This document shows, piece after piece, positions 1 to 64,000 of a stretch of 64,000 bases of DNA. The DNA is from a virus (lineage: Duplodnaviria > Caudoviricetes). Position numbers and translations under genes: made by a program. The stretch lies in the IMG/VR virus record IMGVR_UViG_3300021962_000022; one strand, given 5' to 3'. How positions within the stretch are numbered: position 1 is the first letter of the stretch; each line of letters begins with the position of its first letter. Below the pieces are notes generated by a model that saw only the letters and a list, made by a program, of their open reading frames with translations, did no database searches and was not told where the DNA came from.

Positions 1-3000
1 TGAAATAAGTTGTGTCACATCACCGTTTAAAATCTGTTTGTATGTGTTAAACGGATATGTAGACGTATACCCCGTATTTGAAAAGAAATCTTTATACCCA
101 AACTCCGCATTTGTGTCGAGTCTATAATTGATATACAATCCCAACATTTCTTTAAAGTTTTGATATGAAGTTGGTCCTATATTTCTTACAACAGAACAAT
201 TAGGGTCTAGAGTTGGGTCAACACATATTTCTTTTATAAACTCATCTCTCGGACCTAAATCCATAATTGTTGTTGGGTGTCTTAAAGTACTAAACTGCGA
301 ACCTGATGATGTTTTTTGAAAAATCGAACCATTCCATTTTGTGGACCTGTAGTAAAATCTTTTTACCGGTTCATTGGATGTTTTTTCTTTTACTTTATAG
401 TAAACTAAGTTTTCACAATAATTTGTTCCTCTTACATTCAAATCTAAATTTTCTTCATCATCCCATCTCACTCTCGCTTTAAATGGGAACATATACAACG
501 AACCCGCTAACCAATTATCAAAAAATGAATAATTTGCAATACCCTCACAGAATACTTTATTGACTAATTTTCTTCTAGCATATTCTCTAATTAATTTGAA
601 TTGCACGGGTCTATTGTCACCATGTGCAGCGGGTATTACTGTATAAACACCAAATCTAAATTCGGAAAATCCACTTCTAGTATCACATGGTGGATTTTTA
701 CAAGGATTTTTAGATAGGTTATTTGCTGCAACTTGACCAACAATCATTAAATTTAAACTGTTACAATTAGTTCCGGGATTTGCGATAACTTGGGAAGTAT
801 TATTATAATCCGCGGTCACTCCTGACGCACAATAGGTTAATGGTACTATACCACTATCATCATAGATTGTATTTTGAGATAAACACCCTTCTGGTAATGC
901 ACTACTATCAAATGAACTGATTGATGAGCCCGTGAAAGGATAGTAGTTATCGTATATTTCATATGTAAAACCTGTCCAAACATAATCTTTTGGTATCGAT
1001 TGGTTTCTCCAACTTAAATACGAACCAGTATCTTGAGCAACATAACCCGTGGTTGAACCAGATACATATGTTGATAGATTTAACTCAAAGGTTGTACCGG
1101 TGGTTAATGTCCCCAATGTTGTTATGTCTGAACTTTGTGCGTAAGGGTTGGCGATATAGTACAATAACTTAACATAATAAGTTCTACCTGTGGCACTACC
1201 TGAGAGGTAATTGTTGTATATAGTTGTTAATGACTGACCATAGGTGTATCCCGTGTAATTGTATTGGGTCAAACCTGAAGATGGTAATTCACTTAATATA
1301 TATTCATCAATATTACTAATTGGGTCTGCAATGTAAACATCAGTAACCGTACTATCGCAAGTTCCAACTACTGACGGAACAGCATCACCACCCGAATAAG
1401 CCATTGAACCATCTCTAGCACAGATTCCACTTGTTGGGGAACCACTAAATGGTATTGAAACACTTTGTGGTGTGTTTGTTGTACAATCAATCCAATTATA
1501 TGTTGTTGTACCTGTTGTTGGTACATTTAAATTATATGTTGTACAGTTTACTAAAAATCTTAATTTATCCCTAACCGCTCTACCCGAACCAACTTTTTGA
1601 TAAATTAAAGACGGGTCACTTTCGGTTGGTGGGTTTTCATTAAAAACTTGTATTTCATCACACGATTCACACTCGGGATAAACTACAGTACTAAGATGAA
1701 CGGTACCCAAAGCTTGTAAAGGTTCAATGACCACACTATCGAAAAAATTAAATGGTCTCCAATTTATAATTGTAGCACCTAATGCTCGTATGTAAATACG
1801 AAAATCATACAGGAATTGAAATGGTATAATTATGATTTGTATTGCACCAACAAAAGCGGTGTATATTACCCTTTCAAATACATTAATTATAATTGCCAAT
1901 AAAATAGCAAAACTAAACTTTCTCCACGCGTAATTAATTGGTGGTGTAACTACACTTGATTCACAATCCTCTTCGGCTTTTGGTGCAATATCTTTAATAC
2001 CTAAGAAATTATCTTTTTCACCTATAAAAAAGTGACCACTTCTATAAGAAGTCACCGAATATACCTTATTGTATGAGAATCTATAGAAATAATCTTCAGG
2101 GAAATAACTTCCATAAGTTTGGTTAAAAATAACCGAAGAACTTGTTGCCGAAGTTGGATAGTCATCCCAATCTAATGAGAAGGCGTATGAACCATCAACA
2201 TCAGAATTGTATTCTCGTATATTTGGGAGTAAATAACTAGCAACATATCTAACTCTACCTAAAGTTTGGTTTTTACCTGATATTCTAAATCGATAACACG
2301 CGGAAGTTGGGATTCCTTTGTTTGGGTCGTTTGTGATTTCGTTTTCACCAAATTCGTTTGTGAATATAAAATCCATATTCATAGGTAATGGAACCACGAA
2401 TGAACCATCTTCCTCTATGTCTTCTTGAATTTCATATCTTTCTAATATAGGTCTACCCTTTGTATCTTTATTTGGTGTGAATCTTATTATTTCAATTGTT
2501 GCATCAAATGTTGTTAAATCACATTTTCGACCCATTTCACCCCGAGGTCTACAATTTTTATTGAGTGTATTTTTACCTTTGTCTGAATAAATCGAACCTA
2601 ATAGATATGCTTTAGGTTCAACCTTAACACCCTTACTTGATAAATCAAAGTCGGTTCTGGTTAATCCAATCTCACATAAATCTTCGTTACCCCAAAAAGG
2701 ATAAACCTCTACTGTTTGATTGAATGAAACAATTTGAGGTAAAGTATCTAAATCGTTTGATGATTTGTAAGAATATGTATTTTTGAATTTGTCAACCCCA
2801 AGTCCTTGTCTAATAAAATCATCAGGTCTTAATGAAAAACAACCAATATCTGATAAATCAACATCAACATGTATTGTTTGTATACCAACAGGTACACCCC
2901 AAATCATGAAGTCACCAGCATCGTTTGTTTTAACGGTGTACTTGTAATATTTTTCATACACTTCAAGTACTTCTTCTCTTGTTAAAATATCTTTTTGGTC

Positions 3001-3363
3001 AGGAAACGTACCGGTTGGTTCATGTCCTCCGTGTTGTTTTCTACTCGGTAATAAATTATAACGATAACCATTCTCATTCCTATCGTCAACTGTTGTAAAC
3101 GGATAAAGAGCCGATATTACAGGGTCGTTAGAGTCCTCTTCGGATATTGGAATAAAAATCGAGACTCTGGCGTTTGGTACACCAAAACCGTTATTTACAA
3201 AAATTCGACCGCAGACAACACCGTAATCCGCACACATTGACGAATACGCTTCGGTTTGTGTAAACTTAAGAGATAAAATCTCCAATAAATCGAAGTCGTT
3301 TTTAAGTTCGACTACGACTTTTTGGTCTTTACCTATATTTGTGGAAATTCTATGTTTCTGCAT
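1..3363 (-). CDS. Very large putative virion protein (>=1121 aa, runs off left edge)
   Basis: Hand translation from ATG at 3363 (MQKHRISTNIGKDQKVVVELKNDFDLLEILSLKF...) is open to base 1; absent from the ORF track because there is no stop in the window; Cys- and S/T/G-rich with a hydrophobic stretch; TATTTATA 7 nt upstream; follows baseplate genes. Confidence 0.85.
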   Translation of the reverse strand, partial: MQKHRISTNIGKDQKVVVELKNDFDLLEILSLKFTQTEAYSSMCADYGVVCGRIFVNNGFGVPNARVSIFIPISEEDSNDPVISALYPFTTVDDRNENGYRYNLLPSRKQHGGHEPTGTFPDQKDILTREEVLEVYEKYYKYTVKTNDAGDFMIWGVPVGIQTIHVDVDLSDIGCFSLRPDDFIRQGLGVDKFKNTYSYKSSNDLDTLPQIVSFNQTVEVYPFWGNEDLCEIGLTRTDFDLSSKGVKVEPKAYLLGSIYSDKGKNTLNKNCRPRGEMGRKCDLTTFDATIEIIRFTPNKDTKGRPILERYEIQEDIEEDGSFVVPLPMNMDFIFTNEFGENEITNDPNKGIPTSACYRFRISGKNQTLGRVRYVASYLLPNIREYNSDVDGSYAFSLDWDDYPTSATSSSVIFNQTYGSYFPEDYFYRFSYNKVYSVTSYRSGHFFIGEKDNFLGIKDIAPKAEEDCESSVVTPPINYAWRKFSFAILLAIIINVFERVIYTAFVGAIQIIIIPFQFLYDFRIYIRALGATIINWRPFNFFDSVVIEPLQALGTVHLSTVVYPECESCDEIQVFNENPPTESDPSLIYQKVGSGRAVRDKLRFLVNCTTYNLNVPTTGTTTYNWIDCTTNTPQSVSIPFSGSPTSGICARDGSMAYSGGDAVPSVVGTCDSTVTDVYIADPISNIDEYILSELPSSGLTQYNYTGYTYGQSLTTIYNNYLSGSATGRTYYVKLLYYIANPYAQSSDITTLGTLTTGTTFELNLSTYVSGSTTGYVAQDTGSYLSWRNQSIPKDYVWTGFTYEIYDNYYPFTGSSISSFDSSALPEGCLSQNTIYDDSGIVPLTYCASGVTADYNNTSQVIANPGTNCNSLNLMIVGQVAANNLSKNPCKNPPCDTRSGFSEFRFGVYTVIPAAHGDNRPVQFKLIREYARRKLVNKVFCEGIANYSFFDNWLAGSLYMFPFKARVRWDDEENLDLNVRGTNYCENLVYYKVKEKTSNEPVKRFYYRSTKWNGSIFQKTSSGSQFSTLRHPTTIMDLGPRDEFIKEICVDPTLDPNCSVVRNIGPTSYQNFKEMLGLYINYRLDTNAEFGYKDFFSNTGYTSTYPFNTYKQILNGDVTQLIS

Positions 3364-3417
3364 TCTTCTATATAAATAGAAAATTATGGATTTCCAGAAA
3401 AATAAATAAAAATTAAA

Positions 3418-5250
3418 TTAGAATGTAGTCGTTCCTAAGGTTTTTACTCTAACTTTTATATCTTTCTGTGGAAATCTTATTTGATATATTTGGTTAGATT
3501 TCATGTATATGGTCATATCTGATTGTGAAATTTCTTTTGTGTTAGCATCAACATAAGCTTGGGCAACTTCAGAAGATGAATATTCACCACCGATATTATT
3601 GAAAACCCTAATATCAACAGCGTTTACAACACCATTTACTTCACCTATTGTTTTGTATAAATCACCAACGAATAATGGGTCTCCCATTTTTCTTTTTTCT
3701 ATTGAAAAATAACTCACTGTATCCTCGATAATTGTTTTAACAATTTCTGTTTGGTTTCCGTTTTTATCGATTACAACATCAATTTCTAATGTGAAATCAA
3801 CAACTTCACCACTCTCAACGTCTAAGAAGTCATTGACCATTCTATATTCAGCCAAATATGTAAGTATATTATTTTTTAGTGTGTTGGAAACAGTATCAAT
3901 TAAATTACCATTTTCATCATAAGACAGTAATTTAATTTTAATCTTATTGTCTTCTTCCATCACATTAACTTTAGCTGGTGCACCATAAGTAGATGGCATT
4001 GTTTCAATTAAAGACTTATAGTCATTAAGTGTAACCGCTCTGTTTTGTGCTGAGAAGTTATATGCAATCATGTTTCTAACTTCTTCAATACTTGGTTGGT
4101 CAGCTCCACCCACTGCGGGAGTTACGTTGGTAACGGTTAAAGAATTCTGTACTTGTGTATTTGTATTTGAATTTGGTCCACCTACAACAAATTCTACGTT
4201 ATCAACACTCGTAATAACATCAATACCAATGTTACTATCTTTTCCACCACCTATTCTATATTTTACGAATAAAGTGGTGTTTGATTTTGGTAATGCCCCA
4301 AGTGATAGGTTGTTAAGGTAAGTACCAAGACTTACTCTTAAACTACCTTGATTGTAGTTATCTAAATTATCCAAAGGATTCACATTGCCAGAACCGAATG
4401 TTACCGAAAAATAATTTTCAGGTGTGTATTCTGTGATAAATTTATTTGTTACAGGTACATAAGTTCCTGATATAAAATTATCACTATCTGAAGCCGATGT
4501 TGGGTCAGGGATAAAAACTTTATCTTGTATTAAAGTTTTTACTTCATACCATTTGTTTTCTGAACTTAAAAATTCAGAATTAGTAGGGTTATTTACGAAG
4601 TTTGTACCTTCTTTATGGATGACACCACTAACACCTAAAATATTTTGTTCGGGTAAATAAATTTTTAAAAAGGGTTTTTGGTCTACTTCTGTAATAACTT
4701 TTCTAAAGATTCTCGTAACCCCATTAACAACCGCTTCTCTCTTTACAATCGAATATGAAATTAATCTATTATTACCATCAAAATTAGGAATTTTTAATCT
4801 GTTAGGTTCCCCTCTTTTGTTGAATGGGTTTGAGAAGTCAATGTCCTCTATGGTTTCAAAAACTTGTCCTCCACCAGAAACTTGTGCCCCCGATTTAATT
4901 GTACCTAAATAACGTTCATCTTCCTTATCACCTCTAACAGGTACTTGTATTGTAAAATCACACAAAGCAACTGATGGTCGGTTTCCTGGTATTCTCATAC
5001 CGTATGTCTTAGCAATATGATATAAGGATTGTCTTTGTTGTGCAAAATCCAACATGGTTTCTTGCCAAACCCTATCAATATGAAAGTGTAAGTTATCTGT
5101 TACAGCGGCGTTTAAATCCAATAATACAGAATATATTGACGCGTCATTTGTGTTTTTAATTAAATCAGGATAATATTCCCTTGTAAGATTGACTAATTCC
5201 TGTCTTAAACTAGCAAAGTCTCTTACGGCATATGATATTTTTTTAGCCAT
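3418..5250 (-). CDS. Baseplate wedge subunit (T4 gp6/baseplate J-like)
   Basis: 610 aa; N-terminal RDFASLRQEL...DLNAAVTDNLHFHID and GGADQPSIEEVR...QNRAVTLNDY motifs; adjacent to gp25-like gene. Confidence 0.85.
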   Translation of the reverse strand: MAKKISYAVRDFASLRQELVNLTREYYPDLIKNTNDASIYSVLLDLNAAVTDNLHFHIDRVWQETMLDFAQQRQSLYHIAKTYGMRIPGNRPSVALCDFTIQVPVRGDKEDERYLGTIKSGAQVSGGGQVFETIEDIDFSNPFNKRGEPNRLKIPNFDGNNRLISYSIVKREAVVNGVTRIFRKVITEVDQKPFLKIYLPEQNILGVSGVIHKEGTNFVNNPTNSEFLSSENKWYEVKTLIQDKVFIPDPTSASDSDNFISGTYVPVTNKFITEYTPENYFSVTFGSGNVNPLDNLDNYNQGSLRVSLGTYLNNLSLGALPKSNTTLFVKYRIGGGKDSNIGIDVITSVDNVEFVVGGPNSNTNTQVQNSLTVTNVTPAVGGADQPSIEEVRNMIAYNFSAQNRAVTLNDYKSLIETMPSTYGAPAKVNVMEEDNKIKIKLLSYDENGNLIDTVSNTLKNNILTYLAEYRMVNDFLDVESGEVVDFTLEIDVVIDKNGNQTEIVKTIIEDTVSYFSIEKRKMGDPLFVGDLYKTIGEVNGVVNAVDIRVFNNIGGEYSSSEVAQAYVDANTKEISQSDMTIYMKSNQIYQIRFPQKDIKVRVKTLGTTTF

Positions 5251-5251
5251 G

Positions 5252-5704
5252 TTATATGTTAATAATTATAAAATCAGACGAAACAAAAGGTTCGTTATTT
5301 ATGTCATAGTCAATCCTAACTTTAGCGGTATATGGTTTTGTAGAATAATCCGAAACTCTAAATAATCTTGAATCTTCATCTTCTTGAGGACTTGTTGGTT
5401 CCTCAGGGTCTTGGTCTGCCGCAGTTACTCTAATTGATTTAATTTCCAAATTGGGTATGTAAGTTTTTACTGAAGTTCTAATCTCATCTTCAATCTGTCC
5501 CCACGTAACCGCGTCGTTTGGTTCAAAAATAAATTCATATAATCTAGTACCAAAATCAGGCAAATAATATCTTGAACCTTTTCTTGTTAATAATAAATGA
5601 ATTAGGTTCGCACGAATCTCTCTTTCAGGTGTTTCGGTCATCACCAAAAAATCACCTTTGGGACTAATTCTAAATGGAAAATCTATACCATACGTTATCG
5701 CCAT
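5252..5704 (-). CDS. gp25-like baseplate wedge protein
   Basis: YGIDFPF...IRANLIHLLLTRKGSRYYLPDFGTRLYEFIFEP signature; start reassigned to ATG 5704 (MAITYG) because the longer track ORF crosses a terminator. Confidence 0.85.
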   Translation of the reverse strand: MAITYGIDFPFRISPKGDFLVMTETPEREIRANLIHLLLTRKGSRYYLPDFGTRLYEFIFEPNDAVTWGQIEDEIRTSVKTYIPNLEIKSIRVTAADQDPEEPTSPQEDEDSRLFRVSDYSTKPYTAKVRIDYDINNEPFVSSDFIIINI

Positions 5705-5740
5705 ACTAATAAATATAACTAAAGAAGAAATACTTATAAA

Positions 5741-5767
5741 TAAAAAATCCCAACCGAAGTTGGGATT
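5741..5767 (-). terminator. Intrinsic terminator downstream of nrdA
   Basis: Minus strand AATCCCAAC-TTCG-GTTGGGATT followed by T-run. Confidence 0.85.
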
Positions 5768-5774
5768 GTGTATA

Positions 5775-5856
5775 TTGTTTGATTTTTTTGCTCCTTTTAT
5801 AATCAAACAAAGTAGATGTTTGCGGTAGGTCGCGAACTATTATTGGAGCCATCTAC
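5775..5856 (-). ncRNA. Putative structured RNA in nrdA 3' UTR (two stems plus loop-loop pairing)
   Basis: GTAGATG/CATCTAC (7 bp), TTGTTTGATT/AATCAAACAA (10 bp), complementary loop segments GCTCC/GGAGC; I could not assign a known family. Confidence 0.4.
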
Positions 5857-5858
5857 AG

Positions 5859-8291
5859 TTACGAGCCACAACCTTCACATTCAAAAGGAGAATCTGTTGG
5901 TCTTGATGGTAACGCCATCTCAACAACTTCCTCTTCTTGTTGTTTATTTTGGTTGTATGAAGTGTTTTGTACTTCGTTGGCTTCAACTGTAGGTTTCGCT
6001 GTTGAGGTATCAATACCTAAACCCTTGATTGGGTCAACAGCCGCTCTAGTTCTGAGATAGTACATCCCAGTTTTCAAACCAAGTTTCCATCCATAAAGAT
6101 GTGCTGCTAAAACTTTGGTTTTGTTCGCGTTGTCAATAAATAAATTTAATGATTGTGATTGGTCAATATAAATCGACCTATTCGCAGCCATGGTCAAAAT
6201 TCTTTTTTGAGACATTTCCCAAACTGTCTTGTATACCTCTTTTACTTCAACAGGTATTTCGGGAATGTTCTGTACGGAACCATTTTCCATGATTAGTTTT
6301 TTCTTCAAATCATCTGACCATAAACCTCTTTCAAGTAATTCATTTACGAGGTGTTTATTGATAACAATAAATTCACCACCTAAAGTTCTTCTTGAATATA
6401 AATTAGATGTAAACGGTTCAAACGCTTCGTTATTACCAAGGATTTGTGCAGTAGACGCTGTTGGCATCGGAGCAACTAACAAAGAATTTCTTACACCGTG
6501 TTTTACGATTTCTTTTCTTAAAGTCTTCCAATCCCATCTTCCGCTTGTGTCTTTATCGGTTTTACCCCACAATTCATATTGAAGTATACCTTTAGATAAT
6601 GGAGAACCTTCAAATGTTGAATAATGACCGTGTTCAATTGCCAAATCTTTAGACGATGTTAATGCCGCAAAATAAATTGTTTCAAAAATTTCAACTTGTA
6701 GTTTGTCGGCATTTTCACTTTCAAAAGGTAATCTTAACACACAAAAAACATCTGCCAATCCTTGTACACCTAAACCAACTGGTCTGTGTTTCATATTTGA
6801 AAGTTTTGTTTCCTCTGTAGGATAAAAATTCAAATCAATAACGTTGTTTAGGTTTTTTACCACTTGGTACACATATTCATAAAGTAATTCGTGGTTGAAT
6901 TCTTTATTAATAATGTATTTTGGTAATGCAATTGATGCTAAATTACAAACCGCCTGTTCTTCAGGACTTGAATACTCGATAATCTCAGTACACAAATTTG
7001 AGGATTTAATCGTGCCCAAGTTTTTTTGATTTGATTTATAATTTGCAGCGTCTTTATATAACATGTAAGGTGTGCCGGTCTCGATTTGTGCGGTCAAAAT
7101 TGCATCCATCAATTTTCTCGCCTTCACAACTTTTCTGGCTCTACCTTCTTTTTCATATCTTTCATAAAGTTCGGTGAATTCTTGCGTAAATGAAAATGGG
7201 TCATCATATGCATCAGATAAACCCGGTGCTTCATCAGGTGAAAATAATGACCAATCACCATCTTCCTCAACTCTCTTCATGAAAAGATTTGGGGTCCACA
7301 TTGCCAAGAATAAATCACGAGCTCTCATTTCTTCTTTACCGTGGTTTTTTCTTAAATCAATAAACTCAAACACATCTGAATGCCATGGTTCAAGATAGAT
7401 AGCAAAAGAACCTTTTCTTTTACCACCTTGATTAATCCAACGAGCAACTTCGTTGTATGTTTTCATCATTGGTAGTAATCCATCCGATTCACCGCCTGTC
7501 CCTTTAATGTACGACCCTTTACCTCTAACGTCGTGAACATGTAGTCCAATACCACCAGCCCATTTAGAAATCTTTGCAACGTCTTTAATGGTGTCAAATA
7601 GACCATCAATATCATCTCCCTTGTTACCAATTAAGAAACAAGATGACATTTGTGGACGACGAGTTCCCGCATTAAATAATGTTGGTGTGGCATGAGTGTA
7701 AAAATGTTGTGATAGGTCGTCGTAGATTCTTAAAGCAGTCTCTAAATCACCATTACAAATACCAACCGCAACTCTCATGTACATGTATTGGGGTCTCTCA
7801 ACAATTCGTTTACCGATTCTTAATAAGTAAGAACGTTCAAGTGTTTTAAAACCAAAGTAATCAAAATCAAAATCTCTTTCTTGTGCAACAGCACCATCCA
7901 ATGATTCTCTATTTTGAATTACGAATTGATAAACCTCGTCAGATATCAATGAAGATTCTTTACCTGTTTTAGGTTCATTAAAAGAATATAATTCTTTAAT
8001 ACACTGTGAAAACTTTTTTGGTGTTGTTTTATGTAGGTTAGAAACCGCTAGTCTACCCGCCAATTTAGCATAATCAGAATGTGTTGTAACCATTGAAGCC
8101 GCGGTCTCCGCCGCTAATGTGTCTAATTCTGTTGTTGATATACCATCATAGATTCCCTGCGTAACTTTAAGGGTAACCAATGTAGGGTCAACGTATTCTA
8201 AATTTAAATCATCACAAAAAAATTGTATTCTTCGTGTAATTTTGTCATATCTCATTTCTTCCAATGAGCCGTCTCTCTTTTTTACTTTCAT
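5859..8291 (-). CDS. nrdA: Ribonucleotide reductase class Ia alpha subunit
   Basis: ATP cone (VKKRDG), TPTLFNAG, SNLCTEI, APMPTAST, C-terminal CEGC. Confidence 0.98.
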   Translation of the reverse strand: MKVKKRDGSLEEMRYDKITRRIQFFCDDLNLEYVDPTLVTLKVTQGIYDGISTTELDTLAAETAASMVTTHSDYAKLAGRLAVSNLHKTTPKKFSQCIKELYSFNEPKTGKESSLISDEVYQFVIQNRESLDGAVAQERDFDFDYFGFKTLERSYLLRIGKRIVERPQYMYMRVAVGICNGDLETALRIYDDLSQHFYTHATPTLFNAGTRRPQMSSCFLIGNKGDDIDGLFDTIKDVAKISKWAGGIGLHVHDVRGKGSYIKGTGGESDGLLPMMKTYNEVARWINQGGKRKGSFAIYLEPWHSDVFEFIDLRKNHGKEEMRARDLFLAMWTPNLFMKRVEEDGDWSLFSPDEAPGLSDAYDDPFSFTQEFTELYERYEKEGRARKVVKARKLMDAILTAQIETGTPYMLYKDAANYKSNQKNLGTIKSSNLCTEIIEYSSPEEQAVCNLASIALPKYIINKEFNHELLYEYVYQVVKNLNNVIDLNFYPTEETKLSNMKHRPVGLGVQGLADVFCVLRLPFESENADKLQVEIFETIYFAALTSSKDLAIEHGHYSTFEGSPLSKGILQYELWGKTDKDTSGRWDWKTLRKEIVKHGVRNSLLVAPMPTASTAQILGNNEAFEPFTSNLYSRRTLGGEFIVINKHLVNELLERGLWSDDLKKKLIMENGSVQNIPEIPVEVKEVYKTVWEMSQKRILTMAANRSIYIDQSQSLNLFIDNANKTKVLAAHLYGWKLGLKTGMYYLRTRAAVDPIKGLGIDTSTAKPTVEANEVQNTSYNQNKQQEEEVVEMALPSRPTDSPFECEGCGS

Positions 8292-8297
8292 AATATT

Positions 8298-9275
8298 TTA
8301 AAAATCTATATCGTCAAATGATGTATCCATATCTTCGATGGATACGTTATTATTAACACCCGCTTTTTGGTATTCTGCCACTCTTTTTTCAAAGAAATTG
8401 GTTTTACCCTGTAATGCAATGTTTTGCATAAAGTCAAACGGATTTTCTGAATTATAGACCTTAGAACAATTTAAAGACACTAACAATCTATCTGTTACGA
8501 ATTCCAAATATTGTGACATCAAATCAGAATTCATACCAATTAATTTTACAGGTAGGGCCTCTAAAATAAATTCCTTTTCAATCTCTAAAGCCCCACAGAT
8601 TATCTCTTTAATCTTTTTCTCACTTATTTTATTTTCAATGTGATTATTGAATAAGTGACAAGCAAAGTCACAGTGCATTCCTTCGTCTCTTGAAATGAGC
8701 TCATTTGAGAAGGTTAATCCTGGCATTAAACCACGTTTTTTGAGCCAGAAAATGGAACAGAATGAGCCAGAAAAGAAAATACCCTCAACAGCAGCAAACG
8801 CCAACAACCTTTCCACAAAAGATTTTGAATTAATCCATTTGATTGCCCATTCCGCTTTTTTCTTAATTGCAGGTACGGTTTCAATTGCATTAAACAATTT
8901 GTTTTGTTCTTGTTTGTCTTTGATGTAGGTATCAATCAAAAGTGAATAGGTTTCACTATGAATATTTTCCATCATGATTTGAAAACCGTAAAACATTTTC
9001 ACCTCAGTGTACTGAACTTCATTGACAAAGTTCATTGCCAAGTTTTCATTCACAATACCGTCTGAAGCTGCGAAAAACGCTAAAACGTGTTTAACGAAAT
9101 GTTGTTCATCCTCGTTCAATTTGTTTTCCCAATCATAGATGTCTTGTGCCAAATCAATTTCTTCGGCGGTCCAAAAACACGCCTCTTGTTGTTTGTAAAG
9201 TCTCCAAATGTCGTGGTGTTCGATTGGAAAAAGGACAAATCGTCCGGGATTTTCTTTTAAAATCTTTTCTGTCAT
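8298..9275 (-). CDS. nrdB: Ribonucleotide reductase class Ia beta subunit
   Basis: [41 protein letters not shown]. Confidence 0.98.
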
Positions 9276-9286
9276 GGTGTTTATTA

Positions 9287-10663
9287 TTAATTTCTATTTA
9301 ATGTTTCTTGTCTTTTCATAAACGCATCCTTAATTCTTTCGGAATTGTTTTTTTGTTTTTCTTCCTTGTGACCAAGTAGTGTAGTTTGTGACTCGGTATC
9401 AATAACCAAAAGTCGGTTGTCAAATTTACAATTTTGCCATATGATACCATCTCTACCAATTCTTGATTTAAGTAATGTCATGGTTGCTAAATTGTGTTCT
9501 TTTTGTTCAATAGTTTTACCTATTGATAGAATAACGTGTGCAATTTGAGCTTTCTTAATTGAACCACCCATTTGGTCGCTATTAACAACTTCGGATGAAA
9601 TTGATTCTCTGTTACCTTGTGTTGCCGTCCAAATAACGATTCCAAATTCACTTGTCATCGCTTCTAAACTTCTCATTACTGAACCTTCACCTTTCCATTC
9701 TTCACCGAATTGTGATTTGTCAGGACTGATACAGTCAACGTAGTCGATAACAAGTAGGTCAATTTTTTTACCCTCTGAATTTCTTTTTCTTAATCTCGAT
9801 TTGATTTCAGAGATTGTAACAGAATCACTTGGTAATTTCAAAATGTCCAAAGTTCCTTTACTTTGTGTTTGAACTTCGTTGATTTTTTCTTTTACGAAAT
9901 CTTTATTTTCAGGTTGTTCATCGGGGGCAATTCCTGACCAAATTGTATAGTGTTTCTTTTTAATGTTATCCGGATTGTCCTCAAAGAATATTTGAAGGAC
10001 GTTGTAATCGTGTAAGTAAGCGGTATTCGCAAATAAAGATAATATTGTAGTTTTACCCGTTCCTGTTGGAGCCAAAACAACACCAAGTTCTCCAGTCCCT
10101 AAACCACCCTTCAAAGCTGAATCAAGACCTTCAATTCCCGTTGGAATCGGTTGTCTATTATCCTTCTCTAAAGCCTCATCGATATTGTGGAAAACATCCA
10201 TACACTCTTCAGGTGGTAACCCAACCTGTAGGGCCTTTTGTATAATACCCTCAATTTTATGGTACTCTTGGAATTTACCATTTTCAATAATGGTAGTAAC
10301 CATTTTGAGTTCCTTCTTCAAATTTTGTTGTTTACAAAAATTTAAAGCTTCTTCTCTAACCATTGGGTCATCCACGGTATTTTCTTTAATATCGTGGATA
10401 GTGTCCAAGTGTATTCTTGCGGTCTCTTGAGAACCTAATTCAAGAATTATGGTTTGACATAGACTTTGATAATCAGGTATCTTACCATATTTCTGATAGT
10501 ATTCTTTAATGTGAGCAGTAATGAATCTAAAAGAACTATTATCAAAATATTTGCTCTCGATTACATCAATAATCTGTTCACCGTACTTTTTATCCTCTAC
10601 TATTGATTTAATTAATGTTTGTTGGAATGATGCTCCGAGAAATCCAAAATTTTTTTCTGACAT
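9287..10663 (-). CDS. Replicative DnaB/gp41-like helicase
   Basis: Walker [30 protein letters not shown]. Confidence 0.92.
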
Positions 10664-10677
10664 AGTTTTTTTAGTTT

Positions 10678-11121
10678 TTATAATTTGTAATTTAAATACG
10701 TTGTTTCCAAATCTTTAGATGATAAGATGTCAGTTAAGTCTGACAAATACCTCTTCAAATATGGGCGAATATCTACCGTATATCTTACCTTAGGGTGGTA
10801 GACATTAGCGGAAAACATCCTTTGAATAAATACATCGTCACCCATCTTAATCTCGAGTAAGAAATACTCTTTTTCATTTTGTTCATCAGTTTCTGCAACC
10901 TCTAAACCGTAAAAATAATCACGATTTTCGTGTAGATAATCCAATGTTTTTGTTTTTAAATCATCACTAATATCGCTACAAATATTTTTAACGTAGTAGT
11001 GTAAATCCATTGAACGTCTAGATTTGGAGTTATGCTCTCTAACGTTAAAGAATCGTTGGCAGATAATGTTTCCTTCTAAGGTCAAAAGGAACTCGAACTT
11101 TGTTACATCTTGATTACTCAT
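10678..11121 (-). CDS. Hypothetical protein in replication operon
   Basis: 147 aa, co-oriented, overlaps upstream gene by 8 bp. Confidence 0.75.
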   Translation of the reverse strand: MSNQDVTKFEFLLTLEGNIICQRFFNVREHNSKSRRSMDLHYYVKNICSDISDDLKTKTLDYLHENRDYFYGLEVAETDEQNEKEYFLLEIKMGDDVFIQRMFSANVYHPKVRYTVDIRPYLKRYLSDLTDILSSKDLETTYLNYKL

Positions 11122-12136
11122 TGTCTCTAATTTTAATTAATTTTTTATTTTTTTCTTTTCTTGTTAATCTTAAAAAAGGATTTAGGAAGTTTATCCACGC
11201 GTCATCTGATTTTGGTAGAAGTAAGAATATACCATCTTCCATCATCATCTTCATCGTGTTTTTATATGAACGACCCTCAGGGTCAATCAAATCGTTTATA
11301 AGTGAATTAATAGATTCTTTTGCATCATCTGTTAAAAAGGGATTTTCAAGACTTACTATTCGACTATTCACATCAAAGAATTCTTCACCAAGTATTCCAT
11401 ATTTTGTTACACCTGTCAATAAATTTTTAACAATGTTATTGTCATTGTCTTGTTCAAAAAGATTGTTGAATCTTTCCAATACAAATTCTATAGAAATTTC
11501 CTCGGTTTTAACTTCAGGTACCATTGAGACTAATCGTCTAACACCTAAGTTTTTAATACCCGCAATATTATCAGACGGGTCACCACAAATCATTTTGACA
11601 ATTTTAATGTTTTGTATTAAAATCTGTTCATGGTCATATACGAACATATCATTAGGTTGATATATTTTACTGTGTGAGGGATTGTATAATCGAGTGTTTT
11701 CTGATACTAATTGTGTTAAATCACCATCCGAAGAAAAGATAATTTTATCTTCTTTTGGTGAATTTTGACTGTAGTATGCAATTGCGTCGTCAGTCTCACA
11801 AAATTCGTATTCTCCTTGTCTAACAAAAAGTTCTTCGAGATATTGTTTGACTCTGTTTCTCTGTTTTCCATACGAATGAATCTCTTCTTCACTGCGTATT
11901 CTAGATTTACGATTCTCTTTGTATTGATGATAGAATCTTTTTCTTGTTAAAGAACCATCTTGACCGTCCCAAAAAACGACAATTTTATCTAAACGATGTA
12001 TCTCAATTGTCCTTCTTAAAGTATTGATAAAATGGTAAATTCCACCAATATGTTCTCCCTTATAAAAGTGATTTTTTAATCCAAAAAAACCAATAGTAAG
12101 TAAATTGTCTCCATCTACTAATAATACATTAGGCAT
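11114..12136 (-). CDS. 5'-3' exonuclease / flap endonuclease (PolI N-terminal or T4 RNase H family)
   Basis: LLVDGDNL, VVFWDG, ETDDAIA, SSDGDLTQL, GDPSDNIAGIKNLG. Confidence 0.93.
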   Translation of the reverse strand: MPNVLLVDGDNLLTIGFFGLKNHFYKGEHIGGIYHFINTLRRTIEIHRLDKIVVFWDGQDGSLTRKRFYHQYKENRKSRIRSEEEIHSYGKQRNRVKQYLEELFVRQGEYEFCETDDAIAYYSQNSPKEDKIIFSSDGDLTQLVSENTRLYNPSHSKIYQPNDMFVYDHEQILIQNIKIVKMICGDPSDNIAGIKNLGVRRLVSMVPEVKTEEISIEFVLERFNNLFEQDNDNNIVKNLLTGVTKYGILGEEFFDVNSRIVSLENPFLTDDAKESINSLINDLIDPEGRSYKNTMKMMMEDGIFLLLPKSDDAWINFLNPFLRLTRKEKNKKLIKIRDNE

Positions 12137-12167
12137 TAATCATCACTCTTATAGGGTTAAACAAATA

Positions 12168-13166
12168 TTAATCTTCTTCTTCGTAATCAAAAGTTGTTGA
12201 TTCGGCTAAATCAAAATCCGTAGACCCTAATTTATCTCTCCAAAAACTTGAGTATTCTTTTTTGTATCCTTCCAACGCCTCTTTGGTGTCAGCGATATAT
12301 CCATTGTGAACAACGATAACTTTACCGTCTTTGTATCCTAAACCATTGACGTGATTCTTGAGGATAGAGATTTTAGTTCTTACAGCGTAAACAACTTTTC
12401 TACCATCTTTAGTTGCATCAATGTGGTTGATACCTGATTTCTTTTGGTTACCGAACAAAAAGATTAATGACGACGCCAATTTTAACGCTTCACCACCTTT
12501 TGGTTTGATTTCAGGTTGACCCATAGGATTATCGGGTAATTCTACCCATGGTTGGTTTACAACAACCATTGTTAGGTAATATGATGAATCTTTAGATGGG
12601 TAGTCTTCTTTTTTGGATTTGGTAATTCTTGAGTGAATACCCATACCAATTTTGTCAGATAAAACACTTGCGTTGTGTTGTTTACCACCTTTACCATCAA
12701 AGGTCATCTTACATGGTATTGAACCGATAGAGTCCCAACAGAACAAAATGTGTCTTGGGATTTCACCTTTCTCATGTGCGTTGATAATATCGTTTATGAA
12801 ATCGGTTGCTTGTTCAATATAGTCAAAGGAATCATTGAAGATAAAATCTCCCGTCCATTCACCATTTGAATCTTTTTCAGCTTGAAATCCTAATTCAATT
12901 GCGTGTTCCCATTTCCATTTTCTCTCCGTAATAAGTAGTACAGGTAGATGCCCTTTCTTTTGTGCATCAACCGCCGCTAAAATCATTGCGGTAGTTTTTG
13001 AAGAGTTAGTATGTCCTAAAAACATATTAATCCCACCCATTACAGGTCCGGGTAATCCACACGCATTGTTAAATGCCTCACCACAATAATAGAAGTTTTC
13101 GTCCTTGTATTTTGTTTTAGATGAGAATTTGGATATATAATCAAATTCTTTTTTCTTGATTGCCAT
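12168..13166 (-). CDS. recA: RecA/UvsX-like recombinase
   Basis: P-loop-like GHTNSSKTT, WDSIGS, VVNQ, KGGEAL, KISILKNHV. Confidence 0.85.
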   Translation of the reverse strand: MAIKKKEFDYISKFSSKTKYKDENFYYCGEAFNNACGLPGPVMGGINMFLGHTNSSKTTAMILAAVDAQKKGHLPVLLITERKWKWEHAIELGFQAEKDSNGEWTGDFIFNDSFDYIEQATDFINDIINAHEKGEIPRHILFCWDSIGSIPCKMTFDGKGGKQHNASVLSDKIGMGIHSRITKSKKEDYPSKDSSYYLTMVVVNQPWVELPDNPMGQPEIKPKGGEALKLASSLIFLFGNQKKSGINHIDATKDGRKVVYAVRTKISILKNHVNGLGYKDGKVIVVHNGYIADTKEALEGYKKEYSSFWRDKLGSTDFDLAESTTFDYEEED

Positions 13167-13189
13167 TGTATATTTTATAATTTTTTTGA

Positions 13190-13232
13190 AAAAAAGAGCA
13201 TGGACATCATGTTAATTCACGTGTCCATGCTC
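13190..13232 (-). terminator. Long-stem terminator between SSB and recA
   Basis: GAGCATGGACA/TGTCCATGCTC 11-bp stem followed by T6 on minus strand. Confidence 0.75.
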
Positions 13233-13239
13233 GTATTGA

Positions 13240-14097
13240 TTAAAATGGTAAATCGTCGTCTCCTTCAGCGTCTTCTTGTGGGTCAAACTCAGGAGCTGGT
13301 GATTTCTTAACGGGTGTTGATGGTTTCGCAATCTCAAACTCTTCTGTAGAATTTGATACGTATTTACCAGTTGTAGTATCCCATCTTGGAACTTCACCTC
13401 TTGCAACCATTTCCAAATATTCTTCAGGTTTTTTAGAATATACATCAGACCAAGTCAATTCATCTTTTAACCAAGTTGACGCAACATCTGAATCTGTGTG
13501 TAATGGAGATTGGTCTTCAGGGATGATAGATGTGATTGTAGTATATTCTCTACCATTACCAGCTTTGGTAAGGTTAAGGTTGATGATTAAATCTCTACCT
13601 TTTTGTGGGTCGGTGATATCACCTTTGTTTTTGAAAAGAGGGTAGATTTTATCCAACACACCTTCATTTTTGGTGTTGTGTTTAAATCTCCAAAATTTAA
13701 CTCCATCTTGTTCTCTTTCTCGGTCGATAACTTTCACAATGTAAAATTTACGTGAACGATACTGACGAGCCAAAACCTTGTCTTGTTCATCACCCGTCAT
13801 AATCAAACCTTCATAAACCTCATTTAAAGGTGAACGTTTTCCGTCTTTGCTCGGGTCGTAAAGTTTTACCCAATTACCATCTATTTGTACTTCATGGAAG
13901 TAAGCTTCTTTAAATGGTGAACCACCATCGTCAGATGGAAGGATTCTAATTCTTCTTTCACCACTTCTCTCACCCTTAGGTAAAACGGTGGTAAAATACT
14001 TTTTCATTCTATCCTCTTGGGATACCTTGTTTGCACTGCCGCCTGCGGCTTGTTTGTTCTTTTCGTACTGTGCCAGTACTGATTCTACTGTTGACAT
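13240..14097 (-). CDS. Single-stranded DNA-binding protein (gp32-like)
   Basis: RRIRILP, FKEAYFH, YIVKVIDR, DITDPQKGRDLII, acidic tail EGDDDLPF. Confidence 0.85.
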   Translation of the reverse strand: MSTVESVLAQYEKNKQAAGGSANKVSQEDRMKKYFTTVLPKGERSGERRIRILPSDDGGSPFKEAYFHEVQIDGNWVKLYDPSKDGKRSPLNEVYEGLIMTGDEQDKVLARQYRSRKFYIVKVIDREREQDGVKFWRFKHNTKNEGVLDKIYPLFKNKGDITDPQKGRDLIINLNLTKAGNGREYTTITSIIPEDQSPLHTDSDVASTWLKDELTWSDVYSKKPEEYLEMVARGEVPRWDTTTGKYVSNSTEEFEIAKPSTPVKKSPAPEFDPQEDAEGDDDLPF

Positions 14098-14137
14098 ATT
14101 ATTTGTTTTTAAATGTTAGAAATGTATTTCTATGTAA

Positions 14138-14165
14138 AGTATAGACAAAAAAAGTCAGATTACAA
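14138..14165 (-). promoter_or_regulatory. Sigma70-type promoter for SSB operon
   Basis: TTGTAA-N16-TATACT on minus strand; -35 lies in the terminator loop. Confidence 0.5.
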
Positions 14166-14174
14166 AATCTGACT
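14147..14174 (-). terminator. Intrinsic terminator after Dps-like gene
   Basis: AGTCAGATT-TTGT-AATCTGACT followed by T-run. Confidence 0.8.
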
Positions 14175-14204
14175 CTCTTTTTTTTAAAAAATGTTTTTAG
14201 GGGG

Positions 14205-14579
14205 TTACTCTAAAGTTAGAAGATACAATAATTTATTCAATAAACCAAGTATCTCGTCTCTTAAATTTAATAAGTCGGTATCAACCCTGTCGTCCAAGTC
14301 TTCAGAAAACTCTATTAAGGCTTCAGTACAAACTTTAATCATATCGGAAGGATTTACATCCGAAAGATTAACCATTTCAATTTTTTTGGTTTCCTCGTCT
14401 AATACGAATCTACCATATTTACCCATTGATATTTCAACAAACTCATCAATAAGACCTGTTAAATCATCATAGGTTTTACCAAAAGCTTCGTGTCTAGCAA
14501 TACCTTTTGTTTGCCAATGGTTTATTTTCATTTGTATTTGTAAACCCAATAAAAAGTTTACCTTAGAACTTAAATTCAT
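14205..14579 (-). CDS. Dps/ferritin-like four-helix protein
   Basis: HWQTKGIARHEAFGKTYDDLTGLIDEFVE resembles the Dps HW..G...H...Y......D..E pattern. Confidence 0.7.
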   Translation of the reverse strand: MNLSSKVNFLLGLQIQMKINHWQTKGIARHEAFGKTYDDLTGLIDEFVEISMGKYGRFVLDEETKKIEMVNLSDVNPSDMIKVCTEALIEFSEDLDDRVDTDLLNLRDEILGLLNKLLYLLTLE

Positions 14580-15192
14580 CTTCTTCTGTTTCTGGATTAA
14601 ATGTGTCTCTTATTGTATCTCTTGAGTAATCTTCAATATCTTGTTTAGTTAAAACGTACTCGTTTTTACCACTTTGTTGCATTTCACCTTGTTTTTGTGC
14701 AAAGAACTGTTGTGGGTTCATATTAAATGGATATGAGTCTAAAGAACGTAACTCCAATTTCTCTTGTGGGGTTTTTTCTTTCATTGACTCAACTTTGTTT
14801 CCAAGTTCGTCAATTTTATTCATGACTGAGTCCATCTGTGATAACTTTTGTTCCAAATCGTTCAGTTTACTAAAGACTGTCTCCATCTTATCAACAACAG
14901 CGGTGTTGTCAGATTTATTATCATCCAAATCTTTTTTAATTGATTTGGTCATGTTAACTAAATCAGTGATGTCAATTTCTTCAGTATCTGTTGCTGCGGG
15001 TACATCACCCGTTGGTGGTGGAACATCCGCAGGTGGTGGAACATCTGTTGGTGGTACAGCAGGTTCAATTGGCGGTGCATCCATAGGTGGTGGAGGTGGA
15101 ACCTCACCTTGTTCCATCAAAGTTTTTGCATATTTATTAATCGCATTGTATCTTGCGAGTTCTTCCATTAATGATTTTTCTAGTTTTTTCAT
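14563..15192 (-). CDS. Pro-rich coiled-coil protein, probable head-internal/scaffold-like
   Basis: 209 aa; SLMEELARY N-terminus, VPPPPPMDAPP tract, coiled coil. Confidence 0.7.
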   Translation of the reverse strand: MKKLEKSLMEELARYNAINKYAKTLMEQGEVPPPPPMDAPPIEPAVPPTDVPPPADVPPPTGDVPAATDTEEIDITDLVNMTKSIKKDLDDNKSDNTAVVDKMETVFSKLNDLEQKLSQMDSVMNKIDELGNKVESMKEKTPQEKLELRSLDSYPFNMNPQQFFAQKQGEMQQSGKNEYVLTKQDIEDYSRDTIRDTFNPETEEDEFKF

Positions 15193-15194
15193 AG

Positions 15195-15401
15195 TTAGTC
15201 TTGTAAAAGTTGTCTACCGTCTTCGGTTATAAATTTTTTGTTTATTCTTTCAACTATACCATCTTTAGACCTGATTACATAACATTCACCAGTTTGAAGG
15301 TCACATTCTTCTCTTTCCATCCCATCATTTGAAACGGACTTAACGTGTTTTGGATTTTCCATATAGTTATCCAATGTTTTATTTAATTTTTCGTTGTTCA
15401 T
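15195..15401 (-). CDS. Small hypothetical protein
   Basis: 68 aa, TATTTATT 12 nt upstream, 2-bp gap to next gene. Confidence 0.7.
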   Translation of the reverse strand: MNNEKLNKTLDNYMENPKHVKSVSNDGMEREECDLQTGECYVIRSKDGIVERINKKFITEDGRQLLQD

Positions 15402-15446
15402 GGTACTTTCTTTAATAAATATCTAAAAAACTTAAAAACTTATATT

Positions 15447-18400
15447 TTAATCCATTTTAAAATAAACCACATCCCCATCGTATAATCCTAATTCGGACAT
15501 TAACTTTGGTGACATACCCATACCTATAGTTGTAGACGAAGGCCCAACACTAATAGGTCCCTCAACTACAATCTGTCCAACGTTCTTATCTAATTGATAA
15601 CTCGGGTTCAATGTAAGAGTTTTACTGTTTTTAGGATTCTTAAAAGTTGTTTTAGCAGTTTTAATCACATCAACGGTGATACTTTTTGATAACTGAAAAT
15701 AAACATTGTAAAACTTATAGTCTGTCGATTTAATATCTGACCATTTTATACCGTTAGCAATGTTAAATCCTTGGTCATCGTCTATTGCATATTTTTCACC
15801 ACCCATTTTGTATACAACTGTTCGTAACCATTCCTCGTTACCATTCTTTACCTTTTGTATTAATCGAGTCTCGTTGTATCCATTGTATGGAACGCCGAAT
15901 CTATTTATACCAACGTCTTGAACTATAGTTTCACCTTGTACGTTCTTACCTTGTCTATCTGTTATGTAAGGTATTTTTTGATAAATAACCGTGTCTTGAG
16001 TATCGGTACGATTAGATTCTCTTTGTTTGATTTTAGCAATCGCTTTCGATTGAATCTTATCAAATAAGATTCTGTAACTAGCAACAAACGAATCTTTTGG
16101 GTCAGGTAATGATGTATATGGTATCCTTGTTCCTGAGAAATTTGTTGAAATAACGTTACCTCTAATTTGATGGGAAACCTCTGTAATCCAATAAGAACCT
16201 CTGAACATCGGTATGTTTTTTAAATAGAAAAACATTGTAGGTTGAATCATTACATTACCCATAGCACTAACTCCACATTTATATGAAGCTTGTTTATAGT
16301 AATCAAACAAACTAACGTCAACATTATGAACACCAGCACCTGAAGCTGACCTTGATAGGTCTTCCAATACTTGGAAAGATTCAGAAGTATTTTTAAGTGA
16401 GGTTTGGTCAAGTGTTACACCTTTGAATATTCCTTGGTTTTGGTCACCAAAGCTAACCTCAAAAGCAACAACCCTATTGGACTTTGACAAATCGTTTTGT
16501 GAAAAACTATCTAAAGAAGTAATCAGTAGGGGATTAGGTGTTTGACCTCCAATATAGAAACTGTCATCGTTAAATTTATATGCTTTACTGTTTGACATGT
16601 CAACCCTCTTTGATGTTTGACCAACTAATTGAATAATAACTTTTGGTGTTGCTTCTTGATAATCAACTTCTAAAAAGGTTCCGAATAAAGTAGATGCCAC
16701 TTTTTTAGATGGTGTAATCTTATTTCTATTTGTTAAATTGTTTCCATAAAAATTAATATAAGCTGGAAGAGCCCTCATGTCTAATCCAGTACCTTGAATT
16801 ATCATAGATATTGCACTATACAAAGAAAGTTTGGAATTTCTACTATCGAGTAGTGGAGTAAATTTATCTATGTTAAGATAAAATTTATCACCAATGTCTC
16901 TGTTTGCTTTATCCAAGAATAAAAATTCTTCAAGTAATAATCTTTGACCAATTGAGTTACCGGCAGTCCATTTATCATTAAATGATTTGAATGTGTTGTA
17001 AAGTTCTAATTTAGTTTGTGTTGAGTTATAACCCCTGAACATATCAATACTTGCCGCAGGATTTGCGTTGGTATTACTACTTAGTTTTGAAAATTGTGGT
17101 AATAATGTATTTAAAAATAATGCAAGTCTTGCCTCTGCACCATTTCCAACAATCTTACCATCGTTATTTTTTATTAAAATAGAATTTTGTAAATAGGTTA
17201 TAAACGCGGACTTGGTGTTTGTTCCACCCGCTTTTCTATAACCACCATATATGTGTGCTAAAGGTCTATGTCTTTTTATGTTGTCTTCTGTCAATTTAAT
17301 ATCCATTAAACTAAAGAAATTAACATAGTAACTATCTATATCTTCACCTATATATAGTTTTATTAAATTTAAATTTGTTGATGTTAAATCAACAGCACTA
17401 AATGGTTGTGGACCATATGTTGTGAAACTTCCATATGGCTCTATTTTTGTAAGTCCATATAGTGAATACGCATCAATTTCTTTTGGGTTAGCTAATGTGA
17501 ATTTTATTAAATTACTTGAACTTAAGATATCATTGGTAATTGTTTCAGCGTTCTTTTTTTGTCTCTCTTTTAATGTTGTCTGAATTAACAAATCAATATC
17601 ATTACTATCGTCGTCTTTCTTTTCAACAACGGACAATTTCTTTAATAAATCTTGGAATTTAGGGTAACTAACGTTTCTAAAGATTCTATATGGTATTTCT
17701 TCGTTTATTTTTTCACTGGCAAAATCAAGGAAGAAACTTTCCATGTATTCAAGTATTTGAGGACTAAAAGTACCAATAAGGTCTAACGCCTTTTTGTAGT
17801 TTGAAGATACTGAATATGTGTTTCCTGTTGTTCTAAAATAATCATATGAACTTGGGAATGTTTGTCCACTAAAACTTGTTGACAGGGTATCATCCAAATA
17901 CCAAATTGATTTAAAACTTAATTCTTCAGCCAAATTAAATGAATTACCATCTGAGATAGAATTGGTTTGGTGTCCACCTACTGATGGTAATAATGTATAG
18001 TTTTTATCAGAACTTATGTATTTGGAATTATCCATAACAACATCCCAATAATTCATTCCACTTTTAGTTCTAACTCTATGAAGGATTTTACCTGATTGAC
18101 TTGTTGATGAATATGATGTGTTACCCAAACTTATGTCATAAGTGGAGTAATCATTAACTATTTGACTGTAAACCGCCTGATAGAATGGTTTAATACCAGC
18201 ATGTGTATATCCTGTATAAGTAACTCCCGTAGTTGTACCAGATGTTGTGGATATTCTTGGAATAACATCAAAAGTCACGTATTCATCATAAACCGCAAAA
18301 ATGGTCGCCCCCGTTAATCCTGTTAATGGTGATTGAGAAATCGTGAATCCTGTAGTACTTGTAACGTTTGTTATAAAAGTATTTGGTGCGGTTTGTCCTG

Positions 18401-21400
18401 TTCCCGCAATAACGGTAACTGTCATTCCCGATTGTAATCCAACTGTACTTGGTACATTGATGGTTGTTCCACTACTTGACGCGTTGGTTGCGGTATAAGT
18501 AATTAAAGCACCATTGTTGTCAAACAATGTTTTTCCTGTTAAAGGTCTGGTTATATAACTTGGGTTTATACAACCATCTAATATATCATAACCATCAATT
18601 AAATGTGTTTTATATCTATGATAGATTGACCCCCATTTTAATAATAAATGATATGGTATAAAGTGAGTTGCAGATACTTCTCTAAATAATGATGATGTTA
18701 GAATTGATTTCCCGTCGAAAGTGATTTGGTCGTCTAAATCAATAAATGGTAAAGAATTTAATAACAAGTAAGAAGAACCAACATACTTACCTTTTAATGT
18801 TGATTTATTAAAATCTGAAAATAATTGATTGTGGAAATATGGGGTGTTAAGTATTGATGTGGTGTTCCCTGATACTTTAACAGTATTTGTAAAAAAATCA
18901 GTAGTACTTGATGATGGTTTTACCCAAGATTTTGAATTGATTGGTGAACAAATAAAACCTTGTGAGCTATTAACTTTTAAGATTCCGTTGAATTTAAAGT
19001 TATCTCGACTAAATGATGTTTTACCTAAATAATTTAAATACGTGGTAGAATTGAAGGGGTAGATATCTGTTCTATATGTTTCAGGTTCGTAATCAATTAG
19101 AATCTTATTAAGATTATCTTCTTCTAAATCACCTGTTGGGTTTGTTGACGCTTCATCATATTTGTCAAATTTGAATGGTTCATCAATTACATCACTTATA
19201 TAATTAGTTGTTGGTAAATGGTCTTTGTAATAGTTAAACCTTTCATATGGTGATAATCCGGGTAAATAACCACCGTATGTTGTTGCAATTTTTGGGGTAC
19301 CATCAGTGTTTTTCTGAATAACACCATTCTCTTTTAATTCTGTGGTTGACACAGGTGCAATCAATGCGTTTTTATTTGTAATTTTTTTGGCTAATTCAAT
19401 TATGTCAGTATCTTCTTTTATTGATTCTTGTATGTTTTTAAATTCTTCATTAGCCAATTGTATAATCATTTTGTCATTAAATGAATCAAACAATGTCATA
19501 TAAAGAGCTCTCTCATAAAGTTCATAAACAAAGCCAGCATAACTTTTATCAACAAATGGTATTGATTCGTTTATAACATCAATACCTGAAATATCTTCGA
19601 TTTTTTGATTTTCTGTGTTTGAATCAAAAACGTAATTAACGTCATTCCTTGTTGGTTCATTATTAACATTTGTCTCAACCCTGTTTGTTGCAATTTTAAT
19701 ATACTCTTCAACAAAATCAACTTCAGGCCATAAGGTCTTATCATATGATTTTAATTTATGTACCAATTCTTCATCACCGGGATATGAAACAACATTTTGT
19801 TTACCACCTGTTTGTGGTTTTTTTACTTCAGGCCATGGATATATGTTTTCACCTTTTGACTCTTTTGATAAATTAGTTAAAACTTTTTTTCTGTTATTAG
19901 CAGCATCGAACGCCTTGTTGTGAACATCTTTCATTAATCTGATGTAAACCTCAGCATTGGCCAATAATACCGCAAACATGTTTCTGATTGTCGGTTCAAA
20001 ACCAAAACCATATTCTTTACTTTTGATGACCTCATTCATTTTTGTCTCAACGTCATCCTCAACTTTTTTTCTTTGTTCTTCAAAAGATTTTCTTATTTGG
20101 AATATGTCTTCAAATAATCCATCAATGTATACCGCAACCTTTTTATCATTCAGTATTTTATAATATGATTGGACATCTTTAACATTCCTAATTGAAATTC
20201 TCTTAAAGTCGCCGCCAGTCTCGTTTAATAAATTTTGAGTCAATAGTTTGGATTTATTCATCGCACCGTTAAATCCTTTTAATAAAAGTTCAAGAGCCCC
20301 CGGTCCGTTACCAAGAATATGTTTTGTTTCGGTCTTATCTTTTGCGCTCAAATAAAACCATAAATCACTAACAGTTTCGTCGGTTGTTGCGGTTCGATTA
20401 AAAGATGTGTATTCTTGTGATAGATATTGTTTTCCCCAAGCTTTTATTGAATTTTCAAAATCATTTATTATACTATCAATTTCTTTTATACCTGAAAAAA
20501 CATCCATGCTCACTTTACTGAATACTTGTTGTTCAAGTATTTTATCAAGACTTTCGGCTATATAACCAACTTCTTTTAGTGTACGAACAGGGAAACCTTT
20601 CGGTATTAAACCCTTTTGTTCATATTGTCTATATATTGATTTTAAGATTGTGTATCCTCTTGAAGACTGTTTGAGTGTCTTTTCGTATAAACCTGTTTTT
20701 TCATTAAACTTGGAATTTTTAGATTCTTCAACTAAAAACATGTAAGGACAATTTATAATTGCCGATAATGGAATGTCATTTAACCAAGCAAATGTGGAAC
20801 CAACAAATTTTGTTGTTATTTCAAAATTACCATTAGAATCATTAAATCTTGATTTAAAATCAGTCATGTGCAATCTGTATCTGATTGCTTTACCGTAATA
20901 ACCTTTTACTGTTAGATAAAAAATGGGCCACGGTAAATGAAAAAACGCTCGGTATGGTGAATTTTCTGAAGATTCAAAAAGTGTCTTTCCCCTAACATCA
21001 ACAAAATTGATTGAAACTTGGGGAACAAAGTTCGCACCTTTAACGTCAATTGTTATTGAATCAATACCGAATGATTGACCTGTTGGGTCTTTAAATTGGT
21101 CTTCACCAAACGTTACGTCATAACCATCTTTGTAGGTTGATTCTTGACCCTGTATTGGTTTGGGTACAAACGCATCGGTCCAAGTAGCGTCAAAGTTTCC
21201 ATCGCCACTGGCGTTTCTTAAGAAATTTAAATTTCCTTTTGCAATTTGTGTTAATGTGTTTCCAACGTTATCATCGGCAATAAGAGTTGTCCTCGGAATC
21301 AAATCTGCTTCCAAGTTAACATACATTACTAAGTTTTCCTGTTTATGTCCTCTTGGTTGTACTTCTCCATTTGAATCAACAACACTATTTGGGTCAACAT

Positions 21401-21470
21401 AAATTAAATTGTTTTGGTCAACTTTTACAAGTATGTTCTCATTATTTGGGTAATCATTATTGCTCGCCAT
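15447..21470 (-). CDS. Giant baseplate hub/tail protein (2007 aa)
   Basis: Hub-like N-terminal FGIDSITIDV...INFVDVRG and C-terminal GNVMIQPTMFFYLKNIPMFRGSYWITEVSH motifs; position in tail module. Confidence 0.65.
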   Translation of the reverse strand: MASNNDYPNNENILVKVDQNNLIYVDPNSVVDSNGEVQPRGHKQENLVMYVNLEADLIPRTTLIADDNVGNTLTQIAKGNLNFLRNASGDGNFDATWTDAFVPKPIQGQESTYKDGYDVTFGEDQFKDPTGQSFGIDSITIDVKGANFVPQVSINFVDVRGKTLFESSENSPYRAFFHLPWPIFYLTVKGYYGKAIRYRLHMTDFKSRFNDSNGNFEITTKFVGSTFAWLNDIPLSAIINCPYMFLVEESKNSKFNEKTGLYEKTLKQSSRGYTILKSIYRQYEQKGLIPKGFPVRTLKEVGYIAESLDKILEQQVFSKVSMDVFSGIKEIDSIINDFENSIKAWGKQYLSQEYTSFNRTATTDETVSDLWFYLSAKDKTETKHILGNGPGALELLLKGFNGAMNKSKLLTQNLLNETGGDFKRISIRNVKDVQSYYKILNDKKVAVYIDGLFEDIFQIRKSFEEQRKKVEDDVETKMNEVIKSKEYGFGFEPTIRNMFAVLLANAEVYIRLMKDVHNKAFDAANNRKKVLTNLSKESKGENIYPWPEVKKPQTGGKQNVVSYPGDEELVHKLKSYDKTLWPEVDFVEEYIKIATNRVETNVNNEPTRNDVNYVFDSNTENQKIEDISGIDVINESIPFVDKSYAGFVYELYERALYMTLFDSFNDKMIIQLANEEFKNIQESIKEDTDIIELAKKITNKNALIAPVSTTELKENGVIQKNTDGTPKIATTYGGYLPGLSPYERFNYYKDHLPTTNYISDVIDEPFKFDKYDEASTNPTGDLEEDNLNKILIDYEPETYRTDIYPFNSTTYLNYLGKTSFSRDNFKFNGILKVNSSQGFICSPINSKSWVKPSSSTTDFFTNTVKVSGNTTSILNTPYFHNQLFSDFNKSTLKGKYVGSSYLLLNSLPFIDLDDQITFDGKSILTSSLFREVSATHFIPYHLLLKWGSIYHRYKTHLIDGYDILDGCINPSYITRPLTGKTLFDNNGALITYTATNASSSGTTINVPSTVGLQSGMTVTVIAGTGQTAPNTFITNVTSTTGFTISQSPLTGLTGATIFAVYDEYVTFDVIPRISTTSGTTTGVTYTGYTHAGIKPFYQAVYSQIVNDYSTYDISLGNTSYSSTSQSGKILHRVRTKSGMNYWDVVMDNSKYISSDKNYTLLPSVGGHQTNSISDGNSFNLAEELSFKSIWYLDDTLSTSFSGQTFPSSYDYFRTTGNTYSVSSNYKKALDLIGTFSPQILEYMESFFLDFASEKINEEIPYRIFRNVSYPKFQDLLKKLSVVEKKDDDSNDIDLLIQTTLKERQKKNAETITNDILSSSNLIKFTLANPKEIDAYSLYGLTKIEPYGSFTTYGPQPFSAVDLTSTNLNLIKLYIGEDIDSYYVNFFSLMDIKLTEDNIKRHRPLAHIYGGYRKAGGTNTKSAFITYLQNSILIKNNDGKIVGNGAEARLALFLNTLLPQFSKLSSNTNANPAASIDMFRGYNSTQTKLELYNTFKSFNDKWTAGNSIGQRLLLEEFLFLDKANRDIGDKFYLNIDKFTPLLDSRNSKLSLYSAISMIIQGTGLDMRALPAYINFYGNNLTNRNKITPSKKVASTLFGTFLEVDYQEATPKVIIQLVGQTSKRVDMSNSKAYKFNDDSFYIGGQTPNPLLITSLDSFSQNDLSKSNRVVAFEVSFGDQNQGIFKGVTLDQTSLKNTSESFQVLEDLSRSASGAGVHNVDVSLFDYYKQASYKCGVSAMGNVMIQPTMFFYLKNIPMFRGSYWITEVSHQIRGNVISTNFSGTRIPYTSLPDPKDSFVASYRILFDKIQSKAIAKIKQRESNRTDTQDTVIYQKIPYITDRQGKNVQGETIVQDVGINRFGVPYNGYNETRLIQKVKNGNEEWLRTVVYKMGGEKYAIDDDQGFNIANGIKWSDIKSTDYKFYNVYFQLSKSITVDVIKTAKTTFKNPKNSKTLTLNPSYQLDKNVGQIVVEGPISVGPSSTTIGMGMSPKLMSELGLYDGDVVYFKMD

Positions 21471-21783
21471 AATATAGGTTATACAATTCTACACTTCTTT
21501 TATAATCTTGTAAAGACGTTACTAATGGAAATGGAATCCTAATAACAAAATTATCGGGTATTTCAAATTCAACACTTCCCGCTGTTGGGTTGGCTTGTAA
21601 TATTAACCAACCAAAAACTGGTGAACCATAATAATCTTGAGATAGTTTATCTAATCTATCTTTACCTCTTTTATAGAACATATATCTATCAGATGGTTTT
21701 ATTGGTATCTCAATTCCGGGTACAATTCTAAATTTACCATCTTCCACAAAAAACTGATATCTATCAAAATATTGTCTACTCAT
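21457..21783 (-). CDS. LysM-like / gp53-like baseplate protein
   Basis: DRLDKLSQDYYGSPVFGWLILQANP...IRIP. Confidence 0.75.
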   Translation of the reverse strand: MSRQYFDRYQFFVEDGKFRIVPGIEIPIKPSDRYMFYKRGKDRLDKLSQDYYGSPVFGWLILQANPTAGSVEFEIPDNFVIRIPFPLVTSLQDYKRSVELYNLYYGEQ

Positions 21784-21786
21784 TTG

Positions 21787-24700
21787 TTATTCTGCTCTAT
21801 AAAAATTTAATTTATCATCAACACTATTTGATGTTGAAAATGTTTGATTTGCTTCACTAATTATGGTTGAGTTTGTTTCATCCACTGTGGATGCAATACC
21901 AAATTTTATGTCTTTACCACTTTTTCTACTTTTGAATTTTGATAATTTAAAATTCTTTTCTTTTGGTTTTTCAACAAATTTTTCTAATCTCTTTTTTAAT
22001 TGGTTCTTTAATCCGTTTGAATATAACGTAGTATCTTTAAATTCAGACATTAAACTATCTACACTATCTGATAATAATTCTTTCATTAAAAAGTCAAAAT
22101 CTGCAGATTGTATAGTTGGATTTAAGAAGGTAATGTTTGTTGATAAACCCTCAAATAATTTTGATGTGTTTGTATCAATATAACTAATACATGTCTCATA
22201 CTCATTATATAATAAATCAGACGTAAAACCACTCATAGTTACGGATTTAACAACACCATCTGAAACTGTTGAGTCCTTACCATTTTTAATTACGAAGTTT
22301 ACTTTATCTAAAGATGTAATTAATTGATTTCTTGACTTTTCTAAATCTGATAAAAGAGCGGTAGAATCTGTTAATTCATTTATTTTGTTTTCTATAATTT
22401 TTTCAGTAATGAATTTTTTTAATATTTTTTCATTTGTGTCCGTAAGAAGTGAACCTGTCATTTCTTTATTAAATGACAACATATCTACTAAGTACGTTGA
22501 AGAAGAGTTATTTACGAATGTCGCTAAAGCTGTTTTTAGACCGGCAGTATAGACGTTTAATTCTTGTGTCTTTTTGTGTAGTCCAAACAGTGTCAATGTT
22601 TTACCTGGTGTGGGTGATGTCGATGTATACACATCGTACTTGTTTATAGGTCTGTAATCACCTTTTAATAACATGGTGGTTATGTCTTTACCATATTTGG
22701 TGTAAACTTTATTGTATGTGGTTGTAAATTTGGTAAAATAATCCTCGGTTGATTTAAAAACAGAATCAATTAATTTTGTATAATTCATTGTGTTTCCGTT
22801 TTCTAACTCACCCATGTAAACCCCATTCTTAACATTATTGGTATTCTGAGTTTGTGAATTTTTATTTATCGAATTATTGTAGGTTTTATTCAAGTCTTCT
22901 AAAAATTCTCTCGTAAATTCTTCGGCCTTTTTACCACCAATAGTTTCGTTTGTTGCAATAGACCTTTCATCGTACATTTCAGTGTTAGCAAAGAAATTAG
23001 ATGAAAGTGCATTTTGCAGTCTTTCTACTGGTTTTGACAAACCTTGACCACCAATAAAGTTTATTGATAACGATACAGATGCAATCATAGGTTGTACACC
23101 AATTCCTTCAGGATTTAAATCCCATAATATTTGACCACCATCATCGAAAGAAATGTTAACATCTCTTATGACAATTTTTGAGTGATAAAAGTCCCCAACT
23201 CTCAATACACAAACAGGAGGTGGTCCAAATGATGTGTTTCGAGCTCTAACGTCTGAATCTTCAGATATTCCTTTTATTGGAATAGTGTCACCCGGTCTAA
23301 TACATTGTTGTAAGAAAGTTAATCGAGCATTCAATCCTTCAGGTGTTGTCGAGTGGAAACCAGGGTGAAAATATTTTAATTTTTCTTTTAAAGACGAGAA
23401 AACTATTGGGTCGGTTTCTTCCAACTTTTTAAAGTAAAAACATTCTGATAATGTTTTTGCAATAATTCTTTTTAAAGGGTCAATAGCCGGTCTACGTGTT
23501 GGTGGGTTAACAACAACTTCACCGTTTTCTTCAATTTTTGTAACAGGTTGAGGAGGTGGTGGTGTAGTTGGTTTTGGTTTTTCCGATTTTTTATTGTACT
23601 TCAAAGAAAACGCGGTTTGTCTACAATAAAAAGCAATTGGTGAGTACACTTTTAAATCAGGTATTTTAACAAAATCTTTATTTAAACAATCAACATCAGG
23701 ATTTGTTCCTGTTAATGATTCACCATAGTTTACTGATTCAATTACTATTTTAGTGTCATGTTCAAAACCAAAATCTTTGGTACTATATTCTTTAACAACT
23801 ACGATAGGTTGTCCCCTTTGTATAACTTCCTTATCATTTTCGGAATTATTTTTATTTACTAAATTTAAACTAGTTGGCCATTTAATTTGCCATTCTTTTT
23901 TTCCACCACTAGCGGTCAATCTATCAAAAATATCTTGGATAACTGAGTGACTTCTTCTTAACGCCAATCTTTCATTGTAATCAGTTGTGGCAACTGAGGA
24001 ACAAGAAGATAGAATCTGAAATTTAATAGTGTCAGCGGTTTTACCCGAAATATCTGTAATTAAATTATTTAGTGTAGTTTCATATGTGTTGAATGAAGTC
24101 TGAGCGTCGTCAAAATATTGACCAATTTTCGTAACTTGGAAGTTAATATCATCTTGAGTTACGGCTTTGTTTTCATCACCAAAAATAAATGATTTTTCTT
24201 TCTTTACTTGTGGGTCCGTTTGTGTTAAACCTGTTAAAGTATTTAAAGCAGAACCCAATTTTGTAATATAATCTTGTTTTCTAACTTTATATGTGTTGTA
24301 AAGTTCTGTGTAGTTTTTGGTCGTATCAAGGTCTAAACTTGGCCCCGGTCTATTGTTTTCGTATTTTAATTTAATTACAACCTCATCAACAGGTTTTGAA
24401 TCGGCGTCATTACCTTGAGGTGTTGTATTTGTTGGTGTTGATTCTACAGGATACTCTGTGGTAACTTTATATTGTTTTATAATCTCAGGATTTTGTCCTT
24501 TATTTAAAAACGATTGAATCAACTTAATGTCGTTTGTATCTAATTGTGCATATCTTCTAATTAATGAATAGAAATCTAATTCTTCACATCCCGCAAAAAA
24601 TGCATTAATGTAGTTTTCAGATTCTTCATCTGACATTCCTTTGAAGTATTCTCTAACTAATAGGTTTAAAATACTTGGGTGGTCGACAACCACTTTAAAT

Positions 24701-26628
24701 GAAAGTTGTCCACTTCTTGATGTATCCTGATATGTGTATATCGGTTCGGGTCTACCTAAGAAAGTATTGTCTTGCCATCTGGCTTGGTTGTTTTCACTAA
24801 CTTTTAAATCATATGGTGGGAACCACATAACTCTACCACCATTAGGGCCTCTTTCACAGAATGGTAAATCATTGTATGTAAAACCAGGTGTGTTTGATGT
24901 TCTCCAAGCTAAGTTTTCAATTGAGAACATATATTTTTTAGCGTAAAATCCGTCACCCGTTGGTGATTCAAATATGTTTGTTGAGTTTTTAGCACCGAAT
25001 GAATTTTTGAAACTATTTTTTGCATCATAGTTTCCACTTGACATCGGAGCAATATTGATGTTCCAAGGTCTACTGTCACCACCTAATATACTATCATCAA
25101 ATTTTCTGATGTTAGCAGTTCTTTTCATGGTGTCAGAATAATTCATATATGACCTATCTTTTGTCCAAACACGACAATATTCAGCACCCGTTTCTTGTTT
25201 GTATTTATCGACAAATTTAATCGCTGAACCTCTTGATAACATTGATTCACCCTCTTTGAAAATTCTACTTGTTTGGTCAATAACGTTACCCACGTGAGTT
25301 CTGGTTGCTTGACCATCCTTAGGCATTGAATCCAATATTTCTTGGGTCTTACCTAAAATTGAATCTTCTCTAAATCCATATTTTGTTGAAATTGAACTAT
25401 TATACGCATCACTTTCTCTTGATTGAAACTCTTGGTTCCATAATCCAATTTTGTTTTGTGAATTTTTACTAATCCAAGTTAACTTTCCACTTATTGGTCC
25501 ACCTTGAGATATATTTCTTTGTCTTTCAAATAAAGTGGCTTGTGCGGGGTCAAACATTAGACTCAAGAAATAACTACTCTTAACCATGTTGTCGTTAAAG
25601 TCAGACATGGTATATTTTACGTCTTCACTTCTATCGTCTCCAATATATGCAACACCTTTTGGTGCTTCTAAACCTAAAACGTTTTTGATTCCACCCGCAA
25701 CACTATTTACAAAGTTGAAGATTTTGGATGACTGTTGAGACCTTGCAACTGTTGTATAGTTTGGTGCATATGTTGAATAGGTTAATTGGTCAAATAAAAT
25801 TTGTTTTTGACCTTCACCCATATATTCAATCATTAAATCAGAAGGTTTTCTTCCTAATTTTGGTCTTCTTTGTATTCCGACTAAACTACCTAAAACACCT
25901 GTAACATCTTGTAATATTGCACCGGCTTCAGTTTTAGGTGATGGTCTATTAATAATTGGGTTTTTAGGGTCACTTAAATAATCACCCGGTATCTCACTAA
26001 AAGGTGATTCAATACCCGCAACTGTTTGAATAAAATCAACACCCTTTCCTAATAAACTTTTAGCGACGGTAATTTTGTAATTTTTTTCAACTAAAGGTTC
26101 TCTACCTGTTACAATATTGATTGCGGTGGCAAGATTACCACCTAAAGCATCAAGAGCTCTAACTCTACCTAATGTAGCGGATTCAAGATTTTGTTGTAAT
26201 CTAGCAAATACCGGTCCTTGTTTATTCTCTCTAATATTAGTTGTTGCGAATTTCATTAACCTCGAATCATTATCGAAGTTTTGGCCTCCCATAATACTAA
26301 CTAAATTAGTTGTCTGTGGTTCAAATGAATTAAAATATCCGTCATATAAAATACCACCATTTAACAACGCTAAATTTGGTAGTGACGTATCAGTGTATTC
26401 TTCAATCGTACTGTTTGGTGGTAAATATAAATTGATAAAATTTTGACCAAAGTAAACCGCCCAGTTTGTTTTAACATCACCCGGGTCAACGTTTGCAAAA
26501 TTATTTAGGTTTTGAACAGCATAATTTGCATCAGTGAACGTCTGTGGTCCATTGGGTCTATTTAGAGTTTTTGATATTAAAAAATCTCTAAAAGTTTTCG
26601 TACTGTTAAAATCTAAATATGTTGGCAT
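21787..26628 (-). CDS. Large baseplate/tube-initiator-like protein with OmpA-like motif (1613 aa)
   Basis: VMWFPPYDL...FLGRPEPIYTY and PPVCVLRVGDFYHSKIVI tube-initiator-like segments; YNERLALRRSHSV motif. Confidence 0.6.
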   Translation of the reverse strand: MPTYLDFNSTKTFRDFLISKTLNRPNGPQTFTDANYAVQNLNNFANVDPGDVKTNWAVYFGQNFINLYLPPNSTIEEYTDTSLPNLALLNGGILYDGYFNSFEPQTTNLVSIMGGQNFDNDSRLMKFATTNIRENKQGPVFARLQQNLESATLGRVRALDALGGNLATAINIVTGREPLVEKNYKITVAKSLLGKGVDFIQTVAGIESPFSEIPGDYLSDPKNPIINRPSPKTEAGAILQDVTGVLGSLVGIQRRPKLGRKPSDLMIEYMGEGQKQILFDQLTYSTYAPNYTTVARSQQSSKIFNFVNSVAGGIKNVLGLEAPKGVAYIGDDRSEDVKYTMSDFNDNMVKSSYFLSLMFDPAQATLFERQRNISQGGPISGKLTWISKNSQNKIGLWNQEFQSRESDAYNSSISTKYGFREDSILGKTQEILDSMPKDGQATRTHVGNVIDQTSRIFKEGESMLSRGSAIKFVDKYKQETGAEYCRVWTKDRSYMNYSDTMKRTANIRKFDDSILGGDSRPWNINIAPMSSGNYDAKNSFKNSFGAKNSTNIFESPTGDGFYAKKYMFSIENLAWRTSNTPGFTYNDLPFCERGPNGGRVMWFPPYDLKVSENNQARWQDNTFLGRPEPIYTYQDTSRSGQLSFKVVVDHPSILNLLVREYFKGMSDEESENYINAFFAGCEELDFYSLIRRYAQLDTNDIKLIQSFLNKGQNPEIIKQYKVTTEYPVESTPTNTTPQGNDADSKPVDEVVIKLKYENNRPGPSLDLDTTKNYTELYNTYKVRKQDYITKLGSALNTLTGLTQTDPQVKKEKSFIFGDENKAVTQDDINFQVTKIGQYFDDAQTSFNTYETTLNNLITDISGKTADTIKFQILSSCSSVATTDYNERLALRRSHSVIQDIFDRLTASGGKKEWQIKWPTSLNLVNKNNSENDKEVIQRGQPIVVVKEYSTKDFGFEHDTKIVIESVNYGESLTGTNPDVDCLNKDFVKIPDLKVYSPIAFYCRQTAFSLKYNKKSEKPKPTTPPPPQPVTKIEENGEVVVNPPTRRPAIDPLKRIIAKTLSECFYFKKLEETDPIVFSSLKEKLKYFHPGFHSTTPEGLNARLTFLQQCIRPGDTIPIKGISEDSDVRARNTSFGPPPVCVLRVGDFYHSKIVIRDVNISFDDGGQILWDLNPEGIGVQPMIASVSLSINFIGGQGLSKPVERLQNALSSNFFANTEMYDERSIATNETIGGKKAEEFTREFLEDLNKTYNNSINKNSQTQNTNNVKNGVYMGELENGNTMNYTKLIDSVFKSTEDYFTKFTTTYNKVYTKYGKDITTMLLKGDYRPINKYDVYTSTSPTPGKTLTLFGLHKKTQELNVYTAGLKTALATFVNNSSSTYLVDMLSFNKEMTGSLLTDTNEKILKKFITEKIIENKINELTDSTALLSDLEKSRNQLITSLDKVNFVIKNGKDSTVSDGVVKSVTMSGFTSDLLYNEYETCISYIDTNTSKLFEGLSTNITFLNPTIQSADFDFLMKELLSDSVDSLMSEFKDTTLYSNGLKNQLKKRLEKFVEKPKEKNFKLSKFKSRKSGKDIKFGIASTVDETNSTIISEANQTFSTSNSVDDKLNFYRAE

Positions 26629-26656
26629 TTATATTATAAATAGAAACTTTTTATTT

Positions 26657-28603
26657 TTAATAGAATTTTGTTGGTAATGTAGTTGAGGTGTAATCAAGTT
26701 CACTCGGTAAAACAGTATTTGCAATATCATTAGCAATTGATGGGTTATTAACTATTGCACGTGTTGTCGCGTCAACGACCGCATCGTTTGATTTAATATT
26801 TAGGTTAATGTTTTTTGTGGTAACTTGTTGTTCACCTGACCCAATACTTTTTACACCCTTTAATGCCTCTTCACTAATTATACCACTTTTCTGTAATTCT
26901 TCAAAAGATTTTAACATGGGTGTCTTCGTGTTTAGACCAACCTCTTTCCAAAATGCGCCAAGTTCTTCATTTCCTTGTAGTTCGGCTGTTGTTGTCTTTT
27001 TTAAATCTTTTCCAAGTTTTTCTTCTAAGTATTTATCAACTTGAGATAAGGGTTCTCTTAGTCCACCAGCAACTCTAACCTTTGCTAAAGTCAATAATGC
27101 ACTAACATCTTTTTGTATATTTTGTGTGGTTGTATACTGGTCTCTTGCAATATCCTCAACACTCATTTTTTCAAACGCCTGTTGATTTTCTATTAATCCT
27201 TTAGCTATAGCGGGACTCAATTCATCAAGTGCAACTTTTGTATCCTCTAAACCTAACTCTTTTGCCAAAGATTTTGGTACGTCAATTACCATTTGTCCAC
27301 CTTCCATTTTAGAAATGTTGGTAAGGAACTCTTTTTCTTTTTCGTCGATTTGTAAACCTGATGATAGAAGAGCGGTAGCCGCTGAAGACCTTTCTGATGC
27401 CTTTATTGCGGTATTGGCCAATTCATCATAGTTCATACCAAGTTCACTGGCCAACGCTTTGGCTTTTCTTAAATTAGCACCCGATATTTCAAATTTCCCT
27501 AACTCACTATTATATGTTGTTAATGAACCCGCAACACCAATTAACGCGTCTTGTAATCCGCCGGCATCATTTGTTGCCATATACATCAATTTGAGTGGGT
27601 CATTAAAATCTCCAATTGCACCACCTATTGCTTGTAATTCGGCGGACAACGCAATCGCTTTATCAGGGTCCATGGCGTCATCTGCAAGTTTTAATACTGT
27701 AGACATATTCAAGTTAAATTCAATGGATTTTTGAACCATTCTTGTTAAACCTTCCACACCATTTTTAAATCCATATGAATTTAATTTAGACATATTTTGG
27801 TCTAACTCAGATACGACTTTTCTTGCATTTAAACCTAAAGCCAATGAACTTTTACCCGCTTTATCAATTTCTTTAATTGCATCCTTAGCTCCAATACCGA
27901 CTTTTTCAAATCCATCGATAGCACCCGCCAATTTATCCAAATCACCATAAAAAGCTCTCGCTGTTTTTTGGGATTCCTGTAAAACATCGGCACCAAATGT
28001 GGTCATTTTACCTGTATTTTGTACTAATGAAACGGCGTAATCACTAACGTCCTCAAAACCAAATGCCATTGCGGTTGCCGCTGGTAAGGTTTCTAATATA
28101 TTGTTTCGAGCTTCTCTTGATAGCTCACCTGTTAAACCAAGTTGAGAATTTATTTTATTTCGTAATTCAACCTCTTGTTTTAAAACTTGTTGTACACCCT
28201 CCATCAATTTTCCGATACCCGCACCAGCTAAATTCATAACCACATCGCCAACATTTTTTGATTGGTTCATTACATCAAATAAACCTTTAGAAACATCACT
28301 TAATTGAAATATGGTATCTTGAGTACTTTCCAATGATGAATACTGATATCCAGCACCTAACCTACTAATGTCTTGAGTGCCAAGTAACCCTGTAACTGTT
28401 GATTGTGTGGTGGATGTAAGTTTATTAGTACTTCCGGTATTTGAAGTTGTAGTTGTAGCGGTTGAACTATAGGCGGTCCAATAGTTATCGATTTGACCTA
28501 ATAGACTGGGATTATTCTTTACCTCATCACAATCCATAAACTCTTTCTTAAAATTACTGTAAGAAAGTCCTTGTTTAATATCACTAATTCTTGGTGCTGC
28601 CAT
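26657..28603 (-). CDS. Tape measure protein
   Basis: 648 aa, Ala/Gly/Leu-rich helical; downstream of tube and chaperone genes. Confidence 0.7.
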   Translation of the reverse strand: MAAPRISDIKQGLSYSNFKKEFMDCDEVKNNPSLLGQIDNYWTAYSSTATTTTSNTGSTNKLTSTTQSTVTGLLGTQDISRLGAGYQYSSLESTQDTIFQLSDVSKGLFDVMNQSKNVGDVVMNLAGAGIGKLMEGVQQVLKQEVELRNKINSQLGLTGELSREARNNILETLPAATAMAFGFEDVSDYAVSLVQNTGKMTTFGADVLQESQKTARAFYGDLDKLAGAIDGFEKVGIGAKDAIKEIDKAGKSSLALGLNARKVVSELDQNMSKLNSYGFKNGVEGLTRMVQKSIEFNLNMSTVLKLADDAMDPDKAIALSAELQAIGGAIGDFNDPLKLMYMATNDAGGLQDALIGVAGSLTTYNSELGKFEISGANLRKAKALASELGMNYDELANTAIKASERSSAATALLSSGLQIDEKEKEFLTNISKMEGGQMVIDVPKSLAKELGLEDTKVALDELSPAIAKGLIENQQAFEKMSVEDIARDQYTTTQNIQKDVSALLTLAKVRVAGGLREPLSQVDKYLEEKLGKDLKKTTTAELQGNEELGAFWKEVGLNTKTPMLKSFEELQKSGIISEEALKGVKSIGSGEQQVTTKNINLNIKSNDAVVDATTRAIVNNPSIANDIANTVLPSELDYTSTTLPTKFY

Positions 28604-28614
28604 ACCTATAAATA

Positions 28615-28758
28615 CTATTTAGGACTATTTTCTAATTCAAGAATATATTCCACATAATATCTACGTATAAAAATTGGCATCGTCAAAATATCACCATAAC
28701 TAAAACCTTTTTTGATTAAAAATAAAATTTCATCTAATTGACCTTTCTTATAATCCAT
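28615..28758 (-). CDS. Tail assembly chaperone C-terminal extension (lambda T-like), 47 aa
   Basis: MDYKKGQLDEILFLIKKGFSYGDILTMPIFIRRYY; overlaps chaperone end in +1 frame immediately upstream of tape measure. Confidence 0.65.
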   Translation of the reverse strand: MDYKKGQLDEILFLIKKGFSYGDILTMPIFIRRYYVEYILELENSPK

Positions 28759-29497
28759 AGAAAGGACGAAAAAACTCCACCCCGAAGCCGATTTCAACAT
28801 CGACATCTTCTCCTGACGGGGTTTTTACTTTTTTTACTAAATCTAATCCTGGTTTATTTTCTTTAACAAATTTTTTGAAATCTTGTGAATCTTTGATTGG
28901 GAGTCTTTCTACAAAGTTGTGAATGTTCATCATATCTCTATTACCCTCAACAGATTTAATCATAATTTCTAATTGTTTAGTGACAATAGGTGCAACACCT
29001 TGTCCATTCCAACTTCGTTTTAAATCCTCTAAATCTTTTTCTTGTTTTGGTGTTAAAAACTTGAAAGTAATATGAACTTTAGATTTTTCCATAAAATATG
29101 GGTATTCACCATTTGTATCCGATTCTAAATTAAAATCTTTAAATTTTAATTCACTCATATCAACACTTGCCGTGTATTCCTTTTCTGTTTTTGGGTCTTG
29201 TAGATATAATTTATATTCAGGACCAAAAGCGGTATTTCTTAGGAAAATTAATATCGCTTGTCTATCTTCCTCTACAATATCTTCAACTTGAATGTCCCTA
29301 TCTAAAACTTTTCTTTTTAATAGTTCCTCAATCACTCCATTGGTGGCAATTAAATTCTGAGCTGATAAAATATTCTCATCCGCTGCTGTTAGATATGCAA
29401 CCTTTAATGATTTCTTTTTATTTTGATAGTGTATACCTCTTGAAGGTAATTCAACAACATCATACGCAATTGTTGGGTCTACTCTAAATTCATCCAT
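28748..29497 (-). CDS. Tail assembly chaperone / gp26-like hub assembly protein
   Basis: VVELPSRG...YLTAADENIL...DRQAILIFLR; lies between tube and tape measure. Confidence 0.7.
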   Translation of the reverse strand: MDEFRVDPTIAYDVVELPSRGIHYQNKKKSLKVAYLTAADENILSAQNLIATNGVIEELLKRKVLDRDIQVEDIVEEDRQAILIFLRNTAFGPEYKLYLQDPKTEKEYTASVDMSELKFKDFNLESDTNGEYPYFMEKSKVHITFKFLTPKQEKDLEDLKRSWNGQGVAPIVTKQLEIMIKSVEGNRDMMNIHNFVERLPIKDSQDFKKFVKENKPGLDLVKKVKTPSGEDVDVEIGFGVEFFRPFYGL

Positions 29498-29540
29498 ATT
29501 TTTTTATTTTATAACTATTATAATTTACAAAAACTTATAA

Positions 29541-29574
29541 AAAAAGTAAAGGTCTCCTTTTGAGAGACCTTTTA
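29541..29574 (-). terminator. Terminator after tail tube gene
   Basis: AAAGGTCTC/GAGACCTTT stem with flanking A/T runs. Confidence 0.7.
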
Positions 29575-29597
29575 TTGACAGATTTTTTATTATTTGA

Positions 29598-30086
29598 TTA
29601 GTAAACTAATATACATCTATCCATTCTCAATGAACAAGTGATAGATGCAATATCATCTCTTGAATAGTCTAGTTCATTAAAGTTTAAGTCGGTGATAAAA
29701 GTACCTTGAAGTATCCATTTTTCAACCACAACCCCCGTTGGGTCTAACATTTCTAATTCAATGTCTTTTTTATAACCAGCAGCATAACCCATACGACCTG
29801 TAACTGATTCTGCGTGTAAACGGAACCACTCCATTAATGCCTGAGCGGCTGAAGGTCCAATTGGGTCTTTGAAGGTTACTCTTATTTCGTTCCATTCAAA
29901 TCTACCAGCAACATATGTTGATGTGTTGATAAACGGAATCGCAACTGAATTAATTTTTGCACTTGGTCTAGCACTTGAGGTTACATACCATTCGTTGATA
30001 CCCAATGATGAGGGAAATCTTAATATGAATCGGTTAACTCTCTTCGGTTCGTAAGGAACCGGCATTTTCATTAATAAATCTGCCAT
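29598..30086 (-). CDS. Tail tube protein (gp19-like)
   Basis: YEPKRVNRF, AGRFEWNEIRVTF, YKKDIELEMLDPTG..VEKW. Confidence 0.9.
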   Translation of the reverse strand: MADLLMKMPVPYEPKRVNRFILRFPSSLGINEWYVTSSARPSAKINSVAIPFINTSTYVAGRFEWNEIRVTFKDPIGPSAAQALMEWFRLHAESVTGRMGYAAGYKKDIELEMLDPTGVVVEKWILQGTFITDLNFNELDYSRDDIASITCSLRMDRCILVY

Positions 30087-30209
30087 GTCAATATTTGTTT
30101 TTTATTTTTTTTATTGTTAATCTTTCTTATAAATATCCTGTATCTGAAAAAACAAAAAAATCTTGTTCATCCCTTGATTATGTCAAAATAATTTCGTATT
30201 TTTTCCATA

Positions 30210-30305
30210 CTAGTACTAGATGCTAGTAAATATAGAACTAGATTAAATAAACTAGAATAACTAGAATCAAATAAACTAGAACTAGAATACTGGTGCATAT
30301 ACTGG
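30210..30305. repeat. Cluster of CTAG-core (A/T)ACTAGAA-like short repeats
   Basis: CTAG at 30210, 30216, 30223, 30238, 30252, 30261, 30276, 30282 plus two TACTGG variants; non-coding. Confidence 0.85.
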
Positions 30306-30366
30306 GTAATTTATAATTTTATTTTTTTTATATTTTAATATTTTTCTGTGGAACAAATAATATCAA

Positions 30367-30382
30367 CGTTTCACGTGGAACA
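30367..30382. promoter_or_regulatory. parS-like centromere site
   Basis: Minus strand TGTTCCACGTGAAACG matches the parS consensus TGTTNCACGTGAAACA at 15/16; extra half-site GTGGAACA at 30348-30355. Confidence 0.75.
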
Positions 30383-30383
30383 T

Positions 30384-30407
30384 AAAATAGGGAGGGTTTC
30401 CCCTCCC
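30384..30407 (-). terminator. Terminator after tail sheath gene
   Basis: GGGAGGG-GAAA-CCCTCCC-TATTTTA on minus strand. Confidence 0.85.
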
Positions 30408-30414
30408 CTTTTTA

Positions 30415-33270
30415 TTAGATATTGTCAAATGATGCTCCTGTTGGTGTGATTATGAACTCAACATCGATGAATTCAAGAGCTCTTGTTGGTTTAATATAAA
30501 TTTTACCTCTCAAAGTATTAGCGTCAATGTCCTCAGGGTCGTTTGAAACCGTTACACGGAATTCATATAAACCTCTTTCTCTCTTGATTGCGTCTAATAT
30601 TGGGTTTACCAATCTCAAGAACTCGTTACGAACTTGTTCATCGTTTTGTTCAAATAGTAATCTAACTGCCACCGCTGAAATCAATTTTCTTGCTCTCAAC
30701 AACAATCTTCTTACGTTAATTCTATCCAATGCTGATTCACGAACTTGAAGAGTTTTATTACCCCAAATTATCGTTCCTGTATCTGCGAATGTTGCGATAG
30801 GGTTAATTCGAGCTTTGTATAGGTCATCTCTTTCATCCAAAGTTAATTTCTTGAAAGCTTTGATAGAGTTAACCAAACCTCTTGAGTAACCCGCTACTGC
30901 GAACCAAGGGAAGGATACGTTATCTGTTAATGCGATATTTCTTAATACTTCACCTGTTGGTGGAAGATATAGTTGTACCGCGTTATCCACGTCTCTAACT
31001 TGAATCCAAGGCCAATATGTTGCTGAATAGTTACTATCAATTGCAACTCCGTCCAATGCGTCTATAATTTCGTCAGAAGTACCATAGTTTGGTGGTGATA
31101 TCACATAAAGTGAATCTGCTCTGTCTTCTTCAATCATATCAATTGCGTATGATGTTAAAGAACTATGGTCGTAGAAGTTAATACCCGGTGTTGAGAATAT
31201 ATTGATGTCAACCGCCTCAGGGTTTGCAAAAGTGTCAATACCTTGAGTATATGCGTAGTAGTCAGAGTTTCCTGATACCGTACTAAACACCCCTCCGTTT
31301 GTGGTATTACCACTTGTGTAGGTAGTTTTACCAAAGATATAACCATCACCGTAAGTTCTTACGTTTCTGTAGATATCCCATCCATCAAATCCACCACCTG
31401 CGGCGAATGTGAATTTACGGTAGTTGATGTTTGTTAAAACGTTGTTTGCTCCACCTGTTTGACCTTCTAAATCATATGATGTAGTTAAGAAGGTAGTACC
31501 TGTGATAGTAGATGCGTTTGTTGATAAGTGGAAACCTTTAGTTGTTCCCGCAGCTCCCGTTCCTTTGAATTTAAATAAATCCCTATCGTATGTTGATTTA
31601 TTAACTGGACTTGATAAACCAAAGTAAACCTTTCTCACTTTATCTCCTGAAGATAAAATAGGTGTTCCGTCCGCTTCGTATCCTGTTGTATCACCCGCGT
31701 CATAGAATTCTGTTTTATACATTACTGAACCTAAAGTTTTAGTTCCAAATGATGTGTTGTTCACAAATCCTTTGAAACCGCCAGGGTATGCATCAATCGG
31801 GTGGTCATTGGCCATCGATAACATAATGTATCTTGAACGTAATTCGTATTCACCATCAGATGTACCAACTTTTTTAGCCACATAACCAGGTAGGTCAGGA
31901 TTCATATTACATCTTGAATATTTTTCAAGAACCACAATATTGTCGTCAGTATCATTGAAGTCACGAACAATTAAGTCGAAGTCACCAGTGTTTACATCTA
32001 TATTGATGATTGAAACTTTTACTTCAAAGTTTGCACTTTCACCATCAGATACGGTGATAACATCAAATAAATCATCAACCTCACCACCTCTAACTTCAGA
32101 AACAACAGTTGGTGTCATTGGTGTATCCCATGAGGTTAAGAAGTTGTTACCTTCTGTTTCATATACTTCAGTTAAACTTAAACCTCTAATGTATCCTTGT
32201 TCATATGCTCTTACGAGATAATTTGGATATGATTCATAAACATAAATTGGAACTTCACTTTTTAGTTTGTCATAAACATCAACCCCAAATACTTTAGTTA
32301 CATATTTTGAAGATGTGGTATCCATACTACAAGTGAATGACTTAGCACCACTTGTTGAACCTGTAACACCTACGGTAAACTCAGCTAATGGGTTTGTGGT
32401 GATACCTGTTCCTGTAATTTGGAAATTAACGTCTGTGGTTGTTTCTAAATTTAATGTTTGACCATTATAAGAACCTCTTGGTCTAAACGCTAAAACTATT
32501 TGTCCATCGTATGCAGTATTCAATGTACCGTTATATGTGTATTTGGTTACATTGAATCTACTTGTACCACTATTGTAAACAAATAAGTAAGAATAAACTT
32601 CTGAACCACTTGTGTTACAAAGTACGTTGTACCATTCTTTGTTATTGTTGTTACTTGCATTATCTAAACCTGTCAAAGGTGAAATTTCTTCAATTGATGC
32701 CGTTTGACCACTTGTTCCTGATGTTGGTACTTCACCCATAACAAACCATTGACCATGGTTTGCAGAAGTGTTACCACTAAAATTCGCAACAATGTAGTCG
32801 GTGATGTAGTTACCATCAACTGATATCTTATTAGATAATTCACTATAAATTGTACTTGCAGTAATCGTAGTGGTTGTTGCTGACATTGTTAATCCGGTGG
32901 TTGTTCCACTGAATGTACCTAAAGTCACACCACCTATTGTTTGTATACCGAATGTTTTAACTGGTTTGTAACCTGTTAAACCTAAAATTCTTGTAACAAA
33001 TAATTGATTAGATTCTTCTAAATAAGATTTTGCGAAGTACGGTAATTCATATCTTGGGTTGTTATTGTTGTCCTTTAGTGGACTTGTTCCCCCAAAATAT
33101 GACTTGAATTCGTCAAAATTTGTTATTAATACAGGTTCAAAAGCGGGACCTTTTAAGGTTTCACCCACCAAACCTAACGTGCTTACCCCAACACTTTGTG
33201 CTACGAATGTTAAGTCTTTTTCAGATGTATATACACCCGGAGATACAAATACTCTATTTGAATTTGCCAT
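30415..33270 (-). CDS. Contractile tail sheath protein (gp18-like)
   Basis: FVSPGVYTSEKD N-terminus; WFAVAGYSRG, RINPIA, IWGNKT, INVRRLL C-terminal motifs. Confidence 0.95.
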   Translation of the reverse strand: MANSNRVFVSPGVYTSEKDLTFVAQSVGVSTLGLVGETLKGPAFEPVLITNFDEFKSYFGGTSPLKDNNNNPRYELPYFAKSYLEESNQLFVTRILGLTGYKPVKTFGIQTIGGVTLGTFSGTTTGLTMSATTTTITASTIYSELSNKISVDGNYITDYIVANFSGNTSANHGQWFVMGEVPTSGTSGQTASIEEISPLTGLDNASNNNNKEWYNVLCNTSGSEVYSYLFVYNSGTSRFNVTKYTYNGTLNTAYDGQIVLAFRPRGSYNGQTLNLETTTDVNFQITGTGITTNPLAEFTVGVTGSTSGAKSFTCSMDTTSSKYVTKVFGVDVYDKLKSEVPIYVYESYPNYLVRAYEQGYIRGLSLTEVYETEGNNFLTSWDTPMTPTVVSEVRGGEVDDLFDVITVSDGESANFEVKVSIINIDVNTGDFDLIVRDFNDTDDNIVVLEKYSRCNMNPDLPGYVAKKVGTSDGEYELRSRYIMLSMANDHPIDAYPGGFKGFVNNTSFGTKTLGSVMYKTEFYDAGDTTGYEADGTPILSSGDKVRKVYFGLSSPVNKSTYDRDLFKFKGTGAAGTTKGFHLSTNASTITGTTFLTTSYDLEGQTGGANNVLTNINYRKFTFAAGGGFDGWDIYRNVRTYGDGYIFGKTTYTSGNTTNGGVFSTVSGNSDYYAYTQGIDTFANPEAVDINIFSTPGINFYDHSSLTSYAIDMIEEDRADSLYVISPPNYGTSDEIIDALDGVAIDSNYSATYWPWIQVRDVDNAVQLYLPPTGEVLRNIALTDNVSFPWFAVAGYSRGLVNSIKAFKKLTLDERDDLYKARINPIATFADTGTIIWGNKTLQVRESALDRINVRRLLLRARKLISAVAVRLLFEQNDEQVRNEFLRLVNPILDAIKRERGLYEFRVTVSNDPEDIDANTLRGKIYIKPTRALEFIDVEFIITPTGASFDNI

Positions 33271-33407
33271 TTTTAATTTGTTTGGTTAATTAATTTTATT
33301 TCTTTATCAATAAATATCTTTGTTTTTGGGAAAGATTTCCTTGATTTTTTTAAAAATGATACTTATAGATACTAATTTATCTTTTAGTATCGATATTTAT
33401 CTTTATT

Positions 33408-33584
33408 ATGGAAAAACCCTTTAAAAACATTAAGGTAGGTGAAAAACATCACGAAATTTTAAAAGAGTATTGTGATAAAAACGGATTGAAAATTTATAAA
33501 CTAATTCATAAATGGATTGATGAAAATTGTAAATCTTCAAAACAAAATGATGGTCCTAAAAAAAAGGATATCTACGGGGATTAG
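33408..33584 (+). CDS. Small ribbon-helix-helix-like DNA-binding protein (58 aa)
   Basis: Hand translation MEKPFKNIKVGEKHHEILKEYCDKNGLKIYKLIHKWIDENC...; below ORF-track cutoff; beta-alpha-alpha pattern. Confidence 0.65.
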   Translation: MEKPFKNIKVGEKHHEILKEYCDKNGLKIYKLIHKWIDENCKSSKQNDGPKKKDIYGD

Positions 33585-34687
33585 TTAAAAGTCGAACCCG
33601 TTGTAAAAGTGTATTCGTATTTTGACCTCCCTATCGTATCGATATTAACATTTTTAAATGATGTTGTACCCGATAACTGATTGTAATTTTCTGTAATAGT
33701 ATATTCGGTCGTTCCCGATAATTGATTTCTCTCAATGAATAATCTTACAGATTGCGTAATTGGGGTCCCTGTTGTAACTAAAGAATCGGTAAAAGTAATT
33801 TCTACAGTCTTATCAACTTTATATTGTGATGTTGCGGTGTAGTTTGCAATAATTGACCCATTAGTGTATTCACTTTGTATTGTGATATTATTGGTTTTTC
33901 TCTTAACAGGATATATTGTTCTTAAATCAGGTTCAACCATTGTGATACTTCTATTGATTGCTGGTGAAACTTCAAATTCTTCATCATCAATTAAAAACCC
34001 TAACATGGTAAACCCATAATTTTGAATATAGAATCTTCTACCATCGAGTGTATCCATTGGTGTGTTATCCTCAATTCTATCCATTACAATTGGAATGTAA
34101 TGACCTTTAACTCGTGTATACGCTTGTCTTGATGAGAATTTTTGTAAAACTCTTTGATTGAATTTATTTATGTCCCTAAATTTTGTACATACAATTGTTA
34201 CGTCAAAACTTATGTCTACCGCTATAGGTTGTGGTATTTTATAAATGTCCGCACCCATTTGATTCCCATCCCAAGTAGGTACTGACGCATAGAAAAAATC
34301 TCTTCTATCTGGTATGGTTCTTTGTATGGATGGATTAGTACCCAATTGTACATCGGGTTTTCTAACAACGGCAATAAAAGGTAATTTTAGATTACCATCT
34401 TCATCACTAAAAGACCAATTATTAGTATATTCAGACCATCTTTGAATTGTTAAAATTTTAGGAATCATTGGGATTTGTTCACCATCAGAAATTACTTTAA
34501 AATTTTCTTTAACAAATTCTAACATACCCAAGTCAAGGTCATCGTGCAATATTGAATCAGGAAGAAAGGTATCAGATTTAATAATTTCTTCTAATAACTC
34601 TTTTCGTCTTCCTGTTATTGCAGGACCATCAGTGTTTTGGTTAACACCGTATACTTTGATATCATTTTTTCTTTTAGGTAATCCCAT
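33581..34687 (-). CDS. Tail terminator / sheath stabiliser (gp15-like)
   Basis: DLDLGMLEFV, LPFIAVVR, PQPIAVDISFDVTI; neck-module context. Confidence 0.6.
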   Translation of the reverse strand: MGLPKRKNDIKVYGVNQNTDGPAITGRRKELLEEIIKSDTFLPDSILHDDLDLGMLEFVKENFKVISDGEQIPMIPKILTIQRWSEYTNNWSFSDEDGNLKLPFIAVVRKPDVQLGTNPSIQRTIPDRRDFFYASVPTWDGNQMGADIYKIPQPIAVDISFDVTIVCTKFRDINKFNQRVLQKFSSRQAYTRVKGHYIPIVMDRIEDNTPMDTLDGRRFYIQNYGFTMLGFLIDDEEFEVSPAINRSITMVEPDLRTIYPVKRKTNNITIQSEYTNGSIIANYTATSQYKVDKTVEITFTDSLVTTGTPITQSVRLFIERNQLSGTTEYTITENYNQLSGTTSFKNVNIDTIGRSKYEYTFTTGSTFN

Positions 34688-34689
34688 AA

Positions 34690-35202
34690 TTAAATTCCTC
34701 TAAATTCGGATTCTTGAGCAATAGCACAAGTAATTGTTCTGTAATGAGGTCTAAATCCAAACATATTGTGTTTATTATCTGAAGTTACTTTACCATCATT
34801 AACAACGGTGTAGTATCTAATTTTATCTTCAGATTCATGATAACCGATAAAATCACCATATCTGATGTCAATATCCATTTCTTCCAAATGTTTGATGTAG
34901 ACAGAAACAGTCATATTACCAGGTTCCAAATACCTATTTACACCTTTTGTATATGAAGCGTTTTTCGGTTCTTCAATTTTAACTAAACCAAAAAATTCAG
35001 TCGGAGGTAAGAATTTGATTTGGTCCTTACCAACCTCTCCGTAAACATCGTCCGTGTCGGTCTTCTGTCTATCAACCCTAAATAGAACTAATTTCATACC
35101 CAAATCACCATGCAAGTATTCCTCCCCTAACTGAACATTGAAATCAAAATCAGTTTGAGAGAAAAATTTACTTAATCTTGTTATAGGTAGTTTATTACTC
35201 AT
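34690..35202 (-). CDS. Neck/head-closure protein (gp14-like)
   Basis: VLFRVDRQKTDTDDVYGE...IRYGDFIGY...YYTVVN; context. Confidence 0.6.
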   Translation of the reverse strand: MSNKLPITRLSKFFSQTDFDFNVQLGEEYLHGDLGMKLVLFRVDRQKTDTDDVYGEVGKDQIKFLPPTEFFGLVKIEEPKNASYTKGVNRYLEPGNMTVSVYIKHLEEMDIDIRYGDFIGYHESEDKIRYYTVVNDGKVTSDNKHNMFGFRPHYRTITCAIAQESEFRGI

Positions 35203-35255
35203 TTATTATAAATAGTTCATTTATTGATTCTATTTTGGTATATTTAAGTTATTGT

Positions 35256-37010
35256 ATGCATAATAAGGTTCCTGAAATAGAGGCGAGGGAAATTTTATCT
35301 ACTTACGAAGGTTTTAACAACCAATTAATCGAGTGGAAAAGAAAATTAATTGAATTAAAAGGTTTTCAATTAACAAGACCCCAAGCCGAGTATGTTTTAA
35401 AGTACCACGAGGTTGTTCCCCGTGTTGCTAAAAAATATATTAATATTGTTGAGGGGTTTGGTGAAAAACTTATGGAATCTAAACACCTAACAAAACCACC
35501 TGAAAAAATTTGGTGTGAAAAATTGTTATGTGAAAGTGAAATGGCATACCATATATGGGGTAAAGTTTTTGAAACTGAAAAAAATTACTCTATGTGGTTA
35601 CCAAAATCCGCAATCATTCAAGAGGAAAAAAAATTAAATAGGGAGGTTGATTATTCTCCATATGATAAAAGACCACCGTTACCCCATCAAAAAGTTGCAA
35701 TTGAAAAATTATTAGCCAATGATAAATTCATTTTGGCTGATGATATGGGATTAGGAAAAACCACATCCGCAATTATTGCATCTTTAGAAAGTGGTGCAAA
35801 AAAGATTTTGATAATATGTCCCGCATCGTTAAAAATAAATTGGCAGAGAGAAATTGAGAACTACTCAAATAGAAAAACATTAATTGTTGAGGGACGTAAA
35901 TGGGGGTCAACTTTTGATTATTACATTATCAACTATGATATTGTAAAAAATTATCATTCAACAGAAACACCCGAAATTGGTCAGGAAAATAACAATTCAA
36001 TTATTAATGAAAAATTTGATTTAGCGATTGTTGACGAAGCTCATTACATTTCAAATACCACGGCACAACGAACTAAATTAATTAACGATATTTTAAAAAA
36101 CATACCGAAAGTTTGGTTACTTACAGGTACACCAATGACATCAAAACCAATTAATTATTATAATCTTTTAAGAATAGTTAATTCAAACGTCACATTAAAT
36201 TGGCAGGGTTATGTTAGAAGGTACTGTGGTGGATATCAATTTACTGTAAACAAAAAGAAAATTTGGAACACAGGCGGTGCAACTAATTTAGACGAACTTA
36301 GAATGAGAACTAAAAATCTTGTTTTAAGAAGAATGAAAACCGATATATTGGATTTACCAGATAAAATTATCACCCCAATTTTCTTAGATTTAAAAAGTAC
36401 ATATTACGATGAAGAATTAGAAGATTTTTTAAGGATTACAAGTGAAGCGAAAAATAAAGAATCTTTGAGTATTACTATAAATCGTTTGATGAAAGTAAGA
36501 CAAATTGTTTCACAGGAAAAAATTAATTATACCTGTGAACTAATTGATAGATGTTTAGAACAAGGAAAAAAAGTAATCGTATTCACAAACTTTACCATGT
36601 CTTTAGACACGTTACATGAGAAGTATAAGAAAAACTCTGTAGTATTGGATGGTAGAATGTCTAAAGAAAAAAGACAACAATCTGTGGACCGTTTTCAAAA
36701 TGAAGACAAGGTAAAGATATTCATCTCAAATATCGTAGCCGGTGGTGTTGGTATCACCTTAACCGCAGCTGAGGTTGTAATTATGAATGACTTATCGTTT
36801 GTACCCGCTCATCACAGTCAAGCTGAGGACAGGGCTTTCAGATATGGACAAAAGAAAAATGTATTGGTTTACTACCCAATATTTGAAAACACTATTGAGA
36901 AAATAGTGTACAATATGTTACAGAAGAAAAAGAATATTATTGACCAAGTTATGGGCGACGGGGATTTCTCAGAGAGTTTTGCTCAATCACTTCTCAAAGA
37001 GATTCTTTAA
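35256..37010 (+). CDS. SNF2-family helicase (HARP-like)
   Basis: DDMGLGKTT, DEAH, LTGTP, GGVGITLTAA, QAEDRAFRYGQ; ATG start at 35256. Confidence 0.93.
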   Translation: MHNKVPEIEAREILSTYEGFNNQLIEWKRKLIELKGFQLTRPQAEYVLKYHEVVPRVAKKYINIVEGFGEKLMESKHLTKPPEKIWCEKLLCESEMAYHIWGKVFETEKNYSMWLPKSAIIQEEKKLNREVDYSPYDKRPPLPHQKVAIEKLLANDKFILADDMGLGKTTSAIIASLESGAKKILIICPASLKINWQREIENYSNRKTLIVEGRKWGSTFDYYIINYDIVKNYHSTETPEIGQENNNSIINEKFDLAIVDEAHYISNTTAQRTKLINDILKNIPKVWLLTGTPMTSKPINYYNLLRIVNSNVTLNWQGYVRRYCGGYQFTVNKKKIWNTGGATNLDELRMRTKNLVLRRMKTDILDLPDKIITPIFLDLKSTYYDEELEDFLRITSEAKNKESLSITINRLMKVRQIVSQEKINYTCELIDRCLEQGKKVIVFTNFTMSLDTLHEKYKKNSVVLDGRMSKEKRQQSVDRFQNEDKVKIFISNIVAGGVGITLTAAEVVIMNDLSFVPAHHSQAEDRAFRYGQKKNVLVYYPIFENTIEKIVYNMLQKKKNIIDQVMGDGDFSESFAQSLLKEIL

Positions 37011-38141
37011 TGTATTCATCATAAAGTCAATGTCTTCTTGTTTTTTTGAGATGTTTTGAATTATCTCCACCCAAACATTGTAAATTTTTTGAATATCAAA
37101 ATCTTCACTGTTTGAAGGTAGATTAACAATAACTTTATTTTCATCTTTAATAAAATTCAGATTCGTTTCCTCAGAAACTTCAAGTACAAACTCAACCTCA
37201 TTTTTAGAACAATACATAAAAAACTCAAAGAAAATTTTTGAGTTAAACATGTCATCAATTTTTTCTTGCATCAATATGTTGTTTTTATTATATGTATACC
37301 AACCGTCCGATTGATTTATTATGGTATCTTCCTTTAGATATAGAAAAATCATTTTATCAGGACTAACTGTATTGAATTTGAAATTGTAATTCAATGATAC
37401 TAACACCAAAAAGTCAATACCTTTACCTATATAATCTTTTACATCTATAATGTTTTTAAAACTGTTCCCTTGAAACTTTACAACTTTACTTTGTATTTTT
37501 TTTACTTTTGTTTCGTCTTCAATATTAACAGTAAACAAATCACATCCATTAACCATATCAATTGACGAACCTCTAACTAAAGAGGTTCTATATATTTTAG
37601 CGGTCTTTATATTTTTTTTGAAATGATATTCAATACAAAGTTCACCATAAGTTCCTGAACCAATTGTCTTGGATGCAACATGAAAAAGTTCATAAAGAAA
37701 ATCACTTGGGCCAAGTAACCTATGGTCAACAAACACTCTGTCTTTGTAATGTCTCAACCATTTAAAGTAATTCTTTATTTCCTTTTCAATATAATCAGGT
37801 GAATTATTTTCAAAAACAATTTCAGTTAATGGTTCACCATTAAATTCATTAATCCCTTTTAAAAAATAATCTTGAAAAATCCATTCATTTAATTTTTCAA
37901 CAATTTTTATATTAACAAAGTAATTTGTATTAAATTGATTTACTGGTGACCAAGAACCCTTTGAAGTTAGCACACCATAAGTTCTATTCTTTTCGCAGAA
38001 TCCATACTGATTTATATTTCTATAACACTCCCGAAAAACCTCCCGCCATTCATCCATAAAAAGGTCTTTTATTGGACCTTTTATTGTACAAATTCTTTTT
38101 ATATGGTTTTCAATGTTTCTTAGATTCCCGGTAGAATACAT
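36987..38141 (-). CDS. Putative PD-(D/E)xK nuclease
   Basis: GE...D....CDLF...KIQSK pattern; free-standing, opposite orientation to both neighbours. Confidence 0.45.
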   Translation of the reverse strand: MYSTGNLRNIENHIKRICTIKGPIKDLFMDEWREVFRECYRNINQYGFCEKNRTYGVLTSKGSWSPVNQFNTNYFVNIKIVEKLNEWIFQDYFLKGINEFNGEPLTEIVFENNSPDYIEKEIKNYFKWLRHYKDRVFVDHRLLGPSDFLYELFHVASKTIGSGTYGELCIEYHFKKNIKTAKIYRTSLVRGSSIDMVNGCDLFTVNIEDETKVKKIQSKVVKFQGNSFKNIIDVKDYIGKGIDFLVLVSLNYNFKFNTVSPDKMIFLYLKEDTIINQSDGWYTYNKNNILMQEKIDDMFNSKIFFEFFMYCSKNEVEFVLEVSEETNLNFIKDENKVIVNLPSNSEDFDIQKIYNVWVEIIQNISKKQEDIDFMMNTLKNLFEK

Positions 38142-38195
38142 CAGTATTTAGAATATTAAAACAAATATACAGATATTTATTGGTAAATCAAAATA

Positions 38196-39314
38196 ATGGC
38201 AACAACTGTAATTTCAAATGCTGAAAAACAAAAACTTTACACTCAAGTTTTTCACTTATTAGGTTTACCGGTGAGAGGTGTTGAACTTACGGAGGAACAA
38301 ATGGATACCTTTTTAGAATTAGCGGTATCGGAGTATGAACAATATGTGAGTGATTGGTTAATTGAATCACAGTGGTCAGCACTCGCTGGATTAAATGTTG
38401 ATACTCAATCTTTAACCAGAGCTTTTACAACAAGAAGTTTAGATTACGAAACACAATATACTCACTCTTATTCTAAAATCGTTGGTCTTCAAACAGGTGG
38501 TGATAGTGAATTAAAAAAAGATTATTTCTCGTTAACCGCTAACACTCAAACATATACAATTCCTGCTGGTAGAGAAATAAACGAATTATTATGGTTCTCA
38601 AGAGCGGAATTAACCGATTCTATCGTTGACCCATTTTTAGGTGGATTTGGTGGTCTTGGTGGTGTTGCGTTCGGTGGTGTCGGTGGTTTTGCACAACAAG
38701 GTTCTTCGGGTTCATACTTTATGTTACCCGCCTATGACTTATTGTTAAGAATGGGTGATAGAAATATCAAAAACCGATTAATAGGTGGAGATTTAACATA
38801 CAGAATTACCGCAGGACCAAATGGAACTAAAATAGTTCACCTATATAACGTACCTGGCGGTCGATTTGATTTTGGTTCAATACAGAATAACAGACAAAAA
38901 GTTTGGTATTGGTACTATGATACCACATCTCTTGACACTTGTTTAGATAAGAATAGTGGTATTGTTAAACTACCATCAGATGTTGAAACTGAAGAGTTAA
39001 CATGGGATATGTTAAATAAACCCGCACAAAACTGGGTTAGAAAATATCTTATCGCGTATTCAAAAGAAGGTTTAGGTAGAATATGGGGTAAGTTCTCAGG
39101 AGACTTACAAGTACCTGATAGTCCAATAAAACTTGATTATTCATCTTTACTACAAGAAGGAAAAGATGAGAAATTAAAACTTGTTGAGGAGTTAATGAAT
39201 AGATTAGAAAGATTAAGACCTGACAAATTATTGGAAAGAAAAGGAATGGAAGCTGAAAACCTAAATAAGGCTTTAAAGTACAGACCATTCCAATCCCCAT
39301 TCAACGTAATTTAA
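38196..39314 (+). CDS. Neck protein (gp13-like)
   Basis: LGLPVRGVELTEEQMD..LELA, NWVRKY.IAYSKE.LGRIWGKF; late motif upstream. Confidence 0.7.
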   Translation: MATTVISNAEKQKLYTQVFHLLGLPVRGVELTEEQMDTFLELAVSEYEQYVSDWLIESQWSALAGLNVDTQSLTRAFTTRSLDYETQYTHSYSKIVGLQTGGDSELKKDYFSLTANTQTYTIPAGREINELLWFSRAELTDSIVDPFLGGFGGLGGVAFGGVGGFAQQGSSGSYFMLPAYDLLLRMGDRNIKNRLIGGDLTYRITAGPNGTKIVHLYNVPGGRFDFGSIQNNRQKVWYWYYDTTSLDTCLDKNSGIVKLPSDVETEELTWDMLNKPAQNWVRKYLIAYSKEGLGRIWGKFSGDLQVPDSPIKLDYSSLLQEGKDEKLKLVEELMNRLERLRPDKLLERKGMEAENLNKALKYRPFQSPFNVI

Positions 39315-42208
39315 ATGTTTGTTGCGTGGTACGCAAAATCATTTCCATTTGTTTGAATTATTTCATCCTCATTACTTTTAATACTTTCGGCTTGAAGAGC
39401 GACAACTTTTCTATTTAAATCAACCCAATAAGGGTCTGCTAATTTTAAACTGTCTTCAACGTACATATAGAACGGGTCTCTGTTCACTCTATTCCAAAAC
39501 AAGACCTCACTATCTGATAAGGTCATAACCTCATCGTATTTGTCTTGACCATCTTCTTTGAGTGGAAACCCACTTACTAACTCACATTGAGTCCTTGTAA
39601 AGTATTGTCTGTCTTCAGGTTTTTCAACCAAAATATCGTGACGTATTTCAGGACTAAACACCACCAAAAGAGGTTCAATTCTTTTATTGAAATTTGTTAG
39701 ATATCTCGCAACATTATAGTCACCCGTCATATCAGGATTATTACTCAATTCTTTTTCGGATATCATGTAACAATTAATTTCAATATAATCAGGCGGTACT
39801 GGTTTATTGTATTTTAATAAAAATTCTTCTTGGTATTTTTTAGTCGGTTTACTTATCTTTTGAACATCACCATCTGATTTTTTTGTACCATTATTGATGT
39901 AATAAATTGTCTCACCTAAAGTTGCGGGATAGTTATTTTGTATAACCAGCTCCATGTGAGCTTGTCGAGACATTAAAGAACCTGCTTTTGTGGTCTTTTT
40001 GATGTGTTTTTTATAGTCTTCTACAGATTGTTTTACACGAGACTTATTCGCCATCTTAGACAATGGTATTTGTTTATTATAAATTTGTTGGACGTATCTA
40101 TAATAAAGTTCAACGAAAGATAAACCATCACCATTTAATAAATGTTTCAAACCCTCATCCAAAAATTCAACAACATATTGTTGTAGTTTTTTAGATTTGA
40201 TAGTATTACCGGTTAGTTTAATCTTTTCTTTTCCCTTCTTCAGAAGTTTAATGATGTAGTTCTTTCTTGATACGTTAATACACGCGGGTGCGGTATAGTC
40301 AATATCAAGACCCATTTCATTTCTCATAAAGGTATCATTGAATTCTGCAGTGTCCGCTTCGATTCCAATGTACTCTTTACCTTCTTCAACCAATTCGTTT
40401 AAACCTTTACCGATGTAAACATGAGTATCAATATCATCGGGGGTTGAAAAGTTCACACCGTCAGTATCCATAACCAAAGGTACATACCCCTTTTTCTCAA
40501 AGAACATAATCATCATACGAAGACATTGTCTTCCGGTACAAGTGATTGTCTCACCCATATTCATATCTCCCCACGGAAATACTTGAGGGGCGGAAAGTGA
40601 ACCAAAATACGCGTTGATAAAAATCTTAATTGGTAATTGTTTTCTATCATACATCTCCGCTTCAATAGGATTTGTTTTAGACAATTCACCCGCAAGTCTT
40701 TTATATTTGATACGAATGTTTCGGAAATACTTTAACATCGATTTCTGAACACCCATAACATCACATTCAGGGAAAACATCGTACACCAATTGAATTGATG
40801 GATAAAGAGACGCGTAGTCAAATTTTACAATGTTTTTTGAATAACCAACGTTTAACAATCTTGATAAACCACCAGTAATTGCTCTCTTCTCATCTTTTGT
40901 TGGTATCGCCAATCCATTTTCATAGGACCAAGCCAACATGATAATTTTCCAAAGAGTCGCAGTACCCATAGTTGCAATCCTTTCATAGGTTGTTGGTACC
41001 AATTTAGAAAGTAAAAAAGTTGATTGAGAGAAGGAATCATCCACAATCATTGTTTCGTACAAGTCATCGTCAAGATATTGTTCTACAATTCTTTCACCTG
41101 GCCAAATTTCATACTTACCGGGATACTTGTCTAAAAGATTTTCCGTTCCCGGCTCACCTATCTTTTTATATTTACCTGTTTTAGGGTTGATGTAGTAACT
41201 ATCATTTTCCAAATAAATTTTAGAAATGAATGCACCATCAACATATACACGATTTGGTTTTTCTTTTTCCAAATACTGTGTAATATACTTCAAACCCCAC
41301 GATTTAATTTCAGAGTTAATTGCTTGGGCTCTTCTTACAGCGTGTGCAATATCAACAATATTGTGTCCCCATATTATATGTTGGGTATAAGGTTCGACCT
41401 CATTTGCTAATTTAAGAACCCCTTCTTTTTGTTTAATACCATCAGAGGTTAGAATCGCGGTACACTCTTCAATATCAACACCAAGAATTTCTGCTCTTTT
41501 AAGAATAAAAGGAAAGTCAAATGACGCTGAATTATAACCACCAATAATTGTTGGTTTTAAATCCTTTATGATTTCAAAAAATTGTTCAATACATTTTTTT
41601 TCACCATCAGGACCAAAAGCTGGAATTGTTTTTTGTAAACCACGATTGTCTTTTACTCCAATAAGAATTATCTCATTGGTTTCGGGTTCAAGACCCGTGG
41701 TCTCAATATCGAATACAAAACGATGAACACCCGAATAATCGTCAATACCCTTGAATAATCTTTTTTTCTTTTGAATCAGATATTGTTCAACAGGTGACAG
41801 TATCGTAAACAAATGTCTAAATTTTTCACCCCAAGGGTCTATTCCACCTTGTTTAAAAAAGTTAATCAATTCTCGATAACCCTTTAGACTTTTAACCAAA
41901 TAACACTGACCATTTTCAAGTCTTTCGTTACCATGGGTTTCAAGTTTATCGATTATGATACCATACTCCCCCATTTTTTTCTTTTGTAAGGACTTACTTC
42001 CTTGATAAAAATTGCAAGAACTTAAGTCACCCACCCAAAGAAATGGAGTTAATGAATCAGGTTTAACAACCTTACCCCTTACAGGGTCTTGAATAATTTT
42101 GTAGATTTTGTTGTGTTGATAATCGTATTCCACCCCAACAATGAATTCTTCGGGGTCCCAACCATTTAAAAAGTTCTCGATTACCTCTTGAGAAATTACT
42201 TCTGACAT
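39311..42208 (-). CDS. DNA polymerase family B
   Basis: Exo FDIETTG, GYNSASFD; pol DYASLYPS, KIFINAYFG, DTDG. Confidence 0.96.
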   Translation of the reverse strand: MSEVISQEVIENFLNGWDPEEFIVGVEYDYQHNKIYKIIQDPVRGKVVKPDSLTPFLWVGDLSSCNFYQGSKSLQKKKMGEYGIIIDKLETHGNERLENGQCYLVKSLKGYRELINFFKQGGIDPWGEKFRHLFTILSPVEQYLIQKKKRLFKGIDDYSGVHRFVFDIETTGLEPETNEIILIGVKDNRGLQKTIPAFGPDGEKKCIEQFFEIIKDLKPTIIGGYNSASFDFPFILKRAEILGVDIEECTAILTSDGIKQKEGVLKLANEVEPYTQHIIWGHNIVDIAHAVRRAQAINSEIKSWGLKYITQYLEKEKPNRVYVDGAFISKIYLENDSYYINPKTGKYKKIGEPGTENLLDKYPGKYEIWPGERIVEQYLDDDLYETMIVDDSFSQSTFLLSKLVPTTYERIATMGTATLWKIIMLAWSYENGLAIPTKDEKRAITGGLSRLLNVGYSKNIVKFDYASLYPSIQLVYDVFPECDVMGVQKSMLKYFRNIRIKYKRLAGELSKTNPIEAEMYDRKQLPIKIFINAYFGSLSAPQVFPWGDMNMGETITCTGRQCLRMMIMFFEKKGYVPLVMDTDGVNFSTPDDIDTHVYIGKGLNELVEEGKEYIGIEADTAEFNDTFMRNEMGLDIDYTAPACINVSRKNYIIKLLKKGKEKIKLTGNTIKSKKLQQYVVEFLDEGLKHLLNGDGLSFVELYYRYVQQIYNKQIPLSKMANKSRVKQSVEDYKKHIKKTTKAGSLMSRQAHMELVIQNNYPATLGETIYYINNGTKKSDGDVQKISKPTKKYQEEFLLKYNKPVPPDYIEINCYMISEKELSNNPDMTGDYNVARYLTNFNKRIEPLLVVFSPEIRHDILVEKPEDRQYFTRTQCELVSGFPLKEDGQDKYDEVMTLSDSEVLFWNRVNRDPFYMYVEDSLKLADPYWVDLNRKVVALQAESIKSNEDEIIQTNGNDFAYHATNI

Positions 42209-42270
42209 ATCGTATATTTTTGTTTTGACATATTTGCTTACAACACCGTGTTGTAGTTTGCCTTATAACA

Positions 42271-42298
42271 AGTATACGAAATTACTACCAAATATCAA
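42271..42298 (-). promoter_or_regulatory. Sigma70-type promoter of DNA polymerase
   Basis: TTGATA-N16-TATACT. Confidence 0.6.
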
Positions 42299-42663
42299 AA
42301 TATGGTAATAAATAATTTTTCCTTTATCGGAAGTATCAGTTTTGTTGTTGGATTTAAATTGGTATCTAAAAATTGTACGGTAATCTTACCCTCGTATTTA
42401 CCAATTTTTGATGTTTGAGATTCTGTAAATCTGTGAGTTATATAATACTCGTCAGTGGTTTGATTGTATTTTTTATCTCTAGTTGTTATTAAACAATCTG
42501 AATTTAATATTTCAGGTTCACCCGTTTTTGCATCGTACATATCAAATGTGATGTCACAACTTTCTAACAAATCATTAAATCCGGATTTGTCATTTTTACC
42601 ATCATCAATTAACCTCATTTTAAGTATTGGGTCAGATGCTCCTTGTCGTATAAAAAATTCCAT
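42295..42663 (-). CDS. Small beta-rich virion protein (BppU N-terminal-like)
   Basis: FFIRQGASDP.LKMRL...YEGKITV; late motif upstream. Confidence 0.55.
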   Translation of the reverse strand: MEFFIRQGASDPILKMRLIDDGKNDKSGFNDLLESCDITFDMYDAKTGEPEILNSDCLITTRDKKYNQTTDEYYITHRFTESQTSKIGKYEGKITVQFLDTNLNPTTKLILPIKEKLFITIF

Positions 42664-42696
42664 ATTGATTAATAAATATTATTCTTTTTATTTTAA

Positions 42697-43731
42697 TTAA
42701 AATCCATTTGTTGAAGGATTATAAAAAACTAAACCTGTCACATTTGTTGTTTTTGTTATGGTCGGCGATGAGTAACTAAATGTCATAACATCACCACCAC
42801 CAATTTCACCAAATTGTATTCTTATTGGATAGTAATTTCCAGCAACTAATGAAAACGTAGCCGATACTTCCTGAACCCCATGAGCACCACCATTGTTTAT
42901 ATTTGAATTAGCGGTGGTAAAACCTGATAATGCATTTGCACCAATCCAAAGATAAGAACCATCATCACTTGATAAGAAGAATGTATATGTTTCTGTTGTT
43001 GTTGCCTTAAAATACCCCAACCATTGACAACTAAAATCAGACCCGTCATTACTTGATGGTTCAGTTATTGAAGTTGTTTGAACCGAGGTGGCAGGATTTG
43101 TACCAAAGGTCGTTGGGGTTGCAGTTGCGAAAAACGCCGGATTTTCGCTATGATAACCAGAATATGTTGTTTTATATAAACCAGCACTAAACGCACTTGT
43201 TGGAGTTGGAGTTGGTGTTAATGTTGGGGTGATAGTTGGTGTTAATGTCGGTGTTATTGATGATGTTGGAGTGATAGTTGGTGTTATAGAAGGTGTTCTA
43301 CTTGGTGTTAATGAAGGTGTGACAGTTGGTGTTGGTGTAACTGTAGGTGTTAGTGAGGGAGTAACGGAACTTGTCGGTGTAATTGATGATGTCAACGACG
43401 GTGTGACCGACGAGGTAAGAGAAGGTGTTACCGAAGGTGTTCTACTTGGTGTTAATGAAGGTGTTATACTTGGTGTTGGTGAAGATAATACGGTAGACGG
43501 GGTTGTGGAACTTGTTGGTGTCGGTGAAGGTCCCGTTTCAATAACATATAAAGTACATGTACTACCAAAAGCCGGAAAAAACAATGAATATGTCCCATAA
43601 AAATAAGGTGCAACATAATCGTATGGTAAAACTTGTGTACCCAAATTAATAGTCCCACCCGTATCGGGATAGTATGTAATAACCGCCGATTGACCAGTAT
43701 AATTTGTTGAGACTATTTTTAAAGTATCCAT
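42697..43731 (-). CDS. Virion surface protein: Thr/Pro/Ser linker plus PA14-like carbohydrate-binding domain
   Basis: FSCQWLGYFKATTTETYTFFLSSDDGSYLWI...YYPIRIQFGE.GGG is PA14-like. Confidence 0.8.
   Translation of the reverse strand: MDTLKIVSTNYTGQSAVITYYPDTGGTINLGTQVLPYDYVAPYFYGTYSLFFPAFGSTCTLYVIETGPSPTPTSSTTPSTVLSSPTPSITPSLTPSRTPSVTPSLTSSVTPSLTSSITPTSSVTPSLTPTVTPTPTVTPSLTPSRTPSITPTITPTSSITPTLTPTITPTLTPTPTPTSAFSAGLYKTTYSGYHSENPAFFATATPTTFGTNPATSVQTTSITEPSSNDGSDFSCQWLGYFKATTTETYTFFLSSDDGSYLWIGANALSGFTTANSNINNGGAHGVQEVSATFSLVAGNYYPIRIQFGEIGGGDVMTFSYSSPTITKTTNVTGLVFYNPSTNGF
43195..43530 (-). repeat. Coding TP(S/T)x tetrapeptide tandem repeats
   Basis: About 110 aa of TPSL/TPTI/TPSV repeats. 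Confidence 0.9.
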
Positions 43732-43763
43732 TTATTTAAAATATAATATTTTGTTTAGTATTT

Positions 43764-45134
43764 TTAAAGTCCTACCATGCTATCCACACAATCTTCAACA
43801 CATTCAATTATATCGTAATTTGGTTTAATATCAACCAAATAATGATGTCTTACCCTTACGTAGTTTAATGGTTCTTGATAATATTGGACTCTTTTAAAAT
43901 TAAAACAAGAGGTACCCATATTATGAATTCCACCTGAATATTGAGTACCACCAGCCCATGATTGTATAAATGGTTGGTCACCTCTAGTTGATGGTATAAC
44001 TTCTTCCCATCCTTTTAATTTATAGATTGTTCTGCCGTTTAAATAAATTTTTAAAGTACCCAATCTTCTATTTCTTTCTAACGCCCATTTCTTATTTAAT
44101 TCTTCCGCAGTTGTATAAATAGTTGTTTGTGTTGATGTTACTGCGGTGATAACAGTATCGGTATATGGAATAGTTTTTATTCCCGGTATTAAATCATTCC
44201 ACCCACCATCATTTTCTAAATTACAATCCGTATAATACTTATCTCGTTCAAAAGTAATTGTAACATTAAAATCTTTTGACGTACCACTAACACATAATAC
44301 GGGTGTTTGACCCGATGAAGTATAATATGATTCTGTATAACCACTATCGGTCACACAAACACCTGAATATCTAATTGCTCTCCATTGTATTCTACCATCA
44401 TTTGTGAATGAAAATGATAGATTATTATCTGCGTAATTTGATATTGAACTCTCATTTCTAACACCTAAATAATAAATCGTCCTTCCACTTGTCCAATTAG
44501 AACCATCTTTATTAAGTACCAAATCAATTGTCCAACCTTTTTCATTTCTTCTCTGTACTTTGTAAGAACAATTATCAGTTCCAGCACCATGATTTATTTG
44601 ATATGCCCATGGTTTTGCGGTTGGAATTGGGTCTTGAGGACAACAATTATCACTGATAATTTCTGTGACACAAGGATATTTGGCACCAATCCCATTAAAA
44701 TTTGCAACATTTAGAGAATTTGGATTGGATGCGGGGTCATTATAAATGTTCGCATTATGAACAAAATAATGTTTATAACCACTTCCATCGATGTATTCAT
44801 AAACATCATTCTCTAAAATTAAATCTGAATTTTGTAGTTGGGTTGTAAATCCACTATAAGGTAAAACCCAAGACCAACCTGAAAATAATGAACCTGTTAT
44901 ATAAGAGGTTAAATTCACTTCAAGTAGGGATATAGTATCCCTTACACAATCAGTTCCGGTCATACCTGTTGTGTTAATAGTCAATCCTGTATATGATATA
45001 CTATTATCCAAATCCAAAACCAAACTATCATAATCTAATTCAGTTTTAGAAATTTCGTAATCGTAATATTCCGAAGAATCGAGTTGTAAATCTAATTTAC
45101 TCCCCCAAAATTTAAGTATGTTTTGACTATTCAT
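43764..45134 (-). CDS. Putative virion structural protein (lectin/LamG-like C-terminus)
   Basis: GTLKIYLNG, QSWAGGTQ; S/T/G/C-rich; late motif upstream. Confidence 0.55.
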   Translation of the reverse strand: MNSQNILKFWGSKLDLQLDSSEYYDYEISKTELDYDSLVLDLDNSISYTGLTINTTGMTGTDCVRDTISLLEVNLTSYITGSLFSGWSWVLPYSGFTTQLQNSDLILENDVYEYIDGSGYKHYFVHNANIYNDPASNPNSLNVANFNGIGAKYPCVTEIISDNCCPQDPIPTAKPWAYQINHGAGTDNCSYKVQRRNEKGWTIDLVLNKDGSNWTSGRTIYYLGVRNESSISNYADNNLSFSFTNDGRIQWRAIRYSGVCVTDSGYTESYYTSSGQTPVLCVSGTSKDFNVTITFERDKYYTDCNLENDGGWNDLIPGIKTIPYTDTVITAVTSTQTTIYTTAEELNKKWALERNRRLGTLKIYLNGRTIYKLKGWEEVIPSTRGDQPFIQSWAGGTQYSGGIHNMGTSCFNFKRVQYYQEPLNYVRVRHHYLVDIKPNYDIIECVEDCVDSMVGL

Positions 45135-45191
45135 GCTATTCTATAAATATCTTTCCTTTCTTTTGATATTTATATTAAAAAAGATATTTGC

Positions 45192-45950
45192 ATGGATAAA
45201 TACATTAAAAATATTATTGAGGAAACTTTTGCGTCCAAAAAACAACAAAGATTCTTTTATGCCAAGGCGAACGACAAATCAACATCAAAGAAAGAAAGAA
45301 ACAAATGGTCCAAATGGGCTAAAGAATATTCTGACGATACCGACTTTGAAAAAATACCAGAAAAGGTTGAAACTGAGGTAGATGAAATAGTTGACGAAAA
45401 AGGTAATATCGCTAGAAGAAAAACACCAAATACAAAATCAAGTAAAGGTGGTTCAAAATCAACGACTGACAAAGTGGTATACACTGGAGCTGGGTCAATG
45501 GGTATTCACGGTGTTCATGGTACTCACACATCTTTAAGATATTGGGCGGAATCTGATTTAAGTAAAGCTTTAGGTTATAAAAATACTTTGGGTCAAGATG
45601 AGGACATTGAAGATGCATATGAATATTTTGAAGATGACCTTGGTATGGGTGATGATGAAAGTAAAGAAAGATTATCATCATATGGTTACGATGAAAATTT
45701 AAAAGGTGATAAAGTAAGATTAATAGAAAACCCAAAAAAATTTGTAAAAGATTACGTTGAAAGTGTCATAAGAAAAAAATCATCCTCAGAGGATTTGGTT
45801 AAAAAAGACCAAACCGAAGACATTAAGGGTGAATTAAATCCAATTATCAAAAGACAAATCACTTCTTTAAAAAATACTTTAGTTAAAAATAATTTGTCAG
45901 TTGAGGATGTAATTGACATTCTTAAATCAGAAGACGAAACCGATGAATAA
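45192..45950 (+). CDS. Hypothetical, probable head-internal protein
   Basis: 252 aa; IIEE N-terminus, FASKKQQRFFYAKA basic module. Confidence 0.7.
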   Translation: MDKYIKNIIEETFASKKQQRFFYAKANDKSTSKKERNKWSKWAKEYSDDTDFEKIPEKVETEVDEIVDEKGNIARRKTPNTKSSKGGSKSTTDKVVYTGAGSMGIHGVHGTHTSLRYWAESDLSKALGYKNTLGQDEDIEDAYEYFEDDLGMGDDESKERLSSYGYDENLKGDKVRLIENPKKFVKDYVESVIRKKSSSEDLVKKDQTEDIKGELNPIIKRQITSLKNTLVKNNLSVEDVIDILKSEDETDE

Positions 45951-46440
45951 AGAATTAAAAGGAAGGATTTTTGATATTCCTCAGGACATTTTAGATAAGA
46001 TAAACCATACAGTAGTTGGTTTAAATAGTGAAAATGTGCGTGGTATTCAAAGAGCTAAAAAACTTTTAATCGATAAAAAAGTAAAATACGGTCAACTCAA
46101 GAGGATAATTCATGATATTCAAAACATGGATAAAATGAATGAAAAAGTTAAATATGACTTATGCGGTGGAGATTTGATGGAAAAATGGGCTAAACAATTT
46201 TTACAAGGAGAAAGAGATTTAATAAGTAATAGGAAAGACTCCAAAAAAAGGGCGGATGATATAACATCAATGACTGGTGAGAGAAAAAACAGTCACTTGA
46301 AATCACACACAAAAAGATTTAGTTTCAAAGTCCCAATAAATTTGGTTAAAAGTAATTCCCACAAAACCAGTGTTTCACCTTTAACATCTATGAAACTATT
46401 CGAAGAGATTGATAAAATAAAAAAATTAATTAGTTATTAA
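45943..46440 (+). CDS. Hypothetical basic protein with C-terminal LFEEIDKIKKLI motif
   Basis: Start reassigned to ATG 45943 overlapping upstream stop. Confidence 0.7.
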   Translation: MNKELKGRIFDIPQDILDKINHTVVGLNSENVRGIQRAKKLLIDKKVKYGQLKRIIHDIQNMDKMNEKVKYDLCGGDLMEKWAKQFLQGERDLISNRKDSKKRADDITSMTGERKNSHLKSHTKRFSFKVPINLVKSNSHKTSVSPLTSMKLFEEIDKIKKLISY

Positions 46441-46441
46441 T

Positions 46442-47107
46442 ATGCCAACACAATTAGAAATAATCGGAGACAGAGAAAGAAACCTTCTTGTATCAAGAAA
46501 TGAATACAACTACGGGGATTTATATAGTTCAAGCAATACAGGTGCATTATCAGACGGTGACGAAAGAGGTAAGGGTGAATTAAGTGGTAGTATTGGTTCA
46601 AAAACCGATATCGGTGAAAGAACCTCATTACAATCCAAAAACATTTATGGACCAACCAATCAGTACGGAAGTGGAAATGCTAACGCACTTTCGGATGGTG
46701 ATGAAAAAGGTAAAGGAGAGTTAAGTGGTAATATAGGTTCTAAGACTGATATCACAGAAAGAAACACTCTTGTTGCTAAAAACGTCTACAATAATTCATT
46801 TCAATACTCATCAGGTAATCCTAACGCATTATCAGATGGTGACGAAAGAGGAAGAGGTGAAAACAATTCAGGTGGTGTTGGTACCTTAACCGATATCAAT
46901 GAAAGAACCACTCTTATTGCTAAAAATATTTATAACAACAATTTTGGTTACTCTTCTGGTAATCCCAATGCATTGTCAGATGGTGATGAAAAAGGACGAG
47001 GTGAAAACAATACAGGAGGTGTTGGTACTGTAACCGATATTAACGAAAGAACTGTTTTAAAAGCAAAAAATAAATACGGTAGCACAAAAACATATCCCGA
47101 TTTTTAA
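46442..47107 (+). CDS. Tandem-repeat protein (4.5 x 47-48 aa; ALSDGDE[KR]G[KR]GE core)
   Basis: Repeats conserved in protein with synonymous DNA divergence. Confidence 0.85.
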   Translation: MPTQLEIIGDRERNLLVSRNEYNYGDLYSSSNTGALSDGDERGKGELSGSIGSKTDIGERTSLQSKNIYGPTNQYGSGNANALSDGDEKGKGELSGNIGSKTDITERNTLVAKNVYNNSFQYSSGNPNALSDGDERGRGENNSGGVGTLTDINERTTLIAKNIYNNNFGYSSGNPNALSDGDEKGRGENNTGGVGTVTDINERTVLKAKNKYGSTKTYPDF

Positions 47108-47958
47108 TGATAAATTTCGAGTCAATATTAACAAACATTTTATCTGAAGCACCTTCGAGAGGAACACAAAAAACTCTTGAATATGCTATTAAGAATAGAA
47201 TGCCCGTTTCTTTTGACTATAGAGGTCCAAGAGGTGAAGTATTACCAGGAAGAAGAATTAAAACAGAATTAGTTGCGTCAGGCCTAACAAAAAAAGGAAA
47301 CTTATCATTTAGAGGATGGGTTCAACCACCGTCGGTGTCTAAAAAGGGATTTAAAGAACATGGTTGGAGAACTTTTATACTGGATAGAATATCTGCAGGT
47401 TCAATACAAGTTTATGAAGATGAACAGTTTGATAATAAAAGACCGGGTTACAAAGAAGGTGATGATAGTAGTTTTTCCACTACATACGTAACAAGTGATT
47501 GGGGAACTACACCACCAGCACCACAAGAGAGAAAACCAAGTAAAACACCCGTACCTAAACAAGAACCCGAAAAACAAAAATTACCCGAACCAAAACCAAA
47601 AGAAAAACCATCAGCGTCACCCATTGAAGTACCAAAGAGAGAAATTGAAGTGTTTAACGATTTAAAAACCAAAATCAAAGTTGTTGACAATATTAAACAA
47701 ATTAGTCCTGACGATTTTAAAAATGCAATTGACGATTTGTACAAAAAGAAAATGGATGATTGGAAAAAATCACAAATCGATTTAGGTGGTAACACTAATG
47801 CCGGTGAGGGAACAAGAAGAAGAATTGAAAAGGATTCTGAATCTGATTTGGACAGATTATTAAAACAAGATAATATCAAAATAGTCGAACCATCATCAGA
47901 AGAAACAGTGGAATTACAAGAACAATTAAATAGAATCAAGACTTTAATTTTCTTTTAA
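47107..47958 (+). CDS. Stand-alone WYL-like domain protein with Pro/Lys linker
   Basis: AIKNRMPVSFDY...GRR...GWRTFILDRI fits the WYL pattern; no HTH seen. Confidence 0.65.
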   Translation: MINFESILTNILSEAPSRGTQKTLEYAIKNRMPVSFDYRGPRGEVLPGRRIKTELVASGLTKKGNLSFRGWVQPPSVSKKGFKEHGWRTFILDRISAGSIQVYEDEQFDNKRPGYKEGDDSSFSTTYVTSDWGTTPPAPQERKPSKTPVPKQEPEKQKLPEPKPKEKPSASPIEVPKREIEVFNDLKTKIKVVDNIKQISPDDFKNAIDDLYKKKMDDWKKSQIDLGGNTNAGEGTRRRIEKDSESDLDRLLKQDNIKIVEPSSEETVELQEQLNRIKTLIFF

Positions 47959-47985
47959 AAATACTTATTTTATAAAAAAATCAAT

Positions 47986-48564
47986 ATGGAAAAAACAGGA
48001 ACAGGGGTACTATCACAAAACGATTTGATGCAAAGATTAGTACAAGCGAAAAAAATTTTAAATAAAGTAGAAAATGGTGATTACGAAAGAGGTAATGTAA
48101 ATGAAGATATATTAAGGACTAACCCTGAAGACCTCATGTCGACCGAAAATTCCGCACCAATAAGACAACCACAACAACCCAATTTTCAAAAAATACAAGA
48201 GTCTAAATTACCTGAAGCAATTAAAAGAGCAATGATTGAAAATCCCATACCTCAAATTAGTTTATCGGATTCATTGGATTTAAATTTTGTTGAAAAAACA
48301 AAAAAATTAATGGAGAACGAAGGTGTGTCAACTAAAAAATCGTCACCACAAAAAGGTTCTTCAGTTGATAGTTCAGATTTAGTAAAACAATTAACCCCCA
48401 TAATTGAAAACATTGTAAGAAAGACTGTTGTTGAAATTTTGGACAAGAAGTTAAATCAAATATTAACCGCACAACAAACCATGTCCATCAACGAGAACTT
48501 GGTTTTAAAAGTGGGTGACTCCGTTTTTAAAGGAAAAATTACGGGTGTAAATAAATCAAAGTAA
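47986..48564 (+). CDS. Hypothetical coiled-coil protein
   Basis: 192 aa, co-oriented. Confidence 0.7.
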   Translation: MEKTGTGVLSQNDLMQRLVQAKKILNKVENGDYERGNVNEDILRTNPEDLMSTENSAPIRQPQQPNFQKIQESKLPEAIKRAMIENPIPQISLSDSLDLNFVEKTKKLMENEGVSTKKSSPQKGSSVDSSDLVKQLTPIIENIVRKTVVEILDKKLNQILTAQQTMSINENLVLKVGDSVFKGKITGVNKSK

Positions 48565-48566
48565 GT

Positions 48567-48594
48567 TTGACTTTTCGAATTTTTTTCTTATACT
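48567..48594 (+). promoter_or_regulatory. Sigma70-type promoter of glycosyltransferase operon
   Basis: TTGACT-N16-TATACT. Confidence 0.7.
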
Positions 48595-48617
48595 TTATAA
48601 AAAAGGAAAGAATTTGA

Positions 48618-49838
48618 ATGTCAAAGATTAGAATTTTAGCAATACCACCCGATACCCATGGTGTAGGTAAATATAGAATATTAGACCCATATAAATTTAT
48701 TGGAGACCATTACTCAGATGAGTTCCATATTGATATCGCACTATCAGTTGAGAACAATGATAATTTCTTTAAGAACTATGACATCGTTGTTTTCCATAGT
48801 TTTATCCATCAAACAAGCCACGAAGAAAATATTTCAAGAATTAAATGGTTAAAATCCCAAGGGATTAAGACCGTTATGGATATTGATGACCACTGGTCTC
48901 CTGACCATAGACACCCAATGTATTTTCATATCAAAGAAAATGAATTGCCAAAAAAGAAGGTGGACATGATGAAGGAATCAGACTATGTTACATGTACCAC
49001 TGAACATTTTGCGAACGGACTTAGAAAAAAACTTAATTTAAAAAATGTTTTGGTATTTCCAAACGCAATTGACCCAAATGAAAGTCAATTCCAACCAAAA
49101 CCAACACAATCTGATAGACTTAGATTCGGATGGTTAGGTGGTTCAACACACTTACATGATTTAGAACAAATTAGAGGTGGTATCTCAATGATTGCAAATC
49201 AATATGATAACGTACAATTCGTTCTTTGTGGTTATGATTTAAGAGGTTCAATCACTGAAGTAAATCCACAAACCAACGAAAGAAAAACAAGACCAATCCA
49301 ACCAATGGAAACGGTTTGGTACAAATACGAACAAATTTTCACTGATAACTATAAAACTGTTGATGGAGACTATAAATCATATTTAATGAATTTCTCACCA
49401 ACACCTGAAATTGACGTTAGTGATAAAAAATATAGAAGGGTATGGACTCAACCAATTGGTAGATATGGTGCAAATTATAATTTATTTGACGTATCTTTAG
49501 CACCCGTGATACCTTCAGAATTCAATTCATATAAATCACAATTGAAAATAATCGAATCTGGTTTTCACAAAAAACCAATCATTGCTAGTGAAACGATGCC
49601 ATATACCATTGATTTAAAAAACGCTTATAAAGAGGGTAAATTACTGGATGATGGTAATGCTTTATTAGTACATGAAAATAAAAATCATAAACTTTGGGCA
49701 AAATACATGAAATTACTTATTGAAAACCCAAATATGGTTGAAGATTTAGGTAATAAACTCTATGAAACCGTAAAAGACAAATATTCTTTAGTTACGGTAT
49801 CTAAAAACAGAACAGAATTTTTCAAATCAATAATTTAA
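48618..49838 (+). CDS. Glycosyltransferase, GT-B fold (GT4-like)
   Basis: GVGKYRI, MDIDDHW, FGWLGGSTH, DVSLAP...KSQLKIIESG. Confidence 0.85.
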   Translation: MSKIRILAIPPDTHGVGKYRILDPYKFIGDHYSDEFHIDIALSVENNDNFFKNYDIVVFHSFIHQTSHEENISRIKWLKSQGIKTVMDIDDHWSPDHRHPMYFHIKENELPKKKVDMMKESDYVTCTTEHFANGLRKKLNLKNVLVFPNAIDPNESQFQPKPTQSDRLRFGWLGGSTHLHDLEQIRGGISMIANQYDNVQFVLCGYDLRGSITEVNPQTNERKTRPIQPMETVWYKYEQIFTDNYKTVDGDYKSYLMNFSPTPEIDVSDKKYRRVWTQPIGRYGANYNLFDVSLAPVIPSEFNSYKSQLKIIESGFHKKPIIASETMPYTIDLKNAYKEGKLLDDGNALLVHENKNHKLWAKYMKLLIENPNMVEDLGNKLYETVKDKYSLVTVSKNRTEFFKSII

Positions 49839-49851
49839 AAACAAAAAAAAC

Positions 49852-50088
49852 ATGCATTACTTAGTTACAGTAGGTTACGAAACCGAAAATTTAGACAGAA
49901 ATGGTAATCCAAGATTACAAAAAGTTAAGTACATCGTAGAAGCCGAGTCGGTTGAAGAGGCAACATTAGTTGTTTCAAAATACAGAGCGGGTGACATGCG
50001 TTCATCAGAAAGTTTGGCCATTGTTAAAATGCCAATCGAATGTATTATTGACCCACAAAACACTCCTGAGTACTTTAAAAACAAATAA
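49852..50088 (+). CDS. Small hypothetical protein (DUF4494-like)
   Basis: KVKYIVEAESVEEA pattern. Confidence 0.5.
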   Translation: MHYLVTVGYETENLDRNGNPRLQKVKYIVEAESVEEATLVVSKYRAGDMRSSESLAIVKMPIECIIDPQNTPEYFKNK

Positions 50089-50090
50089 TT

Positions 50091-50657
50091 ATGATAACCG
50101 CAGAACAAATAGAATCTAACAAAAAAAAGTTTCTTGAGACAAACTCAAAATACAAAATCTTTACAGATGAATTGTTAGATTTTTTGGGTGATGATTTCTT
50201 CATCGCACCTGCATCCACATCCCTAGACATGTACGGATGTTATCCCGGTGGATTACTTAGTCACTGCTTTAAGGCGGCCAAGTATTCTGTTAAAACAAAT
50301 GAATTGTTACCCGAACCCATGAGAGTTCAGACATCATCAATTCTCAAATGTATCTTTCTTTCACAAATTGGTAAAACATTTATGTTTAAACCAAATCCAA
50401 GTGAATGGCACAGAAAAAATTTGGGTAAGTTGTACGAATTCACGGAACAAGAAGTTTCAATGAAAGCCGGTGAAAGAGCGGTCTACTACGCAACCACAAA
50501 TGGTGTTAAACTTTCTGAAGATGAATTCCAATCAATAATGAATTCAGATAAAGAATCGGATGACAAAATGGCTAAGTATCGTTCAGGAACATTGTCTAAT
50601 GTAATAAGAGTCGGTTTTGAACTATCAATATTAGAAGAAAAAAATGGACAAAAATGA
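50091..50657 (+). CDS. HD-fold protein with degenerate active site
   Basis: APAS....Y.GGLLSH matches YhaM-like HD proteins, but the LHDxGK position reads LSQIGK. Confidence 0.65.
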   Translation: MITAEQIESNKKKFLETNSKYKIFTDELLDFLGDDFFIAPASTSLDMYGCYPGGLLSHCFKAAKYSVKTNELLPEPMRVQTSSILKCIFLSQIGKTFMFKPNPSEWHRKNLGKLYEFTEQEVSMKAGERAVYYATTNGVKLSEDEFQSIMNSDKESDDKMAKYRSGTLSNVIRVGFELSILEEKNGQK

Positions 50658-51240
50658 AATTGAGTCGTACATTAAACGACTTCAAGAATTAGAAAAAGAA
50701 ATCCTAAATGAGGATTCTAACGACGAATCAATCATGGGGGACTTAAATAAATTGTTATTTAGTCTCGGGGATGATATTAAAAATCAAGTCGAAGAACAAG
50801 TTAATCGATTTGAGGTAAAAATAAAAAAATTAAACCCAAATGCGGTCATCCCCTCATACTCAAAAGAGGGTGATGCTGCCATGGATTTAACCGCGGTAGA
50901 TGTTGAGTTTACCGACGATTATATTTCATATAAGACAGGTATTGCAATTGAAATACCCAAAGGTTATGTTGGTTTAGTTTTCCCGAGAAGTAGTAATTCT
51001 AAAAAAGATTTACTATTAACAAATAGCGTTGGGGTTATTGATAGTGGGTACAGGGGAGAAATTGAAATTAGATATAAAACAATTTTAAATAATAAAAGAG
51101 AAAATATTTCAATTTACAATACCTTAGACAGAGTGGGTCAGATTATGATTATCCCATACCCTTCAATTACATTCGTTGAAGTAGATGAGTTATCACAAAC
51201 AGAAAGAGGTGATGGTGGATTTGGTTCTACCGGAAAATAA
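50644..51240 (+). CDS. dut: Trimeric dUTPase with acidic N-terminal extension
   Basis: AAMDL, PRSS, GVIDSGYRGEI, RGDGGFGSTG. Confidence 0.95.
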   Translation: MDKNEIESYIKRLQELEKEILNEDSNDESIMGDLNKLLFSLGDDIKNQVEEQVNRFEVKIKKLNPNAVIPSYSKEGDAAMDLTAVDVEFTDDYISYKTGIAIEIPKGYVGLVFPRSSNSKKDLLLTNSVGVIDSGYRGEIEIRYKTILNNKRENISIYNTLDRVGQIMIIPYPSITFVEVDELSQTERGDGGFGSTGK

Positions 51241-51265
51241 TAATTATATTAATAAAAATACATAC

Positions 51266-51982
51266 TTGAGAAAGTCAACAACAAAAACCGCCAATCTTAT
51301 AGAAGATAAGAAAATCGCTAAAAAACAAAGAATTAGAGAAATTATAAAACAACCAAAAGAAAAATTTCTCACCAAAAATCAAGAAGAGTATTGGAGAATA
51401 TTGGGTGATAATGAAATAACACTTTGTTTTGGTCCAGCTGGTGTTGGTAAATCGTATATTGCAATGAAAAGGGCGGTTGATTTACTATGGGATGATAACA
51501 ACAAATATGAAAAAATTATTATTGTTAGACCCGCGGTTGAAGCAGAAGAAAAGTTGGGTTCATTACCTGGCGGTTTGGAAGAAAAACTTGACCCATACAT
51601 CTACCCATCGTATTATCTTTTAAATAAGATAATTGGTAAAGATGCTAGAGAAAAATTAAAAGACGAAGGATTTATTGAAATCGCCGCATTAGCGTACATG
51701 AGAGGGTGGAATGTTGATAATACAATATTGGTGTTTGAAGAAGCTCAGAATACAACACCGTCTCAAATGAAACTACTATTAACACGTATTGGATTCAATT
51801 CTAAATTCTTCATTTCAGGAGACTTAGAACAATCAGATAAATTCAAAGACAAAACAAAAACAGGTTTATATGATGCAAAAGTTAGACTTGGAGATTTAAA
51901 AAATGTTGGAGTTTTTGAATTTGGTAGTGAGGACATTGTAAGAAATCCTATAATCACTCAAATCTTAAAAAGATACGATTAA
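51266..51982 (+). CDS. phoH: PhoH-like ATPase
   Basis: GPAGVGKS, RPAVEA, AYMRG, EEAQN, GDLEQSD; probable TTG start at 51266. Confidence 0.93.
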   Translation: MRKSTTKTANLIEDKKIAKKQRIREIIKQPKEKFLTKNQEEYWRILGDNEITLCFGPAGVGKSYIAMKRAVDLLWDDNNKYEKIIIVRPAVEAEEKLGSLPGGLEEKLDPYIYPSYYLLNKIIGKDAREKLKDEGFIEIAALAYMRGWNVDNTILVFEEAQNTTPSQMKLLLTRIGFNSKFFISGDLEQSDKFKDKTKTGLYDAKVRLGDLKNVGVFEFGSEDIVRNPIITQILKRYD

Positions 51983-51984
51983 AC

Positions 51985-52013
51985 TTTACTTATAAAGTAT
52001 TATAAGTTATATT
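51985..52013 (+). promoter_or_regulatory. Sigma70-type promoter, possibly leaderless transcript
   Basis: TTTACT-N17-TATATT ending 6 nt before ATG 52020. Confidence 0.45.
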
Positions 52014-52019
52014 TCCTTT

Positions 52020-52700
52020 ATGGAAATATTTGTAAGTATAGACGGTGTTTTAAGAAACACCATACAAAAATTTGATTATCATTATAAAGATTATTTCTTA
52101 AACACCGAATCAGACGAAGAGGAAAAATTCGAATATGGTGTTAATGGTACCCCTATATCTATTGAGAATTTATTAAGTACATATAAATTTCAATCAATCG
52201 ACGAGTTTAACAAATTTTTATATTTTGATTTTCCAATCGAAATATATGGTCACGCGGGTTTAAGTTACAGTCACGCGGCAACCGAATTGAACAGTTTTAT
52301 TTTTGAGAATAAGGATGTGAAAATTACCTTGGTTGGTCTTAGTGAAAAAGGTAAAGCGAAACCCGCAACACTTTTCTTCTTATCAAAAAACGGTATTATG
52401 GCAGATAATGTAATTTTTTCATCACCAGAAAAGATAAAAAAATTATGGAAAAAATGTGATGTGTGGATTACAGACGATATTAATGTTGTTTCTCAATGTC
52501 CCATCCACAAGAGGGTTATAAAATTTAATACGTTTTACAATAATAACTTTACAAATAAACTACAAATAAATAAATTATCAGAAATAAATAAAACATGGTT
52601 GAAATTTTCGGTAAAAACTATTATATCGATGTTGATGGAATCAGTCAAAAATGTCAAACGGGTAATCAAATCCAAAACGAAGACGGAACCACAACGCTAG
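52020..52700 (+). CDS. HAD-fold 5'(3')-deoxynucleotidase-like protein, degenerate motif I
   Basis: IFVSIDGVLRN (DxDG reads SIDG), DVWITDD, FNTFYN. Confidence 0.65.
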   Translation: MEIFVSIDGVLRNTIQKFDYHYKDYFLNTESDEEEKFEYGVNGTPISIENLLSTYKFQSIDEFNKFLYFDFPIEIYGHAGLSYSHAATELNSFIFENKDVKITLVGLSEKGKAKPATLFFLSKNGIMADNVIFSSPEKIKKLWKKCDVWITDDINVVSQCPIHKRVIKFNTFYNNNFTNKLQINKLSEINKTWLKFSVKTIISMLMESVKNVKRVIKSKTKTEPQR

Positions 52701-52876
52701 AGATAAACATATTCAAATATGAAATAATAAAAACTTGCATTGAAAGAGTGTTAAATGAATTTGAAGAATCAGATGAAACGTTAGGTGAATTTGGTGAATC
52801 AAACTTATCAATATCATTTAAAATTGCATATAACACATTAATAAAATACGAAATATTAATATCAGAAGATGAATAA
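52595..52876 (+). CDS. Hypothetical protein
   Basis: 93 aa; overlaps both neighbours. Confidence 0.7.
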   Translation: MVEIFGKNYYIDVDGISQKCQTGNQIQNEDGTTTLEINIFKYEIIKTCIERVLNEFEESDETLGEFGESNLSISFKIAYNTLIKYEILISEDE

Positions 52877-53942
52877 CAAAGAAAACATAGAAAAACTGTC
52901 GGTGGCTTTAGAAAACCTAACCACCAAGACTAATAACATATACTTTTTGGTATATGACACAAAAAACAATCCAAGAGCTTCAGTTAAACATATCTACGAT
53001 ATGGCACTGACACTAAAACAAAATGGATATAACGCTAAATTACTTGTTGAAGATAAAACATACACAGGTGTTAATTCTTGGTTAGGTGACACATATAATG
53101 AATTAGATGTTGTGACCATTAAGGATGACCGAGTTGAAATTAAAATTGAAGATGTAATTGTTGTACCTGAATATTATTCAAATGTTTTGGAATCCATGGC
53201 AAACATCAGATGTGTAAAGGTTATGTTAGTTCAACAAAAAGAATACATATTTGAGACATTACCAATTGGAAGCAGATGGTCTGATTATGGATTTGACAGA
53301 GTGATTACAACCACCGAGTTTTCTAAGAAATATATTGGTGAGATTTTTAACGAGTCTTTAGTACACATAATTCCACCAATCATTAGTGATGAATTTAAAG
53401 TTAGTGAAAAGAACACAAAACCTATCATCGCGATTATGTGTAAAGACAGGTCAACAAATAAAAGAATTATCTCAGAATTTTATATTAGATACCCTCATTT
53501 AAGATGGTTGACGTTTAGAGATATGGTTAACATGTCCTATCAAGAATTTGCTGATAATTTGAGAGAATGTGTTGTTTCGGTATGGGTTGACGAAGATTCA
53601 ACTTTCGGGACTTTCCCATTAGAATCAATGAAATCAGGTATACCAATTATTGGTAAAATTCCTAAAAATGAACCTGATTGGTTAAGTGAGAACGGGATGT
53701 GGACATACGATGAATCAAAAATTGTGGAGATTCTTGGTACGTATATAAACGCTTGGTTAGAGGGTGTTGAAATTAACGATGATGTTAAACAGAAAATGAA
53801 AGATACTCTTTTACCATACGAAACTGAAATTACAAAAAATAATATTTTGAATATTTTTGATTCATTCATCAATAAAAGAATTGATGCGATAGAAAAGGCA
53901 TTAAATAAAATAAAAGAAGAAAACAAAGAAGAAATAGCATGA
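52869..53942 (+). CDS. Glycosyltransferase, GT-B fold
   Basis: IVVPE, ESTFGTFPLESMKSGIPIIG-like donor-binding motif (DSTFGTFPLESMKSGIPIIG). Confidence 0.8.
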   Translation: MNNKENIEKLSVALENLTTKTNNIYFLVYDTKNNPRASVKHIYDMALTLKQNGYNAKLLVEDKTYTGVNSWLGDTYNELDVVTIKDDRVEIKIEDVIVVPEYYSNVLESMANIRCVKVMLVQQKEYIFETLPIGSRWSDYGFDRVITTTEFSKKYIGEIFNESLVHIIPPIISDEFKVSEKNTKPIIAIMCKDRSTNKRIISEFYIRYPHLRWLTFRDMVNMSYQEFADNLRECVVSVWVDEDSTFGTFPLESMKSGIPIIGKIPKNEPDWLSENGMWTYDESKIVEILGTYINAWLEGVEINDDVKQKMKDTLLPYETEITKNNILNIFDSFINKRIDAIEKALNKIKEENKEEIA

Positions 53943-54718
53943 AAGACATATCAATAATTTTACCAATCCACAAATGGGATGAGGAATATGAAATAATGTT
54001 TAAAAACGCGTTTAGTTCGGTAGAACAATTCTATAATGATGTTAAATTATTTATTGTTGGTCCATCTAATGTCGTTTCTAAAATAAAAATTGACGAGACA
54101 AATTTAGAATATCATATTATCGAAAACACCGGTAATCATGATTTTTGTTCTCAAGTAAACTTAGGAATTGAGAAGTGTGAAACCGAATGGTTTTCAATTT
54201 TAGAAGTCGATGATGAATATCATAAAAATTGGTTGACTTTAGTAAATTCTTATAGAAGAGAAAATCCTGAAGTCAGTGCATTTTTAAGTTTAGTTAAAGA
54301 CATCAATGTTGAAGGTAACTTTTTAAGTTATACAAACGAATCAACTTGGGCTTATGGTTTTACAGACAAACAAGGGTTTTTAGATAATGAAGCACTTTTA
54401 GAATATCAAAATTTCCAAATCAATGGTGGTTTGTACAAAACATCAGTTATTACTGAGTATGGTAAATTAAAATCAAACATTAAATTAACTTTTGGGTATG
54501 AATTCTTATTGAGATTAACCCATAATAATGTTATTGTAATGACCATTCCAAGATTAGGATATCAACACGTCAATTTTAGAGAAGACTCATTATTTTGGAA
54601 CTATAAAAATTCCGATGACATGAGACTATCTCCCGAAGAAGTTAAATTTTGGTTGGATACTGCGAAAAAAGAATTTTTCTTTAAAAATAATAGAGACATA
54701 AACTATGTAGAAAATTAA
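53939..54718 (+). CDS. Glycosyltransferase family 2 (GT-A)
   Basis: ISIILPIH, NLGI, WFSILEVDD. Confidence 0.8.
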   Translation: MKDISIILPIHKWDEEYEIMFKNAFSSVEQFYNDVKLFIVGPSNVVSKIKIDETNLEYHIIENTGNHDFCSQVNLGIEKCETEWFSILEVDDEYHKNWLTLVNSYRRENPEVSAFLSLVKDINVEGNFLSYTNESTWAYGFTDKQGFLDNEALLEYQNFQINGGLYKTSVITEYGKLKSNIKLTFGYEFLLRLTHNNVIVMTIPRLGYQHVNFREDSLFWNYKNSDDMRLSPEEVKFWLDTAKKEFFFKNNRDINYVEN

Positions 54719-54720
54719 AT

Positions 54721-55419
54721 ATGCCGCGTAAACGAACCCAAAAAATTTATTTTGGGGAGGAACAAGAACAAGCGGTTGTAAGATACTTAGAATCCGACTC
54801 CGATACTGACAAGAATAAGATATTCAATGAATATTTAAGAGAACCTCTCACAATAATGGTCGAAAGTATAATTCGACGTTATAAATTGTATAGAAAAGAC
54901 TTTGAATTCGTAGACATACATGCGGATACAATGTCATTTCTTATGACTAAGATTAACAAATTCGACCATACAAAAAATCACAAAGCTTATTCTTATTTCG
55001 GAACCATCTGTAAAAATTACTTGATGGGGGCAATTCAGAAGGATGCTAAAGAAATGAATAGGAATGTGTCGTATGATGACATTTCATCCGATTTAGAGGA
55101 GAGTACAGAACACTCCTATTCCATAGACGAATATCATATTGATTATAAAGATGTAATCATAAAATTCATAATTGAATTAGAAACGTTTATGGAAGATGAG
55201 GATTTAAATGAAAACGAACAAAAATTAGGATACGCATTAATTGAAATCTTTAGCAACTTTGAAAAAATCTTCCAAGTTGGTGAGGGTAATAAATTCAATA
55301 AGAACTTGATTTTATTATCGTTACGTGAGATGACCTCATTATCAACTAAGGAAATACGAATATCTTTAAAAAGATATAAAAAAGTTTATGAAGGTATCAT
55401 GATTGGATTCATAAATTAA
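54721..55419 (+). CDS. Phage sigma factor (gp55-like)
   Basis: KFDHTKNHKAYSYFGTICKNYL resembles sigma region 2. Confidence 0.75.
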   Translation: MPRKRTQKIYFGEEQEQAVVRYLESDSDTDKNKIFNEYLREPLTIMVESIIRRYKLYRKDFEFVDIHADTMSFLMTKINKFDHTKNHKAYSYFGTICKNYLMGAIQKDAKEMNRNVSYDDISSDLEESTEHSYSIDEYHIDYKDVIIKFIIELETFMEDEDLNENEQKLGYALIEIFSNFEKIFQVGEGNKFNKNLILLSLREMTSLSTKEIRISLKRYKKVYEGIMIGFIN

Positions 55420-55440
55420 TAATTTCTCTATTTATATGTT

Positions 55441-55815
55441 ATGAGGGAAAAGAAAAACATTATATCGTTAGATACCGACTCAGCATTATCATTGATGCAG
55501 GAGATTTATAATGATATCGTTGAGCAGAAAAACACCGCGTCCATGATAACAAAAAAAATGTTAACATTCATGAAGGATGCTGAAGATATGAGTGTGATTG
55601 GTCCCGTAATTAAAGAACAACAAAAAATACTAAACGATTGTACTGAAAAAAAGATTTCGTTAGTTAAGTTACAAAGTGCTCTATTAAAACAAACTCAAGG
55701 AAGTGGTCCTAACTCAACTGGTGGTAAACTACAACTTACAGATGAAGATAGAGTCTTGTTAGAAAAACTGATGAATGATTCAGAAGGTGAATCGTCAGGA
55801 ATATATAGAGACTAA
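55441..55815 (+). CDS. Hypothetical helical protein (possibly terminase small subunit-like)
   Basis: 124 aa coiled coil; late motif upstream; function is a guess. Confidence 0.5.
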   Translation: MREKKNIISLDTDSALSLMQEIYNDIVEQKNTASMITKKMLTFMKDAEDMSVIGPVIKEQQKILNDCTEKKISLVKLQSALLKQTQGSGPNSTGGKLQLTDEDRVLLEKLMNDSEGESSGIYRD

Positions 55816-57773
55816 TGAGCAATTCAAAAGAAACGAAAAAAAAACTTCAGTCACAGATTGAAGCAATCAAAAAAATTAACGACGACCCAAAGGGGGCTTC
55901 GAATTCCATTGCTGACGCATATCAAAAAAATATACCTGACCCAAATGAATTATTTTCTAAAAAAAGTGATGATTTAAAAAATAAATTAAAATCTAAAGTA
56001 GAAAATAATAAAGACATCTTCAAAGATTTATTGGACGTTGCTGAACAATTCATTACCAGCAATAAAAAAACAAAAAAAGATACAACCGCAACACAAAAAG
56101 ACAGTGTTCCCGTAAACGTAGATAAAAATCTTGTGAAGGGAAAAATAAAAAGGTATGCGGTGTCTTCTGCAAAAACCACTTTAAAATCCGCAAAACAAAT
56201 TGCAGTAAAACATTTTTCCGAAGCTCTTTTTATGGGTGATGGTATTTGTGGTAGTCAATCAGTATTCAATATCGATTCTATCACTTTAAAACCAGACGAA
56301 TTTGATTTTTTAGACATATTCACCATTGACCCCGATTCTGATTGTGGTAATTTAATCTATGAAAAGAAATCACCCAATAAGAATAAACAAAAGGCCAATA
56401 GAAAATTATATGATTTAATGTCATCAGGTGGATTATACACCTATTCATCTAATAATGGTAAAAACCTGTTTACGTCTCAATGGAGTGCATCGACACAACA
56501 ATTCTTAATTACTGGTTTAACTCAAGGAACTACAGGTGCAACTAAAGTTCAAAATTTTATTCAAGATTATTATGAATCTTTAGAATTTCCTGATATCGAG
56601 GAAATTATGAAAACATCTATGATGTTAACAATACAAGGTGGTTCAAGTTGTAGTGAATCGAGTAAGTTTACGGTGTCATTAAACAAATCACTGAGACTTA
56701 TAGATAAGTTATTTAAAGTTTGTGGTTCAAGTACCCAGAAAGATGAGTTGAAGAATCAAACTCCTGTTGATATGTTTAGTGAAAACGACCAAGACATTGA
56801 GTTTTACTTTGATTTTGACGATGTAGAAGGTATTGATTTAGATGACGAACAAAATAGATTTAGAAGAGTATTGAGATTTAAAGATTGTTACAATTTTGAA
56901 GTTCCTGTGGACGATATGCACATCGAAGATTTCATCTATTTAACAAACAATAAAAATATTGAACAGGCGGTTGATGATGTTTTAGAAAGTGTATCTAAAG
57001 ATGCATTATCAAAATCAGATTCATCATTTGACCTTAGCGCATTCTTGAATAATTTAATAAACAACTTTATTATAAACTTACCAAAAGCTTTGGTGATGTC
57101 TATATTGTCCGCCAAAATATTTTTACCAATAATAATTCTGTATAAAATATTTAAAACGGGATTAACCAATATCTACTTGAACAGTAAAGAATTGGCTAAG
57201 AAATTTTATAAGGCGTTAGGTAATATTATAAAAGATTTATTTTGGTTATTCATAAGAGAGTTTTGGAAATTAATTAAAACTGACCTCTTATCATTTATAC
57301 AAACGATTGTACAAAGAATTATTAAAAACAAATATAAAAGATATCTATTAATTATTACTTCATTGATAGTTTTATTAAAGAAATTATTACAAAATGAAAT
57401 AAATAATTGTTACGATTTATTTCAAACAATTTTGTCAACAATTAATGCAGCACTTTCCCAAAAAGCACCAATAACAGTCCCCTCAATATTGTTACTATTT
57501 TCCGAGTCTCTTCCGGGATTTAGTCAAGACAGGGCGTTTATGAACATAATGAATAAATTAGAAGCATCAGGTGTACCAACAGGACCCTTGTATGGTGAAA
57601 GTAATAAAATAGGTGATTTAGTTAAATCCATTATAGATGGACATACTGAAGAAAAAGATGCAAACTCTTTTGTAAAAATTGTTCTAAAAGGTGGTGTTTT
57701 ACCAGGTCCACCACTCGCGGGTGGTGCGGTTATTCCACCGGGTTTAATTTCTGGTGTAGGAAAAGAATTTTAA
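55815..57773 (+). CDS. Large hypothetical protein with hydrophobic segments
   Basis: 652 aa; co-transcribed with spike gene. Confidence 0.7.
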   Translation: MSNSKETKKKLQSQIEAIKKINDDPKGASNSIADAYQKNIPDPNELFSKKSDDLKNKLKSKVENNKDIFKDLLDVAEQFITSNKKTKKDTTATQKDSVPVNVDKNLVKGKIKRYAVSSAKTTLKSAKQIAVKHFSEALFMGDGICGSQSVFNIDSITLKPDEFDFLDIFTIDPDSDCGNLIYEKKSPNKNKQKANRKLYDLMSSGGLYTYSSNNGKNLFTSQWSASTQQFLITGLTQGTTGATKVQNFIQDYYESLEFPDIEEIMKTSMMLTIQGGSSCSESSKFTVSLNKSLRLIDKLFKVCGSSTQKDELKNQTPVDMFSENDQDIEFYFDFDDVEGIDLDDEQNRFRRVLRFKDCYNFEVPVDDMHIEDFIYLTNNKNIEQAVDDVLESVSKDALSKSDSSFDLSAFLNNLINNFIINLPKALVMSILSAKIFLPIIILYKIFKTGLTNIYLNSKELAKKFYKALGNIIKDLFWLFIREFWKLIKTDLLSFIQTIVQRIIKNKYKRYLLIITSLIVLLKKLLQNEINNCYDLFQTILSTINAALSQKAPITVPSILLLFSESLPGFSQDRAFMNIMNKLEASGVPTGPLYGESNKIGDLVKSIIDGHTEEKDANSFVKIVLKGGVLPGPPLAGGAVIPPGLISGVGKEF

Positions 57774-57774
57774 A

Positions 57775-57972
57775 ATGGAAATAGAAAAACTTAAAAACAT
57801 TGTAGAAAACGCTAAGGACAAATCAAATAAAGATTTATTTGATGCTGAGAATTTTTTGTTTAAACAACACGAAGAACTTAAGTTACACATAATTGAATTG
57901 ACACGTAAATTAGAGTCAATTGAAAATTTACATCAAGTAATAATCACTGAAATTGAAAATAGAAAAATGTAA
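57775..57972 (+). CDS. Small coiled-coil hypothetical protein
   Basis: 65 aa, tightly coupled to neighbours. Confidence 0.65.
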   Translation: MEIEKLKNIVENAKDKSNKDLFDAENFLFKQHEELKLHIIELTRKLESIENLHQVIITEIENRKM

Positions 57973-59528
57973 TGAAAATAGTTGATATTGGTGTATGTAC
58001 CGAAAACAATGACCCTAAAGGATTAGGAAGAATTAGAGTAATAGATTACGATGATTATGTTGGTGGTAAGTCGAATATAAAAGAAGGTATAGAAAAGTGG
58101 AGTAAAGACGACCCATTTATCGCATCACCATTTTTACCAAACAATATAAATTTTATTCCTGAAGAAAAACAGGCGGTAAAAATAATACGTTATGACACTA
58201 AAAAAACAACCGTTAACCAAGAATATATTGCGGGCCCGTTTTCAACTAGATACGATTTTAATTCACAAGTATTTAACACACAAATATCTCAAACATCTTA
58301 CGGTGTGTCGGTTGAAGATAAAGCCGATATCATAAAAAATGAACAAGGGACTTTACCTGAAAATTGTAAGGACACACTATCTAAATACAAAGATTATTCT
58401 ATTAATGGTAAGTATGGTTCTGATGCCATCTTTACACAAGATGGTTTAGTATTAAGAGGTGGTAAACTCGTACAAAAAGACATTACAAGTAATCAAAATA
58501 AAGAACTTCTAATCAAAGGTTTCCCAATTGCATCAAATAAAGTTGCAAAACTACATTTAAAGAAATTCGGACCAAAACAATTCATCGTTGATGAAACAAA
58601 AATAGAAGAGATTACAGAAAACTCAAATCTTAAATTCATAATTGAATATGATGTTAATGACTTATCCAACCCAAATTATGTTAATTTTTATGTTTACCAA
58701 ATAAAACCAAACGTATCAAAAAAATATAATTCAAGTAATTTTACTGAATCAACTCAAACCATATCAGGTGAAACAGTTTTTTTGACCGAATCAGGCAATA
58801 CGTACACTTTTAGAAGTGAGTTAAATTCAATCACAGATTATAGTGGTGCAACATTAACAAAAAAGATTCAATTAATTTATCAAGAAATTAGAAATAAATT
58901 AAGTACAATACAGAGTAATGGATTTAGTGGTACGGTATCTTTTAAAATTTTGACGGATTTAATTGTCACTCAAAGTGATTCAAATATCTATCCATTTTTC
59001 TTTAGACCAACAGATGAATTTCAAAATAGAACTGTAACCACAACCGAAGCTGAAAATAGATTAAAAATATTCAACAATGTGAAATTACCGGGTTCAACAT
59101 CCAAATCTAGTTTAGTGTACAGTAAAGATAAAGTGAACCCAAATACGAGACAAGTAGAAAAAACGGTAAAGGTATTAAAAACCGATACCTCATCTGTTGA
59201 ACAAACTTTTGGAAACGTCACCGCGGATAAAATCTACTTATTATCAACTGAAACCAATTTTACCGATAAAAAAATTGATTTCCCTACACTTAACACATAC
59301 GAATATGAACAGTCTGATTATATTGAAAAAATCGACCCCAACACTTATTCGTTAGTTAGGGGGGAAATTCTATTGGATTTTATTGACGCTTTGTACAATA
59401 CATTTTTTGGTCACGTACATAATATCAACGAGCCATATGTAAAATCGGACCCAAATCACACTAAACTAGAATTACTTTATAATAAATTAAGGGAAGAATT
59501 GATAAACAAGTCCATTAAAATCAACTAA
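57972..59528 (+). CDS. Baseplate central spike (gp5/VgrG-like OB fold)
   Basis: GVCTENNDPKGLGRIRV N-terminus; C-terminal GHVH. Confidence 0.7.
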   Translation: MKIVDIGVCTENNDPKGLGRIRVIDYDDYVGGKSNIKEGIEKWSKDDPFIASPFLPNNINFIPEEKQAVKIIRYDTKKTTVNQEYIAGPFSTRYDFNSQVFNTQISQTSYGVSVEDKADIIKNEQGTLPENCKDTLSKYKDYSINGKYGSDAIFTQDGLVLRGGKLVQKDITSNQNKELLIKGFPIASNKVAKLHLKKFGPKQFIVDETKIEEITENSNLKFIIEYDVNDLSNPNYVNFYVYQIKPNVSKKYNSSNFTESTQTISGETVFLTESGNTYTFRSELNSITDYSGATLTKKIQLIYQEIRNKLSTIQSNGFSGTVSFKILTDLIVTQSDSNIYPFFFRPTDEFQNRTVTTTEAENRLKIFNNVKLPGSTSKSSLVYSKDKVNPNTRQVEKTVKVLKTDTSSVEQTFGNVTADKIYLLSTETNFTDKKIDFPTLNTYEYEQSDYIEKIDPNTYSLVRGEILLDFIDALYNTFFGHVHNINEPYVKSDPNHTKLELLYNKLREELINKSIKIN

Positions 59529-59553
59529 AATGATATTTATATTATAAAAGGTA

Positions 59554-60927
59554 ATGTCATACTATCGCTCATATTTCTCTAAAAATAACACTATCATTGA
59601 AAATAGTAGGGTTAACACTGCAAAAAACCCAACAACAGAAATCTTTTATGGTGATGGATATTCAAGATTTATCTTTAAAGTTGATTTTAGTGATTTACAA
59701 AGTAAGGTAAATAATGGTGATTTGGTAATTACATCAGGTGCAACACATCATTTAAAAATGACCAATACGGTAATCGGGGACCCTAAATTGATAGGAGACA
59801 GTAAATCTAACGGAAAATACCGTGCGACATCATTCGATTTAATTCTTTTTACCGTACCACAATCATGGGATGAGGGTGTAGGTTATGATTACGAGTTCAC
59901 CTCTTACGATGATAATTTGGGTAATAAAATTTATGACACTCGAGCATCAAACTGGTACGATAGAACAACAACCACAGGTTGGACATATCCAGGAATTTAC
60001 ACAGGTGCAACAATACTACAAACAATACATTTTGACAATGGTAATGAAGACATCAATGTAAACATCACTAACTACGTTAATGGTATTATTCTTTCAGGTA
60101 ACACCAACCATGGATTAGGTTTGGCATTCACATCTGCATTCGAGTCGATAACCACCGGAGAGACACAACAATCAGTTGCGTTCTTCTCAAAATACACACA
60201 AACTTTTTTTGAACCATTTGTTGAATCGGTATTTGATGATAGAATAGATGACAATAGACATAATTTCATTGAAGAAAGATATAATAATCTATACCTATAC
60301 GTTACTAAAGGTTCCAATTTTTATAATTTAAATAGTAACCCTACGGTTGATATTTTAAACTCAAGTAGTGTTGCAATTTCGGGATTGACAGGTCTAACTA
60401 CCACAAGAATTAAAAAAGGTGTCTATAAAGTTAGATTTGGTCTAACGGGTCAATTATGTGACGGTAAGAGATTCTTCTATGATAGATGGAAAGGTTTATC
60501 CTTGGATGGAATATCAATAAGTAATGTGACTCAGAAATTTGTACCTAAACCATTCACATCGGGTTATAGTATTGGTACAAACCCAACAGAAACACAAAAC
60601 TATAAGATTCAATTCTCCGGTATAAAACAAAATGAAAAAATTATCAGAGGTGAATTGAAAAAGATTGTACTTTATTTAAAATCAATCGAACAATCAAGAA
60701 CTATATTATTCGACGATGTCTATTATAGAATTTTCGTAAAAGAAGGTAAAACAAATGTAATAGTCTATGATTGGACTAAAACCGATGTAACCAATGAAAA
60801 TTCATTCTACTTAGACACTTCTTATTTAATACCAAGAGAGTACTTTATTGAATTTAAGGCCAAAACGTACACTGAAGAGATATTTTATAATGATTACATC
60901 AAATTTGAAATATTATCAGAAAAATAA
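59554..60927 (+). CDS. Putative virion structural protein
   Basis: 457 aa beta-rich; SRFIFKVDF, QSWDEGVGYD; late motif upstream. Confidence 0.6.
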   Translation: MSYYRSYFSKNNTIIENSRVNTAKNPTTEIFYGDGYSRFIFKVDFSDLQSKVNNGDLVITSGATHHLKMTNTVIGDPKLIGDSKSNGKYRATSFDLILFTVPQSWDEGVGYDYEFTSYDDNLGNKIYDTRASNWYDRTTTTGWTYPGIYTGATILQTIHFDNGNEDINVNITNYVNGIILSGNTNHGLGLAFTSAFESITTGETQQSVAFFSKYTQTFFEPFVESVFDDRIDDNRHNFIEERYNNLYLYVTKGSNFYNLNSNPTVDILNSSSVAISGLTGLTTTRIKKGVYKVRFGLTGQLCDGKRFFYDRWKGLSLDGISISNVTQKFVPKPFTSGYSIGTNPTETQNYKIQFSGIKQNEKIIRGELKKIVLYLKSIEQSRTILFDDVYYRIFVKEGKTNVIVYDWTKTDVTNENSFYLDTSYLIPREYFIEFKAKTYTEEIFYNDYIKFEILSEK

Positions 60928-60941
60928 AAATATTTAATATT

Positions 60942-61373
60942 ATGGACAACTTAGACGGAATTATCAAAATGCAATTAAGTAACTACAAAGATGAAAAAGT
61001 TACTGAAAATTATATGTTCTTTAGTAACTTAAAACAGTTACATAGACAATGTCAAATGTTATTGGAATTAGACCCCTCAGTCGTTGAATCTATTATACAA
61101 AATGGACACGATTGGGCTGATGACCACATAGCAGTGGCTAAAGAAAATGTCGACCAAGTTTTTGATTTTATGATGAACACCACAAAAGAATCAATAAACG
61201 AGGCCAAATCTAATAAATTGTGTGCTAGAGGTGTCTCTGCTGCTAAATCAAAATTCAAAGTTTACCCAAGTGCTTATGCCAATGGATATGCTGTACAAGT
61301 CTGTAAAGGTAAAATAAAAGGTCTTGATGGAACAAAAAAATGTTCGGGTTCATATTGTAGTGGTAAAAAATAA
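60942..61373 (+). CDS. Two-module protein with basic Cys-containing C-terminus
   Basis: CARG..AAK.KFKVYPSAYAN...VC module after SINE. Confidence 0.75.
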   Translation: MDNLDGIIKMQLSNYKDEKVTENYMFFSNLKQLHRQCQMLLELDPSVVESIIQNGHDWADDHIAVAKENVDQVFDFMMNTTKESINEAKSNKLCARGVSAAKSKFKVYPSAYANGYAVQVCKGKIKGLDGTKKCSGSYCSGKK

Positions 61374-62470
61374 TGGATAAGAAAATAATTTGTGAAAATT
61401 GTGAGTGGGGATGGTTACTATCTGATGGTGGTGATGACCCATACTCATGTCACAAATGTGGTCATGATAATTCTGAAATTTACCTTACAAAAATTCACAT
61501 AAGTGAAGAAGACTTAATGTATGTTACGGAGTGTATTGAATCAGGTGAAGTCTTGAAAGAAGACCTCGCTAGATGGTTCAAAGAAAAATGGGTTGATGTT
61601 TCTCGTAAAATAGATGGTAAACATCCTCCATGTGGCAGAAAATCCGCGGACGGTGATAAGAGTAGAAAAGGTTATCCAAAATGTAGACCACTAAAAAAGG
61701 TTTCCAAAGACACACCCAAAATTGCATCTTCATATAGTAAAAAAGAAAAGAAATCTATGGTTTCTCAAAAAAGAAGGGCAGAGAAAAAAGACCCAAAACC
61801 CGGTACAGGAAATAAACCAACATTTACAAGATTTGATGAGAATATGATTAACAATATAACAATAAATGTAGATGAAATAATCGATACCTATAATCCACCT
61901 AAATTATGGATAGTATCGGAATCAAAAAATTTACTAAGTGAGGGATTACAGTATCATATTGAAAAAGAAAAACCATTAATTGAAAACATATATCGAGTTT
62001 ATTCTGAAAACTTTTTTAATCTATTCAACGAGTCAAGAGATTTATACAACAAAGGAGTTCTTATACTTGACGGTGAAGACTTAGATTTAATTAAAACAGA
62101 CATTGGGTTAACAGGTATCTATGAAGGTGAAGAAGTTTACTTAGACATTCCATTCATATTAAATGAAGAAGAGTATCTTGTTGAAGCTAAACACAGAGGT
62201 AAAAATGTAAAATTAAATAAACCATTTAGAACATCAGGTGGTCCTAAAAAATTCGCGGTTTATGTTAAAAATAGTAGTGGAAATGTTGTTAAAGTAACTT
62301 TCGGTGACCCAAATCTTAGAGTTAGGAACAATAATAGGGCGGCAGCGAAGTCATTTAGAGCTCGTCACAAATGTGACCAAAAGAAAGACAGAACAACTGC
62401 TGGATATTGGAGTTGTAACATCTCAAGATATAGAAAAGCTCTTGGTATCAAATCATCAAACCCTTGGTAA
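61373..62470 (+). CDS. Multi-module protein (Zn ribbon plus two basic Cys-containing modules)
   Basis: CENC..CHKC; WFKEKWVD..CGR..YPKCRP; KFAVYVK..FGDP..SFRARHKC..GYWSC. Confidence 0.8.
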   Translation: MDKKIICENCEWGWLLSDGGDDPYSCHKCGHDNSEIYLTKIHISEEDLMYVTECIESGEVLKEDLARWFKEKWVDVSRKIDGKHPPCGRKSADGDKSRKGYPKCRPLKKVSKDTPKIASSYSKKEKKSMVSQKRRAEKKDPKPGTGNKPTFTRFDENMINNITINVDEIIDTYNPPKLWIVSESKNLLSEGLQYHIEKEKPLIENIYRVYSENFFNLFNESRDLYNKGVLILDGEDLDLIKTDIGLTGIYEGEEVYLDIPFILNEEEYLVEAKHRGKNVKLNKPFRTSGGPKKFAVYVKNSSGNVVKVTFGDPNLRVRNNNRAAAKSFRARHKCDQKKDRTTAGYWSCNISRYRKALGIKSSNPW

Positions 62471-62766
62471 TGGATTTCCCATTCAAAGAAGAATTAAAAG
62501 AAGGATTTCATGTTAGAACATTCACCTCAGATTTAACTGAGATGGAATTGAAGTGGCATTTTGACAAAGAAGATAGGATTGTTATTTGTGAACATGACAC
62601 TGATTGGATGTTTCAAATGGATAATGAATTACCCATACAAATTAAAAAAAATACCCCCATTTTCATACATGAGGGTACTTATCACAGAATTATTAAAGGA
62701 ACAGGTGACTTAATTGTTAAAGTTAAAAAACTTAATAATAATACACCTGAACACCACACTCATTGA
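62470..62766 (+). CDS. Small cupin-like protein
   Basis: LKWH.DKEDR...FIHEGTYHRIIKG; ATG overlaps upstream stop. Confidence 0.6.
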   Translation: MDFPFKEELKEGFHVRTFTSDLTEMELKWHFDKEDRIVICEHDTDWMFQMDNELPIQIKKNTPIFIHEGTYHRIIKGTGDLIVKVKKLNNNTPEHHTH

Positions 62767-63172
62767 GAAGTTGTTGACTTTTCATCTGTGATTCCACCCA
62801 TTTCTCTTTGTTTTTAGTGGTACACTCGGTTTTACACCAAACCACTTTAATCCCCGAATTAACAATACCTCTTGCACAATCCATACAAGGTAATCCCGAA
62901 GTTAGATATATTGTGGAATTTTTAAGAGACACACCAATACGTGCTGCGTTGTAGATTGCATTACGTTCAGCGTGTTCAAACCAAAAGTATTTCTCAGGTC
63001 TTTCCTGACGTTCTTCTATGGTATCATCCAATCCTCTCGGAAATGAATTATAACCCGTAGAAAGTACCTCATTATCAACACCAACAATTACGGCACCAAT
63101 CTGTGTAGATTTATCTTTTGATTTTAGTTTTACTTGTTCGGCGATGTTTAAGAAATATTCGGTCCAATTCAT
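62732..63172 (-). CDS. dCMP deaminase
   Basis: GYNSFPRG, HAERNAI, PCMDC. Confidence 0.93.
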   Translation of the reverse strand: MNWTEYFLNIAEQVKLKSKDKSTQIGAVIVGVDNEVLSTGYNSFPRGLDDTIEERQERPEKYFWFEHAERNAIYNAARIGVSLKNSTIYLTSGLPCMDCARGIVNSGIKVVWCKTECTTKNKEKWVESQMKSQQLLNECGVQVYYY

Positions 63173-63519
63173 AATAGTTTTTGTTTAGAAATATAGTGTA
63201 TTCTGTCATTAGAATAAAGGTTCATTCGATATGCGATATTTTTTTCAACCAATTTACCCATTTCGATTAAATTGTTGGAGTCTCTTAAATCTATTCCAAC
63301 CATATAACCATCTGCGTGTTTTGTGTAGATTATAGGTCTAATATACTTGTCATTGTCGTCCATAACAAGATACTTTACCATTTCTTCTTTGGTTTGTTTA
63401 CATTCGATGTTTCGGGACTCAACTAAATTCTTTAAAACATCTAATCGTAATTTATTATAATCAATTGGTTCGTCTGATTTTAAACTATTAGCAATTTGTT
63501 TTTTAGTCATTTTACCCAT
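63169..63519 (-). CDS. Hypothetical protein with SAP/HeH-like helices
   Basis: YNKLRLDVLKNLVESRNIECKQTKEEMVKYL. Confidence 0.55.
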   Translation of the reverse strand: MGKMTKKQIANSLKSDEPIDYNKLRLDVLKNLVESRNIECKQTKEEMVKYLVMDDNDKYIRPIIYTKHADGYMVGIDLRDSNNLIEMGKLVEKNIAYRMNLYSNDRIHYISKQKLL

Positions 63520-63551
63520 AGAATATAAATATAGTTAAAATATTTGGCAAT

Positions 63552-63578
63552 AAAAAAGGGGGACTAATGTCCCCCTTT
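63552..63578 (-). terminator. Terminator after major capsid gene
   Basis: AAAGGGGGAC-ATTA-GTCCCCCTTT plus T-run. Confidence 0.9.
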
Positions 63579-63598
63579 CTATTATGAGATTGAAATGA

Positions 63599-64000
63599 TT
63601 ATCTCAAGGTGTCAAGACTGAATGTAGTCAAACCACCAACGTTAATCACACCAAAGTAACGGTTGTTAACCATTTTCTTAGCGTATCTTGTCATGATACC
63701 TTTGATTGGTGTAAAGTTGAATGGATTGTACATTGTAGGTGTCAATTGTAATGGAACGTATGGTGCGTAAATGTAACCAGCGTCCAACAATGATTTACCT
63801 TTGTGACCGATGATAACTTTACCAGCTGGTAAGTAAGGGTCACGGTAAACTTGATAACGACCTGCTAATGAACCGATTTTCTCGATACCCATGTTGTATT
63901 GGTCTTGCTCAGGGTTAGCGTTTGAAACGTGGAAGTATTCCAAGTCATCAAATACTGCAGATACCTCAGAAGATACAACAATCCAGTTAGCTCCACCTCT
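63599..64000 (-). CDS. Major capsid protein (gp23-like), 3' end only
   Basis: Frame open to right edge; RGGANWIV...DAGYIYAPYVPLQ...GIMTRY. Confidence 0.95.
   Translation of the reverse strand, partial: RGGANWIVVSSEVSAVFDDLEYFHVSNANPEQDQYNMGIEKIGSLAGRYQVYRDPYLPAGKVIIGHKGKSLLDAGYIYAPYVPLQLTPTMYNPFNFTPIKGIMTRYAKKMVNNRYFGVINVGGLTTFSLDTLR

Follow-up and report, generated by a model that had tools for sequence, protein, structure and literature searches.

We identified a 16-bp palindrome of the bacterial chromosomal parS type in the gap between the tail-sheath and tail-tube genes of a T4-like jumbo phage, and sequence comparison with its relatives and likely hosts makes it probable, at a moderate level of confidence, that this palindrome is a functional parS read by the ParB of the host in a phage that has no partition protein of its own. 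The site lies in the window, the 64,000-nucleotide stretch of DNA that was analyzed, which is contained in a 115.8-kb viral contig (G000, an IMG/VR record with an estimated completeness of 38%). Allowing at most 1 mismatch, neither the window nor the rest of the contig contains another parS match, and 0.0066 such matches are expected per 64 kb at the base composition of the window. The coordinates of the palindrome and of the features around it are given in Table 1.

Table 1. Features of the sheath-tube gap and the 2 genes that border it (window coordinates)
Feature	Position	Strand	Remarks
parS-type palindrome, 16 bp	30367..30382		minus strand TGTTCCACGTGAAACG, 15/16 to TGTTNCACGTGAAACA
Extra parS arm TGTTCCAC, includes half-parS heptamer GTTCCAC	30348..30355	-	downstream of the full site when read with tail transcription
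Bidirectional intrinsic terminator of the tail-sheath transcript	30389..30408		G+C-rich hairpin, A-run before, T-run after
Pure A/T tract, from parS-like site to CCAGTAT element	30307..30345
CCCAGTAT element, then irregular C[CT]AG[TA]A[TC]-type array (CTAG core)	30205..30306	-
Late-promoter-like motif TATTTATA	30128..30135	-	precedes the tube start codon by about 40 nt
Tail sheath gene, 951 aa, upstream neighbor	30415..33270	-	Phage_sheath_1 and Phage_sheath_1C
Tail tube gene, 162 aa, T4 gp19-like, downstream neighbor	29598..30086	-	Phage_T4_gp19 match below the Pfam cut-off

The palindrome and its surroundings

The palindrome reads CGTTTCACGTGGAACA on the plus strand and TGTTCCACGTGAAACG on the minus strand, the latter being the coding strand of the adjoining tail genes, and it departs from the parS consensus TGTTNCACGTGAAACA at a single position. 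The letters bear out the first-pass annotation, which had reported a 15/16 parS match on the minus strand, an extra half-site close by, and a non-coding location, here a 328-bp gap between the tail-sheath and the gp19-like tail-tube genes. The second arm, GTGGAACA on the plus strand and TGTTCCAC on the minus strand, is 27 nt from the full site. We found 10 other copies of TGTTCCAC in the contig, and because all of them lie within coding DNA, TGTTCCAC was rejected as a repeated regulatory motif. Most of these coding copies fall in Asp-Val-Pro-Pro repeat proteins. Repeats of this type were seen in 2 proteins, where they are encoded by GATGTTCCACC (window positions 15018-15096 and G000:C1:88459-88525).

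Along the direction of transcription, the gap is composed of the sheath stop codon, the terminator hairpin, the palindrome, the A/T tract with the second arm, CCCAGTAT with the CTAG array, and GGATATTTATAAG, which stands about 40 nt before the tube ATG. By this layout, the palindrome lies right behind the sheath terminator and about 230 nt upstream of the proximal promoter of the tube gene. The terminator hairpin, 6 nt from the parS-like site, was scored as a terminator on both strands, and its sequence varies among relatives with compensating changes. The A/T-rich spacer measures 30-34 nt in most relatives, with TATAA-like boxes, and about 60 nt in the lineage of the window, where it contains the extra arm. 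Units of the CTAG array often form the palindrome CCAGTATACTGG and are found in the same place in loci L004-L083; the CCCAGTAT/CTAG array is unique in the contig. The motif TATTTATA has 22 copies in the contig, 17 of them at most 60 nt upstream of a gene start and in sense orientation, and looks like the late-promoter motif of the phage. TATTTATA is also the reverse complement of the T4 late-promoter motif TATAAATA (examples at 30128-30135, 28603+, 33270+, and 45134+).

The palindrome directly follows the terminator in most relatives, a position that would suit an RNA or DNA hairpin serving as the second stem of the terminator module or as an RNA processing signal, and some arm changes are compensatory (TGTTCT..AGAACA, TGTTTC..GAAACA). 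We consider such a hairpin very improbable. The predicted fold is weak (-3.2 and -3.3 kcal/mol, z -0.8 and -1.3), is not better than that of shuffled sequences, and has neither a G+C-rich stem nor a T-run. Further, positions 5/12 show C-G, T-A, C-A, and T-G, so that mismatches occur on either strand, the extra half-sites are found in direct as well as inverted orientation, and an Rfam search returned only sub-threshold noise.

The first-pass annotation had also placed the site beside origin-like repeats; the CCAGTAT/CTAG repeats are real, and any origin role of theirs is putative. In such an origin, the palindrome would be the binding site, joined to an A/T unwinding tract and an iteron-like CTAG array and read by an initiator or DnaA-like protein. 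The succession of palindrome, 33-39-nt pure A/T tract, and at least 8 CTAG-core repeats recalls iteron origins, the gap is among the largest ORF-free ones in the tail-gene block of the window, and, in our own comparison, TGTTCCACA agrees at 8/9 positions with TTWTNCACA, which we take to be the relaxed DnaA-box consensus. However, an overlap of the 2 inverted 9-mers would be at odds with DnaA, and the cumulative GC skew has no turn at 30 kb and its minimum near 40-42 kb. The array is kept without the palindrome in some lineages (e.g., L029-L034, L039, and L045-L058), the palindrome without the array in others, and no initiator gene was linked to the palindrome. An origin is improbable as the explanation of the site, although it is compatible with a parS that adjoins an origin and is only partly a rival. 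A subclade of the parS-less relatives (L039, L045-L047, L050, L051, L055, L056, and L058) carries a conserved CCAAAAGTAAAAATTGAGATGACA between the terminator and CCCAGTAT.

Conservation and loss of the palindrome among relatives

At least 597 tube-protein relatives were found in IMG/VR, of which 80 were fetched and 63 distinct sheath-tube gaps were compared. In 44 of the 63 gaps we identified a palindrome that differs from TGTTYCACGTGRAACA at no more than 3 positions and lies 234 to 338 nt upstream of the tube ATG; 4 of these were perfect (TGTTCCACGTGGAACA), 10 had 1 mismatch, 22 had 2, and 8 had 3. Sites with at most 1 mismatch were accordingly present in 14 distinct relatives (22%), and 19 gaps had no site, whereas none of 1715 random 414-nt windows from the same loci, used as a background control, had a site with at most 1 mismatch. 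The first-pass annotation had staked its reading on the presence of the site at the syntenic position in relatives, and there it was kept in those 44.

In a tree of the tube gene, the palindrome occurred in every major clade and its absence required about 5 changes, most simply explained as about 5 losses. Sites with at most 1 mismatch were spread over at least 7 subclades, each with a different single deviation, and the flanking non-coding DNA was unalignable between subclades, which together describes star-like variation around the parS consensus. Judged by this pattern, the palindrome is under purifying selection around 1 consensus, which is parS itself. A chance match, or a neutral relic without function, has almost no credibility beside these data. 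It could appeal to the fact that the site was first picked for its likeness to parS, with the multiple testing of a large scan, and to the several lineages that lost the palindrome, but the expectation of 0.0066 matches per window and the conservation across the clade amid unalignable non-coding flanks speak against it.

The closest relatives carry the perfect TGTTCCACGTGGAACA, and 16/16 matches to TGTTYCACGTGRAACA were found in L005-L011, L093, and L295. The perfect 16-mer persists where the terminator is absent (L093), where the spacer is 6 nt long (L295), and where CCAGTAT is replaced (L011), and the palindrome therefore behaves as an autonomous unit. It is also dispensable, as follows from the 5 or so losses and from L028, a close relative in which the palindrome has decayed to TGTTTTATGTTGAATA with the remainder of the gap intact. 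No parS was found elsewhere in the site-less lineages, whose records are 24-59% complete. One of the parS-less relatives (G219) has 2 identical copies of TGATTCACTTGAAACA 1.4 kb apart (C1:153647-153662 and C1:155078-155093), which points to a repeated element. Of 40 distinct loci, 7 had further exact half-site heptamers, direct or inverted, no more than 60 nt from the site, against about 2 expected. A scan of viral contigs for the palindrome together with CCAGWAT returned only sheath-tube gaps of the clade, the other matches being unrelated coding sequences or other parS sites.

The relation to the CCAGTAT element raises an alternative in which another dimeric DNA-binding protein, a transcription factor of phage or host, uses the palindrome as its operator and controls a promoter in the A/T spacer with a start near CCAGTAT, the likeness of the palindrome to parS being coincidental. 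We rate this as possible but unlikely. In 28 of 33 distinct loci, 30-34 nt separate the palindrome from CCAG[TA]AT despite divergent spacer sequence, the spacer holds TATAA-like and TTATA-N6 boxes, and, if transcription starts at CCAG, the dyad center would fall near -41, the position of a class II activator. The arms are better conserved than the central 4 nt, as in 5-4-5 sites of the CRP/FNR type, and the extra half-sites turn over. The distance from CCAG to the tube ATG ranges from 185 to 291 nt. However, perfect or near-perfect sites also occur at spacings of 6 (L295), 23, and about 60 nt (window, L005-L010) and without CCAGTAT (L011), and the consensus of the clade is exactly the 16-bp host parS, for which the chance with an arbitrary 16-bp palindrome is about 3 in 65,536 by our own calculation. 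The identical 16-mer recurs in unrelated phages, and no candidate regulator was identified. A spacing of 30-34 nt to CCAGTAT is not expected of a pure clamp-loading site. Bound ParB could itself act on a neighboring promoter, so the fixed spacing modifies the reading as a host-ParB site more than it replaces it; in P. aeruginosa, an action of ParB on a neighboring promoter is reported for parS3 and parS4 (10.1101/151340).

Fit of the variation to ParB binding

We compared the phage alleles with the parS sites known to be bound by ParB. The 10 natural parS sites of P. aeruginosa, which include TGTTCCACGTGGAACA, …GGAACC, TGTTCCACGAGGAACG, and CGTTCCACGTGGAAGA, are all bound by ParB in vitro, and changes in the CACGTG core lower the affinity of that ParB (PMC4368675). 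P. aeruginosa ParB recognizes half-sites as well, namely the heptamers GTTCCAC and GTTTCAC (PMC10419367). The phage alleles are of the same kinds as these natural variants. Their changes concentrate at positions 9, 10, and 16, which we counted against the ParB reading; position 10 is the partner of the specificity-determining adenine by which parS differs from the Noc site (PMC7383237). The small share of distinct relatives within 1 mismatch (22%) and the losses of the site weigh against the ParB reading as well. The left arm of the palindrome is better conserved than the right, an asymmetry left unexplained by a symmetric ParB dimer. With the changes at positions 9, 10, and 16 and the better-conserved left arm, many lineages would carry weak sites.

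Copy number and search for a phage-encoded reader

The core GTTCCACGTGGAAC was found once each in G002 (310 kb, 100% complete with direct terminal repeats), G001 (288 kb, 92% complete), and G003, and further matches to relaxed patterns in these 3 genomes were only at the level of the reversed control. A six-frame HMM search of G000-G003 identified no ParB_N domain (PF02195) above the cut-off and no HTH_ParB, KorB, or ParA-type ATPase; the families searched were PF02195, PF17762, PF08535, and PF13614, and the named control genomes were matched in every search. This agrees with the first-pass annotation, which had seen no parA or parB in the window, since the contig containing it has neither a ParB_N domain nor a ParA match. 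The scan of the larger relatives for parS and parAB that it had proposed gave a single-copy palindrome and no parAB family above the cut-off.

The only trace of ParB_N was a match of 15 bits in a 251-aa GmrSD_N-like (DUF262) ORF (L085:958-1713 in G001, also in G003). This ORF is absent from the complete G002, which bears a perfect palindrome, and it was rejected as the phage reader for that reason. Together with the HMM negatives, G002 argues that the reader of the palindrome is not a recognizable phage ParB. A self-encoded ParA-ParB-parS cassette would have parA and parB on the same element, and neither was found in G000-G003; the single copy per genome, without a KorB or HTH_ParB gene, differs from a global operator system of the KorB/OB type.

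Phage DNA modification could block ParB. A thymidylate-synthase-family gene is present in G001 and absent from G002; in G001 the thymidylate-synthase match falls in 2 pieces within one 442-aa open frame (G001:C1:171332-172636; L217, L218), a split suggestive of an insertion within the enzyme.

Likely hosts and their parS

All 4 phage genomes (G000-G003) encode the ribosomal protein bS21, which in G000 lies about 4 kb past the end of the window (G000:C1:80962-81120). Freshwater bS21 phages were described by Chen et al., whose prediction of Bacteroidetes as the hosts drew on a Flavobacterium CRISPR spacer and on the affiliations of phage genes (PMC9723584), and we group the present phages with them on the basis of bS21, freshwater origin, a size of about 300 kb, and myovirus tail genes. 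The phage collection gave no DNA match, and the best protein match to a cultured phage was 36% (Microcystis phage Mel-JY01), so no host could be transferred from cultured relatives. SD-like motifs precede only 6 of 98 genes, and TAnnTTTG was seen at some early-looking genes. A PhoH protein 86% identical to that of the phage (window 51185-51982) is encoded on a 3.8-kb contig (CAZUUI010000215.1, locus L210) of an uncultured Chitinophagaceae MAG; this contig is probably phage DNA that was binned with its host or by composition, and it gives a weak hint of the host. From the bS21 kinship, the PhoH contig, and the near absence of SD motifs, the host phylum of the phage is likely Bacteroidota.

In the Chitinophagaceae-linked family to which the PhoH MAG belongs, 12 of 15 genomes have exactly TGTTCCACGTGGAACA in 1 or 2 copies, and the control pattern was found in 0. 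Of 201 genomes sampled across Bacteroidota, 137 have TGTTYCACGTGRAACA (TGTTNCACGTGNAACA) in 1-5 clustered copies, with the control pattern in 1 genome; the N positions of TGTTNCACGTGNAACA are C/T and G/A in all matches listed. A canonical ParB of about 300 aa was present once in each of the 3 genomes of the Chitinophagaceae-linked family that were checked. Judged by the Bacteroidota counts, the phage carries the parS of the phylum that is its likely host, and in its closest relatives the agreement extends to every letter. The comparison with the parS of candidate hosts proposed by the first-pass annotation therefore came out in its favor, the TGTTCCACGTGGAACA of the closest relatives being identical to the Bacteroidota parS.

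The same 16-mer in other viruses

We searched IMG/VR for exact copies of TGTTCCACGTGGAACA and found them in at least 120 contigs, as against 3 for the same letters reversed. Among the matches listed, 2 of 120 belong to the sheath-tube clade, and the other contigs (loci L219-L337) range in G+C content from 23% to 71% and include many unrelated phages. In these, TGTTCCACGTGGAACA adjoins a portal gene (L222, L275), follows a prohead-protease gene and a 307-aa ORF (L251), or overlaps the start of a 5'-3' exonuclease gene (L236), and several sites in unrelated phages stand directly after a terminator T-run. Among these contigs there may be prophage flanks, or phage-plasmids that encode a ParB themselves. 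A tblastn search with 2 Bacteroidota ParBs found no ParB in the retrieved flanks of TGTTCCACGTGGAACA in the other viral contigs, a search that would miss divergent ParBs. The recurrence of the same 16-mer in unrelated viruses points to a universal host protein as the common reader.

A probable loading site for host ParB

If the palindrome is a host-ParB loading site, dimers of host ParB would bind it after injection or replication and would bind the adjacent arm more weakly. The bound ParB would then close into CTP-dependent clamps and slide onto the flanking phage DNA, and the sheath terminator just upstream would shield the loading site from the heavy late transcription that heads towards it. 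As for the benefit, our first preference is that the genome of about 300 kb would be coupled to the ParABS/SMC machinery of the host and so be positioned, or be inherited when infection stalls in slow-growing cells, a non-sporulating counterpart of the phi29 strategy. Our second preference is that the site would act locally to control the promoter-like A/T spacer together with the CCAGTAT/CTAG module fixed 33 nt away, and the third is a titration of ParB.

A bolder proposal, which we put forward as doubtful, is that the infection cycle throughout the clade makes use of host ParB. The ParB clamp would either tie the 300-kb genome to ParA/SMC, and so keep it and pass it on in slowly dividing, non-sporulating cells as a carrier state, or slide into the CCAGTAT/CTAG module and the late genes for sheath and tube and act there as a mobile regulator resembling KorB on RK2, and the borrowing of a host centromere would be general. 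If this is true, the viral excess of at least 40-fold of the exact 16-mer would mark a general and largely unrecognized phage strategy.

Implications

The experimental record of orphan host-type parS sites on virulent phages is confined to phi29-like phages, where the context is spore entrapment. The present clade consists of widespread and abundant freshwater T4-like phages with genomes of about 300 kb, and well beyond Bacillus the positioning, persistence, or gene control of phage genomes may involve host ParB and, by way of ParB, also ParA or SMC. The site offers a testable handle, being a single stretch of 16 bp for which close relatives naturally have strong, weak, or null alleles. The excess of the exact 16-mer in IMG/VR over a composition-matched control, at least 40-fold, suggests a general phenomenon that is open to systematic survey, and the parS variant carried by a phage could aid host prediction.

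Comparison with known systems

We found no description in the literature of a host-type parS on jumbo or T4-like phages or on phages of Bacteroidota. The first-pass annotation had regarded the arrangement as undescribed for T4-like jumbo phages, which stands in the literature searched, but the principle itself is known from phi29 (PMC2731898). The novelty lies in a T4-like jumbo lineage, in hosts of a non-sporulating phylum, and in a position that is fixed. The virulent Bacillus phage phi29 has 5 host-type parS sites and enlists the Spo0J of its host to bring the phage genome into the prespore (Meijer et al. 2005, as summarized in PMC2731898). The phage studied here resembles phi29 and Nf in carrying a host-type parS on a virulent phage without its own ParB, and the phi29 and Nf sites are bound by host Spo0J (PMC2731898). 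The phage phi29 is a 19-kb podovirus with 5 sites, spore entrapment, and a sporulating Firmicute as host (PMC2731898), whereas we describe a T4-like myovirus of about 300 kb on non-sporulating Bacteroidota, with 1 fixed sheath-tube site, putative ParB binding, and, in most lineages, a coupling of the site to a CCAGTAT/CTAG module that sets it apart from phi29.

Bacterial chromosomal parS sites (TGTTNCACGTGAAACA; P. aeruginosa parS1-10, PMC4368675) share the 16-bp palindrome and the tolerance of C/T at position 5, and they show similar weaker variants (…GGAACC, …CGAGGAAC…) and additional GTTCCAC half-sites. Unlike them, the viral site is single and stands away from a chromosomal origin or parAB operon, not in an origin-proximal cluster. 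A further likeness is to SGI1, a mobile element with a cis site only that is reported to parasitize the ParA/ParB of an IncC plasmid (PMC10954446). SGI1 is an integrative island, and its use of a plasmid-type par system is reported as shown experimentally (PMC10954446), whereas here the element is a phage, the system chromosomal, and the use putative.

The KorB/OB operators of the IncP plasmid RK2 are similar in that a ParB-family protein reads a palindrome of 13-16 bp and affects neighboring promoters. RK2 has its own ParB-family protein and many operator copies, unlike the phage, in which we found 1 copy and no KorB/HTH_ParB gene. The plasmid prophages P1 and N15 likewise bear a centromere on a phage genome; they are temperate, encode their own ParA/ParB (SopA/SopB), and have unrelated parS sequences.
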